Below, one piece after another: positions 1-64,000 of a stretch of DNA of 64,000 nt; within the stretch, counting starts at the first letter, position 1; the number at the start of each line of letters is the position of its first letter. The notes beneath the pieces are model-generated. The model was not told the origin of the DNA. It did no database searches and saw only the letters and a program-made list of their open reading frames with translations. The position numbers and the translations under genes are program-made. Source of the stretch: Acidobacteriota bacterium (GTDB lineage Bacteria > Acidobacteriota > UBA6911); assembly GCA_963664705.1 (NCBI GenBank), contig OY761556.1:5184001-5248000 (forward strand). The letters run 5' to 3'.

Positions 1-984
1 CGGCTGGCGGATCACTCAAAAACGGACAATCCTGCACAGGAAGTATCAAAGGATATTTATCTGCTGGCCGAATCCAACCTTGAAGCCATCCAGGCAGCGA
101 TTGCGGATATCAAGCCATCGGCTATCGTGGTTGACTCCATACAAACTACTTTTTCCGAAACTCTCGAGTCAGCCCCGGGAAGCGTAAGCCAGGTAAGACA
201 TGTGGCGATGCAATTCCTGAATATTGCCAAAAATGGCAATATTCCCATCTTTCTGATTGGGCATGTAACCAAGGATGGCAATATCGCGGGGCCCAAGGTG
301 CTGGAGCATGTGGTGGACGTCGTTCTATATTTCGAGGGGGAGCGCCGCCAGAACCATCGCATTATCCGGGCGGTGAAGAACCGTTTTGGAGCGGCCAACG
401 AAGTGGGGATTTTTGAGATGACCTCCCGGGGCCTGATCCCGACGGCAAATCCATCCAGCCTTTTCCTCATGGAAAGAGAGAATGTTTCGTCGGGAAGCGC
501 CGTGGTCTGCGCACTGGAAGGAACGCGCCCGCTGCTGGTCGAAGTCCAGGCTCTGGTGGTCGCGACGCAATACGGTACCGGCCGACGCGTGGCAACGGGA
601 GTGGATTACAACCGCATTTCTGTGCTGGTGGCGATGCTTGAAAAGCGCCTGGGAGTGCAGATGGCGGGAAGCGACATCTACGTAAATACCGCAGGAGGAC
701 TGGAAATAGACGAGCCTGGATCCGATTTGGGCATATTCGCGGCCATCTTGAGCAGCCTGCGGAACCGGCCTCTGTCCAACCATACCGTTTTGCTGGGCGA
801 ACTAAGCCTGTCGGGTGACATCCGGCCGATCAGCCAGATGCACGTGAGAGCGCGGGAGGCGGCTCTCATGGGCTTTCAGCGATGCATCCTCCCAGCCGGC
901 AACCTGCCGCTGGTAGATCCTATTGAGGGAATCGAGCTTATACCGGCCCGTACCGTCGCCGACCTCTCCGACCTTATTTTCTAG
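1..984 (+). CDS. radA: DNA repair protein RadA/Sms (5'-truncated by window edge)
   Basis: Frame open from base 1 (RLADH...IYLLAESNLE...VVDSIQT); motifs IGHVTKDGNIAGPKVLEHVVD, KNRFG and Lon-like C-terminus GELSLSGDIR. Confidence 0.97.
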   Translation, partial: RLADHSKTDNPAQEVSKDIYLLAESNLEAIQAAIADIKPSAIVVDSIQTTFSETLESAPGSVSQVRHVAMQFLNIAKNGNIPIFLIGHVTKDGNIAGPKVLEHVVDVVLYFEGERRQNHRIIRAVKNRFGAANEVGIFEMTSRGLIPTANPSSLFLMERENVSSGSAVVCALEGTRPLLVEVQALVVATQYGTGRRVATGVDYNRISVLVAMLEKRLGVQMAGSDIYVNTAGGLEIDEPGSDLGIFAAILSSLRNRPLSNHTVLLGELSLSGDIRPISQMHVRAREAALMGFQRCILPAGNLPLVDPIEGIELIPARTVADLSDLIF

Positions 985-1427
985 GGGCGAATCGAGGCAA
1001 CATCAGCCTTTTCTATGCTTTCCTTCAGGGTGTTCCTGATCTGATTTTGTTTGGATGCAAGCCGGTCCACGGCGTTTGCAGGAAAAACGGCAGCGAATGG
1101 CAGCGGGAAACCACCGCGAAGGCCCTGTTTCAGCACCCATTTATCCATAACTATTGATTGCATTTGTTTTCCTTCGGTCCGACCTCGAAATATGCTAAAT
1201 TCATTCAAGGTCTGGAGCTTTGCTTTTCTACTTCCCGAAGTATCAGGTGACGGTCCCCATCAAAAGCCTCCAGACGTTGATTGGAGGAACACAAAAAATG
1301 TACAACCTACTTTCAGCTGTCGATTGGAGCATCGAGAGCAGTGGGTGGGTGTTCTTCCTTGTTATCTGGCTTTTAATAATAATCAATTCCATTGATATTG
1401 AGTGGATCATGCTGAAGGAGTTCATCG

Positions 1428-2531
1428 ATGGATCTATGGATTATACGTGCACTCTTATTCGTGGCAATCCTGGTAAGCGGGTACTACGTCCGCCCCTTTG
1501 GTTCCAGTTTACCGCTGACGGTTTCGTTTAGCGCCGGGATAGGATTTATCATTCTTCTTGCGGAAATGCGGATTCGGAAGCTCTCCCTGAAGACCTTGCT
1601 GGGAGCGGCTTTGGGATCGATCATGGGCATTATCGGCGCCAGCCTGATCAGCATCGTGATCGGAAGAATGATTCTGGATCCCAAAACTGAAACTTTTGTG
1701 CAGCTTCTCATTCTGATCCTCATGACTTATGTAGGATTGGTGTCGGGAGCCAACAAAGGGGAGTATCTGGATCTGTCGTCGTTTGGAGGATTATTCAACG
1801 ACAACACGATTCGGAAATCGTCGAAGGTCCTGGATACCAGTGTCATTATCGATGGCCGCGTAGCCGACATCTGCAAGACCGGTTTCCTGGAGGGGACGCT
1901 TGTTGTCCCGCATTTCGTGCTTCGGGAGCTTCAGCAGATTGCGGACAGCGCTGATTCCGCCAAGCGGAATCGAGGCAGGCGCGGTCTGGATGTTCTCGAA
2001 AAAATCAAGGGAGTTCCCGGCGTAGCAGTTCAAATCGTTGAGAAGGACTACCCCGATGTCAAAGAGGTGGATCTGAAGCTCATCGAACTCGCCAAGGAGA
2101 TGACCGCCAAGATTGTCACCAACGACTTTAACCTTAACAAAGTTTCGCAGCTTCGCGGTGTTGAAGTCCTCAACATCAATGAGCTCGCCAATGCCCTCAA
2201 ACCGGTTGTGCTGCCCGGTGAGACGATGAAGGTATTCATCCTGAAAGAGGGAAAGGAATACAACCAGGGGGTTGCTTACCTTGACGACGGCACCATGGTT
2301 GTGGTCGACAATGCCCGGCGCATGATTGGCAAGACCATCGCGACGCAGGTCACGTCCGTATTGCAGACAACCGCGGGCAAGATGATTTTTGGCCGGTTCC
2401 CGGAGGAAGCGGAAGCTGCCGCCAATGCTCAAGCCGCCAGACCGGATCGCCGTCCGTATGAAAAGCCGCCGATCGCGAATCGTCCCCCCATCGCGGAAAT
2501 TGACGACAAAGAGCGCGTCAAAGGCCGATAG
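1428..2531 (+). CDS. PIN/TRAM domain membrane protein (YacL-like)
   Basis: N-terminal TM helices, PIN motif VLDTSVIIDGR, TNDFNLNKV, TRAM GVAYLDDGTMVVV; SD AAGGAG upstream; lies between radA and ispD. Confidence 0.95.
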   Translation: MDLWIIRALLFVAILVSGYYVRPFGSSLPLTVSFSAGIGFIILLAEMRIRKLSLKTLLGAALGSIMGIIGASLISIVIGRMILDPKTETFVQLLILILMTYVGLVSGANKGEYLDLSSFGGLFNDNTIRKSSKVLDTSVIIDGRVADICKTGFLEGTLVVPHFVLRELQQIADSADSAKRNRGRRGLDVLEKIKGVPGVAVQIVEKDYPDVKEVDLKLIELAKEMTAKIVTNDFNLNKVSQLRGVEVLNINELANALKPVVLPGETMKVFILKEGKEYNQGVAYLDDGTMVVVDNARRMIGKTIATQVTSVLQTTAGKMIFGRFPEEAEAAANAQAARPDRRPYEKPPIANRPPIAEIDDKERVKGR

Positions 2532-2640
2532 AAAGCTCCTGCATCCGCAATCTTGAAAACCGAAGGCTCCAGGATGTCCCTGGAGCCTTCGAGTCTTTCA
2601 GGTGTATGGTATTGTCCGAATGACTATGGAAGAACCGAAA

Positions 2641-3840
2641 ATGAAAATCACCGCCGCGGCAGTCATTGCGGCGGGAGGCACAGGAACGCGGATGCAGTCG
2701 AGCGTTCCGAAGCAGTTCCTGGATATTCTGGGAAAGCCGGTCTTGTTCCACACCATCGAGCGCATCGCTTCGCTGGATGAGGTCACCGAGATTATCATCG
2801 CGCTCCCTCCCGAGCATATTCCGCAAGCCATGGCAATCGCCCGGCAGATCCCCATGCGGGCGGAAGTGCGCTGCGTTGCCGGAGGCGCCAGCCGGCAGGC
2901 GTCCGTTCACTGTGGAGTTGTCCAGGTAATTTCCGATCCGGACATTATCATGGTGCACGATGCAGCGAGGCCGCTTTGCAGCAAAGACCTGATCCGGCGC
3001 GTGCTCGAGGCGGCATGGGAAAAAGGAGGCGCCATCCCGGGCATCCCTGCGACGGATACCATCCAGCGCGTTTCGAAAAAGGGGAGGGTTCTGGCAACAC
3101 CACCACGAGAGGAACTCTACGCGATCCAGACACCGCAGGCATTTCACGCAGATATCCTGAGGTCGGCATTGGACAAGGCGCAGACCGCGGGGTTCCTGGG
3201 AACGGACGAATCGTCGGTTGTGCGCTGGGCGGGCCACTCCGTGGTGGTCGTTCCAGGCTCTCCAGACAATATCAAGATTACGCGGCCGCTGGACCTGGAG
3301 ATTGCCAGGATTCTAATCACGAATATAGGCTCGGAGGCACAAACTGTCATGGATCAATCGAAGCTTCGAATCGGACAGGGAATCGATTATCATCGACTGG
3401 TTGAGGGGCGGAAACTGATCCTCGGAGGTGTGGAAATCCCCTTCGAAAAAGGGCTGGAAGGACACTCCGATGCCGATGCCCTGTCACACGCGATCTGTGA
3501 TGCACTGCTTGGCGCCATCGCGCTCGGGGACATCGGCCAGCATTTCCCGGATACGGACGCCTCCAATCGTGGACGCTCCAGTCTCGAGTTTCTGCGGCTG
3601 GTTCGGGAGAAGATCGAAGCGGCGGGCTGGAGTATCGGGAATGTGGACGCAACGCTTCTGGTGCAAAAGCCGCGCATCATGCCGCATGCACCGCAAATGA
3701 AAATAAACATCGCGGAATCGCTCGGGTTGACGCCGGCGGATGTGAGCATCAAGGCGACGACCACGGAAGGGTTGAACGCGGAAGGACGCGGCGAGGGAAT
3801 TTCCGCTCAAGCCATCGCATTATTGTATTCGCGCGAATAA
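2641..3840 (+). CDS. ispDF: Bifunctional IspD/IspF (MEP pathway)
   Basis: AAGGTGTRM..PKQF, VHDAARP, IQTPQAF (IspD) fused to RIGQGIDYH, GHSDAD, GDIGQHFPD (IspF). Start uncertain (2602-2641). Confidence 0.95.
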   Translation: MKITAAAVIAAGGTGTRMQSSVPKQFLDILGKPVLFHTIERIASLDEVTEIIIALPPEHIPQAMAIARQIPMRAEVRCVAGGASRQASVHCGVVQVISDPDIIMVHDAARPLCSKDLIRRVLEAAWEKGGAIPGIPATDTIQRVSKKGRVLATPPREELYAIQTPQAFHADILRSALDKAQTAGFLGTDESSVVRWAGHSVVVVPGSPDNIKITRPLDLEIARILITNIGSEAQTVMDQSKLRIGQGIDYHRLVEGRKLILGGVEIPFEKGLEGHSDADALSHAICDALLGAIALGDIGQHFPDTDASNRGRSSLEFLRLVREKIEAAGWSIGNVDATLLVQKPRIMPHAPQMKINIAESLGLTPADVSIKATTTEGLNAEGRGEGISAQAIALLYSRE

Positions 3841-3876
3841 TCTTCAGGGCGCATAAGCTCAGAGAATTTTTAAAAT

Positions 3877-5406
3877 ATGACAACTTCATCAAGTTTTGAA
3901 AAACCGGTTCGTGTTCGTTTTGCTCCAAGCCCCACCGGCTATCTGCACGTCGGCAACGTGCGGACAGCCCTGTTCAACTGGCTTTTCGCCAAACGCTATG
4001 GCGGCAGCTTCATTCTCCGGATCGAGGATACGGACGCGGAGCGGAGCAAACCGGAATACGAAGAACAGCTCAAGAAAGACCTGCACTGGCTCGGCCTTGA
4101 CTGGAATGAAGGCATCGATCGCGCGGGCGAATACGGCCCCTATCGCCAGACAGAGCGATACCCGATCTACCAGAAATTCGCGCAGCAACTCCTGGACGAG
4201 AACAAGGCTTTCCGATGTTTCTGCACTGAAGAGGAACTGGAAAAGGTCCGGCAGGAACAGCTCGCGAGAAATGAAACACCGCGCTATTCGGGCAAATGCC
4301 GGCATTTGACGGCGGATGAAATCGGTTCCTACGATAAGCTGAAAGCCCCTTCTACTTTGCGCCTGAGAGTGCGGCCGGGAACCGTTGGATTTTCCGACAT
4401 GGTTTTCGGAAAAATTGAAATAGACACCGCGCAGATCAGCGATCCGGTGCTGCTGCGCAGCGACAACAGTCCAACCTACAATTTCTGCTGTGTCATCGAC
4501 GATGTCCTGATGAAGATCACCCACGTAATCCGCGGGGATGGGCACCTGTCGAATACGCACCGGCAGATTCTGGTGTACGAGGCGCTGCAAGCCCCTGTTC
4601 CCGAGTTCGCGCATTTGTCCACCATTCTCGGACCCGACGGACAAAAGCTGAGCAAGCGCCACGGCGCAACTTCGGTCAATGAGTTTTATCAGCAGGGCTA
4701 TCTGCCGGAAGCCCTGGCAAACTATCTCTCGCTGCTGGGCTGGTCTTCTCCGAACGAAGGACAGGAGGTCATGTCGCTGGAGGAAATCACACAACAGTTC
4801 GACCTGTCGCGAGTCCAGAAGAATCCGGCTATTTTTGACAACGCCAAGCTGAACTGGATGAATCGCACGTACATCACGAAAACTCCGGGTGAAGCTCTCG
4901 TAGAAAATGCGAAGCGCTTTTTTATTGAAGCCGGGCAGGTACCGCAAAATCCCGACGCCGAGACCATCGCCTGGCTCTGCCAGGTAATCGATCTCATCAA
5001 AACCCATGTGGATCACCTCGACCAGCTCCCAAACGAGACTCCGATCGTCTATGCATTCGATCCATCCCAGCTCGAGCCGGCCGTCCGCGAGCTTTTGCTG
5101 AAGGATGAAGGAAAGGCCGTGGCATTGGAATTCGCCAGGCTTGTAGAGGAGCAGGAACAGCTCACCACGGAAAAATATCGGGAAATTGTCGGGCAGGTAA
5201 AATCAACCACGCGTCAGAAAGGGCGCAACCTGTTCCACCCGATCCGTGCGGCATTGACGGGACGCGATTCCGGCCCGGAAATGGAAAAGCTGATTCCTTT
5301 GTATGAAAATGGGAGCCGTCTGGCCCTGCCCCGCAAAGTGATGTCCAGCCGCGAACGGTTGCGCGCCATTCTGCAAGCCGCCGGCATTTCGGACGCATCA
5401 AAGTAA
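3877..5406 (+). CDS. gltX: Glutamate--tRNA ligase
   Basis: RFAPSPTGYLHVGN, LRIEDTD, KLSKRHG. Confidence 0.97.
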   Translation: MTTSSSFEKPVRVRFAPSPTGYLHVGNVRTALFNWLFAKRYGGSFILRIEDTDAERSKPEYEEQLKKDLHWLGLDWNEGIDRAGEYGPYRQTERYPIYQKFAQQLLDENKAFRCFCTEEELEKVRQEQLARNETPRYSGKCRHLTADEIGSYDKLKAPSTLRLRVRPGTVGFSDMVFGKIEIDTAQISDPVLLRSDNSPTYNFCCVIDDVLMKITHVIRGDGHLSNTHRQILVYEALQAPVPEFAHLSTILGPDGQKLSKRHGATSVNEFYQQGYLPEALANYLSLLGWSSPNEGQEVMSLEEITQQFDLSRVQKNPAIFDNAKLNWMNRTYITKTPGEALVENAKRFFIEAGQVPQNPDAETIAWLCQVIDLIKTHVDHLDQLPNETPIVYAFDPSQLEPAVRELLLKDEGKAVALEFARLVEEQEQLTTEKYREIVGQVKSTTRQKGRNLFHPIRAALTGRDSGPEMEKLIPLYENGSRLALPRKVMSSRERLRAILQAAGISDASK

Positions 5407-5531
5407 GGGTTTTCGGGGATTATTGAGCCGTCGGTTTCCAGGCAACTGCCGTGGAGCGTGGCTGCTTCCATGGCGCGGATGACACCGGGGCCATATTATT
5501 TGGTCAAGAAACCTGGTCGGGCAATGAATAT

Positions 5532-5730
5532 CAGCCCCGGAGGGGCGATCAGAAAATAGCCGGGGGTGAAGCGAAGCGAACCCCCGGTAGAAATGGGCGC
5601 GAGAAAGAGCCCTGAAGGGGCGAAAGATTGGGCATTCTGCCGCCCCTTCAGGGCTTATTACTGGTCTTATCCAATCCGGGGGTTCGCTTCGCTTCACCCC
5701 CGGCTACTCTCTTTCGGCCCTCCGGGCCTG
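5532..5730. repeat. ~200-bp nested palindrome, REP/REPIN-like
   Basis: Perfect 31-bp IR 5557-5587/5676-5706; perfect 15-bp IR 5608-5622/5641-5655; outer 17-bp IR with 2 mismatches 5532-5548/5714-5730. Confidence 0.85.
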
Positions 5731-5826
5731 TTGCTTCACTCGCGTCGAAGGGCTAAGAACAAATCGTGTGCAGCATTAGCCGGGACCGCGGCGCCTCCCG
5801 GCAGGGCACTCCAGTCGAAAGGCAAT

Positions 5827-6549
5827 ATGTCTGTATTGTATGGAATCAATCCGGTTGCGGAAGCGCTTCGGGCAAATCCCGAAAAAATTGAGCGCATCTG
5901 CGTTGAACGGGGCCAGAAAAATCCAAGGGTCCAGGAAATTGTCGACCTGGCCCGGCAAAATCACGTCCGGATTGCCTTCGAAGATAAATCCTGGCTGGAC
6001 CGCAAGGCGCAAGGTTTGCGGCACCAGGGAGTCCTCTGCTACGCGGCAGAAATGGCGACGCTCGCCCCCGAGGATATTCTCGACCAGGCCAAATCGCCCG
6101 GCCTCCTCGTGGTATTGGACGGGATTGAAGACCCGCACAATCTCGGCGCTATTCTGCGTTCCGCGGAAGGAGCCGGGGCGGATGGTGTTTTTCTGCCGCT
6201 GCACCGCAGCGCCAATTTGAGCGGCACGGTTGTGAAATCGAGCGCCGGAGCCGCTTCCCACGTGAAGCTGGCGCGAATTCCCAATCTCGCGCAGCTGCTC
6301 GACCTCATCAAGAAAAAGGGGTTCTGGGTGGCGGGGCTGGCCGCCGAGGCCAGTCAGCCCATTTGGGAGGTAGACCTTACCGTTCCGATTGCGCTGGTGA
6401 TGGGAAATGAAGGAGCCGGACTGCATCGTCTGGTAAAGCAAAAGTGCGATTTTCTCGTATCTTTGCCGATACGTGGGAATGTGGGCTCATACAATGTGAG
6501 CGTTGCCGCGGGAATCGCTCTTTACGAGGTCCTTCGACAGCGCAAGTAA
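5827..6549 (+). CDS. rlmB: 23S rRNA (Gm2251) 2'-O-methyltransferase RlmB (SpoU family)
   Basis: LYGINPV, HQGV, DPHNLGAILRSA, GNEGAGL, SYNVSVA. ATG 5827 chosen because the upstream ORF extension only reads through the palindrome. Confidence 0.95.
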   Translation: MSVLYGINPVAEALRANPEKIERICVERGQKNPRVQEIVDLARQNHVRIAFEDKSWLDRKAQGLRHQGVLCYAAEMATLAPEDILDQAKSPGLLVVLDGIEDPHNLGAILRSAEGAGADGVFLPLHRSANLSGTVVKSSAGAASHVKLARIPNLAQLLDLIKKKGFWVAGLAAEASQPIWEVDLTVPIALVMGNEGAGLHRLVKQKCDFLVSLPIRGNVGSYNVSVAAGIALYEVLRQRK

Positions 6550-6669
6550 TGCATTGAGGATTTCGGTTTGACGGTTTGCAGCATCATGTCGCCCGTTCAG
6601 TCGAGCCCCGGATATTGGAGCGTATGATCCTGATCGTCAACCTGCAATCATCACCCGTCAATCCAGTTT

Positions 6670-7599
6670 ATGCCAGTTGTTGAAATCGAAAATCTGACCA
6701 AAGAGTTTTCCGTCGGCTTCTGGAAAAAACGCCCGATCCGTGCGCTGGATAATCTCTGTCTGAACGTGCAACAGGGAGAGATATTCGGTTTTCTTGGCCC
6801 CAACGGTGCCGGGAAGAGCACAACCATCAAGATACTCATGAATCTTCTGCACGCGACCTCGGGGAAAGCCAGAATATTGGGCGAACCTTCTGACCGTGTG
6901 CCCATGCATCAAAAGATCGGATATCTGCCGGAAAACCCCTATTTTTACGACTATCTCACCCCGGCAGAGCTTTTGAACTATATGGGCCGGCTGTTTGGAA
7001 TCCGGCACGCCGATTTATCGCGCAAAGTGGATACACTTCTTGAAAGCGTCGGCCTGCAGGATTCGCGCCATATTCAGCTGAGGAAGTTTTCCAAAGGCAT
7101 GGTGCAGCGGATTGGGATTGCCCAGGCAATTATTAATGACCCCGAAATCGTCTTCCTCGACGAGCCGATGTCCGGCCTCGATCCTCTCGGCCGCATGGAC
7201 GTGCGCAGGATCATCACAACGCTAAAGTCCCGCGGCGTGACCGTCTTCTTCAGCTCTCACGTGCTGCCGGATGTGGAAGCGCTGTGCGACCGCGTGGCCA
7301 TTTTGAATAAGGGAAGACTCCAGGAAACCGGCACGCTGGATGAGATCCTGAATCGGGGGATCGAGGGGTATGAAATTATCCTGTCCGGATTGAAGGAAGA
7401 TAGGCTGGAGGCGATCCGCAATCTTTGCGATGAGATCATGCCGATGGAAGATCGCCTGCGCATCCGCGTCGCCGGCAGGGAGCGCATGGAAACGCTGATT
7501 GACTTCGCATTCCGGCATCACCTTGGACTCGTTTCCGTCAACCCGATTCGACGATCCCTGGAAGAACACTTTCAGTCCGTTGTGGTCCGTAAGCAGTAG
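6670..7599 (+). CDS. ABC transporter ATP-binding protein (PilH/Xap-like)
   Basis: Walker A GPNGAGKST, signature FSKGMVQR, Walker B FLDEP. Confidence 0.93.
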   Translation: MPVVEIENLTKEFSVGFWKKRPIRALDNLCLNVQQGEIFGFLGPNGAGKSTTIKILMNLLHATSGKARILGEPSDRVPMHQKIGYLPENPYFYDYLTPAELLNYMGRLFGIRHADLSRKVDTLLESVGLQDSRHIQLRKFSKGMVQRIGIAQAIINDPEIVFLDEPMSGLDPLGRMDVRRIITTLKSRGVTVFFSSHVLPDVEALCDRVAILNKGRLQETGTLDEILNRGIEGYEIILSGLKEDRLEAIRNLCDEIMPMEDRLRIRVAGRERMETLIDFAFRHHLGLVSVNPIRRSLEEHFQSVVVRKQ

Positions 7600-7628
7600 G
7601 GGCATTCATTACAGGTGAAGAGAGAAGC

Positions 7629-8426
7629 ATGTTGCATAGAATTGTAGCCATCGCCAGCAATACATTTCGGGAGACAGTGCGCGACAAGATTCTATATAAC
7701 CTGATTCTGTTTGCCCTGATTATGATTCTGAGCTCGATCCTCCTCGGCCAGCTTACCCTGGGAAACGAAGAAAAGATCATCCTGGATTTAGGGCTCTCGT
7801 CCATCTCGATTTTCGGGATGCTCATCGCCATATTCATCGGCATCGGGCTGGTCCATAAGGAACTTGAAAAACGGACTGTGTACGCCCTGCTGGCAAAACC
7901 GGTGCACCGGTACGAGCTTATTCTGGGCAAATATCTCGGACTTCTGTTCACGTTGCTGGTCAATGTATCGGTGATGACAGCCGGACTGGAACTGGCGCTC
8001 CTCTACACCGGCAAGATCGGACTGGGCGGATACCTGCGCGTGTTGCCCGCTGTTTTTCTTATCTTTCTATCGCTGGCTCTAACAACCGCACTGGCACTTC
8101 TGTTTTCGACTTTCTCAACGCCGGCTCTTTCCGCCCTGTTTACGTTTTTCCTCTGGATCATCGGCCATTTCGGGAAAGACTTGCAGCAATTTGGCTCACT
8201 GGCAAAATCGACCCTGGCCAGCTGGCTTTGCAGGGTTCTATCTTACGTGCTCCCCAACCTTCAGAATTTCTCTCTCATTGACAGCCGAGGCATCCTCGGG
8301 AGCGCCGGAAGCACGATAGCTATCAATGCGCCGGCCATTGCGGGTTCCACCGCATATGCCATTCTGTATTGCGCGGCCGTCCTGTCGCTGTCCGTCGTTG
8401 TTTTCATGCGCCGGGATTTCAAATGA
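7629..8426 (+). CDS. ABC-2 type permease (PilI-like)
   Basis: IASNTFRETVRDK, multiple TM segments, ELEKRTVYALLAKP, C-terminal FMRRDF. Confidence 0.88.
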   Translation: MLHRIVAIASNTFRETVRDKILYNLILFALIMILSSILLGQLTLGNEEKIILDLGLSSISIFGMLIAIFIGIGLVHKELEKRTVYALLAKPVHRYELILGKYLGLLFTLLVNVSVMTAGLELALLYTGKIGLGGYLRVLPAVFLIFLSLALTTALALLFSTFSTPALSALFTFFLWIIGHFGKDLQQFGSLAKSTLASWLCRVLSYVLPNLQNFSLIDSRGILGSAGSTIAINAPAIAGSTAYAILYCAAVLSLSVVVFMRRDFK

Positions 8427-9364
8427 ACCGGGTAGAGGCTGGGAACTCAAAAAGCGGATGGATATTCCTCGGAATATTCCTGGTCTGCGCCGCTTTGATC
8501 AAGCCGGCACAGGATCTACTGGAAGCCCGACGGGGTGACCCGGGCCCGGACGCCGATCTGCTTTACTTCAGCTCCCCATCGATGGTGAAACGGATGGCAT
8601 TGAGCTATGGCCCCCTGCTCGCGGATTTTTACTGGCTGCGCACCATCCAATATTACGGTCGTCGCGAAGAAGCGGATAGAAGGCTGGTGCGCTATAAAAA
8701 TCTGCCGGCCCTGCTCGATATCACGACGACGCTGGACCCGGATTTGATCGATGCCTACCGGTCCGGAAGTGTTTTCCTCGGCGAGGAAGAGCCGCTCGGA
8801 GCCGGCAAGCCGCTGGAGTCATTGAAGCTGCTCGATAAAGGGATCCGCATGCATCCGCAGGACTGGCGCCTGCGCTATGACAAAGGCTTTGTATACTACT
8901 GGTATTTGAAGGATTACCGGAATGCGGGCGATACATGGCGGGAAGCCGGTCGTCTGCAGAATGCCCCGCACTGGCTGGAACCGCTCGCTGCCATGGCGCT
9001 TTCAAAAGGAGGAGCCGTGGATGTTGCGGCGGCTCTTTGGCAGATACAATACCAGAATTCGACAAGAGCCGATGTTCGCGAGAACGCCAGGAACCATCTG
9101 TTCAGCCTCGAGGCAATGCGGGATATCTGGACGTTTGAGTTCCTGCTGGAAAAATATCGGGCCGAGCATGGATCCTATCCACGGACGCTGGGCGAACTGG
9201 TGCGGGGAAAAGCAAAGCCCTATCGACTGCTGGACCCAACGGGCACGCCGTATGAATACAATCCTGCAACCGGCACAGTTTCATTGAGCTCAAACACCAC
9301 GATGAAATACCTCGAAGTTCCCAATTCCTATAAAGAGCAGTTTCTGGCGAGGATTCAAGAGTAG
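8423..9364 (+). CDS. Membrane-anchored TPR-like protein (PilG/XapA-like) with GspG-like C-terminal motif
   Basis: ATGA overlap with permease; ADFYWLRTIQYYG, TTLDP, helical repeats; C-terminal HGSYPRTLGELV...DPTGTPYEY. Confidence 0.7.
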   Translation: MNRVEAGNSKSGWIFLGIFLVCAALIKPAQDLLEARRGDPGPDADLLYFSSPSMVKRMALSYGPLLADFYWLRTIQYYGRREEADRRLVRYKNLPALLDITTTLDPDLIDAYRSGSVFLGEEEPLGAGKPLESLKLLDKGIRMHPQDWRLRYDKGFVYYWYLKDYRNAGDTWREAGRLQNAPHWLEPLAAMALSKGGAVDVAAALWQIQYQNSTRADVRENARNHLFSLEAMRDIWTFEFLLEKYRAEHGSYPRTLGELVRGKAKPYRLLDPTGTPYEYNPATGTVSLSSNTTMKYLEVPNSYKEQFLARIQE

Positions 9365-9386
9365 CACCGGAAGCAACAGCTCTCCT

Positions 9387-11129
9387 CCGGCTTGACCGAT
9401 CAATGGCGTTGGTTAGTTTTTGGATTTGAACCGCGAAGACCTCGAAGACCGCAAAGCAAGATTTTTGGGCTTATTTTGCTGCCGGTGGCAGATGGAGTCC
9501 AGCGTATGCTCCCGCGAGAATGATACGCGCAAAGCCTACAAATATATTTTCTTCGCGGTCTTCGCGGTCTTTGCGGTCTTTGCGGTCTTTGCGGTCTTCG
9601 CGGTTATCGAAAGCTCTTTCATCGTGTCTGCACGATCCAGCGGTATCCATTCCTGCAACTTGGCCGGCTTGACCGATCAATGGCATTGGTTAGTTTTTGG
9701 ATTTGAATCGCGAAGACCGCAAAGCAAGATTTTTGGGCTTATTTTGCTGCCAGTGGCAGATGGAGTCCAGCGTATGCTCCCGCGAGAATGATACGCGCAA
9801 AGCCTACAAACATATTTTCTTCGCGGTCTTTGCGGTCTTCGCGGTTATCGAAAGCTCTTTCATCGTGTCTGCACGATCCAGCGGTATCCATTCCTGCAAC
9901 TTGGCCGGCTTGACCGATCAATGGCGTTGGTTAGTTTTTGGATTTGAACCGCGAAGACCTCGAAGACCGCAAAGCAAGATTTTTGGGCTCATTGTGCTGC
10001 CGGTGGCAGATGGGGTCCAGCGTATGCTCCGGCGAGAATGATACGCGCAAAGCCTACAAATATATTTTCTTCGCGGTCTTTGCGGTCTTTGCGGTTATCG
10101 GAAGCTCTTTCATCGTGTCTGCACGATCCAGCGGTATCCATTCCTGCAACTTGGCCGGCTTGACCGATCAATGGCGTTGGTTAGTTTTTGGATTTGAATC
10201 GCGAAGACCTCGAAGACCGCAAAGCAAGATTTTTGGGCTCATTGTGCTGCCGGTGGCAGATGGAGTCCAGCGTATGCTCCCGCGAGAATGATACGCGCAA
10301 AGCCTACAAATATATTTTCTTCGCGGTCTTTGCGGTCTTCGCGGTTATCGAAAGCTCTTTCATCGTGTCTGCACGATCCAGCGGTATCCATTCCTGCAAC
10401 TTGGCCGGCTTGACCGATCAATGGCGTTGGTTAGTTTTTGGATTTGAATCGCGAAGACCTCGAAGACCGCAAAGCAAGATTTTTGGGCTTATTTTGCTGC
10501 CAGTGGCAGATGGAGTCCAGCGTATGCTCCCGCGAGAATGATACGCGCAAAGCCTACAAACATATTTTCTTCGCGGTCTTTGCGGTCTTCGCGGTTATCG
10601 AAAGCTCTTTCATCGTGTCTGCACGATCCAGCGGTATCCATTCCTGCAACTTGGCCGGCTTGACCGATCAATGGCGTTGGTTAGTTTTTGGATTTGAATC
10701 GCGAAGACCTCGAAGACCGCAAAGCAAGATTTTTGGGCTTATTTTGCTGCCGGTGGCAGATGGAGTCCAGCGTATGCTCCCGCGAGAATGATACGCGCAA
10801 AGCCTACAAATATATTTTCTTCGCGGTCTTTGCGGTCTTCGCGGTTATCGAAAGCTCTTTCATCGTGTCTACTCGATCCAGCGGTATCCATTCCTGCAAC
10901 TTGGCCGGCTTGACCGATCAATGGCGTTGGTTAGTTTTTGGATTTGAATCGCGAAGACCTCGAAGACCGCAACGTAAGTTTTTTGGGCTCATTTTGCTGC
11001 CGGTGGCAGATGGAGTCCAGCGTATGCTCCGGCGAGAATGATACGCGCAAAGCCTACAAACATATTTTCTTCGCGGTCTTTGCGGTCTTCGCGGTTATCG
11101 GAAGCTCTTTCATCGTGTCTGCACGATCC
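9387..11129. repeat. Tandem array of 7 ~250-bp units, each a GxxExxY-derived miniature element with 9-mer-built inverted repeats
   Basis: Unit starts 9387, 9664, 9905, 10155, 10405, 10655, 10905 (277, 241, 250, 250, 250, 250 and 225 bp partial). Each has ccgcgaagacctcgaagaccgcaaag-type left arm and (ctt[c/t]gcggt)n right arm; homologous to 53440-53740. Confidence 0.97.
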
Positions 11130-11159
11130 CACTGAAACTGGGCATAGCCCCACTGGAAT

Positions 11160-13331
11160 TTAGCCGGCAAGTGTGACGCGGTCTCTCCCTGCGGCTTTGC
11201 TTCGATACAGCGCCTTATCCGCGGCATCAATCAATGCGCTGGCGGTCCGGCCATGATCCGGAAACACGGCGACTCCCATGGAGGCCGTGATCTTCCCCAA
11301 TGGATTTCCGCGGAAATGGACATCGAGTCTCTGGATGGACTCCTTGAAGAATTCCGCTCGCTGCCGGGTTACAGCTCCGGTGCCCTCAGGCAGGATTAGC
11401 GTGAACTCCTCGCCACCATACCGGCAGGCAATATCCTCGCCGCGTATATTGCTCCGCAAAAGCGTTCCAAGTTCCTTCAGCAGCAGATCACCGGCTTCGT
11501 GCCCGAAGGTATCGTTGAAATACTTGAAATGGTCAAGATCGATCATGATCATACCCAGCGGGCGCTGGTTGCGCGTGGCGCGGCGGATCTCGAGTTCCAG
11601 CGACTCCTCCATAAACCTGCGGTTGAAGAGACCGGTCAGCGGATCGCGGATGGACTGGCTTCTCAGCGTTTCATGCAATCTTAAATTCGACAAAGCCATG
11701 GCAATGTGCTCGGACATCGTGACGGCAAGCCTCTGCTTGCTTTCCGTCATCTTGACGTTGTCGGGCTGCATGAGGTGCAGCACACCAAGGGCCTCGCTTT
11801 GAGCCATCATGGGAATGCACATATAGCCGTCGGCGGGAGGCTTATGAATATGCCGACAGACCATGCCGGCGTGAAAATTTTCGACCCAGTGCGTCCGGCC
11901 CCTGCGCAACGCCCAGCATTCCTGCGGTGTAAACGAACGTTCCACCAGCGCCGAATCGCCCCAGATCGCGGCGGCTTCGACTGAATTGCGCGAAGAAGCT
12001 ATCACGTACAGCGCTCCCACTTTCACCGGGAAAATCTGCTGCGCCACACGAACGATTACGTGGTAAGCCTCTTCGGTTGTCATGCAGGCACGAAGAATGT
12101 CTCCCATTTCATTCAGGAGAGTCATTTCGCGCGTGCGCTGCTCGAGCTCACCGACCCAGGCTTCCAGCTTCTGGTTGGCTTCCTGAAGTGCGGCCTCGGT
12201 CTTCTTGCGCTTGGTAATATCCCGCGCGATCCCTTGAACGGCAACGGCTTTTCCACCGCGGAAGATCGGGCGCGTACTGATTCCCAAGGTGATGCGGCTG
12301 CCATCTTTGGCTATGAACTCCAGCTCGTAGTTGAGCGGGACTTCTCCCCCGATCTGAGGGTCCATCATCTTCTGGCCGAGATGCAGATACTCCGGCGCCA
12401 TGGTATCGGTTATGCGCATCTGCAGCGCTTCTGCTCTCGTATACCCGGTGATTCTCTCCACGGCGCGGTTTATCGATAAAACCCTTCCCTCGAAATCGTG
12501 CGTGAAGATGATGTCGCTGGCGTTCTCAAACAGCTCACGATACTGTCCGTCGCTATCCACCGCTCTCGGGGCGGCGTTCTGCATAACCTGCGGCTCGGCT
12601 TCCCGGTGCTTACGGAATACATGCTCGAGCCGCGGCTCACTCCTGGCCAACGCCTCCAAGTGAAGGCGCACGTAAGGGTGATCTTCAGCGGAAATTTCGG
12701 GGTGCGCTTCCACCCAGAGGTGCGAAGCCTTGATGGTGGCAAGAAATGCCGTCAGATAGCTGTATTGATCCGATCCCAGGAGCTCCCGGAGCTCGGCGGC
12801 ACAACGTTCAAATCCATTATGCCCCAGGAAGACCACCGTGCAGCAGGTGATCAAATTGGCTTCAAATGCTTCGTCGTCAGGCCAGGTTCCCAGCGGGTGC
12901 GGAATCTTTGCCAGCAACTCCCGCGCATTCTCCACACGATGGTTGGAAAATGCGGGGACTTCCAGTAATTGCCTTATTGCCGCAGCCGGAATTCCCATCT
13001 GGTGCATTGTGCAGGCGTGCGTGATGATGAAATAGGGAGAGGCGCAATACCGGGACAGCCGGATAGCCAGCTTTTCCTTGAACAGCGGCGGCAACGGATT
13101 GTCATGGTACGCGGAGACCTGCTGCCGCCAGAGAGCCTCCAACAATGCGGGCGATCCCAATGCGGGAAAGAAAAACGGCGGAAGAACACCCAACCGCTCC
13201 GTTATCTCGCGTTTGAGCTTCTCCACTGTTTGTTCCTGGCCAGGGACCAGATCAGACTCGAGACGCTTCAGGTTCTCAAGCTTCTCCCAAAGCGATTCGA
13301 GTTCTTTGCCTGTTTGATCCACCCATTCCAT
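11160..13331 (-). CDS. Diguanylate cyclase: AhpD/CMD-like - PAS - GAF - GGDEF (intact GGEEF)
   Basis: PAS YRELFENASDIIF, RDPLTGLFNRR, DLDHFK, I-site RGED, RYGGEEF. Start ATG 13331 or TTG 13352. Confidence 0.93.
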   Translation of the reverse strand: MEWVDQTGKELESLWEKLENLKRLESDLVPGQEQTVEKLKREITERLGVLPPFFFPALGSPALLEALWRQQVSAYHDNPLPPLFKEKLAIRLSRYCASPYFIITHACTMHQMGIPAAAIRQLLEVPAFSNHRVENARELLAKIPHPLGTWPDDEAFEANLITCCTVVFLGHNGFERCAAELRELLGSDQYSYLTAFLATIKASHLWVEAHPEISAEDHPYVRLHLEALARSEPRLEHVFRKHREAEPQVMQNAAPRAVDSDGQYRELFENASDIIFTHDFEGRVLSINRAVERITGYTRAEALQMRITDTMAPEYLHLGQKMMDPQIGGEVPLNYELEFIAKDGSRITLGISTRPIFRGGKAVAVQGIARDITKRKKTEAALQEANQKLEAWVGELEQRTREMTLLNEMGDILRACMTTEEAYHVIVRVAQQIFPVKVGALYVIASSRNSVEAAAIWGDSALVERSFTPQECWALRRGRTHWVENFHAGMVCRHIHKPPADGYMCIPMMAQSEALGVLHLMQPDNVKMTESKQRLAVTMSEHIAMALSNLRLHETLRSQSIRDPLTGLFNRRFMEESLELEIRRATRNQRPLGMIMIDLDHFKYFNDTFGHEAGDLLLKELGTLLRSNIRGEDIACRYGGEEFTLILPEGTGAVTRQRAEFFKESIQRLDVHFRGNPLGKITASMGVAVFPDHGRTASALIDAADKALYRSKAAGRDRVTLAG

Positions 13332-13677
13332 ATTCGACTGGTTCCGTCGCAATAAGATTGCTGCTGAATGCGCACACTAAGGTCCTGCATGGCAGCACAA
13401 CGCGAGTAAGGGGTGCGGGGCAAGGGGAACGCGAAGTAGCCGAAATCTCATTCTGACCAAAATCCAAGAAAACGCAAGGAGAAAAAGCATCGCCTGCAGC
13501 CTAAATTCAGGATGAAAAAGCAGCCCACAATGTACCGGAATGGAATGGTTCAATAGCACCAACTATTTTGATACATTTGCCCTAATGTTTATACATTGAG
13601 TGATTCATCCGGGGACCGTATCACGTCATTGGAATTTGCAAAAAGGGTTCTGATCTGGGGGGTGTGAGAAGGGCGGA

Positions 13678-15954
13678 TTAGCTTGCAACTACGATGCAAT
13701 TGCCCCCGCTGCTTTTGGCGCGGTTCAGTGCCGATTCCGCTGAACGCAGAAGACTCTGAACTGTCTGCCCATGCCCGGGAAAAACAGCAAGGCCTACGGA
13801 AGCGGAAATATGACCGACCTGGGTGCTCTGATATTTGACTTCAAGCGTATGAGCCAGGTTGCAGAGATTGTCCGCGCGTTGATGTCCAACCTCATAGGTG
13901 CTTTGAGGGAGCAAGATCACGAATGTCTGGTTGCTGTACCGGCAGGCGATATCCCCTTTCCGCACATTTGACTGCAGAAGCATGCCGGTCCGGCGCAGCA
14001 TGGAGTCTCCGATATCCAGCCCGTACTGGTCATTAATATACTGGAAGTTATCGAGCTCCAGCATGATCACGCTGAGGGCGAACTGACTGCGCGCTGCCCG
14101 GCGCAGTTCGAGTTCCAGTGATTCCTCCATGAAACTGCGGTTGAAGAGTCCCGTAAGCTGATCGCGGATGGACTGGTTCCGCAGCTTTTCGTGCAGACGG
14201 AGATTTGAAAGCGCCATTGCGACGTGCTCCGCCATTGCCACGGCAAGCCGTTGCTTGGCTTCCGGCATCTGCTCGCCTTCCTGCATGGAGAGATGCAGAA
14301 CTCCCACGGCTTCGCTCTGTGCCATCATGGGAACGCACAGATATCCACTCGGCAGGGGCGGATGCAGATGTTTGCACAGAAGGCCGATTCGCGTGTCTTC
14401 CACCCAATGGATCCGGCCTCTGCGCAACGCCCAGCATTCATCGGGCGTAAAGGTAAGCTCCATTCCGGTGATATCGCCCCAGTCTGCAACGACCTCGACG
14501 ATATTCCGTGTCGGACCGATGACGAAGAGCGCTCCACCCTGCTGGGGAAAGATCTCCTTTGCTACTCTGACAATCACCTCGAAGACTTCTTCCGAGGTGA
14601 AGCAGGCGCGAAGAATGTCCCCCATCTCGCTGAGCAGTGTCATCTCTCTAGTGCGCTGCTCGAGTTCCTGGACCCAGGCTTCGAGTTTTTTGTTTGCCTG
14701 CTGCAAAGCTTCTTCGGTTTTTTTCCGCTCGGTAATATCGCGGGCGATGCCCTGGATCCCGACTGGCTTCCCTTCCCTGAAGATCAGCCGGTTGCTGACT
14801 TCGAGAATGGCGCGGGTATTGTCCTTGGTGACAATTTCGAGCTCCTGGGTTATGGGCGCCTCGTCGGCAATTTGCCGATCGACCATTCTGCGCGCCGCCT
14901 GCTGGAATTCCGGAGCTACGAACTGAATGAAGCGCATCTGAAGGGCTTCTGCCCTGGAATACCCAATGATCCGCTCCGCAGCTTTATTGATAGAAGTGAT
15001 CCGGCCGGACAGATCGTGGGTGTAGACCATGTCATAAGCGTTTTCAAACAGCTCCCGGTACCGCTCCTCGCTGAGCCGCTTGGCTTCTTCGGCCAGCTTG
15101 CGCTCGGTCACATCGCGAATGATGGCCAACCCGCCGATCACGTCCCGCGTCTGCGGATCGTACATGGGGCCATAATAGCCTTCAAAAAAGATCTGTCTGT
15201 TCGTCCCTGGGATCTGGTACCGCTTGTCCACCGAGATGACCTTGTTTCCGGCGAGAGCGGCGGCAAAATTCGTATCCTCGCCGAGGTCTTTCAGAAAGGG
15301 ACATGCTTTGAATGCCGGCCTGCCCAGCGTATCGCCTGCGCCGACTCCGAAGATTCTCTCCATCGCCGGATTCCAGACGGTAAAGAAATACTCGCGGTCA
15401 AACGCGAGAATCCCGTCCAGGCTGCTGTTGATCAGCCCTTCCAACTGCTGCTTGTCATGCTGGAAGGTCACTTCATCCCATTTCCGGGCACCAATATCTT
15501 CAAACATCACCAGGCAACATTTGGCCGGATCGTCAGGGTTGCTGGAAACGGTAACCTGTACCCAGAAGGCTTCGCCCTTCCTGGTTCGCAACTGCTCTTC
15601 CAACCGGGTACTGGAAACGACGCCATCGAATACCTGGCGCAGCGCCCGGGCGAATTCCTCCGCTTCCAAGGCAAGATCGATGACGCTGATGGACTTCATT
15701 TCCGACGGAGTGTAGCCCAACATGACGCACAGCGATCGGTTCGCCCTCAGAATCCTGAATTGGGAGTCAATCAACGCCACTCCCATCGGGCCATTCTCCA
15801 GCATGGAAGGGGGGATCTGAATTTCCTCCTCTTCTGCGGGCGAGGACGGCTCGGACGGAGGATGGCTTTGAATCAATACCTGGAGATGCGCAATTTCATC
15901 GCGCAGCGATTCCAGTTCCTCCGCCAGATCCTTTTTTGGGGGCTTCTCTTCCAT
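13678..15954 (-). CDS. PAS3-GAF-degenerate GGDEF protein
   Basis: Three PAS-like segments, GAF, RDQLTGLFNR; active-site position reads RYSNQTF; RKGD I-site kept. Confidence 0.9.
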   Translation of the reverse strand: MEEKPPKKDLAEELESLRDEIAHLQVLIQSHPPSEPSSPAEEEEIQIPPSMLENGPMGVALIDSQFRILRANRSLCVMLGYTPSEMKSISVIDLALEAEEFARALRQVFDGVVSSTRLEEQLRTRKGEAFWVQVTVSSNPDDPAKCCLVMFEDIGARKWDEVTFQHDKQQLEGLINSSLDGILAFDREYFFTVWNPAMERIFGVGAGDTLGRPAFKACPFLKDLGEDTNFAAALAGNKVISVDKRYQIPGTNRQIFFEGYYGPMYDPQTRDVIGGLAIIRDVTERKLAEEAKRLSEERYRELFENAYDMVYTHDLSGRITSINKAAERIIGYSRAEALQMRFIQFVAPEFQQAARRMVDRQIADEAPITQELEIVTKDNTRAILEVSNRLIFREGKPVGIQGIARDITERKKTEEALQQANKKLEAWVQELEQRTREMTLLSEMGDILRACFTSEEVFEVIVRVAKEIFPQQGGALFVIGPTRNIVEVVADWGDITGMELTFTPDECWALRRGRIHWVEDTRIGLLCKHLHPPLPSGYLCVPMMAQSEAVGVLHLSMQEGEQMPEAKQRLAVAMAEHVAMALSNLRLHEKLRNQSIRDQLTGLFNRSFMEESLELELRRAARSQFALSVIMLELDNFQYINDQYGLDIGDSMLRRTGMLLQSNVRKGDIACRYSNQTFVILLPQSTYEVGHQRADNLCNLAHTLEVKYQSTQVGHISASVGLAVFPGHGQTVQSLLRSAESALNRAKSSGGNCIVVAS

Positions 15955-16393
15955 ATTCTTAGCACTAGAGCGACAGACTGATCCCGGAGTCGCCCGCTAA
16001 CAGGCATAATGGCAGACACGTCTGCCGGAACAGATCAAAAATATACAGGTCGCTCTCAGGTTATCGTAACGCGCGAGCCAAATCTTTAGTCAAATCCGAC
16101 CGTAAAACATCACAACAAAAAGGTTAACGCAACTTTGCATGACGGCATGGAAGCGCGGTCCTTATGGTTTTGCAAACAATACAATAAAGACTCTTCCATT
16201 ATCTTGCCAATGTTTTCAACGACTTACAGCATTGATTCCTCGATGGGGCCAGGATGGGCAATTGTAGATTCCGTGGACAGGCTTTGCGGCACATGTGATA
16301 TTTTTGTGATTGGCAACAATTTGCAAGTGGATGCGCATCTGAACAGCCATCCTCGAGGATTTGGCTTTTTTACCAGGAACAGGGGAGATCGGA

Positions 16394-17266
16394 ATGAAGT
16401 ACGAAGGATCGATATACAGGCCGCCAAGTGAGGCAAACAGCTTGATCCTGCAGGTAGCAGTCGGCTGCTCCTACAACCGCTGCACGTTCTGTCATTCCTT
16501 TCAACAGAAGGAGTTCAGGGTCAAATCGTTTGAAGAGATAAAGGAAGATATCGATGAGGCCGCCACTTACGGACGGATTCCGCGGGTCTTTCTGGCCGAT
16601 GGAGACGCCCTGGTTATTTCCCAGGACGAGTTGGTCAGAATCCTGAGCTATTTAAAAAAGAAGATCCGTGGACTGGAACGGGTTGGGATATATGCCAATG
16701 CCGTCGACGTCCTGAAGAAGACTCCGGATGAGCTCCGCGAGCTGAAAGGCCTCGGGCTGGGCATTATCTACCTTGGCCTCGAGACGGGAAATGCGGAAGT
16801 GCTCAAGAGAATCAAGAAGAATGCAACGGCGGATCAGATGGTGCGCGCCGGAAAAAGAGTCCGGGAAGCGGGGATCCAGCTCTCGGTCACGGTTCTCCTT
16901 GGAATCGGCGGCGTTGAACTGAGCCAGGCCCATGCTGAGGACACCGGAAAAGTTCTTACCCAGATGGATCCCGAATTTGTCGGAGCGTTATCACTCATCG
17001 TGGTTCCGGGAACCCCAATGGCAGACGATCTTCAGTCCGGTAGATTGGTCCTTCCAACGCCTTTCGAGCTAATCCGCGAATTGGGAACCATGATTGCCAA
17101 CTGCAATTTTACCAACTGCTTTTTCGCATCGAATCACGCGTCCAATTACCTTCCAATGCGGATTCGTATGCCCGAGGAAAAGGAAAGCGCGCTGGAGCTG
17201 ATCCGGGAGGTGCTGCAGCGAAATGACCCGGACCTGCTGCGTCCGGAATACATGCGCGCACTGTAA
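16394..17266 (+). CDS. Radical SAM protein (YRPPSEA family)
   Basis: MKYEGSIYRPPSEA, CxxxCxxC (CSYNRCTFC), SNHASNYL; SD GGGGAG. Confidence 0.92.
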   Translation: MKYEGSIYRPPSEANSLILQVAVGCSYNRCTFCHSFQQKEFRVKSFEEIKEDIDEAATYGRIPRVFLADGDALVISQDELVRILSYLKKKIRGLERVGIYANAVDVLKKTPDELRELKGLGLGIIYLGLETGNAEVLKRIKKNATADQMVRAGKRVREAGIQLSVTVLLGIGGVELSQAHAEDTGKVLTQMDPEFVGALSLIVVPGTPMADDLQSGRLVLPTPFELIRELGTMIANCNFTNCFFASNHASNYLPMRIRMPEEKESALELIREVLQRNDPDLLRPEYMRAL

Positions 17267-17323
17267 GGCAATCGTCGACAGCCCTTGCCGGTCATCGGGA
17301 ATCGGATGGTTCGCCGATGTCCG

Positions 17324-17698
17324 TCATCCCTCCATTGCTACCGGTTTCAAGGGCACATCCCAGTGAGCCTCCACAATCTCGAAGCGTCGCTGTTCTTCGC
17401 GCTTAAACGTTTCCTGATCCGGGTACAGCTTCTTAACGATGGCAGCGGTGCCGCTGCCGTCTCCAAAAGCCTGCCAGTTCTTAAATACCAGGATCGTCAT
17501 GAATGTCCAGTCACTTCGCCCGTCCCCGTGAAAGCGGGGCTCAAAGGCGTGGATGTTGAGGAGTCGGCCCGATTTGATCTGTTCCGCCAGGACCGGGTAG
17601 TGGTTTTTCCGGAAGAGCTCGATGAACTCCTCCTGGCAGCCCCACTTAATTTTATAATAATACTCGACGGTAACCGGCGCCTCGATTGGTGTGGCCAT
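17324..17698 (-). CDS. Hypothetical protein, probable dimeric alpha/beta-barrel (NIPSNAP-like)
   Basis: VEYYYKIKWGCQEEFIELFRKNHYP...HWDVP; SD GGAGG before ATG 17698. Confidence 0.7.
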   Translation of the reverse strand: MATPIEAPVTVEYYYKIKWGCQEEFIELFRKNHYPVLAEQIKSGRLLNIHAFEPRFHGDGRSDWTFMTILVFKNWQAFGDGSGTAAIVKKLYPDQETFKREEQRRFEIVEAHWDVPLKPVAMEG

Positions 17699-17847
17699 TT
17701 TCAGAATCCCTCCAGATGTAATCAAACAATAGTGTACCCCAATTTGTCGATTTGAATTCACCATTCGATACACCTTGTCGGAATGGTATACTCCATCGGG
17801 AAAAGAGTTCCCCACGTTCGGTGCAATTGATTTTTCAGGGAGCAGGT

Positions 17848-18273
17848 ATGCCTGCGAAAATGAAGTTTATTCTTGGCGGAGTCGTGATTATCGCGGCGCT
17901 CGCATGGCTGGGTTTCGTCGGTTTTCAGGAAAGCAAAGCCTATTACATTACGGTGGATGAGTTCGCCGCGATGAAGGGTGACACGGGCGGAAAGACATTT
18001 AAGCTCGCCGGCGATGTGGTGGCAGGATCTGTGGATAGAAGCAAGCCGCAGATGGAATTTGTCATCAGCAGCCACGACAATCAGATCAAGGTCCGTTACA
18101 TCGGGTCGTCTATCGTCCCCGATACCTTCAAAGATGGATCGAAAGCCCTTGTGGAAGGCAAGCCGGCACAAGACGGCACCTTCCAGGCAACGCACATCGA
18201 AGCGAAGTGCGCGTCGAAATACGAAGCGGAATACGATAAGAAAACTCAGAATTCAGGAGTCAGCAATCAGTAG
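17848..18273 (+). CDS. ccmE: Cytochrome c maturation heme chaperone CcmE, Cys-type
   Basis: N-terminal TM, YYITVDE, VPDTFKDG, AKCASKY (CxxxY). Confidence 0.92.
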   Translation: MPAKMKFILGGVVIIAALAWLGFVGFQESKAYYITVDEFAAMKGDTGGKTFKLAGDVVAGSVDRSKPQMEFVISSHDNQIKVRYIGSSIVPDTFKDGSKALVEGKPAQDGTFQATHIEAKCASKYEAEYDKKTQNSGVSNQ

Positions 18274-18316
18274 TCGCATGACGATGATCTGACCCATATA
18301 TCGACATCGAGAGACC

Positions 18317-20341
18317 ATGGCTAATTTTGGCAATTTCTGTCTCCTCTTTGCCCTTTGCCTTTCACTTTATGCGCTTTTCGCAGCCCTGATCGGTGGGCTG
18401 CAGCGGCAACACCAGATCGTCCGCAGTGCCGAGAACGCGGTCTATGCGGCCGGCGGCTGCGTTACGCTCTCGCTGGGTTCCCTGATCTACCTGCTGCTGT
18501 CGAACGACTTCTCGACATCTCATGTCGCCAGTGCCAGCAGTCGCGATTTGCCGGTTCTTTATAAAATTTCGGCCATTTGGGGTGCCCACGACGGGTCCAT
18601 GCTGCTGTGGGTGTTTTTTACCGCGCTGCTCTGTACGATTGTGGTCTTTCAAAACCGATTCCGCTACCGCGACATGATGCCTTATGTCATCGCGGTCCTC
18701 ATGTTTGATCTGTGCTTCTTCCTGGCATTGAATCTCTCACTGTCCAACCCGTTTACCCAACTGGTTCAGGTTTCTCCCGACGGCTCAATGCAGGCGTTCG
18801 CGCCGGCCGATGGACGTGGGCTCAATCCGCTGCTCCAGTTTTGGGCCATGGTAATCCATCCGCCGATTCTCTACGTGGGCTTTATCGGGTTTTTGATTCC
18901 TTTTGCCTTTGCCATCGCGGCGCTTCTGACCAGGCAGCTCGGAGACACCTGGATTCGGACAACGCGACGCTGGACGCTCTTAACCTGGCTGCTGCTTGGG
19001 CTTGGGCTGATCCTGGGAGGCAAGTGGGCTTATGTGGTTTTGGGGTGGGGTGGCTACTGGGGCTGGGATCCGGTGGAAAATTCCTCACTGATGCCATGGC
19101 TGGTCAGCACGGCTTTCCTTCACTCGGTTATTGTCCAGGAACGCAGAGGCATGCTGAAGGTGTGGAATGTGATTCTGGTTATGATCACCTACCTGCTCGG
19201 CATTTTTGGAACCTTCATCACGCGCAGTGGAGTGGTTTCCTCTGTACACGCATTTGCAGATTCCAAGCTGGGGAGTTTCTTCCTGCTTTACATGGCATTT
19301 GTTCTGTTTGCAGGCCTCTGGCTGATCGCCGACAGGCGCGCCTATCTGAAAAGCGATCGGCGCCTTGATTCCATTCTCTCGCGGGAAAGCGCCTTCCTGT
19401 TTAACAACCTTGTTTTTGTGATCGCCTGCTTTGCCATTCTCTGGGGCACCATGTTTCCGGTGATTTCACAACTGGTTCGGAAAACACAGATCACGGTGGG
19501 ACCGCCGTTTTTCAACAGCATCAACATCCCGATCGGGCTTCTGCTGTTGCTCTTAACGGGCGTCGGTCCGCTGTTTGCCTGGAGGAAAACCTCGTTCGAC
19601 AGTCTGAAAAAAGCTTTCTTCCTGCCCACGATTTTCGCCGTGATTGCCTGTATTGCTCTTCTTGCAGGAGGGATGCGGAATTTTTACTCGGTTATCTGCC
19701 TGACTCTGTGTGTTTTCGTCTTTATCACGATTCTGGAGGAATTCTACAAGGGGACGAGAATACGCGTCACGGGCAAAGGGGAAAACTTTGCCGCCGCGCT
19801 GGTGAATCTGACGCTCAAAAACAAGCGGCGCTATGGCGGATATATCGTTCACTTCGCCGTGGTCTTGATCTTCGTGGGGCTTTCCGGCAACGCCTTTAAT
19901 CGGGAAGAAACGCAGCAATTGACCAACGGTCAGGAAATGAAGATCGGCGATTACACATTAAGGATGGCCGGTTTCCGCGATGGAGAAACTTCGAGCTACC
20001 GGTTTGCCCAGGTTACCCTGGATGCCTATAAGGATGGAAAGCTGATCGACACGCTGAGGCCGGAGCAGCGCTTCTATAACACCAACGAGAGACAGACCCT
20101 GACAAACGTGGCGCTGCACAGCTCGCCGAAAGAGGACCTTTATGTGGTCCTGGCGGGAATTTCGGAAGATAGCGTCATCTGCCAGATCAAAGCATATGTC
20201 AACCCCCTGGTGTTCTGGATCTGGTTCGGTTCAGCCGTGATGTTTCTGGGCGCGATCATAACGCTCCTGCCGGACAAAACCGGACGCCCGGCACTTGTCG
20301 GCAGCAGTCGGCGCGCAGCAGAACCGGCGATTCAGGGCTAG
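18317..20341 (+). CDS. ccmF: Heme lyase CcmF
   Basis: GLNPLLQ, IHPP, WWD motif WAYVVLGWGGYWGWDPVENSS, TRSGVVSSVHAF. Confidence 0.97.
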   Translation: MANFGNFCLLFALCLSLYALFAALIGGLQRQHQIVRSAENAVYAAGGCVTLSLGSLIYLLLSNDFSTSHVASASSRDLPVLYKISAIWGAHDGSMLLWVFFTALLCTIVVFQNRFRYRDMMPYVIAVLMFDLCFFLALNLSLSNPFTQLVQVSPDGSMQAFAPADGRGLNPLLQFWAMVIHPPILYVGFIGFLIPFAFAIAALLTRQLGDTWIRTTRRWTLLTWLLLGLGLILGGKWAYVVLGWGGYWGWDPVENSSLMPWLVSTAFLHSVIVQERRGMLKVWNVILVMITYLLGIFGTFITRSGVVSSVHAFADSKLGSFFLLYMAFVLFAGLWLIADRRAYLKSDRRLDSILSRESAFLFNNLVFVIACFAILWGTMFPVISQLVRKTQITVGPPFFNSINIPIGLLLLLLTGVGPLFAWRKTSFDSLKKAFFLPTIFAVIACIALLAGGMRNFYSVICLTLCVFVFITILEEFYKGTRIRVTGKGENFAAALVNLTLKNKRRYGGYIVHFAVVLIFVGLSGNAFNREETQQLTNGQEMKIGDYTLRMAGFRDGETSSYRFAQVTLDAYKDGKLIDTLRPEQRFYNTNERQTLTNVALHSSPKEDLYVVLAGISEDSVICQIKAYVNPLVFWIWFGSAVMFLGAIITLLPDKTGRPALVGSSRRAAEPAIQG

Positions 20342-20423
20342 TAGACTTTGCGGTTGCCGCTTTCGCGTTTCCGACCCGAAATGCGAAGTCTGTAACCTGC
20401 AATTTGAAACCTAGGAGAAAGCA

Positions 20424-20864
20424 ATGCTGTGGATAGCATGCGCAGGGATCGTGGTGATCGCCGCACTCTATACGTTGCGGCCTTTGTTCAGGGCGTCTGA
20501 GGGAAACCTGGACATCGACCTGCTGGCCGAGACAGAACTCGACCGGCTGCTGGATCGGAAGAATGTGGTTTATAAGAATCTCCGGGATCTTGAATTCGAG
20601 CACAAGATGGGTCGGCTTACCGATCTGGACTTCCAGCAGCTGGCATCGGGGTATAAGGGAGAAGCCTCCTCCATCCTGCAGCGTCTCGATCAACTGCACG
20701 CGTCGGAAGATCTGGACGAGCGTATAGAAAAAGATATTGCCGCGCGAAAATCCAAGCAGACCGGCTCTGGAAAGAAAGAACGGGTTCCAGGACGCTGCCC
20801 TTCCTGCGGATCGGAAATCGTTTCGGGTAAAAAATTCTGTGCTGATTGCGGACAACGGCTCTGA
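20424..20864 (+). CDS. Membrane-anchored zinc-ribbon protein (CcmI-N-like)
   Basis: TM, LRDLEFEHKMGRL, C-terminal CPSCG...FCADCG; SD AGGAG. Confidence 0.75.
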   Translation: MLWIACAGIVVIAALYTLRPLFRASEGNLDIDLLAETELDRLLDRKNVVYKNLRDLEFEHKMGRLTDLDFQQLASGYKGEASSILQRLDQLHASEDLDERIEKDIAARKSKQTGSGKKERVPGRCPSCGSEIVSGKKFCADCGQRL

Positions 20865-20865
20865 T

Positions 20866-22062
20866 ATGAAAAAGACTTCTTTCGCAATTCTGTTGTTTTT
20901 GGTGGCACTTCTACCGGCCCAGGCGCAGCAGAACGGGGTTCTGGAAGGCAAGGTGATCAACAAAACCGACCCTGCCATTGTTGCCCGGAATGTGGAGCTT
21001 GAAGTGCTCGAACTGGGTGGAGGCATGAGCGTCATCAGATCCGCCAGGACGGATGCCTCCGGCAAGTTTCACATAGAGGGACTCCCGCAGGATCAGCGCC
21101 TGATGATTCGCGCAAATTATAAGGGCGCCAATTATCATTCGCAGGCAGAGTTCAGCGGGGGCAGGGCGAATGTGGACATCGCCGTGTATGAGCCGACCAC
21201 GTCCATGAAGGACATTGAGATTGGGGACGTCACGATTGCCTTTCAGCTGATCGGCAATCAGCTGAAAGTTCTTGAGACGGTGACGATCAACAATAAAACG
21301 AATCCGCCCAGAACTTACTCAAATCCTGAAGGAAGCTTCAGGATTTCCAAACCTCCAGGGATTCTGGAGCCGCCCAGGTTGCGCGTTACATCTCCCGGAT
21401 CGTCGATGCCACTGGTTCAATCCGCACTCGAGAGCCCAGACGGGAAAAGCTATTACAGCCAGTATCCCCTGAGACCCGGGGTTACACGATTTGAAGTTCA
21501 GCAGTTGCTTCCATACACAAACAACAGCTACACCTATGTGAAGACGTTTTACCAGGATGTAAAATCGCTGAATATTGGCGTAATTCCGCAAGACATGGCG
21601 TTATCCGGAAAAGGACTCACAAAAATCCAGACCGATACGCAGCGGAATTTTACAGTCTATGCCAGTGCTCCGGTTAAGGCCGGAAGTGAAGTTATATGGG
21701 ATTTTTCGGGAGGCACACCGGTCCAGGAAGCGGCGGAGCCTGAATCGTCCGCAGCGCCCGGCGGCGGTGCGGAAGTCACGGCCATGCCGAATATCATCGG
21801 ACGTCATGCGATGATTATCGGCCCGATGCTGCTGATGGGTTTTATCCTCATTCTCTGGTATGGATACAACCGGTCCCAGACGGCTTCCGCCTCTGACTTC
21901 CACATTCAGAAAATCAAGGAAAATCGGGAACAGCTGCTGGAAAGCATTGTGAGCCTGGAGCGCCAGTACGAAAGCGGCGGCATCAGCGAACAGGAATATT
22001 CGAAACAGCGCGAAGATAGCAAACGCCGCCTGCGTCGGATATCTCTATTGCTTAAAAAATAG
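20866..22062 (+). CDS. Exported carboxypeptidase-regulatory-like domain protein with C-terminal TM
   Basis: Signal peptide MKKTSFAILL..AQA, LEGKVINKT...RTDASGKFHIEGL, C-terminal TM then helical tail LERQYESGGISEQEY. Confidence 0.75.
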   Translation: MKKTSFAILLFLVALLPAQAQQNGVLEGKVINKTDPAIVARNVELEVLELGGGMSVIRSARTDASGKFHIEGLPQDQRLMIRANYKGANYHSQAEFSGGRANVDIAVYEPTTSMKDIEIGDVTIAFQLIGNQLKVLETVTINNKTNPPRTYSNPEGSFRISKPPGILEPPRLRVTSPGSSMPLVQSALESPDGKSYYSQYPLRPGVTRFEVQQLLPYTNNSYTYVKTFYQDVKSLNIGVIPQDMALSGKGLTKIQTDTQRNFTVYASAPVKAGSEVIWDFSGGTPVQEAAEPESSAAPGGGAEVTAMPNIIGRHAMIIGPMLLMGFILILWYGYNRSQTASASDFHIQKIKENREQLLESIVSLERQYESGGISEQEYSKQREDSKRRLRRISLLLKK

Positions 22063-22082
22063 TTCCCAGACGGGCAGCGCTT

Positions 22083-22159
22083 TGAAATCTGGATTCTCGA
22101 ACCTGGAATCTGAAATCTGAAATCCGAAATCTGGAATCCGAAATCTGGAATCTGAAATT
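22083..22159 (+). repeat. Heptamer tandem repeat, 11 units of (T/C)G(A/G)AATC
   Basis: tgaaatc tggattc tcgaacc tggaatc tgaaatc tgaaatc cgaaatc tggaatc cgaaatc tggaatc tgaaatt. Confidence 0.9.
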
Positions 22160-22161
22160 AA

Positions 22162-22860
22162 GTGCCTATGATTGAAGTCCAGGGTCTGGCTAAATATTTC
22201 GGCAAATTCACGGCGTTGCGCGGCCTGGATCTTCGGGTTGAAAACGGCCAGTTTATCGCGCTTTTCGGCAGGAATGGAGCGGGCAAGACAACGTTTCTTC
22301 GGATTCTTGCCGGCCTCTCGCATCCATCCGCCGGCAAAGTGACGATTTTGCCCCGCAGCGGCATTAAGCCGCGATATGTGCGCGGGTGTATCGGCTATCT
22401 GTCCCACAACACTTCCCTGTATGTTGACCTGACGGCACTGGAAAATCTCCGGTTTTACGCCCAGCTGCTGGGTATGCCGGCGCATGATGACTTTCTGCTT
22501 CAGCGTATAGACCAGGTGGGGTTGACCGGTCGCGAACAGGACCCTGTGCGCAATTACTCCCGCGGCATGCAACAACGGCTGGCTCTTGCGCGCGCCGTCC
22601 TGCATGATCCGGAAATACTTCTCCTGGATGAACCTTTTACGGGTCTGGATCAGCCGGGAGCCGACTTTTTAAAGCGGTATCTCCTGCAGGCTCATGCCGA
22701 CGGGAAGACCTGTCTCATGGCGATTCATGATGCCCAGCTGGGCTATGATATGGCCGACCGGCTTGTTGTGATTGATAAGGGTGTGGCCGCACTGGACCTG
22801 CAAAGAGCATCGCTGAGCTTTTCCGAGTTCAAGGGAAAATACGATCTGGTAATGCAGTGA
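22162..22860 (+). CDS. ccmA: Heme exporter ATPase CcmA
   Basis: GRNGAGKTT, YSRGMQQR, LLDEP; position in ccm operon. Confidence 0.9.
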   Translation: MPMIEVQGLAKYFGKFTALRGLDLRVENGQFIALFGRNGAGKTTFLRILAGLSHPSAGKVTILPRSGIKPRYVRGCIGYLSHNTSLYVDLTALENLRFYAQLLGMPAHDDFLLQRIDQVGLTGREQDPVRNYSRGMQQRLALARAVLHDPEILLLDEPFTGLDQPGADFLKRYLLQAHADGKTCLMAIHDAQLGYDMADRLVVIDKGVAALDLQRASLSFSEFKGKYDLVMQ

Positions 22861-22872
22861 GTCTGTTCGATT

Positions 22873-23541
22873 ATGACAAAAATCTGGGCGGTATTTCGGA
22901 AAGACCTGCTGATCGAATTGAGGACGAAGGACACGCTCAATTCGATGCTTTTTTTCGGCGTGGTTGTGCTGGTTGTCTTCAACTTCGCCCTGGCCTCCCT
23001 GCGCGAATCTATTGGGCCGGCCGTGCCGGGAATCCTCTGGGTAGCGTTTGCGTTTTCCGGGACGCTGGGATTGAACCGCATGTTTGCTTCCGAAAAAGAA
23101 AACGGCTGTCTGCAGGGACTGCTCATGCTGCCCATCGATCGGGGGGCGGTCTATTTCGGGAAAATGCTGGCAGTAACGGTCTTCATGCTGATCTCCGAAC
23201 TCATCATGTTTGTCGTCACGCTGGTATTCTTCAATCTGACAGTCTGGCGCGAAATTCCTTACCTGATTCTGGTATTCTTAATTGGAACGCTGGGATTCAC
23301 GGCTGTGGGAACCCTGCTATCGGCAATCGCGGTCAACACAAAGCTGAGGGAGGTGCTTCTTCCCCTGATACTGTTCCCGGTCATTCTTCCGATCCTGGTA
23401 AATGCGGTGGAGGCAACGAATATTATCCTGAATTCGAATGATTACGGCGCGCTGCGTCTTCCGCTGACCGTAATGTCCGTTTTTACCATCATATTCGGGA
23501 CAATATCCTATATTCTCTTTGATTATGTTCTTGAGGATTGA
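22873..23541 (+). CDS. ccmB: Heme exporter permease CcmB
   Basis: KDLLIELRTK, FASEKENGCL, REVLLPLILFP. Confidence 0.92.
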   Translation: MTKIWAVFRKDLLIELRTKDTLNSMLFFGVVVLVVFNFALASLRESIGPAVPGILWVAFAFSGTLGLNRMFASEKENGCLQGLLMLPIDRGAVYFGKMLAVTVFMLISELIMFVVTLVFFNLTVWREIPYLILVFLIGTLGFTAVGTLLSAIAVNTKLREVLLPLILFPVILPILVNAVEATNIILNSNDYGALRLPLTVMSVFTIIFGTISYILFDYVLED

Positions 23542-23543
23542 AG

Positions 23544-24230
23544 ATGGGCGAAAGGCGATCAGGCATTGATATTGCGCTTGCATCCATACTGCTTCCCGGA
23601 ATGATTCTCGCTTTATATATGGCTCTGATTCAGGCTCCACGGGAAGCGACCATGGGCGACCTGCAGCGGATTTTCTACTTTCATGTTCCGGCCGCAATCG
23701 CCGGAATGACGGCGTTTGCCATCAACTTCGTCTGCTCGATTACGTATGTAGTGCGGCGGAATCGATGGTGGGACAATCTGGCACTGTCTGCTGCAGAGGT
23801 TGGAGTGATGTTCCTGATGATCGTCCTGGTCACGGGACCCATCTGGGCCAAGCCGGCGTGGTTCGTGTGGTGGACGTGGTCCCCTCGTCTGACCCTGTCG
23901 CTCGTTTTGTGCCTGCTGTATATCTCTTATCTGCTGATACGAAATTATATCGAAGATCCTGAGAAAAAGGCCCTGGTCTCAGCCGTTTTTGGAATCATTG
24001 CCTTCGCGGATACTCCGCTGGTCTGGTTTTCCATCCGGTGGTGGCGCGATATCCACCCTTCACCCATGCTCGAAACCGGGGGACTCGCCCCATCCATGCG
24101 CCCTGCGTTTTTTGTCTGTATGGCCGTGTTTTTTATCCTGATGGTATTTCTACTGCGCCGGCGTTTTTATCTGCAATCCTTGCGGGGTGATTTGGAGTTG
24201 CTCGAGCGTCAGGCGGATGCCGCACGATAA
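23544..24230 (+). CDS. ccmC: Heme exporter CcmC
   Basis: RIFYFHVP, TGPIWAKPAWFVWWTWSPRLT, SIRWWRDIHP. Confidence 0.93.
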   Translation: MGERRSGIDIALASILLPGMILALYMALIQAPREATMGDLQRIFYFHVPAAIAGMTAFAINFVCSITYVVRRNRWWDNLALSAAEVGVMFLMIVLVTGPIWAKPAWFVWWTWSPRLTLSLVLCLLYISYLLIRNYIEDPEKKALVSAVFGIIAFADTPLVWFSIRWWRDIHPSPMLETGGLAPSMRPAFFVCMAVFFILMVFLLRRRFYLQSLRGDLELLERQADAAR

Positions 24231-24242
24231 GGACGGATTTCT

Positions 24243-24407
24243 ATGAATACAATGCCCTACCTGTTTTCTGCGTACCTGGCAATCTGGATTATTCTGGCCG
24301 TCTACCTCTATTCAATCTGGTCGAGAGAAAAGAAGCTCCGCGATGAGGTTCAGCGCCTGAAACAGTTGCTGGAACGCCGTCAATCACCCACGGATAACCC
24401 GCGCTAG
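24243..24407 (+). CDS. ccmD: CcmD family small membrane protein (54 aa, not in the ORF track)
   Basis: Manual translation MNTMPYLFSAYLAIWIILAVYLYSIWSREKKLRDEVQRLKQLLERRQSPTDNPR*; TM plus charged tail, directly after ccmC. Confidence 0.85.
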   Translation: MNTMPYLFSAYLAIWIILAVYLYSIWSREKKLRDEVQRLKQLLERRQSPTDNPR

Positions 24408-24512
24408 GAAGCTCCAGGAACTTCGAAATTTCGGATTTCCTAAGGATATCCCTACCGCCGGGATCTATAATTCTATACAATTCAAGCTGATAAAATCATT
24501 GAATACAGGAGT

Positions 24513-24791
24513 ATGCAAATGAAGTGGATGCGAGTATTGAGCGTTGGTGCAGCACTGTTGTTCAGTTTTCCCCTGTTCGCCCAGATAAAGCCCTGTGAAG
24601 AGTTAAAATCGGAGATCGAGACAAAATTGAAGGACAAGGGTGTAACCGACTATACCCTGGAAATAGTTCCTGCCGATCAGATCAAGGATCAGAAGGTTGT
24701 GGGCTCCTGCGACGGCGGCAAAAACAAGATCACCTATACAAAAGAAGCCGCGGCAAAGCCGGCCCAGGAAAAAGCGCCGGAAAAGAAGTAA
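24513..24791 (+). CDS. DUF1161 (YnfD-like) small exported protein
   Basis: Signal peptide; KPCEELKSEIE...YTLEIVP...VVGSCDGG; SD AGGAG. Confidence 0.85.
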   Translation: MQMKWMRVLSVGAALLFSFPLFAQIKPCEELKSEIETKLKDKGVTDYTLEIVPADQIKDQKVVGSCDGGKNKITYTKEAAAKPAQEKAPEKK

Positions 24792-24821
24792 CCGTCAGTA
24801 ACCTAACCTCAGCGTGTTTTG

Positions 24822-24856
24822 GAAGGCGGTGGCATGCCCACCGCCTTTCGTTTTTT
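24822..24856 (+). terminator. Rho-independent terminator
   Basis: gaaggcggtgg-catgc-ccaccgcctttc followed by T-run, between convergent genes. Confidence 0.8.
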
Positions 24857-24871
24857 ATCCACTGGGAGCGC

Positions 24872-27055
24872 TTACCGAGTCAGTTCCTGGATTACCGTAC
24901 GCGCCTCGTCTTCCAGGAAATCCCAAAGACCCAGCTGCTTCAGAGTATCGGGCATGGGTATGCCGGAAGCACTCCAGCCGCGTTCCTGGTAGTACACATC
25001 GATCAGCTTTCGAAGTTGTTCCTTCCGCAGTTTCATCAGGAGCTCGCGCTTCCGGGCTGTACCCATTCCGCCCAGATCCTGAGGGGATTTACCGAGTCGC
25101 TGGGCAAGATCTCCATCATTGAATATCAATTCGGACTCATAGAGCGCATCGTCGGTCGGCCCGATCGCCCTATCCGGAATCCAGTCAAACGCGCCGGTTT
25201 TCTGTCCGTAGTGAAGCACGTTCAGAATCCTTTGCAGGTTGATATCGCGATCCGTTTGAGCAAATATCTCTTCCCAACCAAGTTCGGTCCCGAGCATGCC
25301 GTTGTAGAAATCGGCATATATTTCCTGTGAGGCCGGGTTTATATAGATGTCGGTTCCGGTGCGCGCCGCGGATTCGGGATTGAACACATCCACCCACGGG
25401 AGTTTGCAGACCCCCATGTTGTCATTTCCGAGCCGCACCCGGGGATAGCTGATGAGCGCACGGGCCTTGGCTTCAAAAGTCGGAAAGGCGCCGAGAAGAT
25501 CCGCCTTGATGAGCCAGGCGGCCGCATGATGTGCGCCAATGTCGCTGGCCGCTGCATACGAGGCCTGCATCGAGAGTGAGCGGTGCGTCCGGTAGAACGT
25601 GAACGGCAATCCTTTGGCCTGCATGGCAAACGCTGTCAACTCCGGCAGGATGGAACGTCCATTATTCGCCGCGGCATACCGCTCGGCCACCCAGCGCATA
25701 GTCGTGTGGGTTCCCTGGCCCGCAGCGCGCGCCATTTCCGTCTGCCCATGCGCAACGCGGTGGATAAACTCCAGCGCTGATGTTTCGTCACCCCAGGTCA
25801 GCGCGATTCCTTCGCCATCTTCCCGGGATAGATATCCGCGCTGGAAGCATTCCATGAGGAAAGCCATGACACAGGAAGTTGTAATCGTGTCGATTCCGTA
25901 ATTGTCACAATGCCAGTTCGCTTCCATGATGAATTTGGGATTCCACACACCCAGGTTGGAACCAAATCCGGCAGCCGTCTCATACTCGGGGCCATCTACC
26001 CAGACTTTGCGTCCCGCATGTGCTCCACTTGTCAACGTCACCCAGCCGCCTTTGGTGCATTGCAGGTTGCATCCGGGAAAGCATCCATCCATGCCTCGAT
26101 GATCGAAGAGATGTTCTGCGTAAAACTTTCCGCAGATCTGCGGCGCTCTTGGATCGGAGCCTCCCTGGAAGTTGTGAACCGGCAGCGATTGATACTCATC
26201 CTTGCTCATGAAGGTGATGAGCCCGGCACTCCCTTTGCGATACATCTGCAACGATTGCGGATCCACTTCTTTGACGATTCTCTGCAGTTTCGATCCGGCG
26301 CGCTTTACTCGTTCCCAGTCTGCCGCTCCGTAGGGATTATCGCCATGCGGGTTGTCGGTGAGAACGATAATGGAACGGACACGCTTCCGGCTCATCACCG
26401 AACCGATCCCGGTGCGTCCGGCCTGCTTGACGCGGAAGAGCCCACGGTGTCCATCCACGGGCTTTGTCACGTCAAAGTAATGGCTGTTGATGCATCCATA
26501 GCTTGTGTTGGCCGCGCCAATACCGGTCGAGAGGAAGGCGATGTGACGTTTTTCATATCCCGCAGCAGTCAGCCGTTCCGCAATATCGCGCTCCAGATCG
26601 AAGGCCTCGTCATCGGCAGGGCTATCCTCGATGGTTATCTCGCCGGTGTACGCATTGACTACGATGATTACATCCCGGTCTGCAACCCCCGTCACCTGGA
26701 GCGCATCAAATCCCGCGTATTTCAGATAGGCACCGAAGTATCCGCCGAAATTGGACACGCCGGGGATTCCTGTCAATGGAGACAAGGAAACCGCCATTGC
26801 TTTTGCAGTGCCTGGAAACTGGGGGATTCCTCCCAGCGGGCCGTTGGCAATGATCAGCGGGTTTGCCGGATCACCCGGCAACGTATGGGAATTGATCGCT
26901 TTGTGCAGCAGATACAGGCCAAGGCTGCGGCCGCCAAGAAAGAAATCCCGAACTCGGGCATCCAGGTCCGGAGTCGTCATCGCTCCAGTCGACAGATCGA
27001 TATTGAGGATCCTGTTTGTATAGCCTCTCTGGATCGCTCCCCTGCAATATTTCAT
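24872..27055 (-). CDS. Aldehyde:ferredoxin oxidoreductase family (tungsten) protein
   Basis: ILNIDLS, FLGGRSLG, SPLTG, LKYAGFDAL, QAGRTGIGSVM, CFPGCNLQC, DGPEYET, DNYGIDTI, YYQERGW; ATG 27055 has a purine-rich SD. Confidence 0.92.
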   Translation of the reverse strand: MKYCRGAIQRGYTNRILNIDLSTGAMTTPDLDARVRDFFLGGRSLGLYLLHKAINSHTLPGDPANPLIIANGPLGGIPQFPGTAKAMAVSLSPLTGIPGVSNFGGYFGAYLKYAGFDALQVTGVADRDVIIVVNAYTGEITIEDSPADDEAFDLERDIAERLTAAGYEKRHIAFLSTGIGAANTSYGCINSHYFDVTKPVDGHRGLFRVKQAGRTGIGSVMSRKRVRSIIVLTDNPHGDNPYGAADWERVKRAGSKLQRIVKEVDPQSLQMYRKGSAGLITFMSKDEYQSLPVHNFQGGSDPRAPQICGKFYAEHLFDHRGMDGCFPGCNLQCTKGGWVTLTSGAHAGRKVWVDGPEYETAAGFGSNLGVWNPKFIMEANWHCDNYGIDTITTSCVMAFLMECFQRGYLSREDGEGIALTWGDETSALEFIHRVAHGQTEMARAAGQGTHTTMRWVAERYAAANNGRSILPELTAFAMQAKGLPFTFYRTHRSLSMQASYAAASDIGAHHAAAWLIKADLLGAFPTFEAKARALISYPRVRLGNDNMGVCKLPWVDVFNPESAARTGTDIYINPASQEIYADFYNGMLGTELGWEEIFAQTDRDINLQRILNVLHYGQKTGAFDWIPDRAIGPTDDALYESELIFNDGDLAQRLGKSPQDLGGMGTARKRELLMKLRKEQLRKLIDVYYQERGWSASGIPMPDTLKQLGLWDFLEDEARTVIQELTR

Positions 27056-27270
27056 TTTTCCCTTCCCATTGGATGGCAGTGGCAAAGTGGTAAACGATAA
27101 TTGCCTGACGGTCCGGGTGTCAAGCAAAACACCCAGCCCATCCAAGTCATCCATCCTGCTCTGTCCATTTCCTGTTCGCGACAGATGATCCCGGTTAGGA
27201 ATTAAGTAGCCTGTCCCAGGAATCCATCAACTATAATGTCTTATAAGTTCCGTGGGAAAAGGAGGCAACC

Positions 27271-28701
27271 GTGAGTGCAGCTTCAATTCAGCCAAACTGG
27301 CCTGAGATCTATCGACAGCGGCGCAACAAAATCCGGGCGGATGTCGGGGGTGGAGTGATCCTCTGGCTGGGACACACATTGCAGCCCCGCAATTACGCCG
27401 ACAATTCCTACCCTTTCCGTCAGAATTCCCATTTTCTTTACTACGCAGGCCTTTCGTCACCGGACATGGCGATGCTGTCGTTCCCTGAGTACGATTACGA
27501 CATCCTGTTTTTGCGACCAACGAGCATGGATGACATCGTCTGGAGCGGACCGCAGCCATCGCCGGTGGAACTGGCCCGCGAGGCTGGAATCGATACCGTA
27601 GAAGATATCGACAGGTTGGAGGAATACCTGGTAAAGGCGCAAAACCAGGGAAAGAAGATCCACTACCTCCCCCCTTATCAGCACTCGTCCATTTTCAGGC
27701 TTGCGCAGCTTCTGAACATGGATCCCGGCGAAGTCAGCATCAATGCCTCTCCGGTGTTGATCGAAACGGTGGCCCGGCAAAGATGCATCAAATCCGATGA
27801 AGAGATTGCGGAGATCGAAGATGCGCTCATCATCTCGGACAGAATGCATCGCGCCTGCATGGCCGCGGCACGCCCGGGAATGCAGGAAAGTGAACTTGCC
27901 GGCATCATCCAGGGAATCGCTCTATCGGCAGGACGTGAGCAGGCCTATCCACCTATCGTAACGACGCGGGGAGAGGTGCTGCACAACCACTCTTACGACA
28001 ACGTCCTTGCGGAAGGCGATCTGATCCTGAATGACTCGGCGGCGGAATCGCCCAGGTTCTATGCTTCGGATATCACACGGGCATTTCCCGTCACGGGACG
28101 GTTTACCGCCCAACAGGCTGAGGTGTACCAGCTCGTATTACGTATGCAGCTTGGAGCGATCGGCATGATCAAGCCGGGAGTGACCTATCGCGATGTTCAC
28201 CTGGCTGCCTGCCGCATTCTGGCCGAGGGAATGCGCAGCATCGGTTTGATGCAGGGGAATCCTTCAGATGCAGTGGATGCCGGAGCTCATGCACTCTTTT
28301 TCCCACACGGCGTCGGCCACATGCTTGGCTTGGATGTCCACGACATGGAGGATCTCGGGGATATCGTTGGCTACGGACGGAAGGAAAAGCGAAGCACACA
28401 GTTCGGACTGAATTTTTTGCGCCTTAGCCGCACTTTGGATCCGGGGTATGTTTTGACTGTAGAACCTGGGATTTATTTCATTCCGGCCTTGATTGAACGC
28501 TGGCAGAAGGATCGCCTGCACAAAGAGTTCATCAATTATGACAAGGTGAGCATGTATGTCGGATTTGGCGGGATTCGAATCGAGGACAATATCCTGGTGA
28601 CGCCGACAGGCGCTCATGTCCTTGGACCTGGAATTCCAAAGACGATTCCTGAAGTCGAAGAAGCCTGCGGGAAGAAGTTATTGCTCGAGGATCTGATTTA
28701 A
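27271..28701 (+). CDS. pepP: Xaa-Pro aminopeptidase
   Basis: YPFRQNSHFLY, YASDITR, HGVGHMLGLDVHD, TVEPGIYF, GIRIEDN; SD GGAGG. Confidence 0.93.
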   Translation: MSAASIQPNWPEIYRQRRNKIRADVGGGVILWLGHTLQPRNYADNSYPFRQNSHFLYYAGLSSPDMAMLSFPEYDYDILFLRPTSMDDIVWSGPQPSPVELAREAGIDTVEDIDRLEEYLVKAQNQGKKIHYLPPYQHSSIFRLAQLLNMDPGEVSINASPVLIETVARQRCIKSDEEIAEIEDALIISDRMHRACMAAARPGMQESELAGIIQGIALSAGREQAYPPIVTTRGEVLHNHSYDNVLAEGDLILNDSAAESPRFYASDITRAFPVTGRFTAQQAEVYQLVLRMQLGAIGMIKPGVTYRDVHLAACRILAEGMRSIGLMQGNPSDAVDAGAHALFFPHGVGHMLGLDVHDMEDLGDIVGYGRKEKRSTQFGLNFLRLSRTLDPGYVLTVEPGIYFIPALIERWQKDRLHKEFINYDKVSMYVGFGGIRIEDNILVTPTGAHVLGPGIPKTIPEVEEACGKKLLLEDLI

Positions 28702-28705
28702 GAGC

Positions 28706-28746
28706 CAGCCGCGGAGAACCAAGACCTCCGACGTTCTTCGCGGCTG
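28706..28746. terminator. Possible bidirectional hairpin between pepP and trpS
   Basis: cagccgcggagaac ... gttcttcgcggctg imperfect IR; no clear U-tract. Confidence 0.4.
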
Positions 28747-28753
28747 CGCGTCA

Positions 28754-29746
28754 CTAATAATTCCGAATGCCCATCGCATCCCGGACCTGGCGAACCAGCG
28801 GCAGCGACAGCTCTCTTGCTTTTTCGGCACCGCGCTTCAGGATCTCATCGACATATTCCGGCTGCCTGGCAAGTTCCTCACGGCGGGCGCGCGCACTGCC
28901 GAATCTTTCCATGAATTTGTCAAAGATAGCCTGTTTCACTTCCCGATAGCCCAACCCTCCGCTACGGAATCGGTCTGCCCAGTAGGCTTGCGTTTCCGCA
29001 TCGCAGAAGAGCTTGAGAACTGCATACAGGACACTGCGATCCGGGTCTTTCGGTTCGGCCAGAGACGCCGAATCCGTAACAATCGAGAAGATCTGCTGGC
29101 GAAGCTCCTCTTCCTTTGCGAATAGCGCAATCATGTTGTTGTACGACTTGGACATTTTGCGGCCATCCCGTCCCGGAACAACGGCGACGCTTTCAGGTAT
29201 GTGCGGCTCCGGAATTGTCAGGATTTCCCCATACGCATTGTTGAAGTACTGGGCAATATCCCTCGTTACTTCCACGTGCTGCTTTTGATCCTGCCCGACG
29301 GGAACCCGGTTGGCCCGGACAATCAGAATATCGGCAGCCATCAAAACAGGATAGGCAAAGAGGCCGTGATCCGAAGGGATCCCCTGCGCTACTTTGTCCT
29401 TATAGGCATGGCAGCGCTCCAACAGCCCCATGGGAGTTACGGTTGTAAGCAACCACTGCAGTTCACACACCTCCGGCATATCGCTTTGAAGGTAAATGGC
29501 ACAGCGTTCAGGATCCAGTCCCAGGGCCAGGTAATCCGCCGCAGTGTTCCGGGTCAATTCCAGGAGCCGCTCCCGATCGCGGATAGTAGTCAGCGCATGG
29601 TAGTTGGCCAGGAAGTAATAGCACCGGTTCCCTTCCTCGATAAACTGGATAAACTGCTGCACGGCGCCGAAGTAATTGCCCAGGTGCAGATTGCCGGACG
29701 GCTGGATGCCGGAAAGAATAGTGGTTGTCTTGGGAGTATTCGTCAT
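28754..29746 (-). CDS. trpS: Tryptophan--tRNA ligase
   Basis: SGIQPSGNLHLGNY, YPVLMAADIL, VPVGQDQ, KMSKS. Confidence 0.97.
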   Translation of the reverse strand: MTNTPKTTTILSGIQPSGNLHLGNYFGAVQQFIQFIEEGNRCYYFLANYHALTTIRDRERLLELTRNTAADYLALGLDPERCAIYLQSDMPEVCELQWLLTTVTPMGLLERCHAYKDKVAQGIPSDHGLFAYPVLMAADILIVRANRVPVGQDQKQHVEVTRDIAQYFNNAYGEILTIPEPHIPESVAVVPGRDGRKMSKSYNNMIALFAKEEELRQQIFSIVTDSASLAEPKDPDRSVLYAVLKLFCDAETQAYWADRFRSGGLGYREVKQAIFDKFMERFGSARARREELARQPEYVDEILKRGAEKARELSLPLVRQVRDAMGIRNY

Positions 29747-29861
29747 TTTCTCCTTCTCTTCACTCGCGATTCACTAGGGTTCAAGCCGCAAATACTGGCA
29801 TTCCACAAAGGGATTTGCAATGGAGAACTCTCCAGGCCGGCCCGCACAAACATGCTGCCAA

Positions 29862-31037
29862 TTACTCAAGGAGCTGTTTGGCGATCGTCTGTAGCTGCAT
29901 GTTGGAGGTACCTTCGTAGATCTTTCCTATTTTGGCATCCCGATAGAACTTCTCCACGGGATACTCTTTGGTGTATCCATAGCCTCCGTGCAATTCCAGT
30001 GCCTGACTGGTCACATACTCCGCCATGGCTGAAGCCATATATTTCGCCATCGCGGCTTCTTTGAGATAGGCCCTTCCCGTCATCTTGAGTTTGGCCGCGT
30101 TATAGACCATCAACCGGGCGGCTTCCAGCCGCGTGGCCATTTCAGCAATTTGAAACTGGATGGCCTGAAAACTTGAAAGCGTTTTCCCGAACTGCTTGCG
30201 TTCCTGGACATAGCGGATAGCGCATTCAAGAGCACCCTGAGCAATCCCGACCATCTGGGCTCCGATTCCAATGCGGCCGCCATTCAGGGTTTCCAGCGCG
30301 ACTCTGTATCCTTTCCCAAGTTCGCCTAAGATCTGGCTCTCCGGAACAAAACAATCGTCCAGGATCAACTCACAGGTGGAGCTTGCCCGAATCCCCATTT
30401 TGTCTTCTCTTTTGCCGACCGAGAACCCTGGAGTATCTTTCGGGACAATGAAGGCCGTAATTCCACGGTGACCCAGGGCCGGATCCACTGTTGCAAATAC
30501 AATAAAAAGTTCGGCTTCCGCGGCATTGGTGATCCAGAGCTTCCGGCCATTTAAAACATAGCCGCCGTTCCGCCTTGCGGCCCGGGTTGCCAGTCCGAAG
30601 GCATCACTGCCGGAGCCTGCCTCTGATAGGGCATAGGCGCCTACCGCGTCTTTACACAACCGCGGGAGAAAGCTCTGTTTCAGGTCCTCCGAGCCCCAGC
30701 GCAGGATTGCGCCGTTCACCAGCGTATTCTGGACATCGACGATGGAGATAGCCGCCGCATCAACTCGGGAGATTTCCTCTACGGCCAGGACAACCATGAA
30801 AAAGGTGCCACCCGCGCCGCCGTAGGATTCAGGTACATCAATCCCCATCAGGCCAAAATCAAAGAACTGGCGGATGAGGGCCGGATTCATCTGCCCCGCT
30901 CGGTCCATTTCCGATACCAGCGGCCTTATCTGTTCTTCCGCAAAATCATGAACGCTGGAACGAAACAGCTGTTCCTCTTCGGAAAGAAACGTCAGCGGCA
31001 AAGCGCCGCCTTCCAAATCCACTGTTTCACTACCCAT
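29862..31037 (-). CDS. Acyl-CoA dehydrogenase (short/branched-chain type)
   Basis: ALSEAGSGSDA, NGRKLWITNA, KMGIRASST, RKQFG, IYEGTSNMQ. Confidence 0.95.
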   Translation of the reverse strand: MGSETVDLEGGALPLTFLSEEEQLFRSSVHDFAEEQIRPLVSEMDRAGQMNPALIRQFFDFGLMGIDVPESYGGAGGTFFMVVLAVEEISRVDAAAISIVDVQNTLVNGAILRWGSEDLKQSFLPRLCKDAVGAYALSEAGSGSDAFGLATRAARRNGGYVLNGRKLWITNAAEAELFIVFATVDPALGHRGITAFIVPKDTPGFSVGKREDKMGIRASSTCELILDDCFVPESQILGELGKGYRVALETLNGGRIGIGAQMVGIAQGALECAIRYVQERKQFGKTLSSFQAIQFQIAEMATRLEAARLMVYNAAKLKMTGRAYLKEAAMAKYMASAMAEYVTSQALELHGGYGYTKEYPVEKFYRDAKIGKIYEGTSNMQLQTIAKQLLE

Positions 31038-31224
31038 GCAGAAATCCCCTTCACTTCGAAAGCTCGAAGACTCAAGAACCGCGGTGAACCTATTTTCGGC
31101 CCGCCGAATCTAAAACCTGATATCAGCAGTTGTTGAGTAGAGCGCATCCATGTAGTTTTTATACCATTTCCACGCTTTTGAGTCCTGGGTATTTGGAGCG
31201 TGCCTCGGCGCGAAACCGCATCCG

Positions 31225-31253
31225 TTGACTCAAAGGGGCGGAATTTCTATAAT
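31225..31253 (+). promoter_or_regulatory. Sigma70-type promoter for the GWxTD gene
   Basis: TTGACT-17 bp-TATAAT, 35 bp upstream of ATG 31288. Confidence 0.75.
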
Positions 31254-31287
31254 CTGGTTGAATAGATCCGCTCGGGAGGGCCCAGCT

Positions 31288-32973
31288 ATGCGTTATCTGC
31301 GATCATTGCTTTATGTGTCATTCCTCTGTTTCGGTTTGACCTATTCCTTCTCGAGCCCGACGGCGGACAAGCCCGCGGCGGAATCAACGCCGGCCAAGAC
31401 CAAACCGCAGAAGAAGAAAAACGACAGTGACCAGGTCCAGTACTATAAGAAATGGCTCGATGAAGATGTCCGCTGGATTATTTCCGAGGAAGAGCGGAGC
31501 GTTTTCAAAAACCTGAAGAATGACGAGGAGAAGGACAGCTTCATTGAACAATTCTGGGCGCGCAGAAACCCGAATCCGCGCCTGGCCGACAATGCATTCA
31601 AGGAAGAACACTATCGGCGGATTGCCTACTCCAACGAGCACTTTGCTTCGGGCATACCGGGGTGGAGAACCGACCGCGGACGGATTTACGTCATGTTTGG
31701 TAAACCGGACGAACTCGAATCGCATCCAACCGGTGGTTCCTATAATCGTCCGTTCAATGAGGGGGGCGGAACGACCACTACCTATCCCTTTGAAAAATGG
31801 TGGTACCGGCATATTGACGGGATTGGTGACGATATCGAGATCGAATTTGTGGATCAATCGGGATCGGGCGAATACCGGATGGCTATGAGTCCGGATGAGA
31901 AGGATGCCTTGATCAACGTTCCGAATGCCGGGCTGACACTGGCTGAGGAAATGGGACTTTCCGATAAAACCGATCGTGCCTATTTCAATCCGTCCGTTGC
32001 CAACGACGCCAGCAATCCTCAGAACATGTTCATGCGGGCCAAGGACTCTCCTTTCAACCGCATGGAGCAGTATTTCAATCTTCAGAAGGCGCCGCAGGTC
32101 AAGTTTGAAGATCTCAAGGCTGTCATCACAGCTCACATCAACTACAACGCCCTGCCCTATGATTATCGATGGGATTTCATTAAGCTTTCGTCGGATAAGA
32201 TTCTCGTTCCTGTTACGGTTGAACTCAGCAATAAGGATCTCGAGTTTAAGAAGGAACTCGATTTCAACCGGGCAACGGTCAATGTGTACGGAAGCGTCAC
32301 CAGCCTGACCGGCCGGATTTACTACGAATGGGAAGATGTCATCAGCGTCGAGTATTCGAATGACTATTTCCAGATGGGGAAAAACAAAAAATCCGAATAC
32401 CAGAAGATCATCGGGCTGCCTCCGGGTCAACGCTATAAGCTGGATCTCGTGTTGAAGGACGTCAACAGCAAGACAATGGGGACACAGCAATTTGCTCTAA
32501 ATGTTCCCAAGTATGATGATGCCGCTTTGCAATCCAGCAGCATTATCCTGGCGCAATCGGTTTCGGCGGCGCCGACCAGCTCCGATCAGCTGCAGCAATA
32601 CGTGATCGGAGATATGAAGATCATCCCGAATGTACGAGGCGAGTATCAGTCAGGTCAGAGTCTGATTCCATACATGCAGGTCTACAACATGGAAATCGAC
32701 CAGACCAGCCAGAAGCCATCGCTGGATGTCACCTTTACCGTGAAAAACGGCGATAAGGTCGTCGAAGAACTGAAAACCTCCTCTGTGAATTCCGAGCAGT
32801 TCTTCTACGGCCAGCGTGTTGTGCTTCTTGGAAAGATACCGCTCGCCGCACTGGCCCCGGGGAAATACAAGCTGGAGATCAAAGTTGTCGACAATATCTC
32901 CAACCGATCCGTTGCCACGATGGCAGATTTTAAAGTGAAGGAATCGATCCAATCCGTCTCCCAGACCAAATAG
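31288..32973 (+). CDS. GWxTD domain-containing exported protein
   Basis: Signal peptide; YKKWLDEDVRWII, FIEQFWARR, EEHYRRIAY, GWRTDRGRIY; SD GGAGG. Confidence 0.93.
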   Translation: MRYLRSLLYVSFLCFGLTYSFSSPTADKPAAESTPAKTKPQKKKNDSDQVQYYKKWLDEDVRWIISEEERSVFKNLKNDEEKDSFIEQFWARRNPNPRLADNAFKEEHYRRIAYSNEHFASGIPGWRTDRGRIYVMFGKPDELESHPTGGSYNRPFNEGGGTTTTYPFEKWWYRHIDGIGDDIEIEFVDQSGSGEYRMAMSPDEKDALINVPNAGLTLAEEMGLSDKTDRAYFNPSVANDASNPQNMFMRAKDSPFNRMEQYFNLQKAPQVKFEDLKAVITAHINYNALPYDYRWDFIKLSSDKILVPVTVELSNKDLEFKKELDFNRATVNVYGSVTSLTGRIYYEWEDVISVEYSNDYFQMGKNKKSEYQKIIGLPPGQRYKLDLVLKDVNSKTMGTQQFALNVPKYDDAALQSSSIILAQSVSAAPTSSDQLQQYVIGDMKIIPNVRGEYQSGQSLIPYMQVYNMEIDQTSQKPSLDVTFTVKNGDKVVEELKTSSVNSEQFFYGQRVVLLGKIPLAALAPGKYKLEIKVVDNISNRSVATMADFKVKESIQSVSQTK

Positions 32974-33091
32974 GGGAGTGATCGAGACAACCACTTTTTT
33001 CTCAAAGAGTTAAGCTGAACCATGCCCCTAAGAAGGCGCTAAATGCAATTTTTTAGGGGCATTTTTTGGTTTTAGGCAGGATTCTCATTCT

Positions 33092-34072
33092 ATGGATGTA
33101 TCCATCGTCATCCCCACATGGCGAGGCCGACACCTTCTTGAGGCATATCTTCCTTCCGTTATTGCCGCATCAGATCACTATCGCAAGACGCGGGACTCCC
33201 GGACTGAAATTATCGTTGTGGAGGACGCGGGGGGAGATGACACAACCGCCTGGCTGCGATCCAATTATGGCGATAAGGTGCAGTTACTGGAGCATGAAAG
33301 GAACCTGGGATTTTGCGCCGCATGTCAGACCGGTTTTGAGCAGGCCCGATTCCCCGTTGTCCTGCTGCTGAACAACGATGTGCGGCTCGAGCCGGACTGC
33401 ATCGCATCCTTCATTCCCCATTTCGAGGATCCAACGGTCTTTGCGGTAACCGGCAAAATGTTCAATCAGAAAGGGGATACGTTTTGCAACGGGGGTAAGA
33501 TCGGTCGTTTCCGGCGAGGGATGTGGAGCAGCTATCAGAACTATGATGTGCCGGGCAGCGCGTCCGATGGCAAACCGTACCTGTCATTTGCAGCGATAGC
33601 CGCTTTTGCGGCCTACGACAGGGAAAAGTATCTGCAAATCGGCGGTCTTGACCCGCTCACGGCGATGTATGAAGACATCGAAATTTCCTATCGAGCCTGG
33701 AAGCGTGGATGGACAATTCGATATGAGCCGGGCAGCGTGGCCTATCATGATGCCAGCCAAACCATTAAACGCTTTTACCGTGGTCAATCGCGGGACATGC
33801 TCTCGAGGCGCAGCCGCATCCTGATGCACTGGATTCTGCTTCATGACAGAAAAATGTTTCTCCAGCACGTTGCATCGATGGTGGGTCGCCTCCTGGCAAG
33901 CTGGATAGTGCTGGACTGGTCTTTTTATTGGGCTATTGCAACCGGTTTACGGAACATCCGCGTGATCCGGCGCAAGCGGATGGAAAACAAACGGAGCGCG
34001 GTACGATCCGATCGCGAGTTGATTCGACTGCTGGAGGATTTTTACCGATCGGCCCCAATCAGGATTTACTGA
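33092..34072 (+). CDS. Glycosyltransferase family 2
   Basis: VSIVIPTW, NLGF, LLNNDV, YEDIEISYRAW. Confidence 0.9.
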   Translation: MDVSIVIPTWRGRHLLEAYLPSVIAASDHYRKTRDSRTEIIVVEDAGGDDTTAWLRSNYGDKVQLLEHERNLGFCAACQTGFEQARFPVVLLLNNDVRLEPDCIASFIPHFEDPTVFAVTGKMFNQKGDTFCNGGKIGRFRRGMWSSYQNYDVPGSASDGKPYLSFAAIAAFAAYDREKYLQIGGLDPLTAMYEDIEISYRAWKRGWTIRYEPGSVAYHDASQTIKRFYRGQSRDMLSRRSRILMHWILLHDRKMFLQHVASMVGRLLASWIVLDWSFYWAIATGLRNIRVIRRKRMENKRSAVRSDRELIRLLEDFYRSAPIRIY

Positions 34073-34098
34073 CCGGTTCCATGATAGAATCATCCTCC

Positions 34099-34857
34099 AT
34101 GCAGCCGATATCGGCCACCATCATTACATTTAACGAGGCACACAACATCCGGGAGGCGCTTCAGTCGTTGTCCTGGGCGGATGAAATTATCGTCGTGGAC
34201 AGCGGGAGCAGTGATGCTACCTTGGATATCTGCCGCGAATTTACAGACAGGATATTCCAGCGCGGCTGGACCGGCTATGTAGACCAGAAGAACTTTGCGG
34301 TGGAAAAAGCAAGCCACGACTGGATCTTCTCGCTGGATGCCGATGAGAGAGTCAGCGTGGAACTCCGGAACGAAATTCGGGATTTGGTCGGATCCGGATT
34401 CTCTAAGCCTGGCTACAGAATACCTCGCGTTGCATTCTTCATGGGACGCTGGATCCGTCACGGAGACTGGTACCCAGATTACCAGCTGCGCCTCTTCGAC
34501 AGGAGACAAGGCAGATGGGAGGGCGGCCGGGTCCATGAATCGGTGCGCTTGCCGGAAAAGCCGGATATTTTGCGGGGAGAAATACAACATTACACCTATC
34601 GAAGCCTGTCAGACTATCTGCGGCGGCTGGAAGTCTATTCCAACCTGGCTTCTTTCGACTATCGCCAGCGTGGAAAGCGCGCCACTCGGCTTAGCCTGTT
34701 GGGCCACCCGGCCGCAACTTTTATCAAGGCCTATATTCTGAAGCGCGGTTTCATGGATGGGACGCCGGGATTTGCGGTGGCGGTCATGGGCGCGGTTTCT
34801 GTTTTCTTCAAATACGCCAAGCTTTATGAGCTGCAAAGGACTGGCTCCGCCCGATAA
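34099..34857 (+). CDS. Glycosyltransferase family 2 (LPS beta-glucosyltransferase-like)
   Basis: ISATIITFNEA, VDSGSSDAT, WIFSLDADE, WYPDYQLRLF, VHE. Start 34081 or 34099. Confidence 0.9.
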   Translation: MQPISATIITFNEAHNIREALQSLSWADEIIVVDSGSSDATLDICREFTDRIFQRGWTGYVDQKNFAVEKASHDWIFSLDADERVSVELRNEIRDLVGSGFSKPGYRIPRVAFFMGRWIRHGDWYPDYQLRLFDRRQGRWEGGRVHESVRLPEKPDILRGEIQHYTYRSLSDYLRRLEVYSNLASFDYRQRGKRATRLSLLGHPAATFIKAYILKRGFMDGTPGFAVAVMGAVSVFFKYAKLYELQRTGSAR

Positions 34858-35011
34858 GCTAGGTGGGGAGGCAACTCCAAGTCTTTGCGTATAGGTGTTC
34901 CCGGGAGTATAGTACGCCCTGATACTTGGATGAAGTTCAGAGCATCTTACCTGATTTCTGACTCCTGACTTCTTTCTTTATTAATCCAATTTCATCCATG
35001 TGAGGTTGCAC

Positions 35012-35764
35012 ATGAAGGGAATAGTACTGGCAGGCGGGCTTGGAACGCGGCTGTATCCTTTGACAAAGGTGACGAACAAACACCTGTTGCCCATTTATGA
35101 CAAACCCATGATTTACTATCCGATCGAACGGATGGTGGATGCTGGGATTCGCGATATCCTGATCGTGACAGGCGGCAACAGCGCGGGGGATTTCCTGAAG
35201 CTCCTCGGAAACGGCAGAGAGTTTGGGCTCAACCATATCAATTACACCTACCAGGAAGGGGAAGGTGGAATTGCAGCGGCATTGTCTCTTGCTGAGTTTT
35301 TCGCGGATCAGAACCCCATCTGTGTCATCCTGGGGGATAACATTGTAGAAGGCTCGATAGCCCAGTACGTCAGGAATTTTGATCAGCAGGGTGGCGGCGC
35401 GAGAATCCTGCTGAAAGAGGTTGCCGACCCGCAGCGCTTCGGCGTTCCCGAAATCAAAGGGGACAAGATTGTTCGCATCGACGAGAAGCCGTCAAAACCT
35501 GCATCCCAGTATGCCGTTACCGGCATTTACATGTACGACCCGGACGTTTTCAAAATTATCAAAACGCTCAAGCCTTCCGGAAGAGGAGAGTTGGAGATCA
35601 CAGATGTAAATAACGCCTATATTGAGCGTGGAAAGATGCAATACGACATTTTGGACGGGTGGTGGACCGATGCCGGCACTTTTGACTCGCTGATTCGCGC
35701 ATCCAACCTGGCCTTCCAAAACGCCGAAAATCAGAGGAAGAAATCCATCAAGGCTGCAAAATAG
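35012..35764 (+). CDS. rfbA: Glucose-1-phosphate thymidylyltransferase (RmlA/SpsI type)
   Basis: MKGIVLAGGLGTRLYPLT, KHLLPIYDKPM, SGRGELEITD, WWTDAGT. Confidence 0.9.
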   Translation: MKGIVLAGGLGTRLYPLTKVTNKHLLPIYDKPMIYYPIERMVDAGIRDILIVTGGNSAGDFLKLLGNGREFGLNHINYTYQEGEGGIAAALSLAEFFADQNPICVILGDNIVEGSIAQYVRNFDQQGGGARILLKEVADPQRFGVPEIKGDKIVRIDEKPSKPASQYAVTGIYMYDPDVFKIIKTLKPSGRGELEITDVNNAYIERGKMQYDILDGWWTDAGTFDSLIRASNLAFQNAENQRKKSIKAAK

Positions 35765-35800
35765 GGGCCTGAAAACGGACGACGAGTAGAGAGAGTACCT

Positions 35801-36832
35801 ATGATGAAGCTACTGGTTACAGGCGGAGCCGGTTTTATCGGATCGAATTTCGTCCGATACATGCTCGCGAAATATCCCGAATACCACATCATTAACCTGG
35901 ACAAACTCACCTATGCCGGCAATCTCGAGAACCTGGCCGGTTTAGAGCGGGATACGCGGCATGAATTCGTCCAGGGAGACATCTGCGATGCGGAAGTTGT
36001 AGCCGGAATTTTGCAGCGCGGCATTGATTCCGTCGTTAATTTCGCGGCCGAATCTCACGTGGATCGCAGCATCCTGCACTCGCAGGAATTCGTTCGAACC
36101 AACATTGTTGGCACTCTGAATCTGCTGGAGGCTTGCCGGAAAGGCAAAATCGGCCGCTATATTCAGATCTCCACAGATGAGGTTTATGGGAGCCTGGGAC
36201 CTGACGGATTTTTTACCGAATTGAGCCCCATCGCCCCTAACAGCCCCTATGCAGCGAGCAAGGCTTCCGCGGACCTGCTGGTGCGCAGCTATTTCCATAC
36301 GCATGGGTTTCCCGGAATCATTACGCGATGCTCCAACAATTACGGACCCTATCAGTTTCCTGAAAAGCTGATTCCGCTGCTGATCAGCAATGCCATGGCC
36401 GGAGAGTCGCTGCCGATTTACGGGGATGGTCTGAACATCCGGGATTGGATTCATGTTCGCGACCACTGCTCGGCAATCGATGCAGTGCTTCATCATGGAA
36501 AGCCCGGAGCGGTCTATAATGTCGGCGCGAGGCAGGAATTCACCAATATTCATGTGGTCCGCTCGATCCTGAAACTGTTGGGCAAGGACGAGTCCCTGAT
36601 TCGATACGTTGAAGACAGGCCGGGACATGACCGGCGGTATGCCATCGACAGCTCCAGGATTGAAGAGGAGTTGGGCTGGAAAGCTTCAACCCTGTTCGAC
36701 GCGGGGCTGAAGGAAACGATCGACTGGTATTGCGGAAACACCGGGTGGGTGGAGCACGTGCGCAGCGGAGCTTACCGCACCTATTACGACCGGATGTACC
36801 TTCAGCGCGAGCAGACGCTCTCTCAGCGATAG
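35801..36832 (+). CDS. rfbB: dTDP-glucose 4,6-dehydratase
   Basis: TGGAGFIGSNF, LDKLTYAGN, AAESHVDRSI, STDEVYG, YxxxK, DRPGHDRRY. Confidence 0.97.
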   Translation: MMKLLVTGGAGFIGSNFVRYMLAKYPEYHIINLDKLTYAGNLENLAGLERDTRHEFVQGDICDAEVVAGILQRGIDSVVNFAAESHVDRSILHSQEFVRTNIVGTLNLLEACRKGKIGRYIQISTDEVYGSLGPDGFFTELSPIAPNSPYAASKASADLLVRSYFHTHGFPGIITRCSNNYGPYQFPEKLIPLLISNAMAGESLPIYGDGLNIRDWIHVRDHCSAIDAVLHHGKPGAVYNVGARQEFTNIHVVRSILKLLGKDESLIRYVEDRPGHDRRYAIDSSRIEEELGWKASTLFDAGLKETIDWYCGNTGWVEHVRSGAYRTYYDRMYLQREQTLSQR

Positions 36833-36846
36833 TAACAGAAACCTCT

Positions 36847-37701
36847 ATGAGAATTTTGCTAGTGGGTGCTCGAGGAATGCTTGGGACGGATCTGCTGGAA
36901 ACGATCCGGGACGTTCATGAGGTCCTGGATTTTGATATACCGGAGATCGATATTACGAGCCTGGAGGAATGCCTTTCGGCCGCGGCAAAATACCGCCCGG
37001 AAGTCATCATCAATTCAGCCGCATACACGCGCGTAGACGACTGTGAAACGCATGCCGATCAGGCCTTTCTCGTCAATGGCGAAGGAGCCAGCAATCTCGC
37101 ACAGGCGGCGGCAGCACAGAAGGCTCTGCTGGTCCATTACAGCACCGACTATGTCTTTGACGGATTGAAGCAGGGAGCCTATCTGGAAGAGGATACGCCC
37201 AACCCGCAGAGCATTTACGGAAAATCCAAACTCAGCGGAGAAAACCTGATTCGCGGCTGCTCGCCGAATCACCTGATATTGCGGACATCCTGGCTTTTTG
37301 GAAAAAATGGACCGAATTTCATTCGGACGATTGTCGGGGCGGCGGCGAATGGACAGCAACTGCGGGTAGTCAATGATCAGCAGGGGAGCCCCACCTACTC
37401 GAAAGACCTTGCGGCGCATACCTTGCGCATGATTGAAGCGGACTGTCGCGGAACCTACCATGTTACGAACAGCCAGGCATGCACCTGGTTCGAGCTGGCA
37501 GGCAGGGCTGTGGAATGGGCGGGCCTTCAAAATACTCCCATTGTTCCCGTCTCCACCTCCGCGTTCCCCAGGCCCGCGCGACGGCCATCCAACTCTGTCC
37601 TCGCCAATGCGCGGCTGCAAAGGGAAGGGCTTCCATTATTGCGATCCTGGCAGGAAGCCGCACGGGAATACATCGAGCAGAATCTAAAACATAAATCGTA
37701 G
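36847..37701 (+). CDS. rfbD: dTDP-4-dehydrorhamnose reductase
   Basis: GARGMLG, AAYTRVD, STDYVFDG, YGKSKL, DQQGSPT. Confidence 0.95.
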   Translation: MRILLVGARGMLGTDLLETIRDVHEVLDFDIPEIDITSLEECLSAAAKYRPEVIINSAAYTRVDDCETHADQAFLVNGEGASNLAQAAAAQKALLVHYSTDYVFDGLKQGAYLEEDTPNPQSIYGKSKLSGENLIRGCSPNHLILRTSWLFGKNGPNFIRTIVGAAANGQQLRVVNDQQGSPTYSKDLAAHTLRMIEADCRGTYHVTNSQACTWFELAGRAVEWAGLQNTPIVPVSTSAFPRPARRPSNSVLANARLQREGLPLLRSWQEAAREYIEQNLKHKS

Positions 37702-37716
37702 GAACGCTCCGAGTCT

Positions 37717-37746
37717 TTGCGCCTTCGGGGCAATTCTATGTATAAT
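37717..37746 (+). promoter_or_regulatory. Putative sigma70 promoter for smpB
   Basis: TTGCGC-18 bp-TATAAT upstream of smpB. Confidence 0.5.
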
Positions 37747-37801
37747 CTAATAATTCTTATGCGGGCCTGATGCCCGCATTCTGTTTTGACGGAAGCGAAA
37801 A

Positions 37802-38266
37802 ATGGCAGAAAAGCAGGTCGGAGAAAAATTAGTTGCCGCCAATCGGAAGGCCTTCCACGAATATTTCATCCTGGAAAAGCTGGAGGCGGGAATTGTCCTG
37901 CTGGGCACGGAAGTCAAAGCCATTCGTGAAGGTCGATTGAATCTCAAGGACAGCTACGCGCACGTGCAGGGAGGCGAGACCTTTCTTTTCAACTGCCACA
38001 TCAGTGCGTATTCGCATGGAAACAGGGAAAACCATGATCCGACGCGAACGCGGAAACTGCTGTTGCATCAAAGGGAAATCCAGAAGCTCATCGGGAAAAC
38101 CCAGGAAAAAGGCCTGACGCTTGTTCCTTTGCGCGTATACCTCAAGCGGGGAAAGGTGAAAGTGGAGCTCGGCGTGGCGCGCGGCAAGAAGCTGGTCGAT
38201 AAGCGAGAGTCCGAGAAACGCAAGGAAGCAGATCGGGAAGCAAAGTCTGCAATGAAGCATCGGTGA
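37802..38266 (+). CDS. smpB: SsrA-binding protein
   Basis: [38 protein letters not shown]. Confidence 0.97.
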
Positions 38267-38315
38267 TAAATCCCAATCATCCAGTCCTGAATCGAGGGAC
38301 ATCCATGGAGGTATT

Positions 38316-39794
38316 ATGCAGATCGAGTATCAGCCTGGAGACTACCGAGAGCTCGCGTGTGATGTACTGGCATTCTCAATATTCGAGGAAGACAAAGCCG
38401 GCAAGTCTCTTGAGCCGCTGAATACGCTTACGCGAGGTGCCGTGAAATCGGTTTTATCTTCCGGCGAGTTCAAACCGGATCTGCATAACGCCTATAGAAT
38501 TTTTAAGCCGGCAGGATTGAAAGCTCGATATCTGCTCCTGCTGGGGGCCGGGAAAAAATCTCAATTTGAACCGGCAAGGCTTCGCGACCTCGCGGGCACA
38601 GCGGTGCGCTGCGCCAAGCAAAGCTCCGGCAAAACCGTTGGATTTCTATGCATCGGCAATCATCCCCCGGAAATAGCCTCGAGGCTGGCGGCCGAAGGTG
38701 CGCTGTATGCTGATTATCAGTCCGACATCTATAAAACCCGGGACAAGGAAAACAAAGAGGTTGAAAAGTTCCTGATCCTGTTCAACGGGAAGGCTCCGAA
38801 GGAAGCGGTTTGCGAGGGAATCCGGCGAGGCGTAATCATTGGAGAAGCAACAAATTTTGTACGCACGCTGTCCAATGAACCGGCCAATATTCTGACTCCT
38901 TCGCAGTTTGCCGTACGCGCCCTGGCTATGGCCGAGCAGTCCGGCCTGTTTGCGCGCGTGATGGAACAGGAGGAAATGCAGAAGCTGGGAATGAACACTC
39001 TCCTGGCTGTCAGCCGGGGCAGCGATGAGCCTCCAAAACTGATCATCCTTCAAACGCATGAGAATCTGGAAAAGCGAAAAGGGCCGATTTTCGCGCTCGT
39101 GGGGAAGGGTGTCACGTTTGACAGCGGCGGCATCTCCATCAAGCCTTCAGCAAAAATGGAGGACATGAAAGGGGACATGTCCGGCGGCGCTGCCGTACTG
39201 GGAGCCATGATTGCGCTGGGCCGGCTTCGCCCACGAATTCCTGTAATCGGCATTATCCCCGCAGTCGAAAATCTTCCGAGCGGCAAGGCAACGAAGCCTG
39301 GGGATGTCGTGAAGTCCTACCAGGGAAAAACGGTGGAGATCATCAACACCGATGCCGAAGGACGCTTGATCCTCGCCGACGCGCTGCACTATGCCCGGAC
39401 GCTGGGCGCCACGCATCTCATCGATATTGCCACGCTCACGGGCGCAGTGAACATTGCGCTGGGTCGCGTAAACGCAGGTGTTCTGGGTACGGACCAGAAA
39501 ACTATCGACCGGCTGCGTGCCAACGCCAGGATTACGGGCGAGAAGCTCTGGCAGCTCCCCATCGATGACGAGTATCGCAAGCTGATCCGAAGCGACATTG
39601 CCGATATCAAAAATGTCGGGGACGGCTCAGCAGGCGTCATTACGGCAGCAAAATTTCTTCAGGAGTTTGTAGGAGAAGCTCCCTGGGTCCATCTGGATAT
39701 TGCGGCCATGGATATCGATCATGACGGTCGTCCCTATGCCTGCAAGGGTGCTACCGCATTCGGCGTCCGCACGCTGATTGAACTGTTGGCGTAA
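38316..39794 (+). CDS. pepA: Leucyl aminopeptidase (M17)
   Basis: VGKGVTFDSGG, MKGDMSG, NTDAEGRLILAD, WVHLDIA. Confidence 0.95.
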   Translation: MQIEYQPGDYRELACDVLAFSIFEEDKAGKSLEPLNTLTRGAVKSVLSSGEFKPDLHNAYRIFKPAGLKARYLLLLGAGKKSQFEPARLRDLAGTAVRCAKQSSGKTVGFLCIGNHPPEIASRLAAEGALYADYQSDIYKTRDKENKEVEKFLILFNGKAPKEAVCEGIRRGVIIGEATNFVRTLSNEPANILTPSQFAVRALAMAEQSGLFARVMEQEEMQKLGMNTLLAVSRGSDEPPKLIILQTHENLEKRKGPIFALVGKGVTFDSGGISIKPSAKMEDMKGDMSGGAAVLGAMIALGRLRPRIPVIGIIPAVENLPSGKATKPGDVVKSYQGKTVEIINTDAEGRLILADALHYARTLGATHLIDIATLTGAVNIALGRVNAGVLGTDQKTIDRLRANARITGEKLWQLPIDDEYRKLIRSDIADIKNVGDGSAGVITAAKFLQEFVGEAPWVHLDIAAMDIDHDGRPYACKGATAFGVRTLIELLA

Positions 39795-39856
39795 TTCACG
39801 GCCTTCCGGAGCAACGCCAACCGGCCACGAAGTCAAATAAGCGATTACGGTAGAAG

Positions 39857-40882
39857 TTAAGCTGTCTGGGATCGGGGATGAGCTAGGCGCAGAGCCCAGT
39901 GAATAGCGGAATTCATGCTGGCGTGTTTTGCGATCCCTTTTCCGGCAATATCATAGGCCGTACCGTGATCGACGGATGTGCGGATAAATGGTAGACCAAG
40001 GGTTACATTTACCGTATCGCCAAATCCTATCAGCTTGATGGGCGCCAGCCCTTGATCGTGATACATGGCTAGTACCGCATCAAACTCCCCGTTGTAAGCC
40101 CTATAGAACAGCGTGTCGGCCGGCAATGGCCCGTGGATTGAAACTTCGGGGAAGTCTTTTTGTGCTCGCTCCACGGCAGGAACAATGTGAGCCTCGTCTT
40201 CGCTGCCCATTATCCCGGATTCACCCGCGTGAGGGTTGAGTCCTGCGACCGCTATGCGCGCACACGGCAAGCCCAGCTTCCGGAATTCCGTGATCAGAAT
40301 GTGCAGTTTGCGGTATACAAGCTCTGCGGTTACGGATTCGATAACGTCTCGCAGGGAAAGATGAATAGTCGCAAGAACCACTTTGAGGCGCTCGGTCAGA
40401 AAAGCCATCGCAATTTCCTGAGCACCCGAGAGATGAGCGAGAAACTCTGTATGGCCGGGAAAGTCATACCCCGCCGACTGGAAGTATTTTTTATTCAGCG
40501 GCGCCGTTACCATGGCATCCAGCAATCCCCGTCGACAGATGGAGGCGCATTCAAGGATATTGCGTGCTGCCGCATCACCGCTTGCTTTGGATCCAACGCC
40601 GATTTGGACAGGTCCGGAGGGAATATCGACAATACAGCGGTCCGGCACGGACCGCGTTTCCGCAAAATCGTGGACCGTCAGCCGCTCGAACTCGAACGGA
40701 ATCTTCAAGAGGGCAGACCTCGACCGTAACAGATCCCAGCAGCCGAAAAGCGCCAGGCGGCATGTGCCCAGAAATGCCTGCTCCCTGGCCGAGAGCAATG
40801 CTATTTCCGGACCTACACCGGCCGGGTCTCCCGTTGTTATTCCGAGCTGAGGATATTTTGCTAATTCTGGCAAGAGTGGCAC
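39857..40882 (-). CDS. pdxA: 4-hydroxythreonine-4-phosphate dehydrogenase PdxA
   Basis: GDPAGVGPE, GHTEFL, GLNPHAGE, MYHDQG, RTSVDHGTA. Confidence 0.95.
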   Translation of the reverse strand: MPLLPELAKYPQLGITTGDPAGVGPEIALLSAREQAFLGTCRLALFGCWDLLRSRSALLKIPFEFERLTVHDFAETRSVPDRCIVDIPSGPVQIGVGSKASGDAAARNILECASICRRGLLDAMVTAPLNKKYFQSAGYDFPGHTEFLAHLSGAQEIAMAFLTERLKVVLATIHLSLRDVIESVTAELVYRKLHILITEFRKLGLPCARIAVAGLNPHAGESGIMGSEDEAHIVPAVERAQKDFPEVSIHGPLPADTLFYRAYNGEFDAVLAMYHDQGLAPIKLIGFGDTVNVTLGLPFIRTSVDHGTAYDIAGKGIAKHASMNSAIHWALRLAHPRSQTA

Positions 40883-40962
40883 CGCCCGCCACAGGTCACG
40901 AGGGGTGAAGCTGTGAAGTATGCCTGCTATTAAGCATTCACTGCGCGATTGTGTTCAGCACT

Positions 40963-41289
40963 CTACTCCAAATCCACCTCATCGGGTTCCTGATCTTCAT
41001 TCTGCTTATACATGTACTTGATGACATGCTTCAGTATCAACAGATTGGGTCCATCACTTCGATGTACTTTGATGCAATTTTTGTCGTACCACTCAATGAC
41101 TCCTCTGATCTCCTCGCCGTCAGTCAGTTTGACGACCATCGGAGTCTTCGCAGCCATTTGTTTGATATAATAATAATTTTCCGCGTTCGTTATATCGGGC
41201 GGTACGCGTTTCCGAGGCACTGGCCCATACCGCGGCATCTGGTCCTTGATTTCGGACAAGCTCGGACGAATAAGTTTACGGTTCACCAT
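40963..41289 (-). CDS. Hfq/Sm-like RNA chaperone paralog
   Basis: Sm1 [18 protein letters not shown], Sm2-like [10 protein letters not shown]; SD GGAGG before ATG 41289. Confidence 0.8.
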
Positions 41290-41418
41290 TAGACTTCCTC
41301 CAGGGGAGGTTACAGATAGAGCGATATCAATTTTCCGCGAGCGATACTGTACATTTAAGTACGAAAGCGAGCGCACGAAAAGCCGTATTAAAAGCAATTG
41401 TAGAACGGCATTCTATCT

Positions 41419-41447
41419 TTGACAAGAGAAAATTAATCCGCTAAATT
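41419..41447 (+). promoter_or_regulatory. Sigma70-type promoter for the TPR gene
   Basis: TTGACA-17 bp-TAAATT. Confidence 0.6.
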
Positions 41448-41457
41448 TGGCCATACA

Positions 41458-41910
41458 ATGGACTTACAAAGAAAGATTTGTTCCCTTTTTGCAACTGTTC
41501 CAAAATTTCGCATTCTAGCATTTTTGTTTCCGCTGTCACTTCTCCCAGGTCTGTCCTATGCCGCCCAAAAGCCCGGTTTGATCCGGGATACCGGCGTGGC
41601 GGACGCCGTGGAGACCGCACCGGAGGCCAAAGTGCCGGATCCGATTTTATGCGAGAAAAATATTAGTATCGGCGACTTTTACTTCAAACAGAAGAATTAT
41701 GCTGCGGCAATTCGCAGATATCTTGACGCCATCGAGTATCAGGCTGATTCGGCTCGAGCGCACGATGCGCTGGCCCGAGCCTATCAGAAGAACGATCAGG
41801 CAGCCAAAGCGATCGCGGTATACAGGCAGTTTATCGAGAAAAACCCCGATTCGCCCAATATCGCCGAATTCCGTACGAAGCTTGCCAGGCTGGAAAAAAG
41901 CGCCAAATAG
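41458..41910 (+). CDS. Exported tetratricopeptide repeat protein
   Basis: IGDFYFKQKNYAAAIRRY, LARAYQK..AIAVYRQFIEKNPDSP. Confidence 0.8.
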   Translation: MDLQRKICSLFATVPKFRILAFLFPLSLLPGLSYAAQKPGLIRDTGVADAVETAPEAKVPDPILCEKNISIGDFYFKQKNYAAAIRRYLDAIEYQADSARAHDALARAYQKNDQAAKAIAVYRQFIEKNPDSPNIAEFRTKLARLEKSAK

Positions 41911-41971
41911 ACGCCCCGCGCCTGACTCCCCTTTAAATCCAAACGGTGGCAGTCAGAGCACCGGTTAAAAT

Positions 41972-43057
41972 CTATCCATGATGCGTTCCAAGGGCGACGA
42001 ACATCGACTCGACTGCAAGTTGTTTATTAACATTATTTTGCAGGTCACGTTTGAGTTTTTCGACGGCATGAATCGCACGCACGTAGACTTCACGTGAAAT
42101 GGATCGGGCCAGCTGCGTCAGAGTTTCCCGCAAATCTCGCTGAGCCACGCGATCCGGCGCAACGTCGCAAAAATAGATATCCCGCAGCAAGGCCGATACG
42201 GTTTCGATCCACAGCAAAAACAGCTCTTTATCCTTTTCCTTTGTAACCTGAACCGCGATGTTGCTGACTTCAACGAATCTCCCGCGCCGGAGAAGCAGAT
42301 TTACAAACTGAAGCGCCTGGGTCCGAATCTCCCGGTATTCCGTGGTATCGACACTGAGAGCCGTGCCGAGGCTTCCCCCGCTAATAGCGGCAGCCAGGCG
42401 CGCCTCTTCCGCTGCCATCCGCGCATTCGTGGCCAAAAATCGCTCAATCGCCTCCTGCGGAATCGCGCCGAACTGAAGCATGCGCGAACGCGAGCGGATC
42501 GTCTGTAGCAGCGAATACGGGTTTGCCGTAATCAGGATCAGGATCGTGCGGCTGGCCGGTTCCTCCAATGTTTTGAGCAGGGAATTCTGGGCGGCCGCCT
42601 GCATCTCGCCTGCAGGATCGAAAATGACCACGCGGTAGCGAGCTTCTGCCGGCTGAAATGCAATCTCGTCAATCAGGTCCCGGACCTGATCAATCGTGAT
42701 GATGCTTTTTTCATCGGGCTCAATCAAACGAACATCCGGATGCCGCCTGGCTCGGATCTGGCAGTTGGCGCAGGTTCCGCAGAAACCGGTCTTGAGTGTT
42801 TTGCATGGCAAATGACGGCTTTCCAGAATGGCCAGGATCCGCCGGCACGCCGAACAATGGCCGCAAGCGCTGTTCGAAACCGGGGACAGGCAATTCAACT
42901 GCTGGGCAACCAGCAGAGCCAGCGTGGCTTTACCGACGCCTTGCGGCCCGGCAAAAATCATGGCATGCGGTAGGCGATCCTGGGCGATCGCCCGTTTCAG
43001 GATCTCGACGGAATGCGCATTTCCAATAAAACTATCCATGTTCGCCGGAACTGTCAT
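41972..43057 (-). CDS. holB: DNA polymerase III subunit delta'
   Basis: RLPHAMIFAGPQGVGK, HPDV, AQNSLLKTLEEP, TIRSR; downstream of tmk. Confidence 0.93.
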   Translation of the reverse strand: MTVPANMDSFIGNAHSVEILKRAIAQDRLPHAMIFAGPQGVGKATLALLVAQQLNCLSPVSNSACGHCSACRRILAILESRHLPCKTLKTGFCGTCANCQIRARRHPDVRLIEPDEKSIITIDQVRDLIDEIAFQPAEARYRVVIFDPAGEMQAAAQNSLLKTLEEPASRTILILITANPYSLLQTIRSRSRMLQFGAIPQEAIERFLATNARMAAEEARLAAAISGGSLGTALSVDTTEYREIRTQALQFVNLLLRRGRFVEVSNIAVQVTKEKDKELFLLWIETVSALLRDIYFCDVAPDRVAQRDLRETLTQLARSISREVYVRAIHAVEKLKRDLQNNVNKQLAVESMFVALGTHHG

Positions 43058-43067
43058 GATGCCTCTT

Positions 43068-43700
43068 TCAGGAGAACCAGCCGTCCAGCAGCCGGCAAAC
43101 CCGGTCCGATACTTCGTCCGGAGTCCCCGATGCCGGCACAACACTGATGCGCTGCGGTGCGCCTATCGCCAGCTCAAGGTATGCCGCGCGCACCTTTGCG
43201 TGAAACTCAATTGCTTCCGCTTCAAAACGGCCTTCGGCTAAAGCTATTTCTGACTCGAGGTTTCGGGCCCGCGCTCGTGCCAGTCCGATCTCCGCGTCAA
43301 GATCCAGCAGAATCGTCTTATCCGGTTCAATAATGCCGAGGATTTTGCTCAGTTGTTCTATTTCGGCCCCGGGGATGCCGCGTGCCACTCCCTGATAAGC
43401 TCGCGTGGCATCCTGGTAACGATCCGACAGGACGACAACTCCCCTGCCCACCGCCGGCTCAATGACTTCCTTGATGTGTTGATATCGATCCGCCAGATAA
43501 AGCAGCAACTCGCTGCGAGAATCAATGCGATAGCCGTGCAGCCCCAGAAGAACGCGTCGGAGTGCCACACCGAATTCTGTTCCCCCCGGCTCCCTCGTAA
43601 TCAGGCATTCGATGCCCTTTTTTTCCTCGAGAAAAGTCTTGGCGCGGGCTATTTGCAGGCTTTTTCCAGAACCTTCAATTCCCTCAAATGTGATAAACAC
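43068..43700 (-). CDS. tmk: Thymidylate kinase
   Basis: FITFEGIEGSGKS, TREPGG, LYLADR, SDRY, AYQG. Confidence 0.96.
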   Translation of the reverse strand: MFITFEGIEGSGKSLQIARAKTFLEEKKGIECLITREPGGTEFGVALRRVLLGLHGYRIDSRSELLLYLADRYQHIKEVIEPAVGRGVVVLSDRYQDATRAYQGVARGIPGAEIEQLSKILGIIEPDKTILLDLDAEIGLARARARNLESEIALAEGRFEAEAIEFHAKVRAAYLELAIGAPQRISVVPASGTPDEVSDRVCRLLDGWFS

Positions 43701-43857
43701 AGGGATCCTTGCAACTGTTGGTGAATATCTCTTAGAATTCCGCTGAGAGCAGCTTCCGCCATGGCGGTGCCGCCTTCAGAGTAACAAAGCACGATGCGCA
43801 ACTCAACAGGCGCGCGGTCCTGCTTCGAATTCGAATAATGCGGAAGATTATACATTG

Positions 43858-44553
43858 ATGGATTACATTGCCCGCAACATAGAAGAAATACGAGAACAAA
43901 TGGCGAACGCTGCCACGCGGTGCGGACGCAGGATCGATACGATCTCGCTATTAGCTGTCAGTAAGACATTTCCGAAGGAACTGGTCGCCGCTGCCGCTGC
44001 AGCCGGCATTCGTATGTTCGGCGAGAACCGAGTGCAGGAAGCGGAAACAAAGATTCCGCTGCTTTCCGATATGCCCGACTTGCAATGGCATTTGATCGGG
44101 CATCTGCAGACCAATAAGACCAAGCGGGCGGTGGAATTGTTCGACGTTATTCACTCGGTGGACAGCGTTAAACTTGCAGCCAGGCTCGACCAGTTCAGCC
44201 AGGAAGCCGGGAAGATACTGTCGGTGCTAATCCAGGTTGATCTTGGAGGGGAAGAGACCAAATTTGGAGCAGATCCGGAACGGATTCGTGAAATCGTGTC
44301 GGCGGTATCCGACTGCAGGAGTCTGCGCCTCGATGGACTGATGACAATTCCGCCGTTTTTTGAGGACCCGAATCGGGTCCGCCCTTACTTTGCAAAGCTT
44401 CGAGAGATTCGGGATGCTTTGGACGCCGAACAGCCGGGATGTCTCGGACTGAATCACCTGTCCATGGGCATGAGCCATGATTTTGAGCAGGCGATTGAGG
44501 AAGGCGCTACTATTTTGCGGATAGGAACTGCTATTTTCGGGATGCGTGCATGA
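43858..44553 (+). CDS. yggS: PLP homeostasis protein YggS
   Basis: LLAVSKT, FGENRVQE, WHLIGHLQTNK, LSMGMSHDF, RIGTAIFG. Confidence 0.95.
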   Translation: MDYIARNIEEIREQMANAATRCGRRIDTISLLAVSKTFPKELVAAAAAAGIRMFGENRVQEAETKIPLLSDMPDLQWHLIGHLQTNKTKRAVELFDVIHSVDSVKLAARLDQFSQEAGKILSVLIQVDLGGEETKFGADPERIREIVSAVSDCRSLRLDGLMTIPPFFEDPNRVRPYFAKLREIRDALDAEQPGCLGLNHLSMGMSHDFEQAIEEGATILRIGTAIFGMRA

Positions 44554-44852
44554 ATTCCACAGAGTTGGATATCCGCGCAACTGCTGAAGGGCTTTGTGTC
44601 CGGCTGCACGTCCAACCGCGGGCGAAGCACAGCGAAATCTCGGGCACTCATAACGGAGCGCTAAAAATGAAGATCACCGCTCCACCCGTTGACGATGCCG
44701 CAAACCGGGCCGTCATTGAGTACTTTTCTTCTCTCTTCGGTATTCCAAAATCCAATCTCCGGATAATCTCCGGCCTGAAATCCAGAGAAAAAACCCTTCA
44801 AATCAAAGGTCTCTCTCTTTCCACTTTCATCTCGGGGATCGGACCGACATAG
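44550..44852 (+). CDS. DUF167 (YggU) protein
   Basis: VQPRAK, APPVDDAAN, SGLKSREK; overlaps yggS stop. Confidence 0.9.
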   Translation: MNSTELDIRATAEGLCVRLHVQPRAKHSEISGTHNGALKMKITAPPVDDAANRAVIEYFSSLFGIPKSNLRIISGLKSREKTLQIKGLSLSTFISGIGPT

Positions 44853-44893
44853 GGCTTGCATGGCCCCTGGCTTCATTTCAGGCCAAGCCGACG

Positions 44894-45652
44894 TTATAGT
44901 TCAGAAGCAAGTGACACGACGACGGCGGTGATGTTATCCGGACCACCGCCGGAATTGGCTGCGGCCACCAGAATATCGCTCAACTGCCGGACATCGCCTC
45001 CTCCGCTCAGAAGAATGCGGCAGAGTTCTGCATCCGACAGAACATCTGTCAGGCCATCCGAGCAAAGCAAGAAGAGGTCTCTTTCCATGATCGGACCGGT
45101 CCACAGATCCGCTTCCACTTGAGGCTGCGTCCCGATTGAGCGTGTAATCAGGTTTTTGCGTGGATTTCTCGAAATGCCTTCCTTGGTGATCATGCCGCTT
45201 TTATACAGAGGCCAGACCAGCGAATGATCTTCGGTCAACTGCACAAGCTCGCCGTTGCGCAGAAGGTAGGCGCGGGAGTCTCCAACCTGGGCCACATGAT
45301 AGCGGTCGATCGTAAACGTCAATGCCGTCAAGGTGCTCCCCATTCCGCGATACTCGGCATTGGCTTTTTGAGTTTCGTACACGGTTGTGTTCGCATCGTG
45401 AACGGCGAACCGGAGGCGCTCTTCGATACTCGGAAGGGCGTGATTTGCGGACAAGATGGCCTGCACTTTTTCGGCCGTCATGCGGCTGGCAATTTCACCC
45501 GCAGCGTGACCGCCCATACCATCGGCCACAATGAATATTCCATTGCTAACATCAGTAATAAAGTAATCTTCGTTGGAAATCCTGATTCTTCCCTGATCGC
45601 TTTTTGCTCCACATTCGATGTGCAAGGATATCGCTCCGATTATCTGATTCAA
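44894..45652 (-). CDS. PP2C-family Ser/Thr protein phosphatase (Stp1-like)
   Basis: SDQGRIR.SNED, VADGMGGHAAGE, GDSRAY, CSDGL, GGPDNIT. Confidence 0.95.
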   Translation of the reverse strand: MNQIIGAISLHIECGAKSDQGRIRISNEDYFITDVSNGIFIVADGMGGHAAGEIASRMTAEKVQAILSANHALPSIEERLRFAVHDANTTVYETQKANAEYRGMGSTLTALTFTIDRYHVAQVGDSRAYLLRNGELVQLTEDHSLVWPLYKSGMITKEGISRNPRKNLITRSIGTQPQVEADLWTGPIMERDLFLLCSDGLTDVLSDAELCRILLSGGGDVRQLSDILVAAANSGGGPDNITAVVVSLASEL

Positions 45653-45828
45653 CCTGCATACTAGTCACTCTCACTTTAGAACTAAACTACCAACTTTCAA
45701 AGCGTTTTAAACCGAGCACCCATGCACAACAAACCGAAGAATCCACACGATTTGAGTTCATTGCGGCACGCGCCCTGTCAAACGCCTGTTATGGTAGAAT
45801 ATCGCTTAAATCTATTTTGAGGAAATTC

Positions 45829-47592
45829 ATGAGACATTGGCAATTCCGCACTCGGGTCCTTTGTTCGATGCTTGCCATCTTCCTTTGTACTCTTCTCGGC
45901 TATGCCGGCGTGTCCAGAGCCATCCAGGATCAATACAAGAAGACCTATGAAAACAAGGCAATGTTTCTGAAAATCCCGATCTACTCGGAACGGCAGATGG
46001 TTCTCATCAGCGGGCAGACCTTCCGTGTGGAACAAGGCACTGGAGCGCCACGATTCAAAGTCGGGGATCAGCTTCGCGTGCTTCTTGTTGATTTTGGAGG
46101 AGACGAAATCAAGTTCAAACTGGGGACTATCGGAGCTCCGGGAGGCGTGGAGCTGGGATTCAAGTTTGATTCCAGCCTGCAGGAAGGGTTTGCCAATAGA
46201 GATGTTTTCGATCGGGCGCTGCAGGCCACTTTGACCGAGGGATTGAAGTATACGGATATCGACGAAGCCAAAGACAGTTTTGTCAGGGATCAATTCGACC
46301 GGGCGGTGAAGGAAATGGCGGGATCCGCATCCATCAGCCGGGAGGCTGTTCTCAAAAACATTGCTCCATTCGTACCGGCCTATCTGGAAGCGCAGCGCGA
46401 TATTGATAACCTGAAAAACAGGGTCCAGGATATTTCTTCTCAGCTATCCCAATCACAATCCGAGAATCGCAAGCTTGAATCTGATTCCCGGGCGCAGCAG
46501 GCGGAATTGACGCGGCTTCGAAACACCAATGCTTCCTTGCAGGATAAACTCGAAGGCTATACCTCGCAGATTTCCAAGCTGGGGGATGAGGTTCGTGATG
46601 CCAAGGGAAACGCGCAGGGATACCAAAAAGAACTGGCCAATATTCAACGTTCGCTTAATATGCGGGTGGATTCCAATCGCGACCTGACGGCACAAATCTC
46701 GGATCTCGGCCAGGTTTTGAAGAAGCTGCAAAAGGACAATGATTCTCTGGCGAACCAGGTCTCTTCGCTGCGGGCAAACCTGGATGCGCAGCAGGCATCG
46801 AATGCGCGCCTGGTTGCTGATAATGAAGAATTCAAGGCGGAAACCCGCAGTTTGAAGAGCACCCTCGCAACCCTGACTTCTTCTAAAGATTCGCTGGGCA
46901 GGCAGTATCTCGATCTGAAGACCGAGAAGGAAAAACTCGACGACTTAACTCAAGCCGTCAAGTCGCTGCGCACCCGGGTTGAAGAGGAATCTTCTGAAGG
47001 CGGCGCTTATACCAGCAAGGTAAATGTATACCTGAAGGATGTATTGATCGGCTCTCTATACTGGAACGTTCCGGCCTACCTGAATCGAAATGAAACGAAA
47101 GCCACCGATGCAAGTTTTTCCGCGGCTTCGATTGACTACGTGCGGCTGAATCCCGAGGAGCGGCATATTCTGAAAACGCTGGGAGAGAAACTGAAAATCC
47201 GCCTCGACCTCGTCTCCTCCTTGGATTCCATGACGGTGACGCCGGGTCCGAACAAACCGATCCAGGAAACCGGGGAGCGAGATCAATCCAAATGGCAATG
47301 GAATATCGACAACCAGGGATCAAAGGATGTGCGGCTCGTGCTGACGGCCCGATTGATCAACAAGGATGCGCGGGAAATTCCGCTTTTCCAGCAGGAGAGC
47401 CTCGTAGCCGCCTCCAACATGGTTCGACAGGTTCGTGGGTATCTTCAACCGATACCCGTGATTGTAGGAGCAATCCTCGGATTCCTTCTTTTCGGCATTG
47501 TCGGTGTATTCCGGCGTGGATCGCGCCGCAGGCATATTGAGCCGCCCCGAGACAACCTTCGCACCGATTACGTGGATAAGAAACAGCTTTAA
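45829..47592 (+). CDS. Exported long coiled-coil protein with C-terminal membrane anchor
   Basis: Signal-like N-terminus, about 240 aa of heptad-rich helix, C-terminal TM IPVIVGAILGFLLFGIVGVF plus basic tail. Confidence 0.75.
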   Translation: MRHWQFRTRVLCSMLAIFLCTLLGYAGVSRAIQDQYKKTYENKAMFLKIPIYSERQMVLISGQTFRVEQGTGAPRFKVGDQLRVLLVDFGGDEIKFKLGTIGAPGGVELGFKFDSSLQEGFANRDVFDRALQATLTEGLKYTDIDEAKDSFVRDQFDRAVKEMAGSASISREAVLKNIAPFVPAYLEAQRDIDNLKNRVQDISSQLSQSQSENRKLESDSRAQQAELTRLRNTNASLQDKLEGYTSQISKLGDEVRDAKGNAQGYQKELANIQRSLNMRVDSNRDLTAQISDLGQVLKKLQKDNDSLANQVSSLRANLDAQQASNARLVADNEEFKAETRSLKSTLATLTSSKDSLGRQYLDLKTEKEKLDDLTQAVKSLRTRVEEESSEGGAYTSKVNVYLKDVLIGSLYWNVPAYLNRNETKATDASFSAASIDYVRLNPEERHILKTLGEKLKIRLDLVSSLDSMTVTPGPNKPIQETGERDQSKWQWNIDNQGSKDVRLVLTARLINKDAREIPLFQQESLVAASNMVRQVRGYLQPIPVIVGAILGFLLFGIVGVFRRGSRRRHIEPPRDNLRTDYVDKKQL

Positions 47593-47611
47593 ACTGGTGG
47601 TGTTGTGGCTG

Positions 47612-49426
47612 CTAATCGGGCTGGCTGCCGGTTGGAATCAGCCGAGTTGCGGAATTCCAGGCCCGGATGCGTGCGGCATCCGGTGGATTGAGAAAGTGGA
47701 AGTTGTATCGCTTGTTGTTCCGCGTCTTGATTGCCAATTCACTCCCTTTGAGATCGAACATCCGGAGCCCTTTGTAGGATTCATACAGGCTGTGATCCGT
47801 TTCCGATGTTCTGAACTCCATCCCTTCTTCCGTAAACTGAATCGTTCCCCGGCAGCTCGAAAATGTATGTTTGTGCTCCACAGGGAATGGAACTTTGAGG
47901 ATTGAATTTGCCTGGGCTCGATCCTGAAGATCCTGGATCATGGCCTGGAGCTTTTCCGGGCTATATTTATCCGCCCCGCCCAGCTCCTTGGCTTTCCGGA
48001 GATGCTCCTGTGCTTTGGCAAAATTGTTGCGGTGGTAATCGTAAAGCAATCCAAGATTCAGATGGGCCAGGGCATTATTTGGATTGAGGGACAGGCATTT
48101 TTCAAACTGAAGAATGGCGGTATCCAGCTGTTTCTGGTTTTGATAGCTCGCGCCCATATAGAAATAGGCTTCGTCGCTGTTCGGCTCGTATTTCAGGTAC
48201 TCTGCCCAGTCATCAATTGAGTTCTGATAGGCACCCGATCGGAAGGATGAAAGCGCATTCTGACGCAGGGATGTAATCTTCTTGCGCAGTTCCTGCTGCT
48301 CACTGTTCTTCTGTGCGCGCTGCTGCTCCTGTTGCGTCTGTTCCGCGATCTTCGATTCGACCATGGCAAGGCGGCCCTTGCTGTAGGTGTCTTCGGGAAA
48401 ATACTGCACCATCAGACCGAAATCATTGCGGGCACCCTGCCAGTCGGAAGCGGCGATTTTGGTATCGCCTCGCGTCTGCAGCAGTTCCTTCAAATGAGCA
48501 AAGGCTTCCCGCACATAACCGTTATTCTTATCCAGGCGCTGGATACTGCGGATAGCATCCAATGCATTATCTTTATCCGGCGGCACGAGGCTGCCGGCTT
48601 TCAGTGCAGCATCCGCCCGGGCTTTCCAATCCTGGATTTGCTTTTCTCGATCCTGCACGCTTGCATCCAGCTTGGCCGTGACATCCGCAAGCCGTTCCCC
48701 GATCGAGATGTCGTTTGGCAGCAGCAAGAGCAGATTCTTGTACTGCTTTTCGGATTCGAGCCAATCCTCGCGCGCATAGGCAAGCTCGGCCAGCCGCCGT
48801 ACCGTCTCACTCAACTTGGTTTTGACTTCGATGGCATAGCTGTTTGCAGGATCAATAGCCAGAATCTTTTCCGCAAAATACAGGACGTTATAGTCGTCCG
48901 GCGGAGGCAAAAGTATGTTTTCCTTTGCTGCGGTATCCAGCTTTTTGCGCCACGCTTCGACTTCGGCAAGTTGCTCATTGGTCAGTTGGGGCACAATCGG
49001 CTCCATGCTCCAGTGCATGGTTTCCGCCGCATACGGCATCACGGTGACCGGCTGAATCAGATCCTTGAAGCCTTCCTTTGTGCTTTTCAGCTGATGTGCA
49101 CCGCTCCGAAGATCGGTGATCGTGATTGGGGAGGCCCCTTTCAACTTGCCGTCGAGAAATATAAATGCACCCGGGGGAGTCGTCTTGATCGTCAGGCTTC
49201 CGTATTTTGGTTTCCAGTATTGATACAGGAAGGCGGCGGCAAAGCCCACGACCGCACACAGCACAAGGATAGTGATCCCCAACATCAGGGTCCTTATCCT
49301 GATCTGGGCATGTTTTTGCGGAGATGGCGGGTCGACAAGTCTGCCTGCACCCATGGCCGTGCCATCTGCAGGGCAAAACTCGAACGAATCCGGATAGGAA
49401 TTACCGCATTCAGGACACTCTCTCAT
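47612..49426 (-). CDS. Zinc-ribbon/TM/PEGA/TPR protein
   Basis: MRECPECG...FCPADGT, TM, PEGA GSLTIKTTPPGAFIFLDG, TPR repeats. Confidence 0.85.
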   Translation of the reverse strand: MRECPECGNSYPDSFEFCPADGTAMGAGRLVDPPSPQKHAQIRIRTLMLGITILVLCAVVGFAAAFLYQYWKPKYGSLTIKTTPPGAFIFLDGKLKGASPITITDLRSGAHQLKSTKEGFKDLIQPVTVMPYAAETMHWSMEPIVPQLTNEQLAEVEAWRKKLDTAAKENILLPPPDDYNVLYFAEKILAIDPANSYAIEVKTKLSETVRRLAELAYAREDWLESEKQYKNLLLLLPNDISIGERLADVTAKLDASVQDREKQIQDWKARADAALKAGSLVPPDKDNALDAIRSIQRLDKNNGYVREAFAHLKELLQTRGDTKIAASDWQGARNDFGLMVQYFPEDTYSKGRLAMVESKIAEQTQQEQQRAQKNSEQQELRKKITSLRQNALSSFRSGAYQNSIDDWAEYLKYEPNSDEAYFYMGASYQNQKQLDTAILQFEKCLSLNPNNALAHLNLGLLYDYHRNNFAKAQEHLRKAKELGGADKYSPEKLQAMIQDLQDRAQANSILKVPFPVEHKHTFSSCRGTIQFTEEGMEFRTSETDHSLYESYKGLRMFDLKGSELAIKTRNNKRYNFHFLNPPDAARIRAWNSATRLIPTGSQPD

Positions 49427-49471
49427 CGGAGTAGCACGATAACACATCGTGCGCTGATCAACAAATATCAG

Positions 49472-49504
49472 CCGGGAGCGCTCTGCGGAACGAAGCGCTC
49501 CCGG
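49472..49504. terminator. GC-rich hairpin downstream of hydA-like gene
   Basis: ccgggagcgct-11 nt-agcgctcccgg. Confidence 0.5.
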
Positions 49505-49520
49505 GTAAGTTCTGCGCTAT

Positions 49521-50897
49521 CTAGGAGAAGCTAAATTTGGAACGGGACAGAAATTCGCCTGTTCCGGGACGGCCCATGACCTTGCCTTCGCGGGCAATCA
49601 CCCGACCGCGCTGGAGGACGAGCCAGGTCGATCCCCGGACCTTCATCCCTTCATAGGGAGTATAGTCCGATCGGGACAGAGCCATGGACTTCGATATTAC
49701 AAACTCCGCCTTTGGATCAAAAATGACCATGTCGGCATCACTGCCTACTGCAAGCGTTCCCTTGCGAGGAAACAGTCCGAACATTCTGGCCGGAGTTGTG
49801 CAGGCCAGATCGACAAGCTTGTTCGGAGAAATTTTTCCCGTATGAACTCCGGCGGCGCAAAGAAGCGAAAGCCGGTCCTGAATCCCCGGGATACCACGCG
49901 GAGCCTGGGTAAAATTCTCTTTGCCTAGATTCTTCTGCCCGGCATAGTTGAAAGCGCGATGATCGCTTCCAACCGCATGAATGTCTCCACTCGAGATCGC
50001 CTTCCAGAGAACATCCCCGTGCCAGGCAGGACGTAATGGAGGCGTGCAATAGTACTTAATGCCCTCAGACTCTTCATAACGATCGCTCGTCAGCATCAGG
50101 TATTGCGGGCAAGTTTCCGCGTACACCGCCTGTCCACGATCGCGAGCCGCTTTGATTTTTTCGATCGCATGGGCAGAGGAAAGGCTTGTGAGATAAATGG
50201 GAGCTTTGGCCATTTCGGCAATGCTGAGCGCACGGGCGGTTGCCTGCGCCTCCACCTCGGGCGGCCTTGCGCCTGTGATAAACCTCGGAAGCGTCTTCCC
50301 TTCAGCCACCAGCCGGCGCAAAAACAGGTCAATGATCTCACCATTCTCAGCATGCAGGCACGGCAGTGCTCCGGCATTCGTCACGCACTGAAGGAACTCC
50401 AACAACTGAGAATCGTTGACGTGCCGTTCGCCGTTCCCATCCAGTCTGACATGGAAGCTGGTTACCCCTGCTTCCACCATCGCCGGAATCTCGCCGAGAA
50501 TACCGGCATTGACCTCGCACACGGCGATGTGGAGCCCATAGTCCACAATCGCTCGAGTGGCAGCCTTGGTCTTCCAGTCCTCAAGCGTTTGCGCAAGCGT
50601 TGTACCCGGAACCTGTTCCGCGTAATCCACCACCGTGGTGGTGCCGCCGGCCGCCGCGGCAGCAGTTCCTGTCTCAAAATCGTCGACAGTGGTCATTCCA
50701 TCGCACTGCGCATCCATGTGGGTATGGACATCCACCGCACCCGGCAAAACCCATTTGTCTGCTGCATCGATGATCTCGCTGGCAATCTTGGATATCTCTC
50801 TCCCGATTTCAGAAACAATCCCGTTTTTCACCAGCACGTCGGCTTTGTACATGTCGCTAGCCGTTATGATGGTCCCATTCTTAATCAAAGTCGTCAT
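49521..50897 (-). CDS. hydA: Dihydropyrimidinase/hydantoinase homolog (atypical metal site)
   Basis: PGAVDVHTH, AAAGGTTT, HAENG, AETCPQYL, GSDH, PRKGTLAVGSDAD. Confidence 0.85.
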   Translation of the reverse strand: MTTLIKNGTIITASDMYKADVLVKNGIVSEIGREISKIASEIIDAADKWVLPGAVDVHTHMDAQCDGMTTVDDFETGTAAAAAGGTTTVVDYAEQVPGTTLAQTLEDWKTKAATRAIVDYGLHIAVCEVNAGILGEIPAMVEAGVTSFHVRLDGNGERHVNDSQLLEFLQCVTNAGALPCLHAENGEIIDLFLRRLVAEGKTLPRFITGARPPEVEAQATARALSIAEMAKAPIYLTSLSSAHAIEKIKAARDRGQAVYAETCPQYLMLTSDRYEESEGIKYYCTPPLRPAWHGDVLWKAISSGDIHAVGSDHRAFNYAGQKNLGKENFTQAPRGIPGIQDRLSLLCAAGVHTGKISPNKLVDLACTTPARMFGLFPRKGTLAVGSDADMVIFDPKAEFVISKSMALSRSDYTPYEGMKVRGSTWLVLQRGRVIAREGKVMGRPGTGEFLSRSKFSFS

Positions 50898-51689
50898 AAT
50901 CTCTCCAGCATCAATCCCGAGAGTTGTTCAGGAATATCGACAAGTAAAAATACGAATCGAGCCAAGATCGCAGTGAACAGCTGCGGAAATCCCGTGCGAA
51001 AAAAGAGCCTAGCTGCAGAATGTTTCAATCGCCCCGCACACCTGCCGCAGGGCGGTATCTAGTACAACCAGATCTTGCCGTGCTCTGCTTCACCATTTGC
51101 CGGCGGTCTGATATTGCCGATTTTCGTCACAGCTCGAGTATGGAGAGGGCACGCGCATCCGGTATCCCTTTCCGGGCTTTCCACCGGATGAAGCGGGGCA
51201 TTCGGCCCATTTTCCCCTCATCCTTAACTCCACTATTCGTGTCGGTACTCCGCTATCTCGGAGATTTCACTACGATCGAAATTCCTCCGTTTTGGCGCGG
51301 CGTCCATGGCGCCCGCACCCTTTATTGGCGGCAGCCACTCCAGGCCGCCGCAAAACCTAATGTCCAAGGGTGAAAATAAGCAACACCACCCTCAATCCCT
51401 TCGGTCTGCCAGGGGATAAGGCCTGCCTGTAATCGCACTCTTTCGAATCGAATCGGACCGAAGGCGGGGATTTCGGCGATTTGCGCGGCCACTCTGAACC
51501 GCGTACCCCTGCTCGTTTTACGAGCAACCGTGCTGATTATAACAAAGACCGGAGAGGCAGACTACGGATTCCATGGATTAATGCAGAATAATCGAACCGG
51601 AATTTCTCTCTGCACTGTGCTGAAATACCCTCTAACCGCTTGATATTCGTAATCTTCCTGCCGGATACTTAAGCAAATGGAGGCTTCTT

Positions 51690-53339
51690 ATGGACTCCAC
51701 ACCCAGAATCAAAGCGCCTCGCGGCAACCAACTCCAATGCAAAGGATGGCAGCAGGAAGCTGCCATGCGGATGCTGATGAACAATCTGGACGAAGAGGTG
51801 GCAGAGCGTCCTCAGGACCTTGTAGTCTATGGTGGCAGCGGCAAAGCTGCGCGCAACTGGAGCTGTTACTCATCCATCATTCGCTCTTTGCAGCAGCTGG
51901 AAAATGATGAGACCCTTCTGGTCCAATCCGGCAAACCCGTCGGCATATTCCGGACACACGAGTATTCCCCGCGAGTGCTGATCGCCAACTCAAACCTGGT
52001 AGGCCGCTGGGCAGACTGGGAGGAGTTCCGCCGCCTGGAAGCCCTGGGGTTAATGATGTATGGGCAGATGACCGCAGGCAGCTGGATTTATATCGGCAGC
52101 CAGGGGATTGTGCAGGGGACCTATGAAACTTTCGCTGCAGCGGCTCGCCGTCACTTTGCAGGAACGCTGCAAGGCAGGATCCTGGTATCCGGCGGATTGG
52201 GCGGCATGGGAGGAGCTCAGCCCCTAGCGGCCACCATGGCCGGCGCTGCTTTTCTGGGCATAGAAGTGGATCCGGCCCGAATTCAGAAACGAATCCAAAC
52301 GGGATACTGCGACAGGATAAGCTTCAGTCTCGAAGAAGCGCTCGCACTTGTAGAACAGGCCGCCGCCGGAAAAAAGCCCCTCTCGGTGGGACTGGTTGGA
52401 AACTGCGCGGAAGTACTTCCCGAACTTGTGCGGCGCGGTTTTGTCCCGGACCTCCTGACCGATCAGACCAGTGCGCATGATCCACTTAACGGGTACATAC
52501 CCGCGGGGATCTCATTAACCGACGCGGAAGCCCTGCGACGCGATAATCCCGGCGAATACCTTCAACGCAGCATGGCATCCATCGCCACGCATGTACGTGC
52601 CATGCTGGAGCTGCAGGCAAAGGGAGCCATTACCTTCGACTATGGAAACAACCTTCGCGGGCAGGCTTTGAAAGCGGGCGTGGCAAACGCCCTTGATTTT
52701 CCCGGCTTTGTGCCGGCATATATTCGCCCGCTGTTTTGTGAAGGACGCGGTCCTTTTCGATGGGTCGCGCTCTCGGGCGATCCGGAGGATATTGCTCTTA
52801 CCGATGCGCTGGTTCTGGAGATGTTCTCAGAAAACGAAGAACTGTGCCGATGGATCCGGATGGCAAAGGCGAGGATTCGCTTTCAGGGTTTGCCCGCACG
52901 CATCTGCTGGCTGGGCTACGGCGAGCGGGCTGCCCTGGCTCTCCGGATGAATGATCTGGTTGCCGGCGGCAAACTGCATGCGCCCATCGTCATCGGTCGC
53001 GATCACCTGGATTGCGGTTCCGTGGCGTCGCCTTACCGTGAGACGGAAGGCATGAAGGATACGTCCGACGCGGTCGCCGACTGGCCGATCCTGAATGCAT
53101 TGTTAAACACAGCAAGCGGCGCATCCTGGGTTTCATTTCATCATGGCGGCGGAGTTGGAATGGGGTATTCTCTCCATGCAGGACAGGTCACTGTGGCCGA
53201 TGGCACAAACGCCATGCGGGACAGGATTGAACGGGTGATGACGAATGATCCCGGGATCGGTGTCGCTCGCCACGCGGATGCGGGGTATGAGGAGGCTCAG
53301 GAATTCGCCAGAATCCGAGGCATCAGAATTCCAGGCTGA
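51690..53339 (+). CDS. hutU: Urocanate hydratase
   Basis: [43 protein letters not shown]; SD GGAGG. Confidence 0.97.
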
Positions 53340-53357
53340 GAGCCCTCTCGCTTTATA

Positions 53358-53762
53358 GCACCGGACTTGCCCGGCTTTTGGGGAGATCTGAATATCCGGC
53401 AAAAATGTGGGCTAATTTGATCAAATCAGGTTCCATAAATAAATGGCGTGATTAGTTTTTATATTTGAACCGCGAAGACCTCGAAGACCGCAAAGATTTT
53501 TTGGCTCATTTTGCTGCTGGGCAATGAGCTAGTGTGATGGATAGGAAAGAAGTTGCTCATCATATCGTCGATTCAGCGGTGGCAATCCATACAGCGCCAG
53601 GATTGTTGGAGTCCGTTTATCAGCGGTGCTTAATGTGTGGAGCATCATGGATGGAATCCACCGTATGATCTGGCGAGAACGATAACCGTAAAACCTGCAA
53701 AATATTTTCTTTGCGGTCTTCGAGGTCTTCGCGGTTAATGGGGTTACTATTCGGTCAAGTCA
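53358..53762 (+). mobile_element. Putative non-autonomous GxxExxY-derived element
   Basis: Insert between the direct repeats; perfect 29-bp IR 53468-53496/53708-53736; homologous to the 9387-11129 units. Confidence 0.75.
53537..53685 (+). pseudogene. Internally deleted GxxExxY protein gene
   Basis: Manual translation MDRKEVAHHIVDSAVAIHTAPGLLESVYQRCL (GLLESVY = GxxExxY), joined out of frame to MDGIHRMIWRER* (family C-terminal DGIxR motif); central nuclease region absent. Confidence 0.88.
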
Positions 53763-53876
53763 GATGCGGGGTATGAGGAGGCTCAGGAATTCGCCGGAAT
53801 CCGAGGCATCAGAATTCCAGGCTGAGAGCCCTCTCGCTTTATATCAGCCAATTCAAACAGGACTCACGAAACTGAA

Positions 53877-54254
53877 ATGATCTATTCGCGCAAAGAGGCA
53901 CGTCGCATTTTGCTGGCGCTTCGTGCAGAAATGCTTGTTTATCTGCAGACTCGTGAGGATGAAACGCACTTCTGCCGACGCTGCCTTCTGCCTCTGCCCG
54001 AAGGCGCATACGATGCCTACGATTTCTGTCCGTGGTGCTCCAAGTCGCAGGGTGGCATGGAACCCCGCCTGGACGAATCACGAAAGATTATTGAAAGCGA
54101 AGAGCTGGAACGGCGGATTGAGATTCAATGCGGGGAATGCGGAGCGGAGTACGAACAACCCGCCCGCTATCCCTACAAGTTTTGCCCGGTCTGTGGAGCT
54201 CCCTTCGCGGCCGAAGACGAAATCATCATCGAGCTCCCCTGGCTTGTATCCTGA
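53877..54254 (+). CDS. Double zinc-ribbon hypothetical protein
   Basis: Four CxxC pairs: CRRC, CPWC, CGEC, CPVC. Confidence 0.75.
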   Translation: MIYSRKEARRILLALRAEMLVYLQTREDETHFCRRCLLPLPEGAYDAYDFCPWCSKSQGGMEPRLDESRKIIESEELERRIEIQCGECGAEYEQPARYPYKFCPVCGAPFAAEDEIIIELPWLVS

Positions 54255-54274
54255 AACCGCGGATTGCCGGCTTC

Positions 54275-55573
54275 TTACTGTTTTCCAAAAACGCGCTCAA
54301 AAATGGCGTCCACATTGCGAAGCTGGAGTTCCGGATTTGCCACCGACTTGATTTCCTCATTCGTAAGGATTTTGGTTATGTCCGGATCTTCGAGCAGAAC
54401 CTGGACAAAATCCTTATCTTCGTCCCACACCTTCATCGAACATCGCTGAATCCAGCGGTATGCGTCTTCTCGCAAGACTCCCTTTTTGGTGAGATCCAAA
54501 AGCAGCTGGCCCGAGAATGCCATCCCGCGTGTTAGGGCAATGTTTTTAAGCATCCGATCCGGGTAAACCACCAGCTTCGAGATAATTTTCGTCATTGCGC
54601 GGAGTATGTAGCACAGGACGCCGGTCGCATCCGGAAGGATCACACGTTCCGCCGAAGAATGGGAGATATCCCGCTCGTGCCACAAGGCCACATTCTCCAG
54701 CGCGCTCACGGCATAGCCGCGAAGGAGGCGCGACAGGCCGGATATTTGCTCGCATTTGACCGGGTTCCGTTTATGCGGCATGGCGGACGAGCCTTTTTGT
54801 CCGGAAGCAAACGGCTCTTCCGCTTCCCGCACCTCTGTCCTCTGGAGATGCCGGATTTCGGTTGCGAACTTATCCAGGCTGGCGCCAACAATTGCGATGG
54901 AGCAAATGAATTCGGCATGCCGGTCTCTCTGAAGCGTCTGCGTGGAAATTGGAGCAGCCTTCAGTCCCATCCTCTCGCAGACAAGGGCTTCCACCTCGGG
55001 ACCCAGGTGCGCGAACGTTCCGACGGCGCCAGACAGTTTGCCGACCGATACTCCCTCTGCCGCATGTTCCATTCTTTCCAGGTTGCGGCGCATCTCATCG
55101 TACCAGACGGCCAGCTTCAATCCGAATGTGGTCAGTTCAGCATGCACACCGTGGGTGCGCCCCATCATGAGTGTTCGGCGATGCTCCTGTGCGCGCACTC
55201 CAATGGCAGCCCTGAGCTCGCGCATGGCGGTCAGAATTTTTTCACTCGCCTGCTTGAACTGCAGACCCCGGGCGGTATCGACGACGTCGGTAGACGTCAG
55301 GCCCCAGTGTATGTACCGTGAATCCGGTCCGACATACTCGGCAACGCTGGTGGTGAAGGCGATCAGGTCGTGATGCGTGATATTTTCGATTTCCTTAATA
55401 CGCGGAACCGAGAAATCCGCCTTCTTTTCGATCGTTTCCATGGATTCCCTGGGGATCCATCCCTTCTCGCACAAAACGCGGCAGGTTTCCAATTCAACAC
55501 GGAGCCAGGTTCGGAACATATTTTCTTCCGACCAGATTTCCTCCATATCTTTGGGCATGTAACGGTCGATCAT
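54275..55573 (-). CDS. purB: Adenylosuccinate lyase
   Basis: MIDRY, HWGLTSTD, GRTHGVHAE, GSSAMPHKRNP, LWHERDISHSS. Confidence 0.97.
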   Translation of the reverse strand: MIDRYMPKDMEEIWSEENMFRTWLRVELETCRVLCEKGWIPRESMETIEKKADFSVPRIKEIENITHHDLIAFTTSVAEYVGPDSRYIHWGLTSTDVVDTARGLQFKQASEKILTAMRELRAAIGVRAQEHRRTLMMGRTHGVHAELTTFGLKLAVWYDEMRRNLERMEHAAEGVSVGKLSGAVGTFAHLGPEVEALVCERMGLKAAPISTQTLQRDRHAEFICSIAIVGASLDKFATEIRHLQRTEVREAEEPFASGQKGSSAMPHKRNPVKCEQISGLSRLLRGYAVSALENVALWHERDISHSSAERVILPDATGVLCYILRAMTKIISKLVVYPDRMLKNIALTRGMAFSGQLLLDLTKKGVLREDAYRWIQRCSMKVWDEDKDFVQVLLEDPDITKILTNEEIKSVANPELQLRNVDAIFERVFGKQ

Positions 55574-55624
55574 AATTGGGTGTCCTCTCTGAATTTCGAA
55601 GAATCGATCGGAACTTTCCTCAGC

Positions 55625-56410
55625 TCAGAATCGATAGATCCTGCTGATCTGGTCGGGACGGGCTAACTCGATTCGCGTTTGCGAAATCATGGGGCCGGAT
55701 CTCGCTTCCAGCCCTCGCTGAGCCGTCAGCAGTGCAAGTTCGGGAAGATTATTTTTCTGGCTGAGGTGGGCCAGTACCACATAGCCGGCTTTTCCGTCAA
55801 AATCATTTTCAAGGTACTGTGCAACGGAATCATTCGAAAGATGCCCGCGGCGGCTCATTACGCGCTGTTTCAAAGCCCATGGGTATGGCCCGACCTTGAG
55901 CATCTGAACATCATGGTTTGATTCCATGATAATTCCATCGCAGCCCTTCAACCGTTCCAAAACGAGGTTGGACAGGTATCCAAGATCCAACACGATGCCA
56001 AGCTTGACCCCATCCTTCTCGACGACAAAGCCCAGAGGCTCGACGGAATCGTGAGGCACCGAAAAGGACGTAAAGCAAATCCCACGTATATCGAATTGTT
56101 CTCCGGCTCGGATAGGCCGATGCTTTGCAGGATCCAATTTCATCTCGGAGCTGCGGAATACCTCCTCGGTCATGAACACCGGGATGTCGAGATCCTTGGC
56201 AAACGGCGCCACACCGCGGCAATGGTCTCCATGCTCGTGTGACACAACGATCGCCGAGATGGTTTCCGGCTCAATATTGCACTCCCTCAGCCGTCTGGCG
56301 GTTTCGCGTCCGCTCAGGCCGACATCCACCAGGATGTGGCTTTCGCCATCACTCACAAGAGTGGTGTTTCCCGAGCTTCCGCTGCCGAGTATCGTGAAGC
56401 TGAGCCCCAT
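55625..56410 (-). CDS. MBL-fold metallo-hydrolase (YycJ/WalJ-like)
   Basis: LGSGSSGN, SHEHGDH, PHDS, ESNHD, GHLSN, LAHLS. Confidence 0.9.
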   Translation of the reverse strand: MGLSFTILGSGSSGNTTLVSDGESHILVDVGLSGRETARRLRECNIEPETISAIVVSHEHGDHCRGVAPFAKDLDIPVFMTEEVFRSSEMKLDPAKHRPIRAGEQFDIRGICFTSFSVPHDSVEPLGFVVEKDGVKLGIVLDLGYLSNLVLERLKGCDGIIMESNHDVQMLKVGPYPWALKQRVMSRRGHLSNDSVAQYLENDFDGKAGYVVLAHLSQKNNLPELALLTAQRGLEARSGPMISQTRIELARPDQISRIYRF

Positions 56411-56412
56411 GG

Positions 56413-57693
56413 TTATGCGTCCAATGGTACCGATTTAAGCTCTTCGCTATTTCGGCTGGTTAACGCCGTTAGAGTGAAATACGATGTATCAAATATTCTG
56501 TTTGCCATATCCCGGATTTCCTGCGCCGTGACGCGTTCCACGCCGTTCAGGATCTCCTCGAGAGTATGGAACCGGCCGTAATGAATCAACTGCTGCGCCA
56601 GGTAGGTCATCCGGCTGCTTGAACTCTCGAGCCCGAGCATGACGGAGCCCTTTATGTTCTCCTTCGCCCGCTTCAGTTCTTCTCCGCTTATGAGCTTCTC
56701 CCGAAGGCTCCTGCATTCCTTCAGAGTCAACTCGACTACTTCCAGCGCCTTTTCAGGCGCACTTCCGGCATAAACCACCAGGGATCCAGCATCCTGGTAA
56801 AGGTTCAGCATGGAAAAGATCGAGTATACCAGGCCGCGTTTTTCCCGGATGTTCTGAAATAGCCTCGAACTCAAACCTCCGCCCAGCACATTGCATAGCA
56901 GGTGTGCGCAGTACCTTTCCGTAGACATAACGGGAGGAGCAATAGTACCCAGGCAGATATGCGTCTGCTCCAGGTGAGTTTTGCGGCGAATCAGACGGCC
57001 GGCATTCACTGCGGGTGCATGCCCTGGATCGGTTACGGTCCCGGTTTCAAGTCCGGAGAAATACTTCTCGGCCAATCGCTGAACGTCGCGGTGCCGGATG
57101 TTTCCTGCCACCGCAACAACCATGTTGCTTGCTTTGTAGTGTTGTCGGAAAAATCCCTTCACGTCCGCGCGCGTAATCTGATTTACAGATTTCTTGGTCC
57201 CGGAAATAGGCCATCCGAGCGGATGATTCTTCCAGAACTTTTCCTGGTACAGGTCGAGTATCAGTTCCTGGGGCGAATCCTCAACCATGTTGATTTCTTC
57301 GAAAATGACATTCCGCTCCCGCTCAACCTCCTTTGCCGGAAAGGCGGGATTCAGAACAATATCCGCCAGGAGATCAAAGGCAAAGGGCAGATGTTCATCC
57401 AGCACTTTCGCGTAAAAACCGACGTATTCCTTTTCGGTAAACGCGTTGAGCTGCCCTCCGACCGAATCAATGGATTCCGCGATGCGGGCTGCGGAGCGGG
57501 TCCGCGTTCCCTTGAACAAAAGATGCTCGATAAAATGGGATATGCCGGTCTTATCGGCTGTTTCAAACCGCGAGCCGCATTTGACCCATACACCCAGTGA
57601 AACGGAACGAAGGTGCGGCATGACCTCAGACGCAATCACGAGGCCGTTTTTCAGTGTTTTTTTCTGTACATCCATAGGTTGTCGGCTCATCAA
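56413..57693 (-). CDS. M16 family zinc peptidase
   Basis: GISHFIEHLLFKGT (HxxEH), LNAFTEKE, SSRLFQNIREKRGL. Start may be 57675. Confidence 0.93.
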   Translation of the reverse strand: MMSRQPMDVQKKTLKNGLVIASEVMPHLRSVSLGVWVKCGSRFETADKTGISHFIEHLLFKGTRTRSAARIAESIDSVGGQLNAFTEKEYVGFYAKVLDEHLPFAFDLLADIVLNPAFPAKEVERERNVIFEEINMVEDSPQELILDLYQEKFWKNHPLGWPISGTKKSVNQITRADVKGFFRQHYKASNMVVAVAGNIRHRDVQRLAEKYFSGLETGTVTDPGHAPAVNAGRLIRRKTHLEQTHICLGTIAPPVMSTERYCAHLLCNVLGGGLSSRLFQNIREKRGLVYSIFSMLNLYQDAGSLVVYAGSAPEKALEVVELTLKECRSLREKLISGEELKRAKENIKGSVMLGLESSSSRMTYLAQQLIHYGRFHTLEEILNGVERVTAQEIRDMANRIFDTSYFTLTALTSRNSEELKSVPLDA

Positions 57694-57833
57694 AATTTGA
57701 ACGTATTAATTACCATATTGAGTAAGGAGAAGCCAGCAGTCAGAAGACGTAAGCCCGGAATACATCGTCACGGCCGCAGCTTCAGGCTTCTGTCTCCTTT
57801 CTTTGACCACGCAAAGACGTGTAAAATGAAGCC

Positions 57834-58889
57834 ATGCTGGATGGGACAAAACATAACTTTGTGGGCGCCTCCTTTGAGGAAATAGCGGCCGCCATTGGCG
57901 GGCTGGATCAGCCGCGCTATCGTGCGCGTCAAATCTACGCGGGAATCTACCGGCGCCTGCTGCAATCCTGGGATGGTTTTTCGGATCTTGGGAAGCAACT
58001 CCGGGAAACGCTCAAAGAACAGTTCGTTATTGAGTACCCTCCCGTACAACAGGTGTTTGTCTCCCGGGATGGAACGCGCCGGTATCTGTTCGAGGTCGGT
58101 CCGGGACAGCGGATCGAGTCTGTGTTCATTCCGGAAGAGCGCAGAGATACTTTCTGCATATCCACCCAGGTGGGCTGTGCCGTCGGCTGTCTATTCTGCG
58201 TCACCGGAAAGCTCCCCATGCGTCGCAATCTGCTGCCGGGCGAGATTGTTGGTCAGATCCTGTCTATGCAGGCCGATCGAGGCACCGCTGTAAAGCGTCT
58301 GAATATTGTCATCATGGGCATGGGTGAGCCGTTTCACAATTATGATAACGTTATGAAATCGATACGATTGATGACCGACGATGGCGGAATGTCCATTTCA
58401 CCCCGCCGAATCACCCTCTCCACGTCGGGCGTCGTACCGGGAATCCAGAGGCTGGCAGAGGAACCTGTCATTCCGAACCTTGCCATATCACTGAACGCAA
58501 CCACTGATGCTGTTCGCGACCTTCTTATCCCGATAAACAAGAAGTGGAATATTGCAGCACTGCTGCAGGCCTGCCGGGATTTTCCACTCGCACATCGCCA
58601 GAGAATTACTTTCGAATATGTGCTGATCGGAGGAATGAATGATTCGCCGGAGGATGCCCGGCGGCTGGCGCGGCTGCTTCAGGGTCTCCAGAAAAAAATA
58701 AACCTGATCCCGCTTAATGCAGACCCATGGATCCCCCTGAAGGCTCCAAGCCCGGAGCGGATTCAGGAATTCCAGCAGATCCTGATCGATCATCAAATCA
58801 CGGTTAACGTGCGGCGTCCACGCGGAGAAGATGTATCCGCCGCCTGCGGCATGCTGGCCGGACGGGAGCTTGCACCGGCTCGCTTGTAA
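57834..58889 (+). CDS. rlmN: Dual-specificity RNA methyltransferase RlmN
   Basis: CISTQVGCAVGCLFC, MGMGEP, ITFEYVL, AACGML. Confidence 0.96.
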   Translation: MLDGTKHNFVGASFEEIAAAIGGLDQPRYRARQIYAGIYRRLLQSWDGFSDLGKQLRETLKEQFVIEYPPVQQVFVSRDGTRRYLFEVGPGQRIESVFIPEERRDTFCISTQVGCAVGCLFCVTGKLPMRRNLLPGEIVGQILSMQADRGTAVKRLNIVIMGMGEPFHNYDNVMKSIRLMTDDGGMSISPRRITLSTSGVVPGIQRLAEEPVIPNLAISLNATTDAVRDLLIPINKKWNIAALLQACRDFPLAHRQRITFEYVLIGGMNDSPEDARRLARLLQGLQKKINLIPLNADPWIPLKAPSPERIQEFQQILIDHQITVNVRRPRGEDVSAACGMLAGRELAPARL

Positions 58890-58925
58890 AGACGCAGCGG
58901 CCGCCGGAACAATTACTGCTGCCTG

Positions 58926-59780
58926 TTATGGAATGACGGAGGCGCTCCCGGTGAGCTTCCACCCTATCACAGCCATCATCCGACCGGATAACGTCCCCTG
59001 CGCGCGGTAAGAAAAAAACAGATCGGGCCGGCAGACTGTACAGGCACACGAATCATACCGATTTCCCGGCGGAATGCCGGCAGTATCCATCTGGATATCC
59101 AGCACGCCGCATAAATCCAGCAGGTACTTGCCGGGACGATCCTCTCGCGGCTTCACCAGGTGCGTGCACCTGTATTCCCTTTCAAAAGGCTCGATGACAT
59201 CGTCGCCCACCTCAAAGCAGCAGCTCCGAATGCCCGGTCCCACGGCAACGAGAAGATCTTCCGCACAACTTCCGAAAGCACGCTTCATTTCGGAGATTGT
59301 CCCCGGCAAAATGCCGGATAGTGTTCCGCGCCAGCCGGAATGCACCGCCGCAATGGCATGATTTACGGGGTCGGCTATCAACACCGGCAGGCAATCGGCA
59401 ACCTTCACTCCGAGAGCAATGTTTGCTGCCGAGGTGGCAATTGCGTCTCCTTCCGATTGTTTCCATTCCGAGAGTTTATCCTCTATGATATGAACACGAT
59501 TGGAATGGACCTGGTGCAGCGTGGCAAGCGGCAATTCTTCCAGCCCGAGCGCGGACAGGAATCGCTGACGATTCTCGTCAACGCGGGTATCGGAATCCCA
59601 GGGCAGGTAATTGAGATTCAGAGAATGCCCGTTGCCGCCGGATCCTCCTTTGCGTGTGGAAAAGCCGTGGCGAAGGTCCGGGATCGTTTCAAATGCGGTA
59701 CAACTGTAAAAACTAATCCCCCGGGATTCACGAAGGGTAAAGCCTTCCTTCTTCATGTCACGAATTCTGGGGTGTTGCAA
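58926..59780 (-). CDS. pgeF: Peptidoglycan editing factor PgeF/YfiH (laccase-domain protein)
   Basis: HGFSTR, QVHSN, ADCLPV, HSGWRG, CCFEVG, FFSYR. Start may be 59756. Confidence 0.93.
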   Translation of the reverse strand: MQHPRIRDMKKEGFTLRESRGISFYSCTAFETIPDLRHGFSTRKGGSGGNGHSLNLNYLPWDSDTRVDENRQRFLSALGLEELPLATLHQVHSNRVHIIEDKLSEWKQSEGDAIATSAANIALGVKVADCLPVLIADPVNHAIAAVHSGWRGTLSGILPGTISEMKRAFGSCAEDLLVAVGPGIRSCCFEVGDDVIEPFEREYRCTHLVKPREDRPGKYLLDLCGVLDIQMDTAGIPPGNRYDSCACTVCRPDLFFSYRAQGTLSGRMMAVIGWKLTGSASVIP

Positions 59781-59812
59781 CCCTCTCTGTCAACTCGCAT
59801 TCGGAGCTAGCA

Positions 59813-60187
59813 ATGATCATCGGCACTGGAGTGGATCTGGTTGAAATCGAGCGATTGCGCAAGGTACTCGAAAAACTCAAAGACCGTTTTGTGCATCGGG
59901 TATTTACAGCTCAGGAACAACAGTATTGCAGCGCCCATCGGGATCCGGCTCCCCATTTCGCCGCCCGCTTTGCCGCCAAAGAAGCTCTCTTCAAAGCGCT
60001 TGGCACCGGGTGGGCGCGGGGAGTGACCTGGCTGGATGTAGAGGTGCGCCGGGAAAGACAGGATGCCCCGATCCTGCGCCTGTCGGGTGAAGCGCTAAGA
60101 CTTAGCGAGTCCATGGGGGCGCACAAAATACACTTGAGCCTGTCCCACTCCGATCAGTGGGCGATTGCGATGGTTATCCTGGAGTAA
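59813..60187 (+). CDS. acpS: Holo-ACP synthase
   Basis: GTGVDLVEIER, ARFAAKEA, LSLSHS. Confidence 0.95.
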   Translation: MIIGTGVDLVEIERLRKVLEKLKDRFVHRVFTAQEQQYCSAHRDPAPHFAARFAAKEALFKALGTGWARGVTWLDVEVRRERQDAPILRLSGEALRLSESMGAHKIHLSLSHSDQWAIAMVILE

Positions 60188-60220
60188 GGCATTGCATTTG
60201 TGTTTCGGCTGCGGTTTCCC

Positions 60221-60502
60221 TCACTCAAAAACATCCACAACGCGGGATTCCTCGGGCTGCTCGAACTTTGTGATGGCGCGGAGCAGTTCTTCCATGAATG
60301 GGCTGGTTACACGCCCGGGTGCCGGCTGCGCCGCCCCTTCGGACGGTTTTACCAGCTCCGCGGCAGCGGCGATCTCAACCTCGATTTTCTGAAGTCCAGA
60401 GGTCCCTTCCGGCGGCCGGGAGGGCATCCGCATTTTCTGCTCAGCTACATTCCACTGTAGATCGCTTTGATCCAATATCCTTAAAATCGATGGCAACAAC
60501 AT
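60221..60502 (-). CDS. Small hypothetical protein
   Basis: 93-aa ORF filling the gap after mtaB on the same strand; protein-like composition, no recognised motif. Confidence 0.45.
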   Translation of the reverse strand: MLLPSILRILDQSDLQWNVAEQKMRMPSRPPEGTSGLQKIEVEIAAAAELVKPSEGAAQPAPGRVTSPFMEELLRAITKFEQPEESRVVDVFE

Positions 60503-60612
60503 ATAGCTGTAAATGCTCCCGGGCAGACAGATCGGCTTTCCACACCGGCCGGTTTGTGAGCGGAATCACCAAGCTGTTTCTCTACAACCAATAGGATGGC
60601 AAATATATGCAA

Positions 60613-61914
60613 TTAAACGGCAGAGCCGCGGGTTGCGGCAGGTGCAACTTCGTCAATGCAGATGTTCAGAAGGCGATTCGGAGGAATGGCGAGTCCGGGA
60701 ATTCGGACATGGATATAGTTGCTTGTCAGAACAACCGACTCTCCCAGGTCTTCCTCTTTGGCGAGCGTTATGGCGGGGAGAATCTGTCCCAGAAACCGTC
60801 GACGGAACGCCAGGCTCTTTTCGCGGGAAATGTCCAGCAGTCTGTGAAGACGCTGCTTCATCACCGCCGAAGGTATCCGGCCGGGAAGTGCGCAGGCTTC
60901 GGTTCCTTCCCTTGGAGAAAAGGGAAATACGTGAAGGTAGGTCAGCGGGGATTCCTGCACCAGCGTACAGGTTTCGGCGAAATCCTCGTCCGTTTCACCG
61001 GGGAATCCTACAAGGATATCGGTTCCGAGCCCGACATCCGGAATGGCCTCCTGCACGGCTCGAAAGAGTTCCCGAATACGGGCCGCTCTGTATGGACGCC
61101 TCATCGCTTTCAGAATGCGATCACTTCCGCTTTGGATTGGAACGTGGAAGTGGCGGGCAAAAACGGAATTCTCTGCCACCAGTTGAATGATCGCGCGTTC
61201 AAACATCATCGGCTCAATGCTGCTCAAGCGCACGCGGCCAAGGCCTGGGATCGGCACGATATCGCGCAGCAGATCAATCAGATGTCCATGCCCTTTGATT
61301 TTGCGCCCATAGGTACCCAGATTGATTCCCGTTAAGACTATCTCCTGGAAACCCGCATCCACGAGAGACCGGATTTCGGCAAGAATATTTTCCGGTCGCA
61401 CGCTTCTGCCCGGGCCGCGCACATGTGGAACAATGCAATAGGAACAGCGGCAATCACAGCCATCCTGCAGTTTGACCAGTGGCCGGGTTTTTCCTCCGGT
61501 AGAGGCCATGGGTGAAAGCAGACAGTCCGCATCCGCGGACAGGGGAGCATGAATGATCTTTCCCTGGGCTTGATGTTCGAGGTCATCCAATATTTCGGGC
61601 AGCCGGTCTCGCTCGGCATTTCCAATGACAAGCCGGACTCCGGGAATCGCGGCTAAAGTCTCAGGATCCCGCTCGGCATAACATCCGGTTACGATGACAT
61701 TTGCATCGGGATTCTCGCGGTGAAGCCGCCGAAGTGTCTGGCGAATCTGCTGATCCGATCGATGAGTTACCGTGCAGGTATTGACGATAATGAAGTCGGC
61801 GTCATTGGCATTCTCCACCTCCGACATGGAACGGCGGCACAGACCTTCACGGATTGCCGCGCTGTCAGCCTGATTGCAGCGACAGCCGAAGGTCCGGACA
61901 GAAAACTTAGACAT
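60613..61914 (-). CDS. mtaB: tRNA t6A37 methylthiotransferase MtaB
   Basis: TFGCRCNQ, VNTCTVT, TGCYAE, QDGCDCRCSYC, RLSSIEP, LHVFPFSPREGT. Confidence 0.93.
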   Translation of the reverse strand: MSKFSVRTFGCRCNQADSAAIREGLCRRSMSEVENANDADFIIVNTCTVTHRSDQQIRQTLRRLHRENPDANVIVTGCYAERDPETLAAIPGVRLVIGNAERDRLPEILDDLEHQAQGKIIHAPLSADADCLLSPMASTGGKTRPLVKLQDGCDCRCSYCIVPHVRGPGRSVRPENILAEIRSLVDAGFQEIVLTGINLGTYGRKIKGHGHLIDLLRDIVPIPGLGRVRLSSIEPMMFERAIIQLVAENSVFARHFHVPIQSGSDRILKAMRRPYRAARIRELFRAVQEAIPDVGLGTDILVGFPGETDEDFAETCTLVQESPLTYLHVFPFSPREGTEACALPGRIPSAVMKQRLHRLLDISREKSLAFRRRFLGQILPAITLAKEEDLGESVVLTSNYIHVRIPGLAIPPNRLLNICIDEVAPAATRGSAV

Positions 61915-62413
61915 CCCTGGCTTTCCTTAATGCAGCGTCCCGCTGCTCCACCTTATCCGCCAACTGCTTTTTATATTTGTGCAGACGCTCCGCAAGCGCT
62001 GCATCGCCACGGGCAAGAATTTGGGCGGCCAGCACCGCCGCATTGCTGGCGCCGGCCTTTCCGATCCCCATGGTTGCTACCGGAACACCGGCCGGCATCA
62101 TGGACGTGGAAAGCAGCGCATCCAACCCGTTCAAAGGAGAGGAATCAATGGGAACGCCGATCACAGGAAGGATTGTGTGGGCGGCTATGACGCCGGCCAG
62201 ATGCGCCGCAGCTCCCGCACAGGCAATAACAACCTGCACTCCGCGATTTTCCAGCTCCACGGCATATTTCTGCGTGCGATCGGGAGAACGATGCGCGCTG
62301 GAAATCACCAGTTCATTTTCAATGCCGAAATCCTTCAGTACTTTCAGCATATCTTCAATCACGGGATAATCTGAATCGCTGCCCAGCACAATGGCGACTT
62401 TAGGTTGGCTCAC
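61907..62413 (-). CDS. purE: N5-CAIR mutase PurE
   Basis: GSDSD, SAHRSP, AGAAAHL, MPAGVPVAT; GTG start with SD GGAGAGG. Confidence 0.95.
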   Translation of the reverse strand: MSQPKVAIVLGSDSDYPVIEDMLKVLKDFGIENELVISSAHRSPDRTQKYAVELENRGVQVVIACAGAAAHLAGVIAAHTILPVIGVPIDSSPLNGLDALLSTSMMPAGVPVATMGIGKAGASNAAVLAAQILARGDAALAERLHKYKKQLADKVEQRDAALRKARDV

Positions 62414-62501
62414 AATATCCTCTCCGAAATAGGGGCAACCCTGCCCCTTTCCACGGTTTCCAAATCGGTTTTTCGTCGTCACGCAAAGGGAAAGAATGCT
62501 C

Positions 62502-63779
62502 CTATTTTTTCAAACCCTTCATCCCAATGTCCCGGCGATAGTGCATGCCCTCAAAATTTATCTTGTTAACGGCCTCATACGCCGACATTATCGCGGACGA
62601 GAGGTCCTGATCCACGGCGGTCACGCCAAGAACGCGGCCTCCGTCAGTAACGAACCGGTCGCCTTCGAGGCGGGTCCCGGCGTGAAACACGGCGACGCGT
62701 CGATCTTCTTCCGCCATTTCAAGTCCTGATATAATTTTACCTTTTGCATACGGGCCGGGATAGCCTCCGGACGCCAGCACCACGCAAACAGCGGCTCCGC
62801 TGTTCCAGGTTGCCTTGTAGGAATTCAAACGACCCTGGCAAAGCGCTTCGCACAGCTCGGCAAAATCGCTGGTCAGCCGTGTCAGGATGACCTGGCATTC
62901 CGGATCTCCCATCCGGACGTTGAACTCCATTACCTGCGGTCCCCGGCTGGTCAACATCAGTCCGGCATACAGGATGCCTTTAAACGGAAATCCTTCATTT
63001 TTCATCCCCTCAATTACGGGACGTATCACTTTTTTTAGAACGGTCCGCTCAAGATCGGGACCAAGAATATCGTCGGTCGAATAGGTTCCCATTCCTCCGG
63101 TATTCGGACCGGCATCGTTGTCATAGGCGGCTTTATGGTCCCTCGCTGCCACCGCGGGGAGTATCGTCTCACCATCGGTGAACACGATGTATGAAGCTTC
63201 AATCCCTTCCAGGAATTCCTCGAGCACAATCCGGTCGCCGGATGCACCGAATTCGCGATCCACCATAATCCTCTGAATGGCGGAGCGGGCCTCCTCTTCC
63301 GTCTGCGCCACGACAACGCCCTTTCCGGCTGCCAAGCCATCCGCCTTAACAACAAGCGGATAACGCGCTTCGCCGGATTTCAGAAACGCGAGAGCCATGT
63401 CAGGATCCGTATAGATGGCATATTGAGCGGTAGGAATCTTGTGCCGGGCCATGAAGTCTTTTGCAAAAACTTTGCTGGATTCAAGCTGCGCCGCATCCGC
63501 CGAGGGGCCCAGGACCGGAATGCCGGCCACTGTCAGGGCATCTGCCAGCCCCGCTGCCAGGGGCGCTTCAGGCCCAATGACAACGAAATCCACTTTTTCC
63601 TTCCGCACAAAATCGATAATGCCGGCAGCGTCTTCCTGTGGAATAGGTACACATCTGGCTATCCGCGAAATGCCCGCATTCCCAGGCGCACAGAAGATTA
63701 CGCGCACACGGGAGCTTTGCTTTAGTTTCCAAACGAGGGTGTGTTCTCTTCCACCGGATCCGATTACAAGTATTCTCAT
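62502..63779 (-). CDS. purD: Phosphoribosylamine--glycine ligase
   Basis: GSGGREH, KADGLAAGKGV, GPNTGGMG, EFNVRMGDPE, GGRVL. Confidence 0.97.
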   Translation of the reverse strand: MRILVIGSGGREHTLVWKLKQSSRVRVIFCAPGNAGISRIARCVPIPQEDAAGIIDFVRKEKVDFVVIGPEAPLAAGLADALTVAGIPVLGPSADAAQLESSKVFAKDFMARHKIPTAQYAIYTDPDMALAFLKSGEARYPLVVKADGLAAGKGVVVAQTEEEARSAIQRIMVDREFGASGDRIVLEEFLEGIEASYIVFTDGETILPAVAARDHKAAYDNDAGPNTGGMGTYSTDDILGPDLERTVLKKVIRPVIEGMKNEGFPFKGILYAGLMLTSRGPQVMEFNVRMGDPECQVILTRLTSDFAELCEALCQGRLNSYKATWNSGAAVCVVLASGGYPGPYAKGKIISGLEMAEEDRRVAVFHAGTRLEGDRFVTDGGRVLGVTAVDQDLSSAIMSAYEAVNKINFEGMHYRRDIGMKGLKK

Positions 63780-63898
63780 ATGGCCTCAAAAATTATTTAC
63801 AATAGCGCATGCGCGTCAGGCAAGCCTGCTGGGAGCGCCATGGAAGTTGCCGCGCTCTTGACAGTGAGACGCCGGCGCTCCCAAGTGCAGGCTCGCGA

Positions 63899-64000
63899 TC
63901 AACCGTTCAGGTGGAGCGATTTCAAATAGGCCCGAAACTCCGGACCCAGCTCTTCATTCTTTAAGGCAAACTCCACGGTTGCCTGCAAAAAGCCCAGCTT
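63899..64000 (-). CDS. galU: C-terminal end of UTP--glucose-1-phosphate uridylyltransferase (runs off the window)
   Basis: Manual translation KLGFLQATVEFALKNEELGPEFRAYLKSLHLNG*, typical GalU C-terminus. Confidence 0.75.
   Translation of the reverse strand, partial: KLGFLQATVEFALKNEELGPEFRAYLKSLHLNG

Follow-up and report, generated by a model that had tools for sequence, protein, structure and literature searches.

The question raised by this locus is how seven near-identical, gene-less repeats came to stand head to tail between two converging genes, and how they are related to a similar element near 53 kb of the same window, by which we mean the whole 64,000-nt stretch analysed (C1:5184001-5248000 of the single-contig 6.89-Mb genome, G000). 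Our preferred answer, to which we give a probability of about 0.6, is that the array consists of seven head-to-tail, gene-less, hairpin-forming remnants of a GxxExxY cassette; a single landing here, followed by multiplication on the spot, is the likely origin of all seven.

Anatomy of the array

The array and the genes on either side of it are located as follows:
8369..9364, + strand: left neighbour, a conserved gene without an NCBIfam match, converging on the array
9387..11129, + strand: tandem array of seven gene-less GxxExxY cassette units (repeat finding and alignment)
11160..13352, - strand: right neighbour, a PAS-GGDEF diguanylate cyclase gene, converging on the array

The initial annotation described seven tandem copies of about 250 bp, and repeat finding agrees with it. 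TRF gives a period of 250 with 96% matches, and the units start at 9387, 9664, 9905, 10155, 10405, 10655 and 10905, with lengths of 277, 241, 250, 250, 250, 250 and ~225 nt in array order (241-277 nt, apart from the seventh, which lacks its final 25 nt; the count is that of the assembly). Between any two units there are 1-10 substitutions, on average 5.8 in the 21 pairs, and whole 9-mers have also been gained or lost. In each unit a leader is followed by a left arm of tandem 9-mers, and a post-arm segment leads to the remnant of the GxxExxY C terminus; the inverted right arm comes next and then a tail of 58 nt. For unit 4 the parts are:
10155..10169, + strand: head, the first 7 nt of which are a microhomology common to the tail
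10170..10196, + strand: leader, common to the family including the intact-gene locus (alignment)
10197..10224, + strand: left arm, tandem 9-mers
10225..10258, + strand: post-arm segment and an 8-nt piece, probably N-terminal coding sequence (by eye against C1:4637069)
10259..10291, + strand: C-terminal GxxExxY remnant, DGVQRMLPRE* (alignment, translation)
10318..10346, + strand: right arm, an inverted copy of the left arm; the arms close a predicted long hairpin
10347..10404, + strand: tail B, which is element DNA and neither host flank nor the IS1634 right end

A unit aligns with the element at 53.4-53.7 kb in two blocks, one of ~87 nt (85%, E 4e-20), which covers leader, arm and post-arm segment, and one of 89 nt (83%, E 2e-18), which covers the C-terminal remnant, the post-stop sequence and the arm. 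Both are made mostly of sequence other than 9-mers, thus the homology extends well past the latter, and the alignment bears out the proposal that the array is built from this GxxExxY element, in a more reduced form that has been multiplied head to tail. The translation DGVQRMLPRE* is likewise present in the units. The likeness to the 53-kb element holds through the right arm, but the 58 nt beyond it have no match there. Similarly, the description of the unit as a C-only remnant is correct as to the C-terminal part, but 8 nt of the N-terminal part have probably been kept as well: ahead of the codons for DGV, the unit agrees over this length with N-terminal gene sequence, and copy C1:4637069 does the same (by eye). 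The intact gene with which the suggested series begins is absent from the window; it lies 3 Mb off, at C1:2163578-2163928.

Folding prediction gives one long hairpin for the unit (-92.9 kcal/mol, z -3.85, 0/200 shuffles). Other identities were considered and rejected: a CRISPR-like array (the units are near-identical and there are no unique spacers), a structured RNA family (0 Rfam matches to E 1 for the array unit) and protein coding by the ORFs of 114-123 aa, which are frame read-throughs of the repeat. Spurious ORFs of this kind, together with duplicated gene ends, are the practical effect of such arrays.

That the copy number is an artefact of assembly seems to us extremely improbable. The contamination of the genome is estimated at 6% and the number of units is read from the assembly; however, no two of the seven units are alike, what separates them is substitutions and whole 9-mers and not homopolymer slips, the assembly is a single contig, nine other sites of the family are multi-unit and a similar array is present in another genome.

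The cassette family and its IS1634 ends

The search of the genome for monomers and arrays, which the initial annotation had proposed, yielded a family of such sites. The arm motif marks 30 clusters; C1:4374119 and C1:5784160 were set aside as probable chance or degenerate occurrences, and 28 sites were kept, 10 of them multi-unit (C1:6229768, with two units, is included). The gene at C1:2163578-2163928 is the only intact one among the 28 sites and stands between the same inverted 9-mer arms. Its product scores 134 bits against TIGR04256 (cut-off 35) and has a D...ExK motif (RADLLVD...VENK); no solved (PDB) homologue of the GxxExxY protein was found by sequence, and PF13366 is listed as of unknown function (PMC3424549). 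The other sites carry internal deletions with many different end points, often at microhomologies of 3-9 nt (by eye). At C1:4682060-4682330 the interior is inverted between the arms, and C1:270616-270879 has the IS right end on both sides. When used as a query, the unit matches 10 of the 29 other genomes of the genus.

Two further GxxExxY genes are present in this genome. The second (C1:4472230-4473150; L055:730-1660) has its own arm word and is followed by two head-to-tail, internally deleted copies with a period of ~240 nt and no IS ends. The third (C1:3800606-3800941; L003) has a third arm word, and none of the 49 clusters of a similar word stands in near direct repeat. Another small palindromic repeat family, with long local duplications, is found at C1:1320103, 2138720, 4447255, 4483460 and 1489235. 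In the genus and phylum, inverted arms flank 43 of 49 GxxExxY loci, compared with 2 of 150 control ORFs. The intact genes of four genomes give dN/dS values of 0.09-0.23 in 9 between-genome pairs, and to judge from these ratios the gene is under purifying selection between genomes; the single within-genome pair gives 0.80, on 7 changes only.

The copy at 53 kb was analysed with respect to its ends and flanks, and the following features were assigned, all on the + strand:
53277..53360, + strand: left copy of an 84-nt target duplication, comprising the hutU 3' end, its stop codon and ~20 nt
53361..53763, + strand: IS1634-ended non-autonomous element with a GxxExxY remnant (N- and C-terminal parts)
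53384..53430, + strand: remnant of a ~117-nt IS1634 miniature element at the 5' end of the copy (profile, E 3e-4 within the window)
53468..53496, + strand: left arm, 29 nt, 100% complementary to the right arm
53708..53736, + strand: right arm
53737..53763, + strand: IS1634 right end, tail A (score 42, 0/500 shuffles, shuffle maximum 18)
53763..53846, + strand: right copy of the target duplication, 98% identical to the left

As the 84-nt repeat includes the end of hutU, it is host DNA. A candidate left terminal repeat of the 53-kb copy matches IS1634 at 14 of 17 nt, a score reached by 25 of 500 shuffles; in relatives the left repeat is near exact. This copy has the right terminal repeat, a cognate transposase in the genome and a target duplication that abuts both ends, and we infer that the IS1634 transposase moved it.

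The genome holds one copy of IS1634 (C1:6057793-6059434, 1642 nt), with an open frame of 490 aa whose product, the transposase of C1:6057935-6059404, scores 326 bits against NF033559 (cut-off 100). Both flanks of this copy (L053) match REP-like repeats; it is apparently inserted in a REP and has no target duplication. REP-like repeats also adjoin several composite copies.

The right terminal repeat of IS1634 ends the element at 18 of the 28 family sites, the 53-kb site included. At nine of these 18, a host repeat of 50-121 nt starts -3 to +1 nt from the right end and has a copy before the first element, and in seven of the nine that copy ends no more than 10 nt from the left end. The remaining IS-ended sites comprise one with a 23-nt repeat elsewhere and eight with none before the first unit. 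Such a repeat was seen in 0 of 200 random pairs, and flanking repeats of 24-42 nt occur at 3 of the 10 sites without an IS end.

About 15 cargo-free IS1634 miniature elements of ~117 nt are scattered over the genome (e.g., C1:1230860, 2537517, 6077520 and 6304351). A profile was built from 11 such ~117-nt sequences, the IS itself being kept out of the training set. It matches the IS left end (E 1e-19) and both ends of the 53-kb copy, and on the array it finds no match to E 10. An internal copy of the right subterminal motif inside the IS left end could explain how the miniature elements originated. Long duplications are lacking at the IS copy of this genome and at 5 of the 6 cargo-free miniature elements with an intact right end.

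The unit of the array was compared with these ends part by part. The head of unit 4 has an 8-nt match to the IS1634 left terminal repeat that is not significant alone (45 of 500 shuffles score as high), and the leader was rejected as an IS left end, only the terminal repeat being matched. Tail B against the inverted miniature element was marginal in one of eight comparisons (score 24, shuffle maximum 23), and the profile found no match in it. Tail B was also rejected as a host target duplication, as it recurs at a second site (C1:6073474-6073538) and in genome G005.

Of 22 relatives of the transposase 18 were examined, and both terminal repeats were located in 9 and ample flank in 5. In three of these five (60-63% identity, same terminal repeat) duplications of 81, 222 and 294 nt abut both ends. 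Composites of the relatives in which both ends are intact have a duplication abutting the left end (52 nt in L026, 36 nt in L046), and that of L026 holds an intact GxxExxY gene between both IS ends. Near-exact IS1634 ends were found at two of the 49 GxxExxY loci, and one degenerate case was seen in addition, all of them in this gene clade of the genus.

A close homologue of the transposase is found in G000 only among the 30 genomes of the genus; G005, G021 and G022, which are fragmented assemblies, hold the composite. Left ends are mostly truncated in G000, and at C1:4792232 the left end is shorter in the first copy than in the second, a difference that would fit a later deletion. In G005, composites on different contigs have flanks in common, right in one and left in the other (L041/L042 by BLAST; L041/L042/L043 and L029/L039 otherwise by eye). 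These matches are either target duplications swapped via recombination or the product of a mis-joined assembly; between the G000 sites without a duplication no swapped flanks were found among the matches listed. Repeats of 8-514 bp are given for IS1549 and IS1634 in PMC2266710, which also states that no model for these long variable repeats existed in 2008.

Descent and growth of the array

The initial annotation took the array for the end of a nested deletion series that passes through the 53-kb copy. A series of this kind does exist in the 53-kb (tail-A) lineage, where a gene junction near 166/393 is shared and further deletions are added, but the array is not its end. We compared the copies in a tree of 176 columns, with three of the seven array units, one copy per site, and without C1:4637069, C1:6774625, L029 and five atypical sites. 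The 53-kb copy falls in a clade of 14 rows (94/98), every member of which has the IS1634 right end (tail A). The array units (99/99) fall outside that clade, in an unresolved group with the intact gene and other tail-B copies. The AU test rejects a grouping of the array with the 53-kb copy on 176 columns (p-AU 0.0023, the bootstrap being not fully settled) but not on 76 columns, which give a weak tree (p-AU 0.10). After the stop codon the unit agrees with the intact gene where the 53-kb clade differs. The nearest look-alike of the unit is C1:4637069, which has the post-arm junction, the tail and several substitutions in common with it (by eye). Taken together, these comparisons suggest that the array is a cousin of the 53-kb copy and not its descendant.

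It is thus very improbable that the unit descends from a 53-kb-type copy by further deletion followed by repeated insertion at its own end. Such descent would agree with the fact that, tail B aside, all cassette parts kept by the unit are kept in the 53-kb copy, and the 76-column test allows it. However, it conflicts with the 176-column test, with the post-stop sequence, with tail B in the place of an IS end and with the features common to C1:4637069, a copy that is not in the tree. Moreover, the unit has no right end for transposition, and repeated insertion at its own end by the transposase, one of the routes suggested for the array at the outset, is unlikely here for this reason.

The reading that we prefer, a single landing and multiplication in place, may be set out in steps. 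An arm-flanked GxxExxY cassette would have come to lie between IS1634-type ends in this genus. Transposition in trans by the IS1634 transposase would have dispersed this composite, and the target duplications left behind would be long and variable, as is typical of the clade of the transposase. The long inverted arms would then have destabilised the copies, giving rise to internal deletions that differ at many sites, often at 3-9-nt microhomologies, and to at least one interior inversion. At the array site, a template switch or crossover at a 7-nt match between head and tail would have produced a dimer, which unequal homologous exchange would have extended to seven units with shuffled variants; rolling-circle copying may have been the first amplification step. 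At IS-ended sites the target duplication itself would seed unequal exchange, and in the arrays there the unit includes host flank as well as the element. The unit of the present array, which has neither the IS right end nor a target duplication, is made of element DNA alone.

The 7-nt word in question occurs in the head of unit 1 and again in the tail of C1:6073474, a relative present as a single copy. It explains the junction between units but not why unit 7 stops 25 nt before the word, and this counts against a dimer origin at the 7-nt match, because the last unit should run through it. Other observations weigh against our reading: the array has no detectable IS1634 sequence or flanking duplication; nine of the 18 IS-ended sites have no abutting long duplication, and neither have the IS copy of this genome and most cargo-free miniature elements; short repeats flank three of the sites without an IS end; and among the 30 genomes a close transposase homologue was found in G000 only.

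The variation among the units bears on the later steps. There are 15 variable columns, 7 of them informative, and 9 of the 21 pairs of informative sites fail the four-gamete test; certain variants are common to units 2 and 5, and others to units 3 and 7. Such mosaic variants fit the unequal recombination that had been suggested from the start. They point to repeated unequal exchange or conversion, rather than to assembly stutter or one untouched burst, although recurrent mutation or strain mixing could mimic them. Amplification without IS ends does occur, namely at the second GxxExxY gene, in 7-mer and REP hairpins and in a 4 x 122-nt array of genome G017. At C1:3262257, 5438146, 5461542 and 1384447, 7-mer hairpins or REP doublets stand in tandem together with host flank, and one of these arrays duplicates an apparent gene end.

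A possible, though doubtful, alternative gives the active part to the GxxExxY protein. Nicks or cuts made by it at its own 9-mer arms would set off repair by strand displacement or rolling-circle synthesis, and the cassette would thereby be copied on the spot or to other places, as has been proposed for RAYT/BIME arrays; the array would then be a one-burst concatemer, later homogenised, and the IS1634 ends only a second route of spread. A rolling-circle model is described in PMC2817692. The inverted arms at 43 of 49 loci against 2 of 150 controls, the separate arm word of each of the three paralogues and the purifying selection between genomes are in line with an active protein. So are the adjacent partial self-copies without IS ends at two of the three intact genes here, and the near direct repeats in 14 of 28 family clusters compared with 28 of 464 for four other classes of hairpin repeat (p 2e-9, with crude motifs). 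The long target duplications, however, can account for most of this excess, and the duplications begin at the IS end, not at the arms. In addition, duplication is rare for the arm words that belong to the other two paralogues (6/100 and 0/49), unrelated hairpins amplify as well, and PF13366 has no listed function. Adjacent self-duplication was seen at 3 of 49 loci against 3 of 150 controls, most of these being short-read assemblies, which collapse repeats.

A more speculative view, which we hold to be unlikely, joins the two mechanisms in a two-tier parasite: a self-cutting, REPIN-like GxxExxY cassette based on a PD-(D/E)XK nuclease would hijack IS1634 ends for long-range spread, and its nuclease would act locally, on its own arms, to bring about deletion, inversion and head-to-tail amplification. 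If this were true, the fixed right junction, the variable left junction and the 50-121-nt duplications would reflect uncoupled, one-end-first strand transfer, which would explain how IS1634 comes by target duplications that are so long and variable.

Insertion site, possible function and known systems

The spacer that holds the array was followed in relatives at 19 loci. Both neighbour genes are present at 14 of them, with spacers of 2-918 nt, and no copy of the element was seen in these 14 syntenic spacers (in the first 400 nt and among the matches listed); therefore, the insertion is specific to this lineage. In G017 (L020:2714-3179) the same spacer carries an independent 4 x 122-nt array with a 7-mer repeat, unrelated to the present element, and since different repeats stand there in other relatives too, we regard the spacer as a hotspot.

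Copies of the family lie in convergent spacers at 16 of 27 sites, while such spacers make up 736 of 3556 (21%) in the genome (p 2e-5, with crude gene calls). A retrotransposon-like orientation bias was considered and rejected: the upstream gene is co-oriented at 19 of 27 sites (p 0.052), this follows from the convergent spacers and not from an orientation preference, and in tandem spacers only the count is 3 vs 3. Could the array be kept for a function, such as to terminate transcription in both directions, to stabilise RNA or to give rise to structured RNAs of unit length? The convergent bias and the predicted long hairpin would suit such a role, which we nevertheless consider highly improbable. 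The element was not seen in the 14 syntenic spacers, which hold varied other repeats. The unit has no Rfam match, no terminator-like site was found inside the array, and promoter-like sites in it are near chance (4 vs 1.9 +/- 1.2). Furthermore, tolerance of insertions explains the convergent bias equally well. The array is most likely selfish debris and at most a passive obstacle between converging transcripts.

Mobile insertion cassettes (MICs) are IS-derived non-autonomous elements with passenger genes. The 53-kb copy and 17 other sites resemble MITEs or cassettes of the IS1634 family, as they have the cognate right terminal repeat and no transposase, an autonomous partner in the genome, duplications of 50-121 nt at nine sites and, in relatives, an intact passenger gene between both ends. 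In contrast to such elements, the passenger here is an arm-flanked cassette that decays differently at many sites, the left ends are mostly truncated and many sites are tandem arrays. The array under study has no detectable IS ends, no terminal repeat and no target duplication.

REP sequences have a foot with a conserved tetranucleotide tag. With REPINs and BIMEs and their RAYT genes (PMC3116915, PMC2817692) the family has several features in common, namely hairpin doublets outside genes that are kin to the repeats around a dedicated gene, ordered tandem clusters that take in flanking DNA and a bias to convergent spacers; the rolling-circle and local-amplification models proposed for those systems apply in principle here. 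Unlike there, each arm is a run of 9-mers, parts of the gene survive in the units, and copies number in tens, not hundreds. The only intact gene between these arms encodes a GxxExxY protein of PD-(D/E)XK fold and not an HUH tyrosine transposase (RAYT), as judged from the arm-flanked gene. That gene is a clear member of GxxExxY/PDDEXK_3 (TIGR04256, PF13366), with inverted short-repeat arms like those of most loci of the family, and differs from the great majority in the IS1634 ends of its clade.

Taken by itself, the array is a modest finding of an ordinary kind, a local expansion like those of BIMEs and REPINs; the IS1634-GxxExxY composite is the testable lead. No report of a GxxExxY cassette on IS1634 ends was found in the literature searched, which leaves most subscription journals outside, and one mention of GxxExxY found there is incidental. 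The results provide a putative nuclease family, the gene being under purifying selection, with a candidate DNA target, its own arms. The genome is also a ready test system for the long duplications of IS1634, with 18 IS-ended insertions, nine measurable duplications and a single intact transposase.

Other repeats were noted in the window. A REP-like doublet at 5551-5712, with 37-nt arms that are 95% complementary, overlaps the predicted start of an rlmB-like ORF. At 22083-22158 there is a run of ~11 heptamers, of a type that forms ~177 clusters in the genome. Finally, 11488-11944 and 14006-14462 belong to adjacent paralogous genes, 72-81% alike in parts, the first of which is the diguanylate cyclase gene.

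Follow-up and report, generated by a model that had tools for sequence, protein, structure and literature searches.

The window analysed here is a 64,000-nt stretch of the genome of an Acidobacteriota bacterium (contig OY761556.1, positions 5,184,001 to 5,248,000), and the element under study is an insert of about 403 nt (53361-53763/4) located downstream of the urocanate hydratase gene hutU. The edges of this insert are terminal repeats of the IS1634 type, and its interior holds two inverted arms with the remains of a GxxExxY gene between them. Hereafter, G000 designates the source genome, other G labels the genomes of relatives, and L labels the loci surveyed. The features of the locus, in window coordinates, are as follows.

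51690..53339, + strand: hutU, urocanate hydratase, an intact host gene (ORF; TIGR01228, 925.8 bits)
53277..53360, + strand: left copy of a long direct repeat, the inferred target duplication, made of 63 nt of the hutU 3' end plus 21 nt
within 53277..53360, + strand: the last 63 nt of hutU, inside the left copy of the duplication (84-nt repeat scan)
53361..53374, + strand: degenerate IS1634-type left terminal repeat, 12/14 identical to the left end of the IS at G000:6057793
53361..53430, + strand: shortened copy of a 116-117-bp IS1634 mini-element (alignments with the G034, G005 and G000 mini-elements)
53431..53467, + strand: conserved spacer from the inner IS end to the left arm, common to other copies
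53468..53496, + strand: left arm of the GxxExxY cassette, built from three 9-nt units and 2 additional nt (25 exact genome matches, both strands)
53537..53635, + strand: 5' remnant of the GxxExxY gene, codons 1-35 minus two (HMM and alignment to the intact paralogue)
53642..53685, + strand: 3' remnant of the same GxxExxY gene (nt 338-380 of its 381), in a frame other than that of the 5' piece
53708..53736, - strand: right arm of the GxxExxY cassette (inverted-repeat scan)
53737..53764, - strand: IS1634-type right end of about 28 nt, terminal repeat plus subterminal motif (13/14 terminal bases as in the intact IS)
53763..53846, + strand: second (right) copy of the direct repeat, with a length of 82 bp should the IS end be placed at 53764

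The two 29-nt arms are 100% complementary and 211 nt apart, as the first-pass annotation had reported, and when the 403-nt insert was shuffled 300 times by mononucleotide, the longest perfect inverted match reached 20 nt, self-palindromes included. Folding of the insert as DNA gave a z-score of -7.85, with equal stability in 0/100 shuffles. The arms had been taken for the ends of the element. This assignment did not hold, as the boundaries were located at the IS1634-family terminal repeats, 107 bp beyond the left arm and 27-28 bp beyond the right arm. The left terminal repeat (53361-53374) is flush with the left copy of an 84-nt direct repeat (53277-53360 and 53763-53846, two mismatches), which measures 82-84 bp depending on whether the last base of the right IS end is 53763 or 53764. 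Neither the outer IS-type ends nor this direct repeat figured in the first-pass annotation. In the mini-element (53361-53430), the left end is followed by an internal deletion and then by an inner right-end-like copy (53404-53430). Six-frame translation of the insert yielded no transposase gene, the GxxExxY fragments alone being found. No Rfam match was obtained for window positions 53200-53950 at E up to 1, the promoter and terminator scans each returned 0, and no RNA dataset with this sequence was present among the sequencing runs listed. On the far side of the duplication, a 125-aa ORF (window 53877-54254) encodes two zinc-ribbon-like motifs (PF12773, 27.1 bits, just below the cut-off); it adjoins purB in G007 and G009 too.

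Of a GxxExxY gene of 381 nt, the sequence between the arms retains nt 1-105 and nt 338-380. The 5' peptide, starting from the ATG at 53537, matched both TIGR04256 (E 5.5e-4; 20.3 bits against a cut-off of 35) and PF13366 (18.8 bits against a cut-off of 22), and is identical to the intact paralogue at 29/35 positions. The proposed GxxExxY remnant is confirmed, albeit with sub-threshold profile scores, but the direct jump from one fragment to the other is not, the two gene pieces being out of frame: the ORF from 53537 continues to ...QRCLMCGASWMESTV*, and MDGIHRMIWRER* at 53647-53685 belongs to another frame, its M aligning with a K of the intact gene. The deleted segment contains D67, E77 and K79, which are invariant in 20 aligned family members. 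The genome search suggested by the first-pass annotation did uncover an intact gene with the same arm family, at G000:2163560-2163940. Its product scored 135.2 and 125.7 bits with the GxxExxY / PDDEXK_3 models, over the curated cut-off, and its structure was predicted with a pLDDT of 95. The model resembles restriction-endonuclease-like folds, Cas4 and Hjc, with middling scores (top Z 8.3 and 8.0; best rmsd 3.3, 100 aligned), and Foldseek returned nothing at E up to 0.001 (best E 0.018). The paralogue is described here as a predicted PD-(D/E)XK fold with the D...ExK residues, and fold similarity suggests a nuclease role. The arm-flanked gene, by virtue of its TIGR04256/PF13366 membership and predicted fold, is not an HUH (Y1) transposase. 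Both the remnant and the intact paralogue belong to the GxxExxY / PDDEXK_3 family (TIGR04256, PF13366), for which a table row in PMC3424549 gives the function as 'Unknown' and notes multiple transfers; in the literature consulted, neither inverted arms beside these genes nor their capture by IS ends came up, and PMC8934634 mentions GxxExxY incidentally.

The 29-mer arm has 25 exact matches in G000, on both strands, and the arm pattern forms 86 arrays in 29 clusters (loci), in agreement with the earlier view of a non-autonomous, internally deleted, multicopy derivative. Once one unorientable locus was dropped, an IS right end was present at 18/28 loci and not recognisable at 10/28. Sequence likeness among copies ends sharply 27-30 nt past the right arm; on the left, the stop points vary. 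One deletion junction, read by eye, is common to 11/23 aligned deleted units, indicating that it was the already deleted form that multiplied. At several of its loci, G000 has tandem arrays of element plus flank. The genome also contains three intact GxxExxY genes, each within its own inverted arms, so that a gene flanked by its own repeat family coexists with gene-less copies elsewhere. The two G000 arm families devoid of IS ends number 12 and 5 clusters (up to 5 mismatches), mostly single arms. Separately, tandem units of about 250 bp with the same arm family and no IS right end occupy window 9429-11096 (G000:5193429-5195096), and at G000:4472226-4473165 (L001) an intact GxxExxY gene of the second arm family is followed by two internally deleted tandem copies with arms, again with no IS ends.

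PF13366 is present in 88/251 genomes of the phylum. We surveyed 66 GxxExxY loci, of which 58 have a near-full gene and 56 enough flank (including 2 duplicates); the survey is almost wholly composed of Acidobacteriota, with 30 loci of the phylum that were taken by best score and not drawn at random. Inverted arms surround the GxxExxY gene at 51/56 loci, compared with 1/100 shifted controls. The notion of GxxExxY genes bracketed by 9-mer inverted repeats was hence half right: inverted arms are general, but they differ by clade, and a period of 9 on both sides occurs in 13/56 loci, in the window's family only. IS1634 ends appear in only 3 rows of the 56-locus survey. We regard the arms as being associated with GxxExxY genes, and the mobility of the cassette itself as putative. 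At one locus (L028 on contig C9 of G014, L037 on contig C142 of G002) the cassette lies in opposite orientations, with collinear flanks at 82-87% identity, the inverted cassette at 72% and no IS ends seen; this difference reflects either an inversion between the arms or an independent insertion. A cassette of the third family is syntenic in G000, G014 and G002 (L003, L040 and L043), which shows that some cassettes are vertically inherited within the genus. Neither the arms of GxxExxY genes nor their capture by IS1634 ends turned up in the literature searched, which did not extend to ISfinder, supplements or subscription journals, where IS1634 MITEs may be described.

Searching G000 with the terminal motif of the copies identified an intact 1642-bp IS at G000:6057793-6059434 (L048), with a 490-aa transposase ORF. 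The transposase scored 325.8 bits with NF033559 (IS1634 family; cut-off 100); its residues D170, D248 and E401 are invariant among 10 homologues, and it carries a G188R change at a nearly invariant position. Among the BLAST matches listed, the last 26-28 nt of this IS are 92-100% identical to the tag outside the right arm, and its terminal repeats agree with those of the window insert at 12/14 positions on the left and 13/14 on the right. The left end of L048 is 72-73% identical to the mini-IS part of the composites, and the mini-IS part of the G034 composite is 88% identical to the left end of another autonomous IS, L098; the true mobiliser may be a relative that is now lost or unassembled. 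A 13-nt motif occurs at IS positions 90 and 1615, and the 116-117-bp mini-IS is thus explicable as a deletion product. Two stand-alone two-ended mini-IS were recognised in G000, against 18 arm loci with an IS right end. One mini-IS without GxxExxY DNA, at G000:2537516-2537631, displays a flush 48-bp repeat, and long flush repeats accompany 1/4 stand-alone mini-IS copies. A heptamer run lies inside the duplication beside this mini-IS; genome-wide, G000 has 295 sites with 7-nt periodicity, far above periods 8-12. The 14-bp flanks of L048, the sole intact IS1634-family copy, are an inverted and not a direct repeat, and IS copies related to it often have TAGAA/TAGTA upstream and TTCTA/TATTA-like letters downstream. 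At the thresholds used, the transposase query had no match in 29 other genomes of the genus, including fragmented ones that bear composites, nor in 400 genomes of the phylum.

The IS right end was detected in 8/137 genomes of the class, all within this genus. Contig C52 of G034 carries the full composite, with an arm on either side of an intact 126-aa gene, a left end and mini-IS before the first arm, a right end after the second, and a 52-bp repeat; the window insert aligns with it end to end, with deletions. Among the two-ended composites of relatives, 5/8 show repeats of 36-61 bp that lie at the IS ends. Five near-identical proteins of the window arm family form one clade (100/99 support), a group of near-copies that we defined ourselves and in which two members lack an IS end over a distance of 220 nt; sister to it is a gene whose arms are similar and which has no IS end close by. 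This pattern fits a presumed single capture of a pre-existing GxxExxY cassette in this genus. In the comparison of hutU loci advised by the first-pass annotation, the element was not found after hutU in G005, G006 and G010, but these belong to other species of the genus. At the hutU-purB junction of G006 (contig C30, L220), a solitary arm, similar to the third arm family of GxxExxY, was noticed by eye inside another inverted repeat. A 151-nt record from another study (run X6, record 30) matches the hutU 3' end over window 53233-53360 with 3 differences, the match stopping at 53360, the exact left boundary of the insert, with 23 letters of the record beyond it; it may represent an empty allele. 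A contig bridging 53328-53478 possibly stems from the source sample and hence is not independent.

We then considered the long duplications. At 9/18 right-end loci of G000, a 50-121-bp direct repeat starts 0-1 base outside the IS right end, a tenth locus having a 12-bp repeat, whereas 0/150 random sites passed a looser repeat test. The left terminal repeat is flush with the duplication at 2/9 of these repeat-flanked loci, and the other 7/9 have no flush left end; repeats abut both IS ends in the window copy and at G000:6229768. Flanking repeats of 24-66 bp were also seen at 3/10 loci with no recognisable IS right end, that of the intact gene among them. Six of the nine duplications overlap an ORF end (ORFs of 100 codons or more), a count of ORFs rather than gene calls that has no control. 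For autonomous relatives, 80 metagenome loci gave 63 with both ends and 42 flanked on each side by 60 nt or more. A long flush repeat was present in 3/42 of these and in 1/6 plasmid copies with ends found (8 fetched), 4/48 in total (L111, 56 bp; L157, 58-59 bp; L179, 56 bp; L148, at least 87 bp). Chimeric assembly may account for part of the low metagenome figure, not for the plasmids. Site-specific integration with attL/attR at the hutU 3' end was rejected, since both the host DNA duplicated and its length differ by locus and the 84-mer matches solely its partner in the genome. A long duplication as a general trait of GxxExxY cassettes was not supported either: among 52 intact loci, 10 scored for a flanking repeat, comprising 7 cassette or arm repeats, 1 case of paralogous-looking host genes, 1 IS composite and L066, so that duplicated host DNA was read at 2/52 loci, one being the IS composite. 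In L066 (G217, contig C12), an intact cassette is accompanied by a 98-bp duplication of an apparent host gene start, with no IS1634-type end.

Taken together, these data lead us to propose, with a probability of roughly 0.74, that the insert is a non-autonomous IS1634-ended element with a deleted GxxExxY cargo, which an IS1634-family DDE transposase acting in trans inserted behind hutU, producing the 82-84-bp duplication. The element has IS-type ends, a flush duplication, an intact matching IS in the same genome, a composite with an intact gene in a relative and a deletion shared among copies, and from these we infer the action of the transposase and the order of events. A deletion between the 13-nt motif copies at IS positions 90 and 1615 would have generated the 116-117-bp mini-IS; one mini-IS and a second right end would then have bracketed an arm-flanked GxxExxY gene, once, in this genus. 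The resulting composite would transpose by its outer ends. As these would join the target at points separated by tens of bases, the end of a gene like hutU would stay intact. The nuclease core, and often the left end too, would subsequently decay by deletion, and recombination between the long repeats would give rise to tandem arrays. Because the boundaries and the duplication lie at the IS ends, the likely mobiliser of the window copy is an IS1634-family DDE transposase and not the nuclease, which is likely a passenger in this element.

The first-pass annotation had favoured the opposite, namely that the arm-bounded unit is the element, moved in trans by the intact GxxExxY nuclease, the IS ends being incidental. 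An intact gene with the same arms does exist in the genome, its product has a predicted PD-(D/E)XK-like fold (pLDDT 95, Z 8.3) with D67, E77 and K79 invariant in 20 sequences, arms flank 51/56 genes, the G014/G002 cassette is inverted at one locus without IS ends, and 10/28 arm loci are without a recognisable IS right end. However, no target duplication is found at the arms, that of the window abutting the IS ends 107 and 27-28 bp outward; a flanking repeat of host DNA occurs in 2/52 intact loci, one being an IS composite; and the IS-ended arm family has reached 29 loci, compared with 12 and 5 clusters for the families without IS ends. We consider mobilisation by the nuclease quite improbable. 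A later local duplication, by slippage or recombination beside a hairpin-forming insert, would account for the tandem arrays of element and flank at several loci and for the partial tandem copies beside intact cassettes without IS ends (L001, L002 and L032). Slippage would not, however, target the IS end, from which the repeats start 0-1 base away at 9 G000 loci, and in two-ended copies the repeats also end at, or at most 5 bases from, the left terminal repeat, which makes this origin of the long repeat very improbable indeed.

The rarity of long repeats in autonomous copies, the missing flush left ends and the repeats at loci without a right end nevertheless leave room for a hybrid mechanism. 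In such a scheme, the transposase would join the right IS end only, and the other junction and the duplication would arise by template switching after a nick, or the stalling of a fork, at the hairpin arms; the intact GxxExxY nuclease could be the nicker, and the cassette an active helper. Right ends are indeed fixed and left ends variable, with 7/9 repeat-flanked G000 loci lacking a left terminal repeat flush with the duplication, composites have long repeats more often (9/18 in G000, 5/8 two-ended ones in relatives) than autonomous copies (4/48) or plain mini-IS (1/4), and G000 has 18 right-end arm loci for 2 recognised stand-alone two-ended mini-IS. Yet repeats abut both IS ends in the window copy, in G000:6229768 and in five composites of relatives, long flush repeats also flank autonomous IS copies and one arm-less plain mini-IS, and left truncation is explained by post-insertion deletion, with no need for a new mechanism. 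We therefore judge one-ended joining unlikely and retain transposition in trans by an IS1634-family transposase as the preferred explanation.

Several known systems resemble this element. A 2008 review (PMC2266710) reports long variable direct repeats of 8-514 bp for IS1549 and IS1634, 5-6-bp duplications for most IS1634-family members and no mechanistic model for the long repeats. The transposase here belongs to the same family (NF033559), the 36-121-bp repeats of the window family fall within the range given, as does the 1642-bp autonomous IS within 1500-2000 bp. Unlike IS1549 and IS1634, the window element has no transposase, carries foreign cargo and resides in an Acidobacteriota bacterium, and most related autonomous copies, resident L048 included, have no long repeat. 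IS1634 and MITEs in Microcystis are the subject of PMC11448079. The element shares with MICs and IS-derived MITEs (PMC3129680, PMC3184786) the absence of its own transposase, IS ends in common with a resident intact IS, a target duplication, multiple copies, passenger DNA and a stable hairpin, but it differs in being three-ended (mini-IS plus second right end), in its duplication of 82-84 bp instead of a few bases and in its cargo, itself a nuclease cassette bounded by inverted repeats. Restriction-modification genes with inverted repeats, as described in PMC2853133, likewise combine a nuclease-fold gene between imperfect inverted repeats with long variable duplications, and movement by a transposase in trans was left open there; unlike them, the present element has no methyltransferase, its arms are tandem short units and IS1634 ends explain its boundaries. 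The REP/REPIN and RAYT system offers a model for the GxxExxY cassette, with a single gene amid its own repeat family and gene-less copies elsewhere, but RAYT is an HUH tyrosine transposase, whereas GxxExxY has a predicted PD-(D/E)XK fold for which the arms are a candidate substrate. With shared ends, no transposase, a flush duplication and dispersed copies, the window element has, at the level of sequence, the testable hallmarks of a MITE or MIC, and our preferred reading is a miniature transposon that carries cargo, which is a known class. What is new is its three IS ends, its very long duplication and a cargo that is an inverted-repeat cassette.

This family offers a naturally occurring set of duplications, 36-121 bp long and placed to the nearest base at IS1634-type ends, on a short element and with an intact transposase gene in the same genome. 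The long repeats let the element land in gene ends like that of hutU without breaking them. Its cargo belongs to a widespread kind of unit, a gene plus inverted arms, for which we found no description, the arms being the obvious candidate substrate for the predicted nuclease. A bolder proposal, which we put forward tentatively and regard as doubtful but possible, is that GxxExxY genes with their clade-specific arms constitute an undescribed selfish analogue of REP/RAYT, in which a PD-(D/E)XK nuclease nicks its own hairpin arms, and that fusion with IS1634 ends here created a hybrid that out-spreads either parent, in which the arms or the nuclease contribute to fixing the variable left junction and the long duplication. 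If this were true, a single 400-700-bp substrate would suffice to test what GxxExxY does and how the unexplained long repeats of IS1549 and IS1634 arise.
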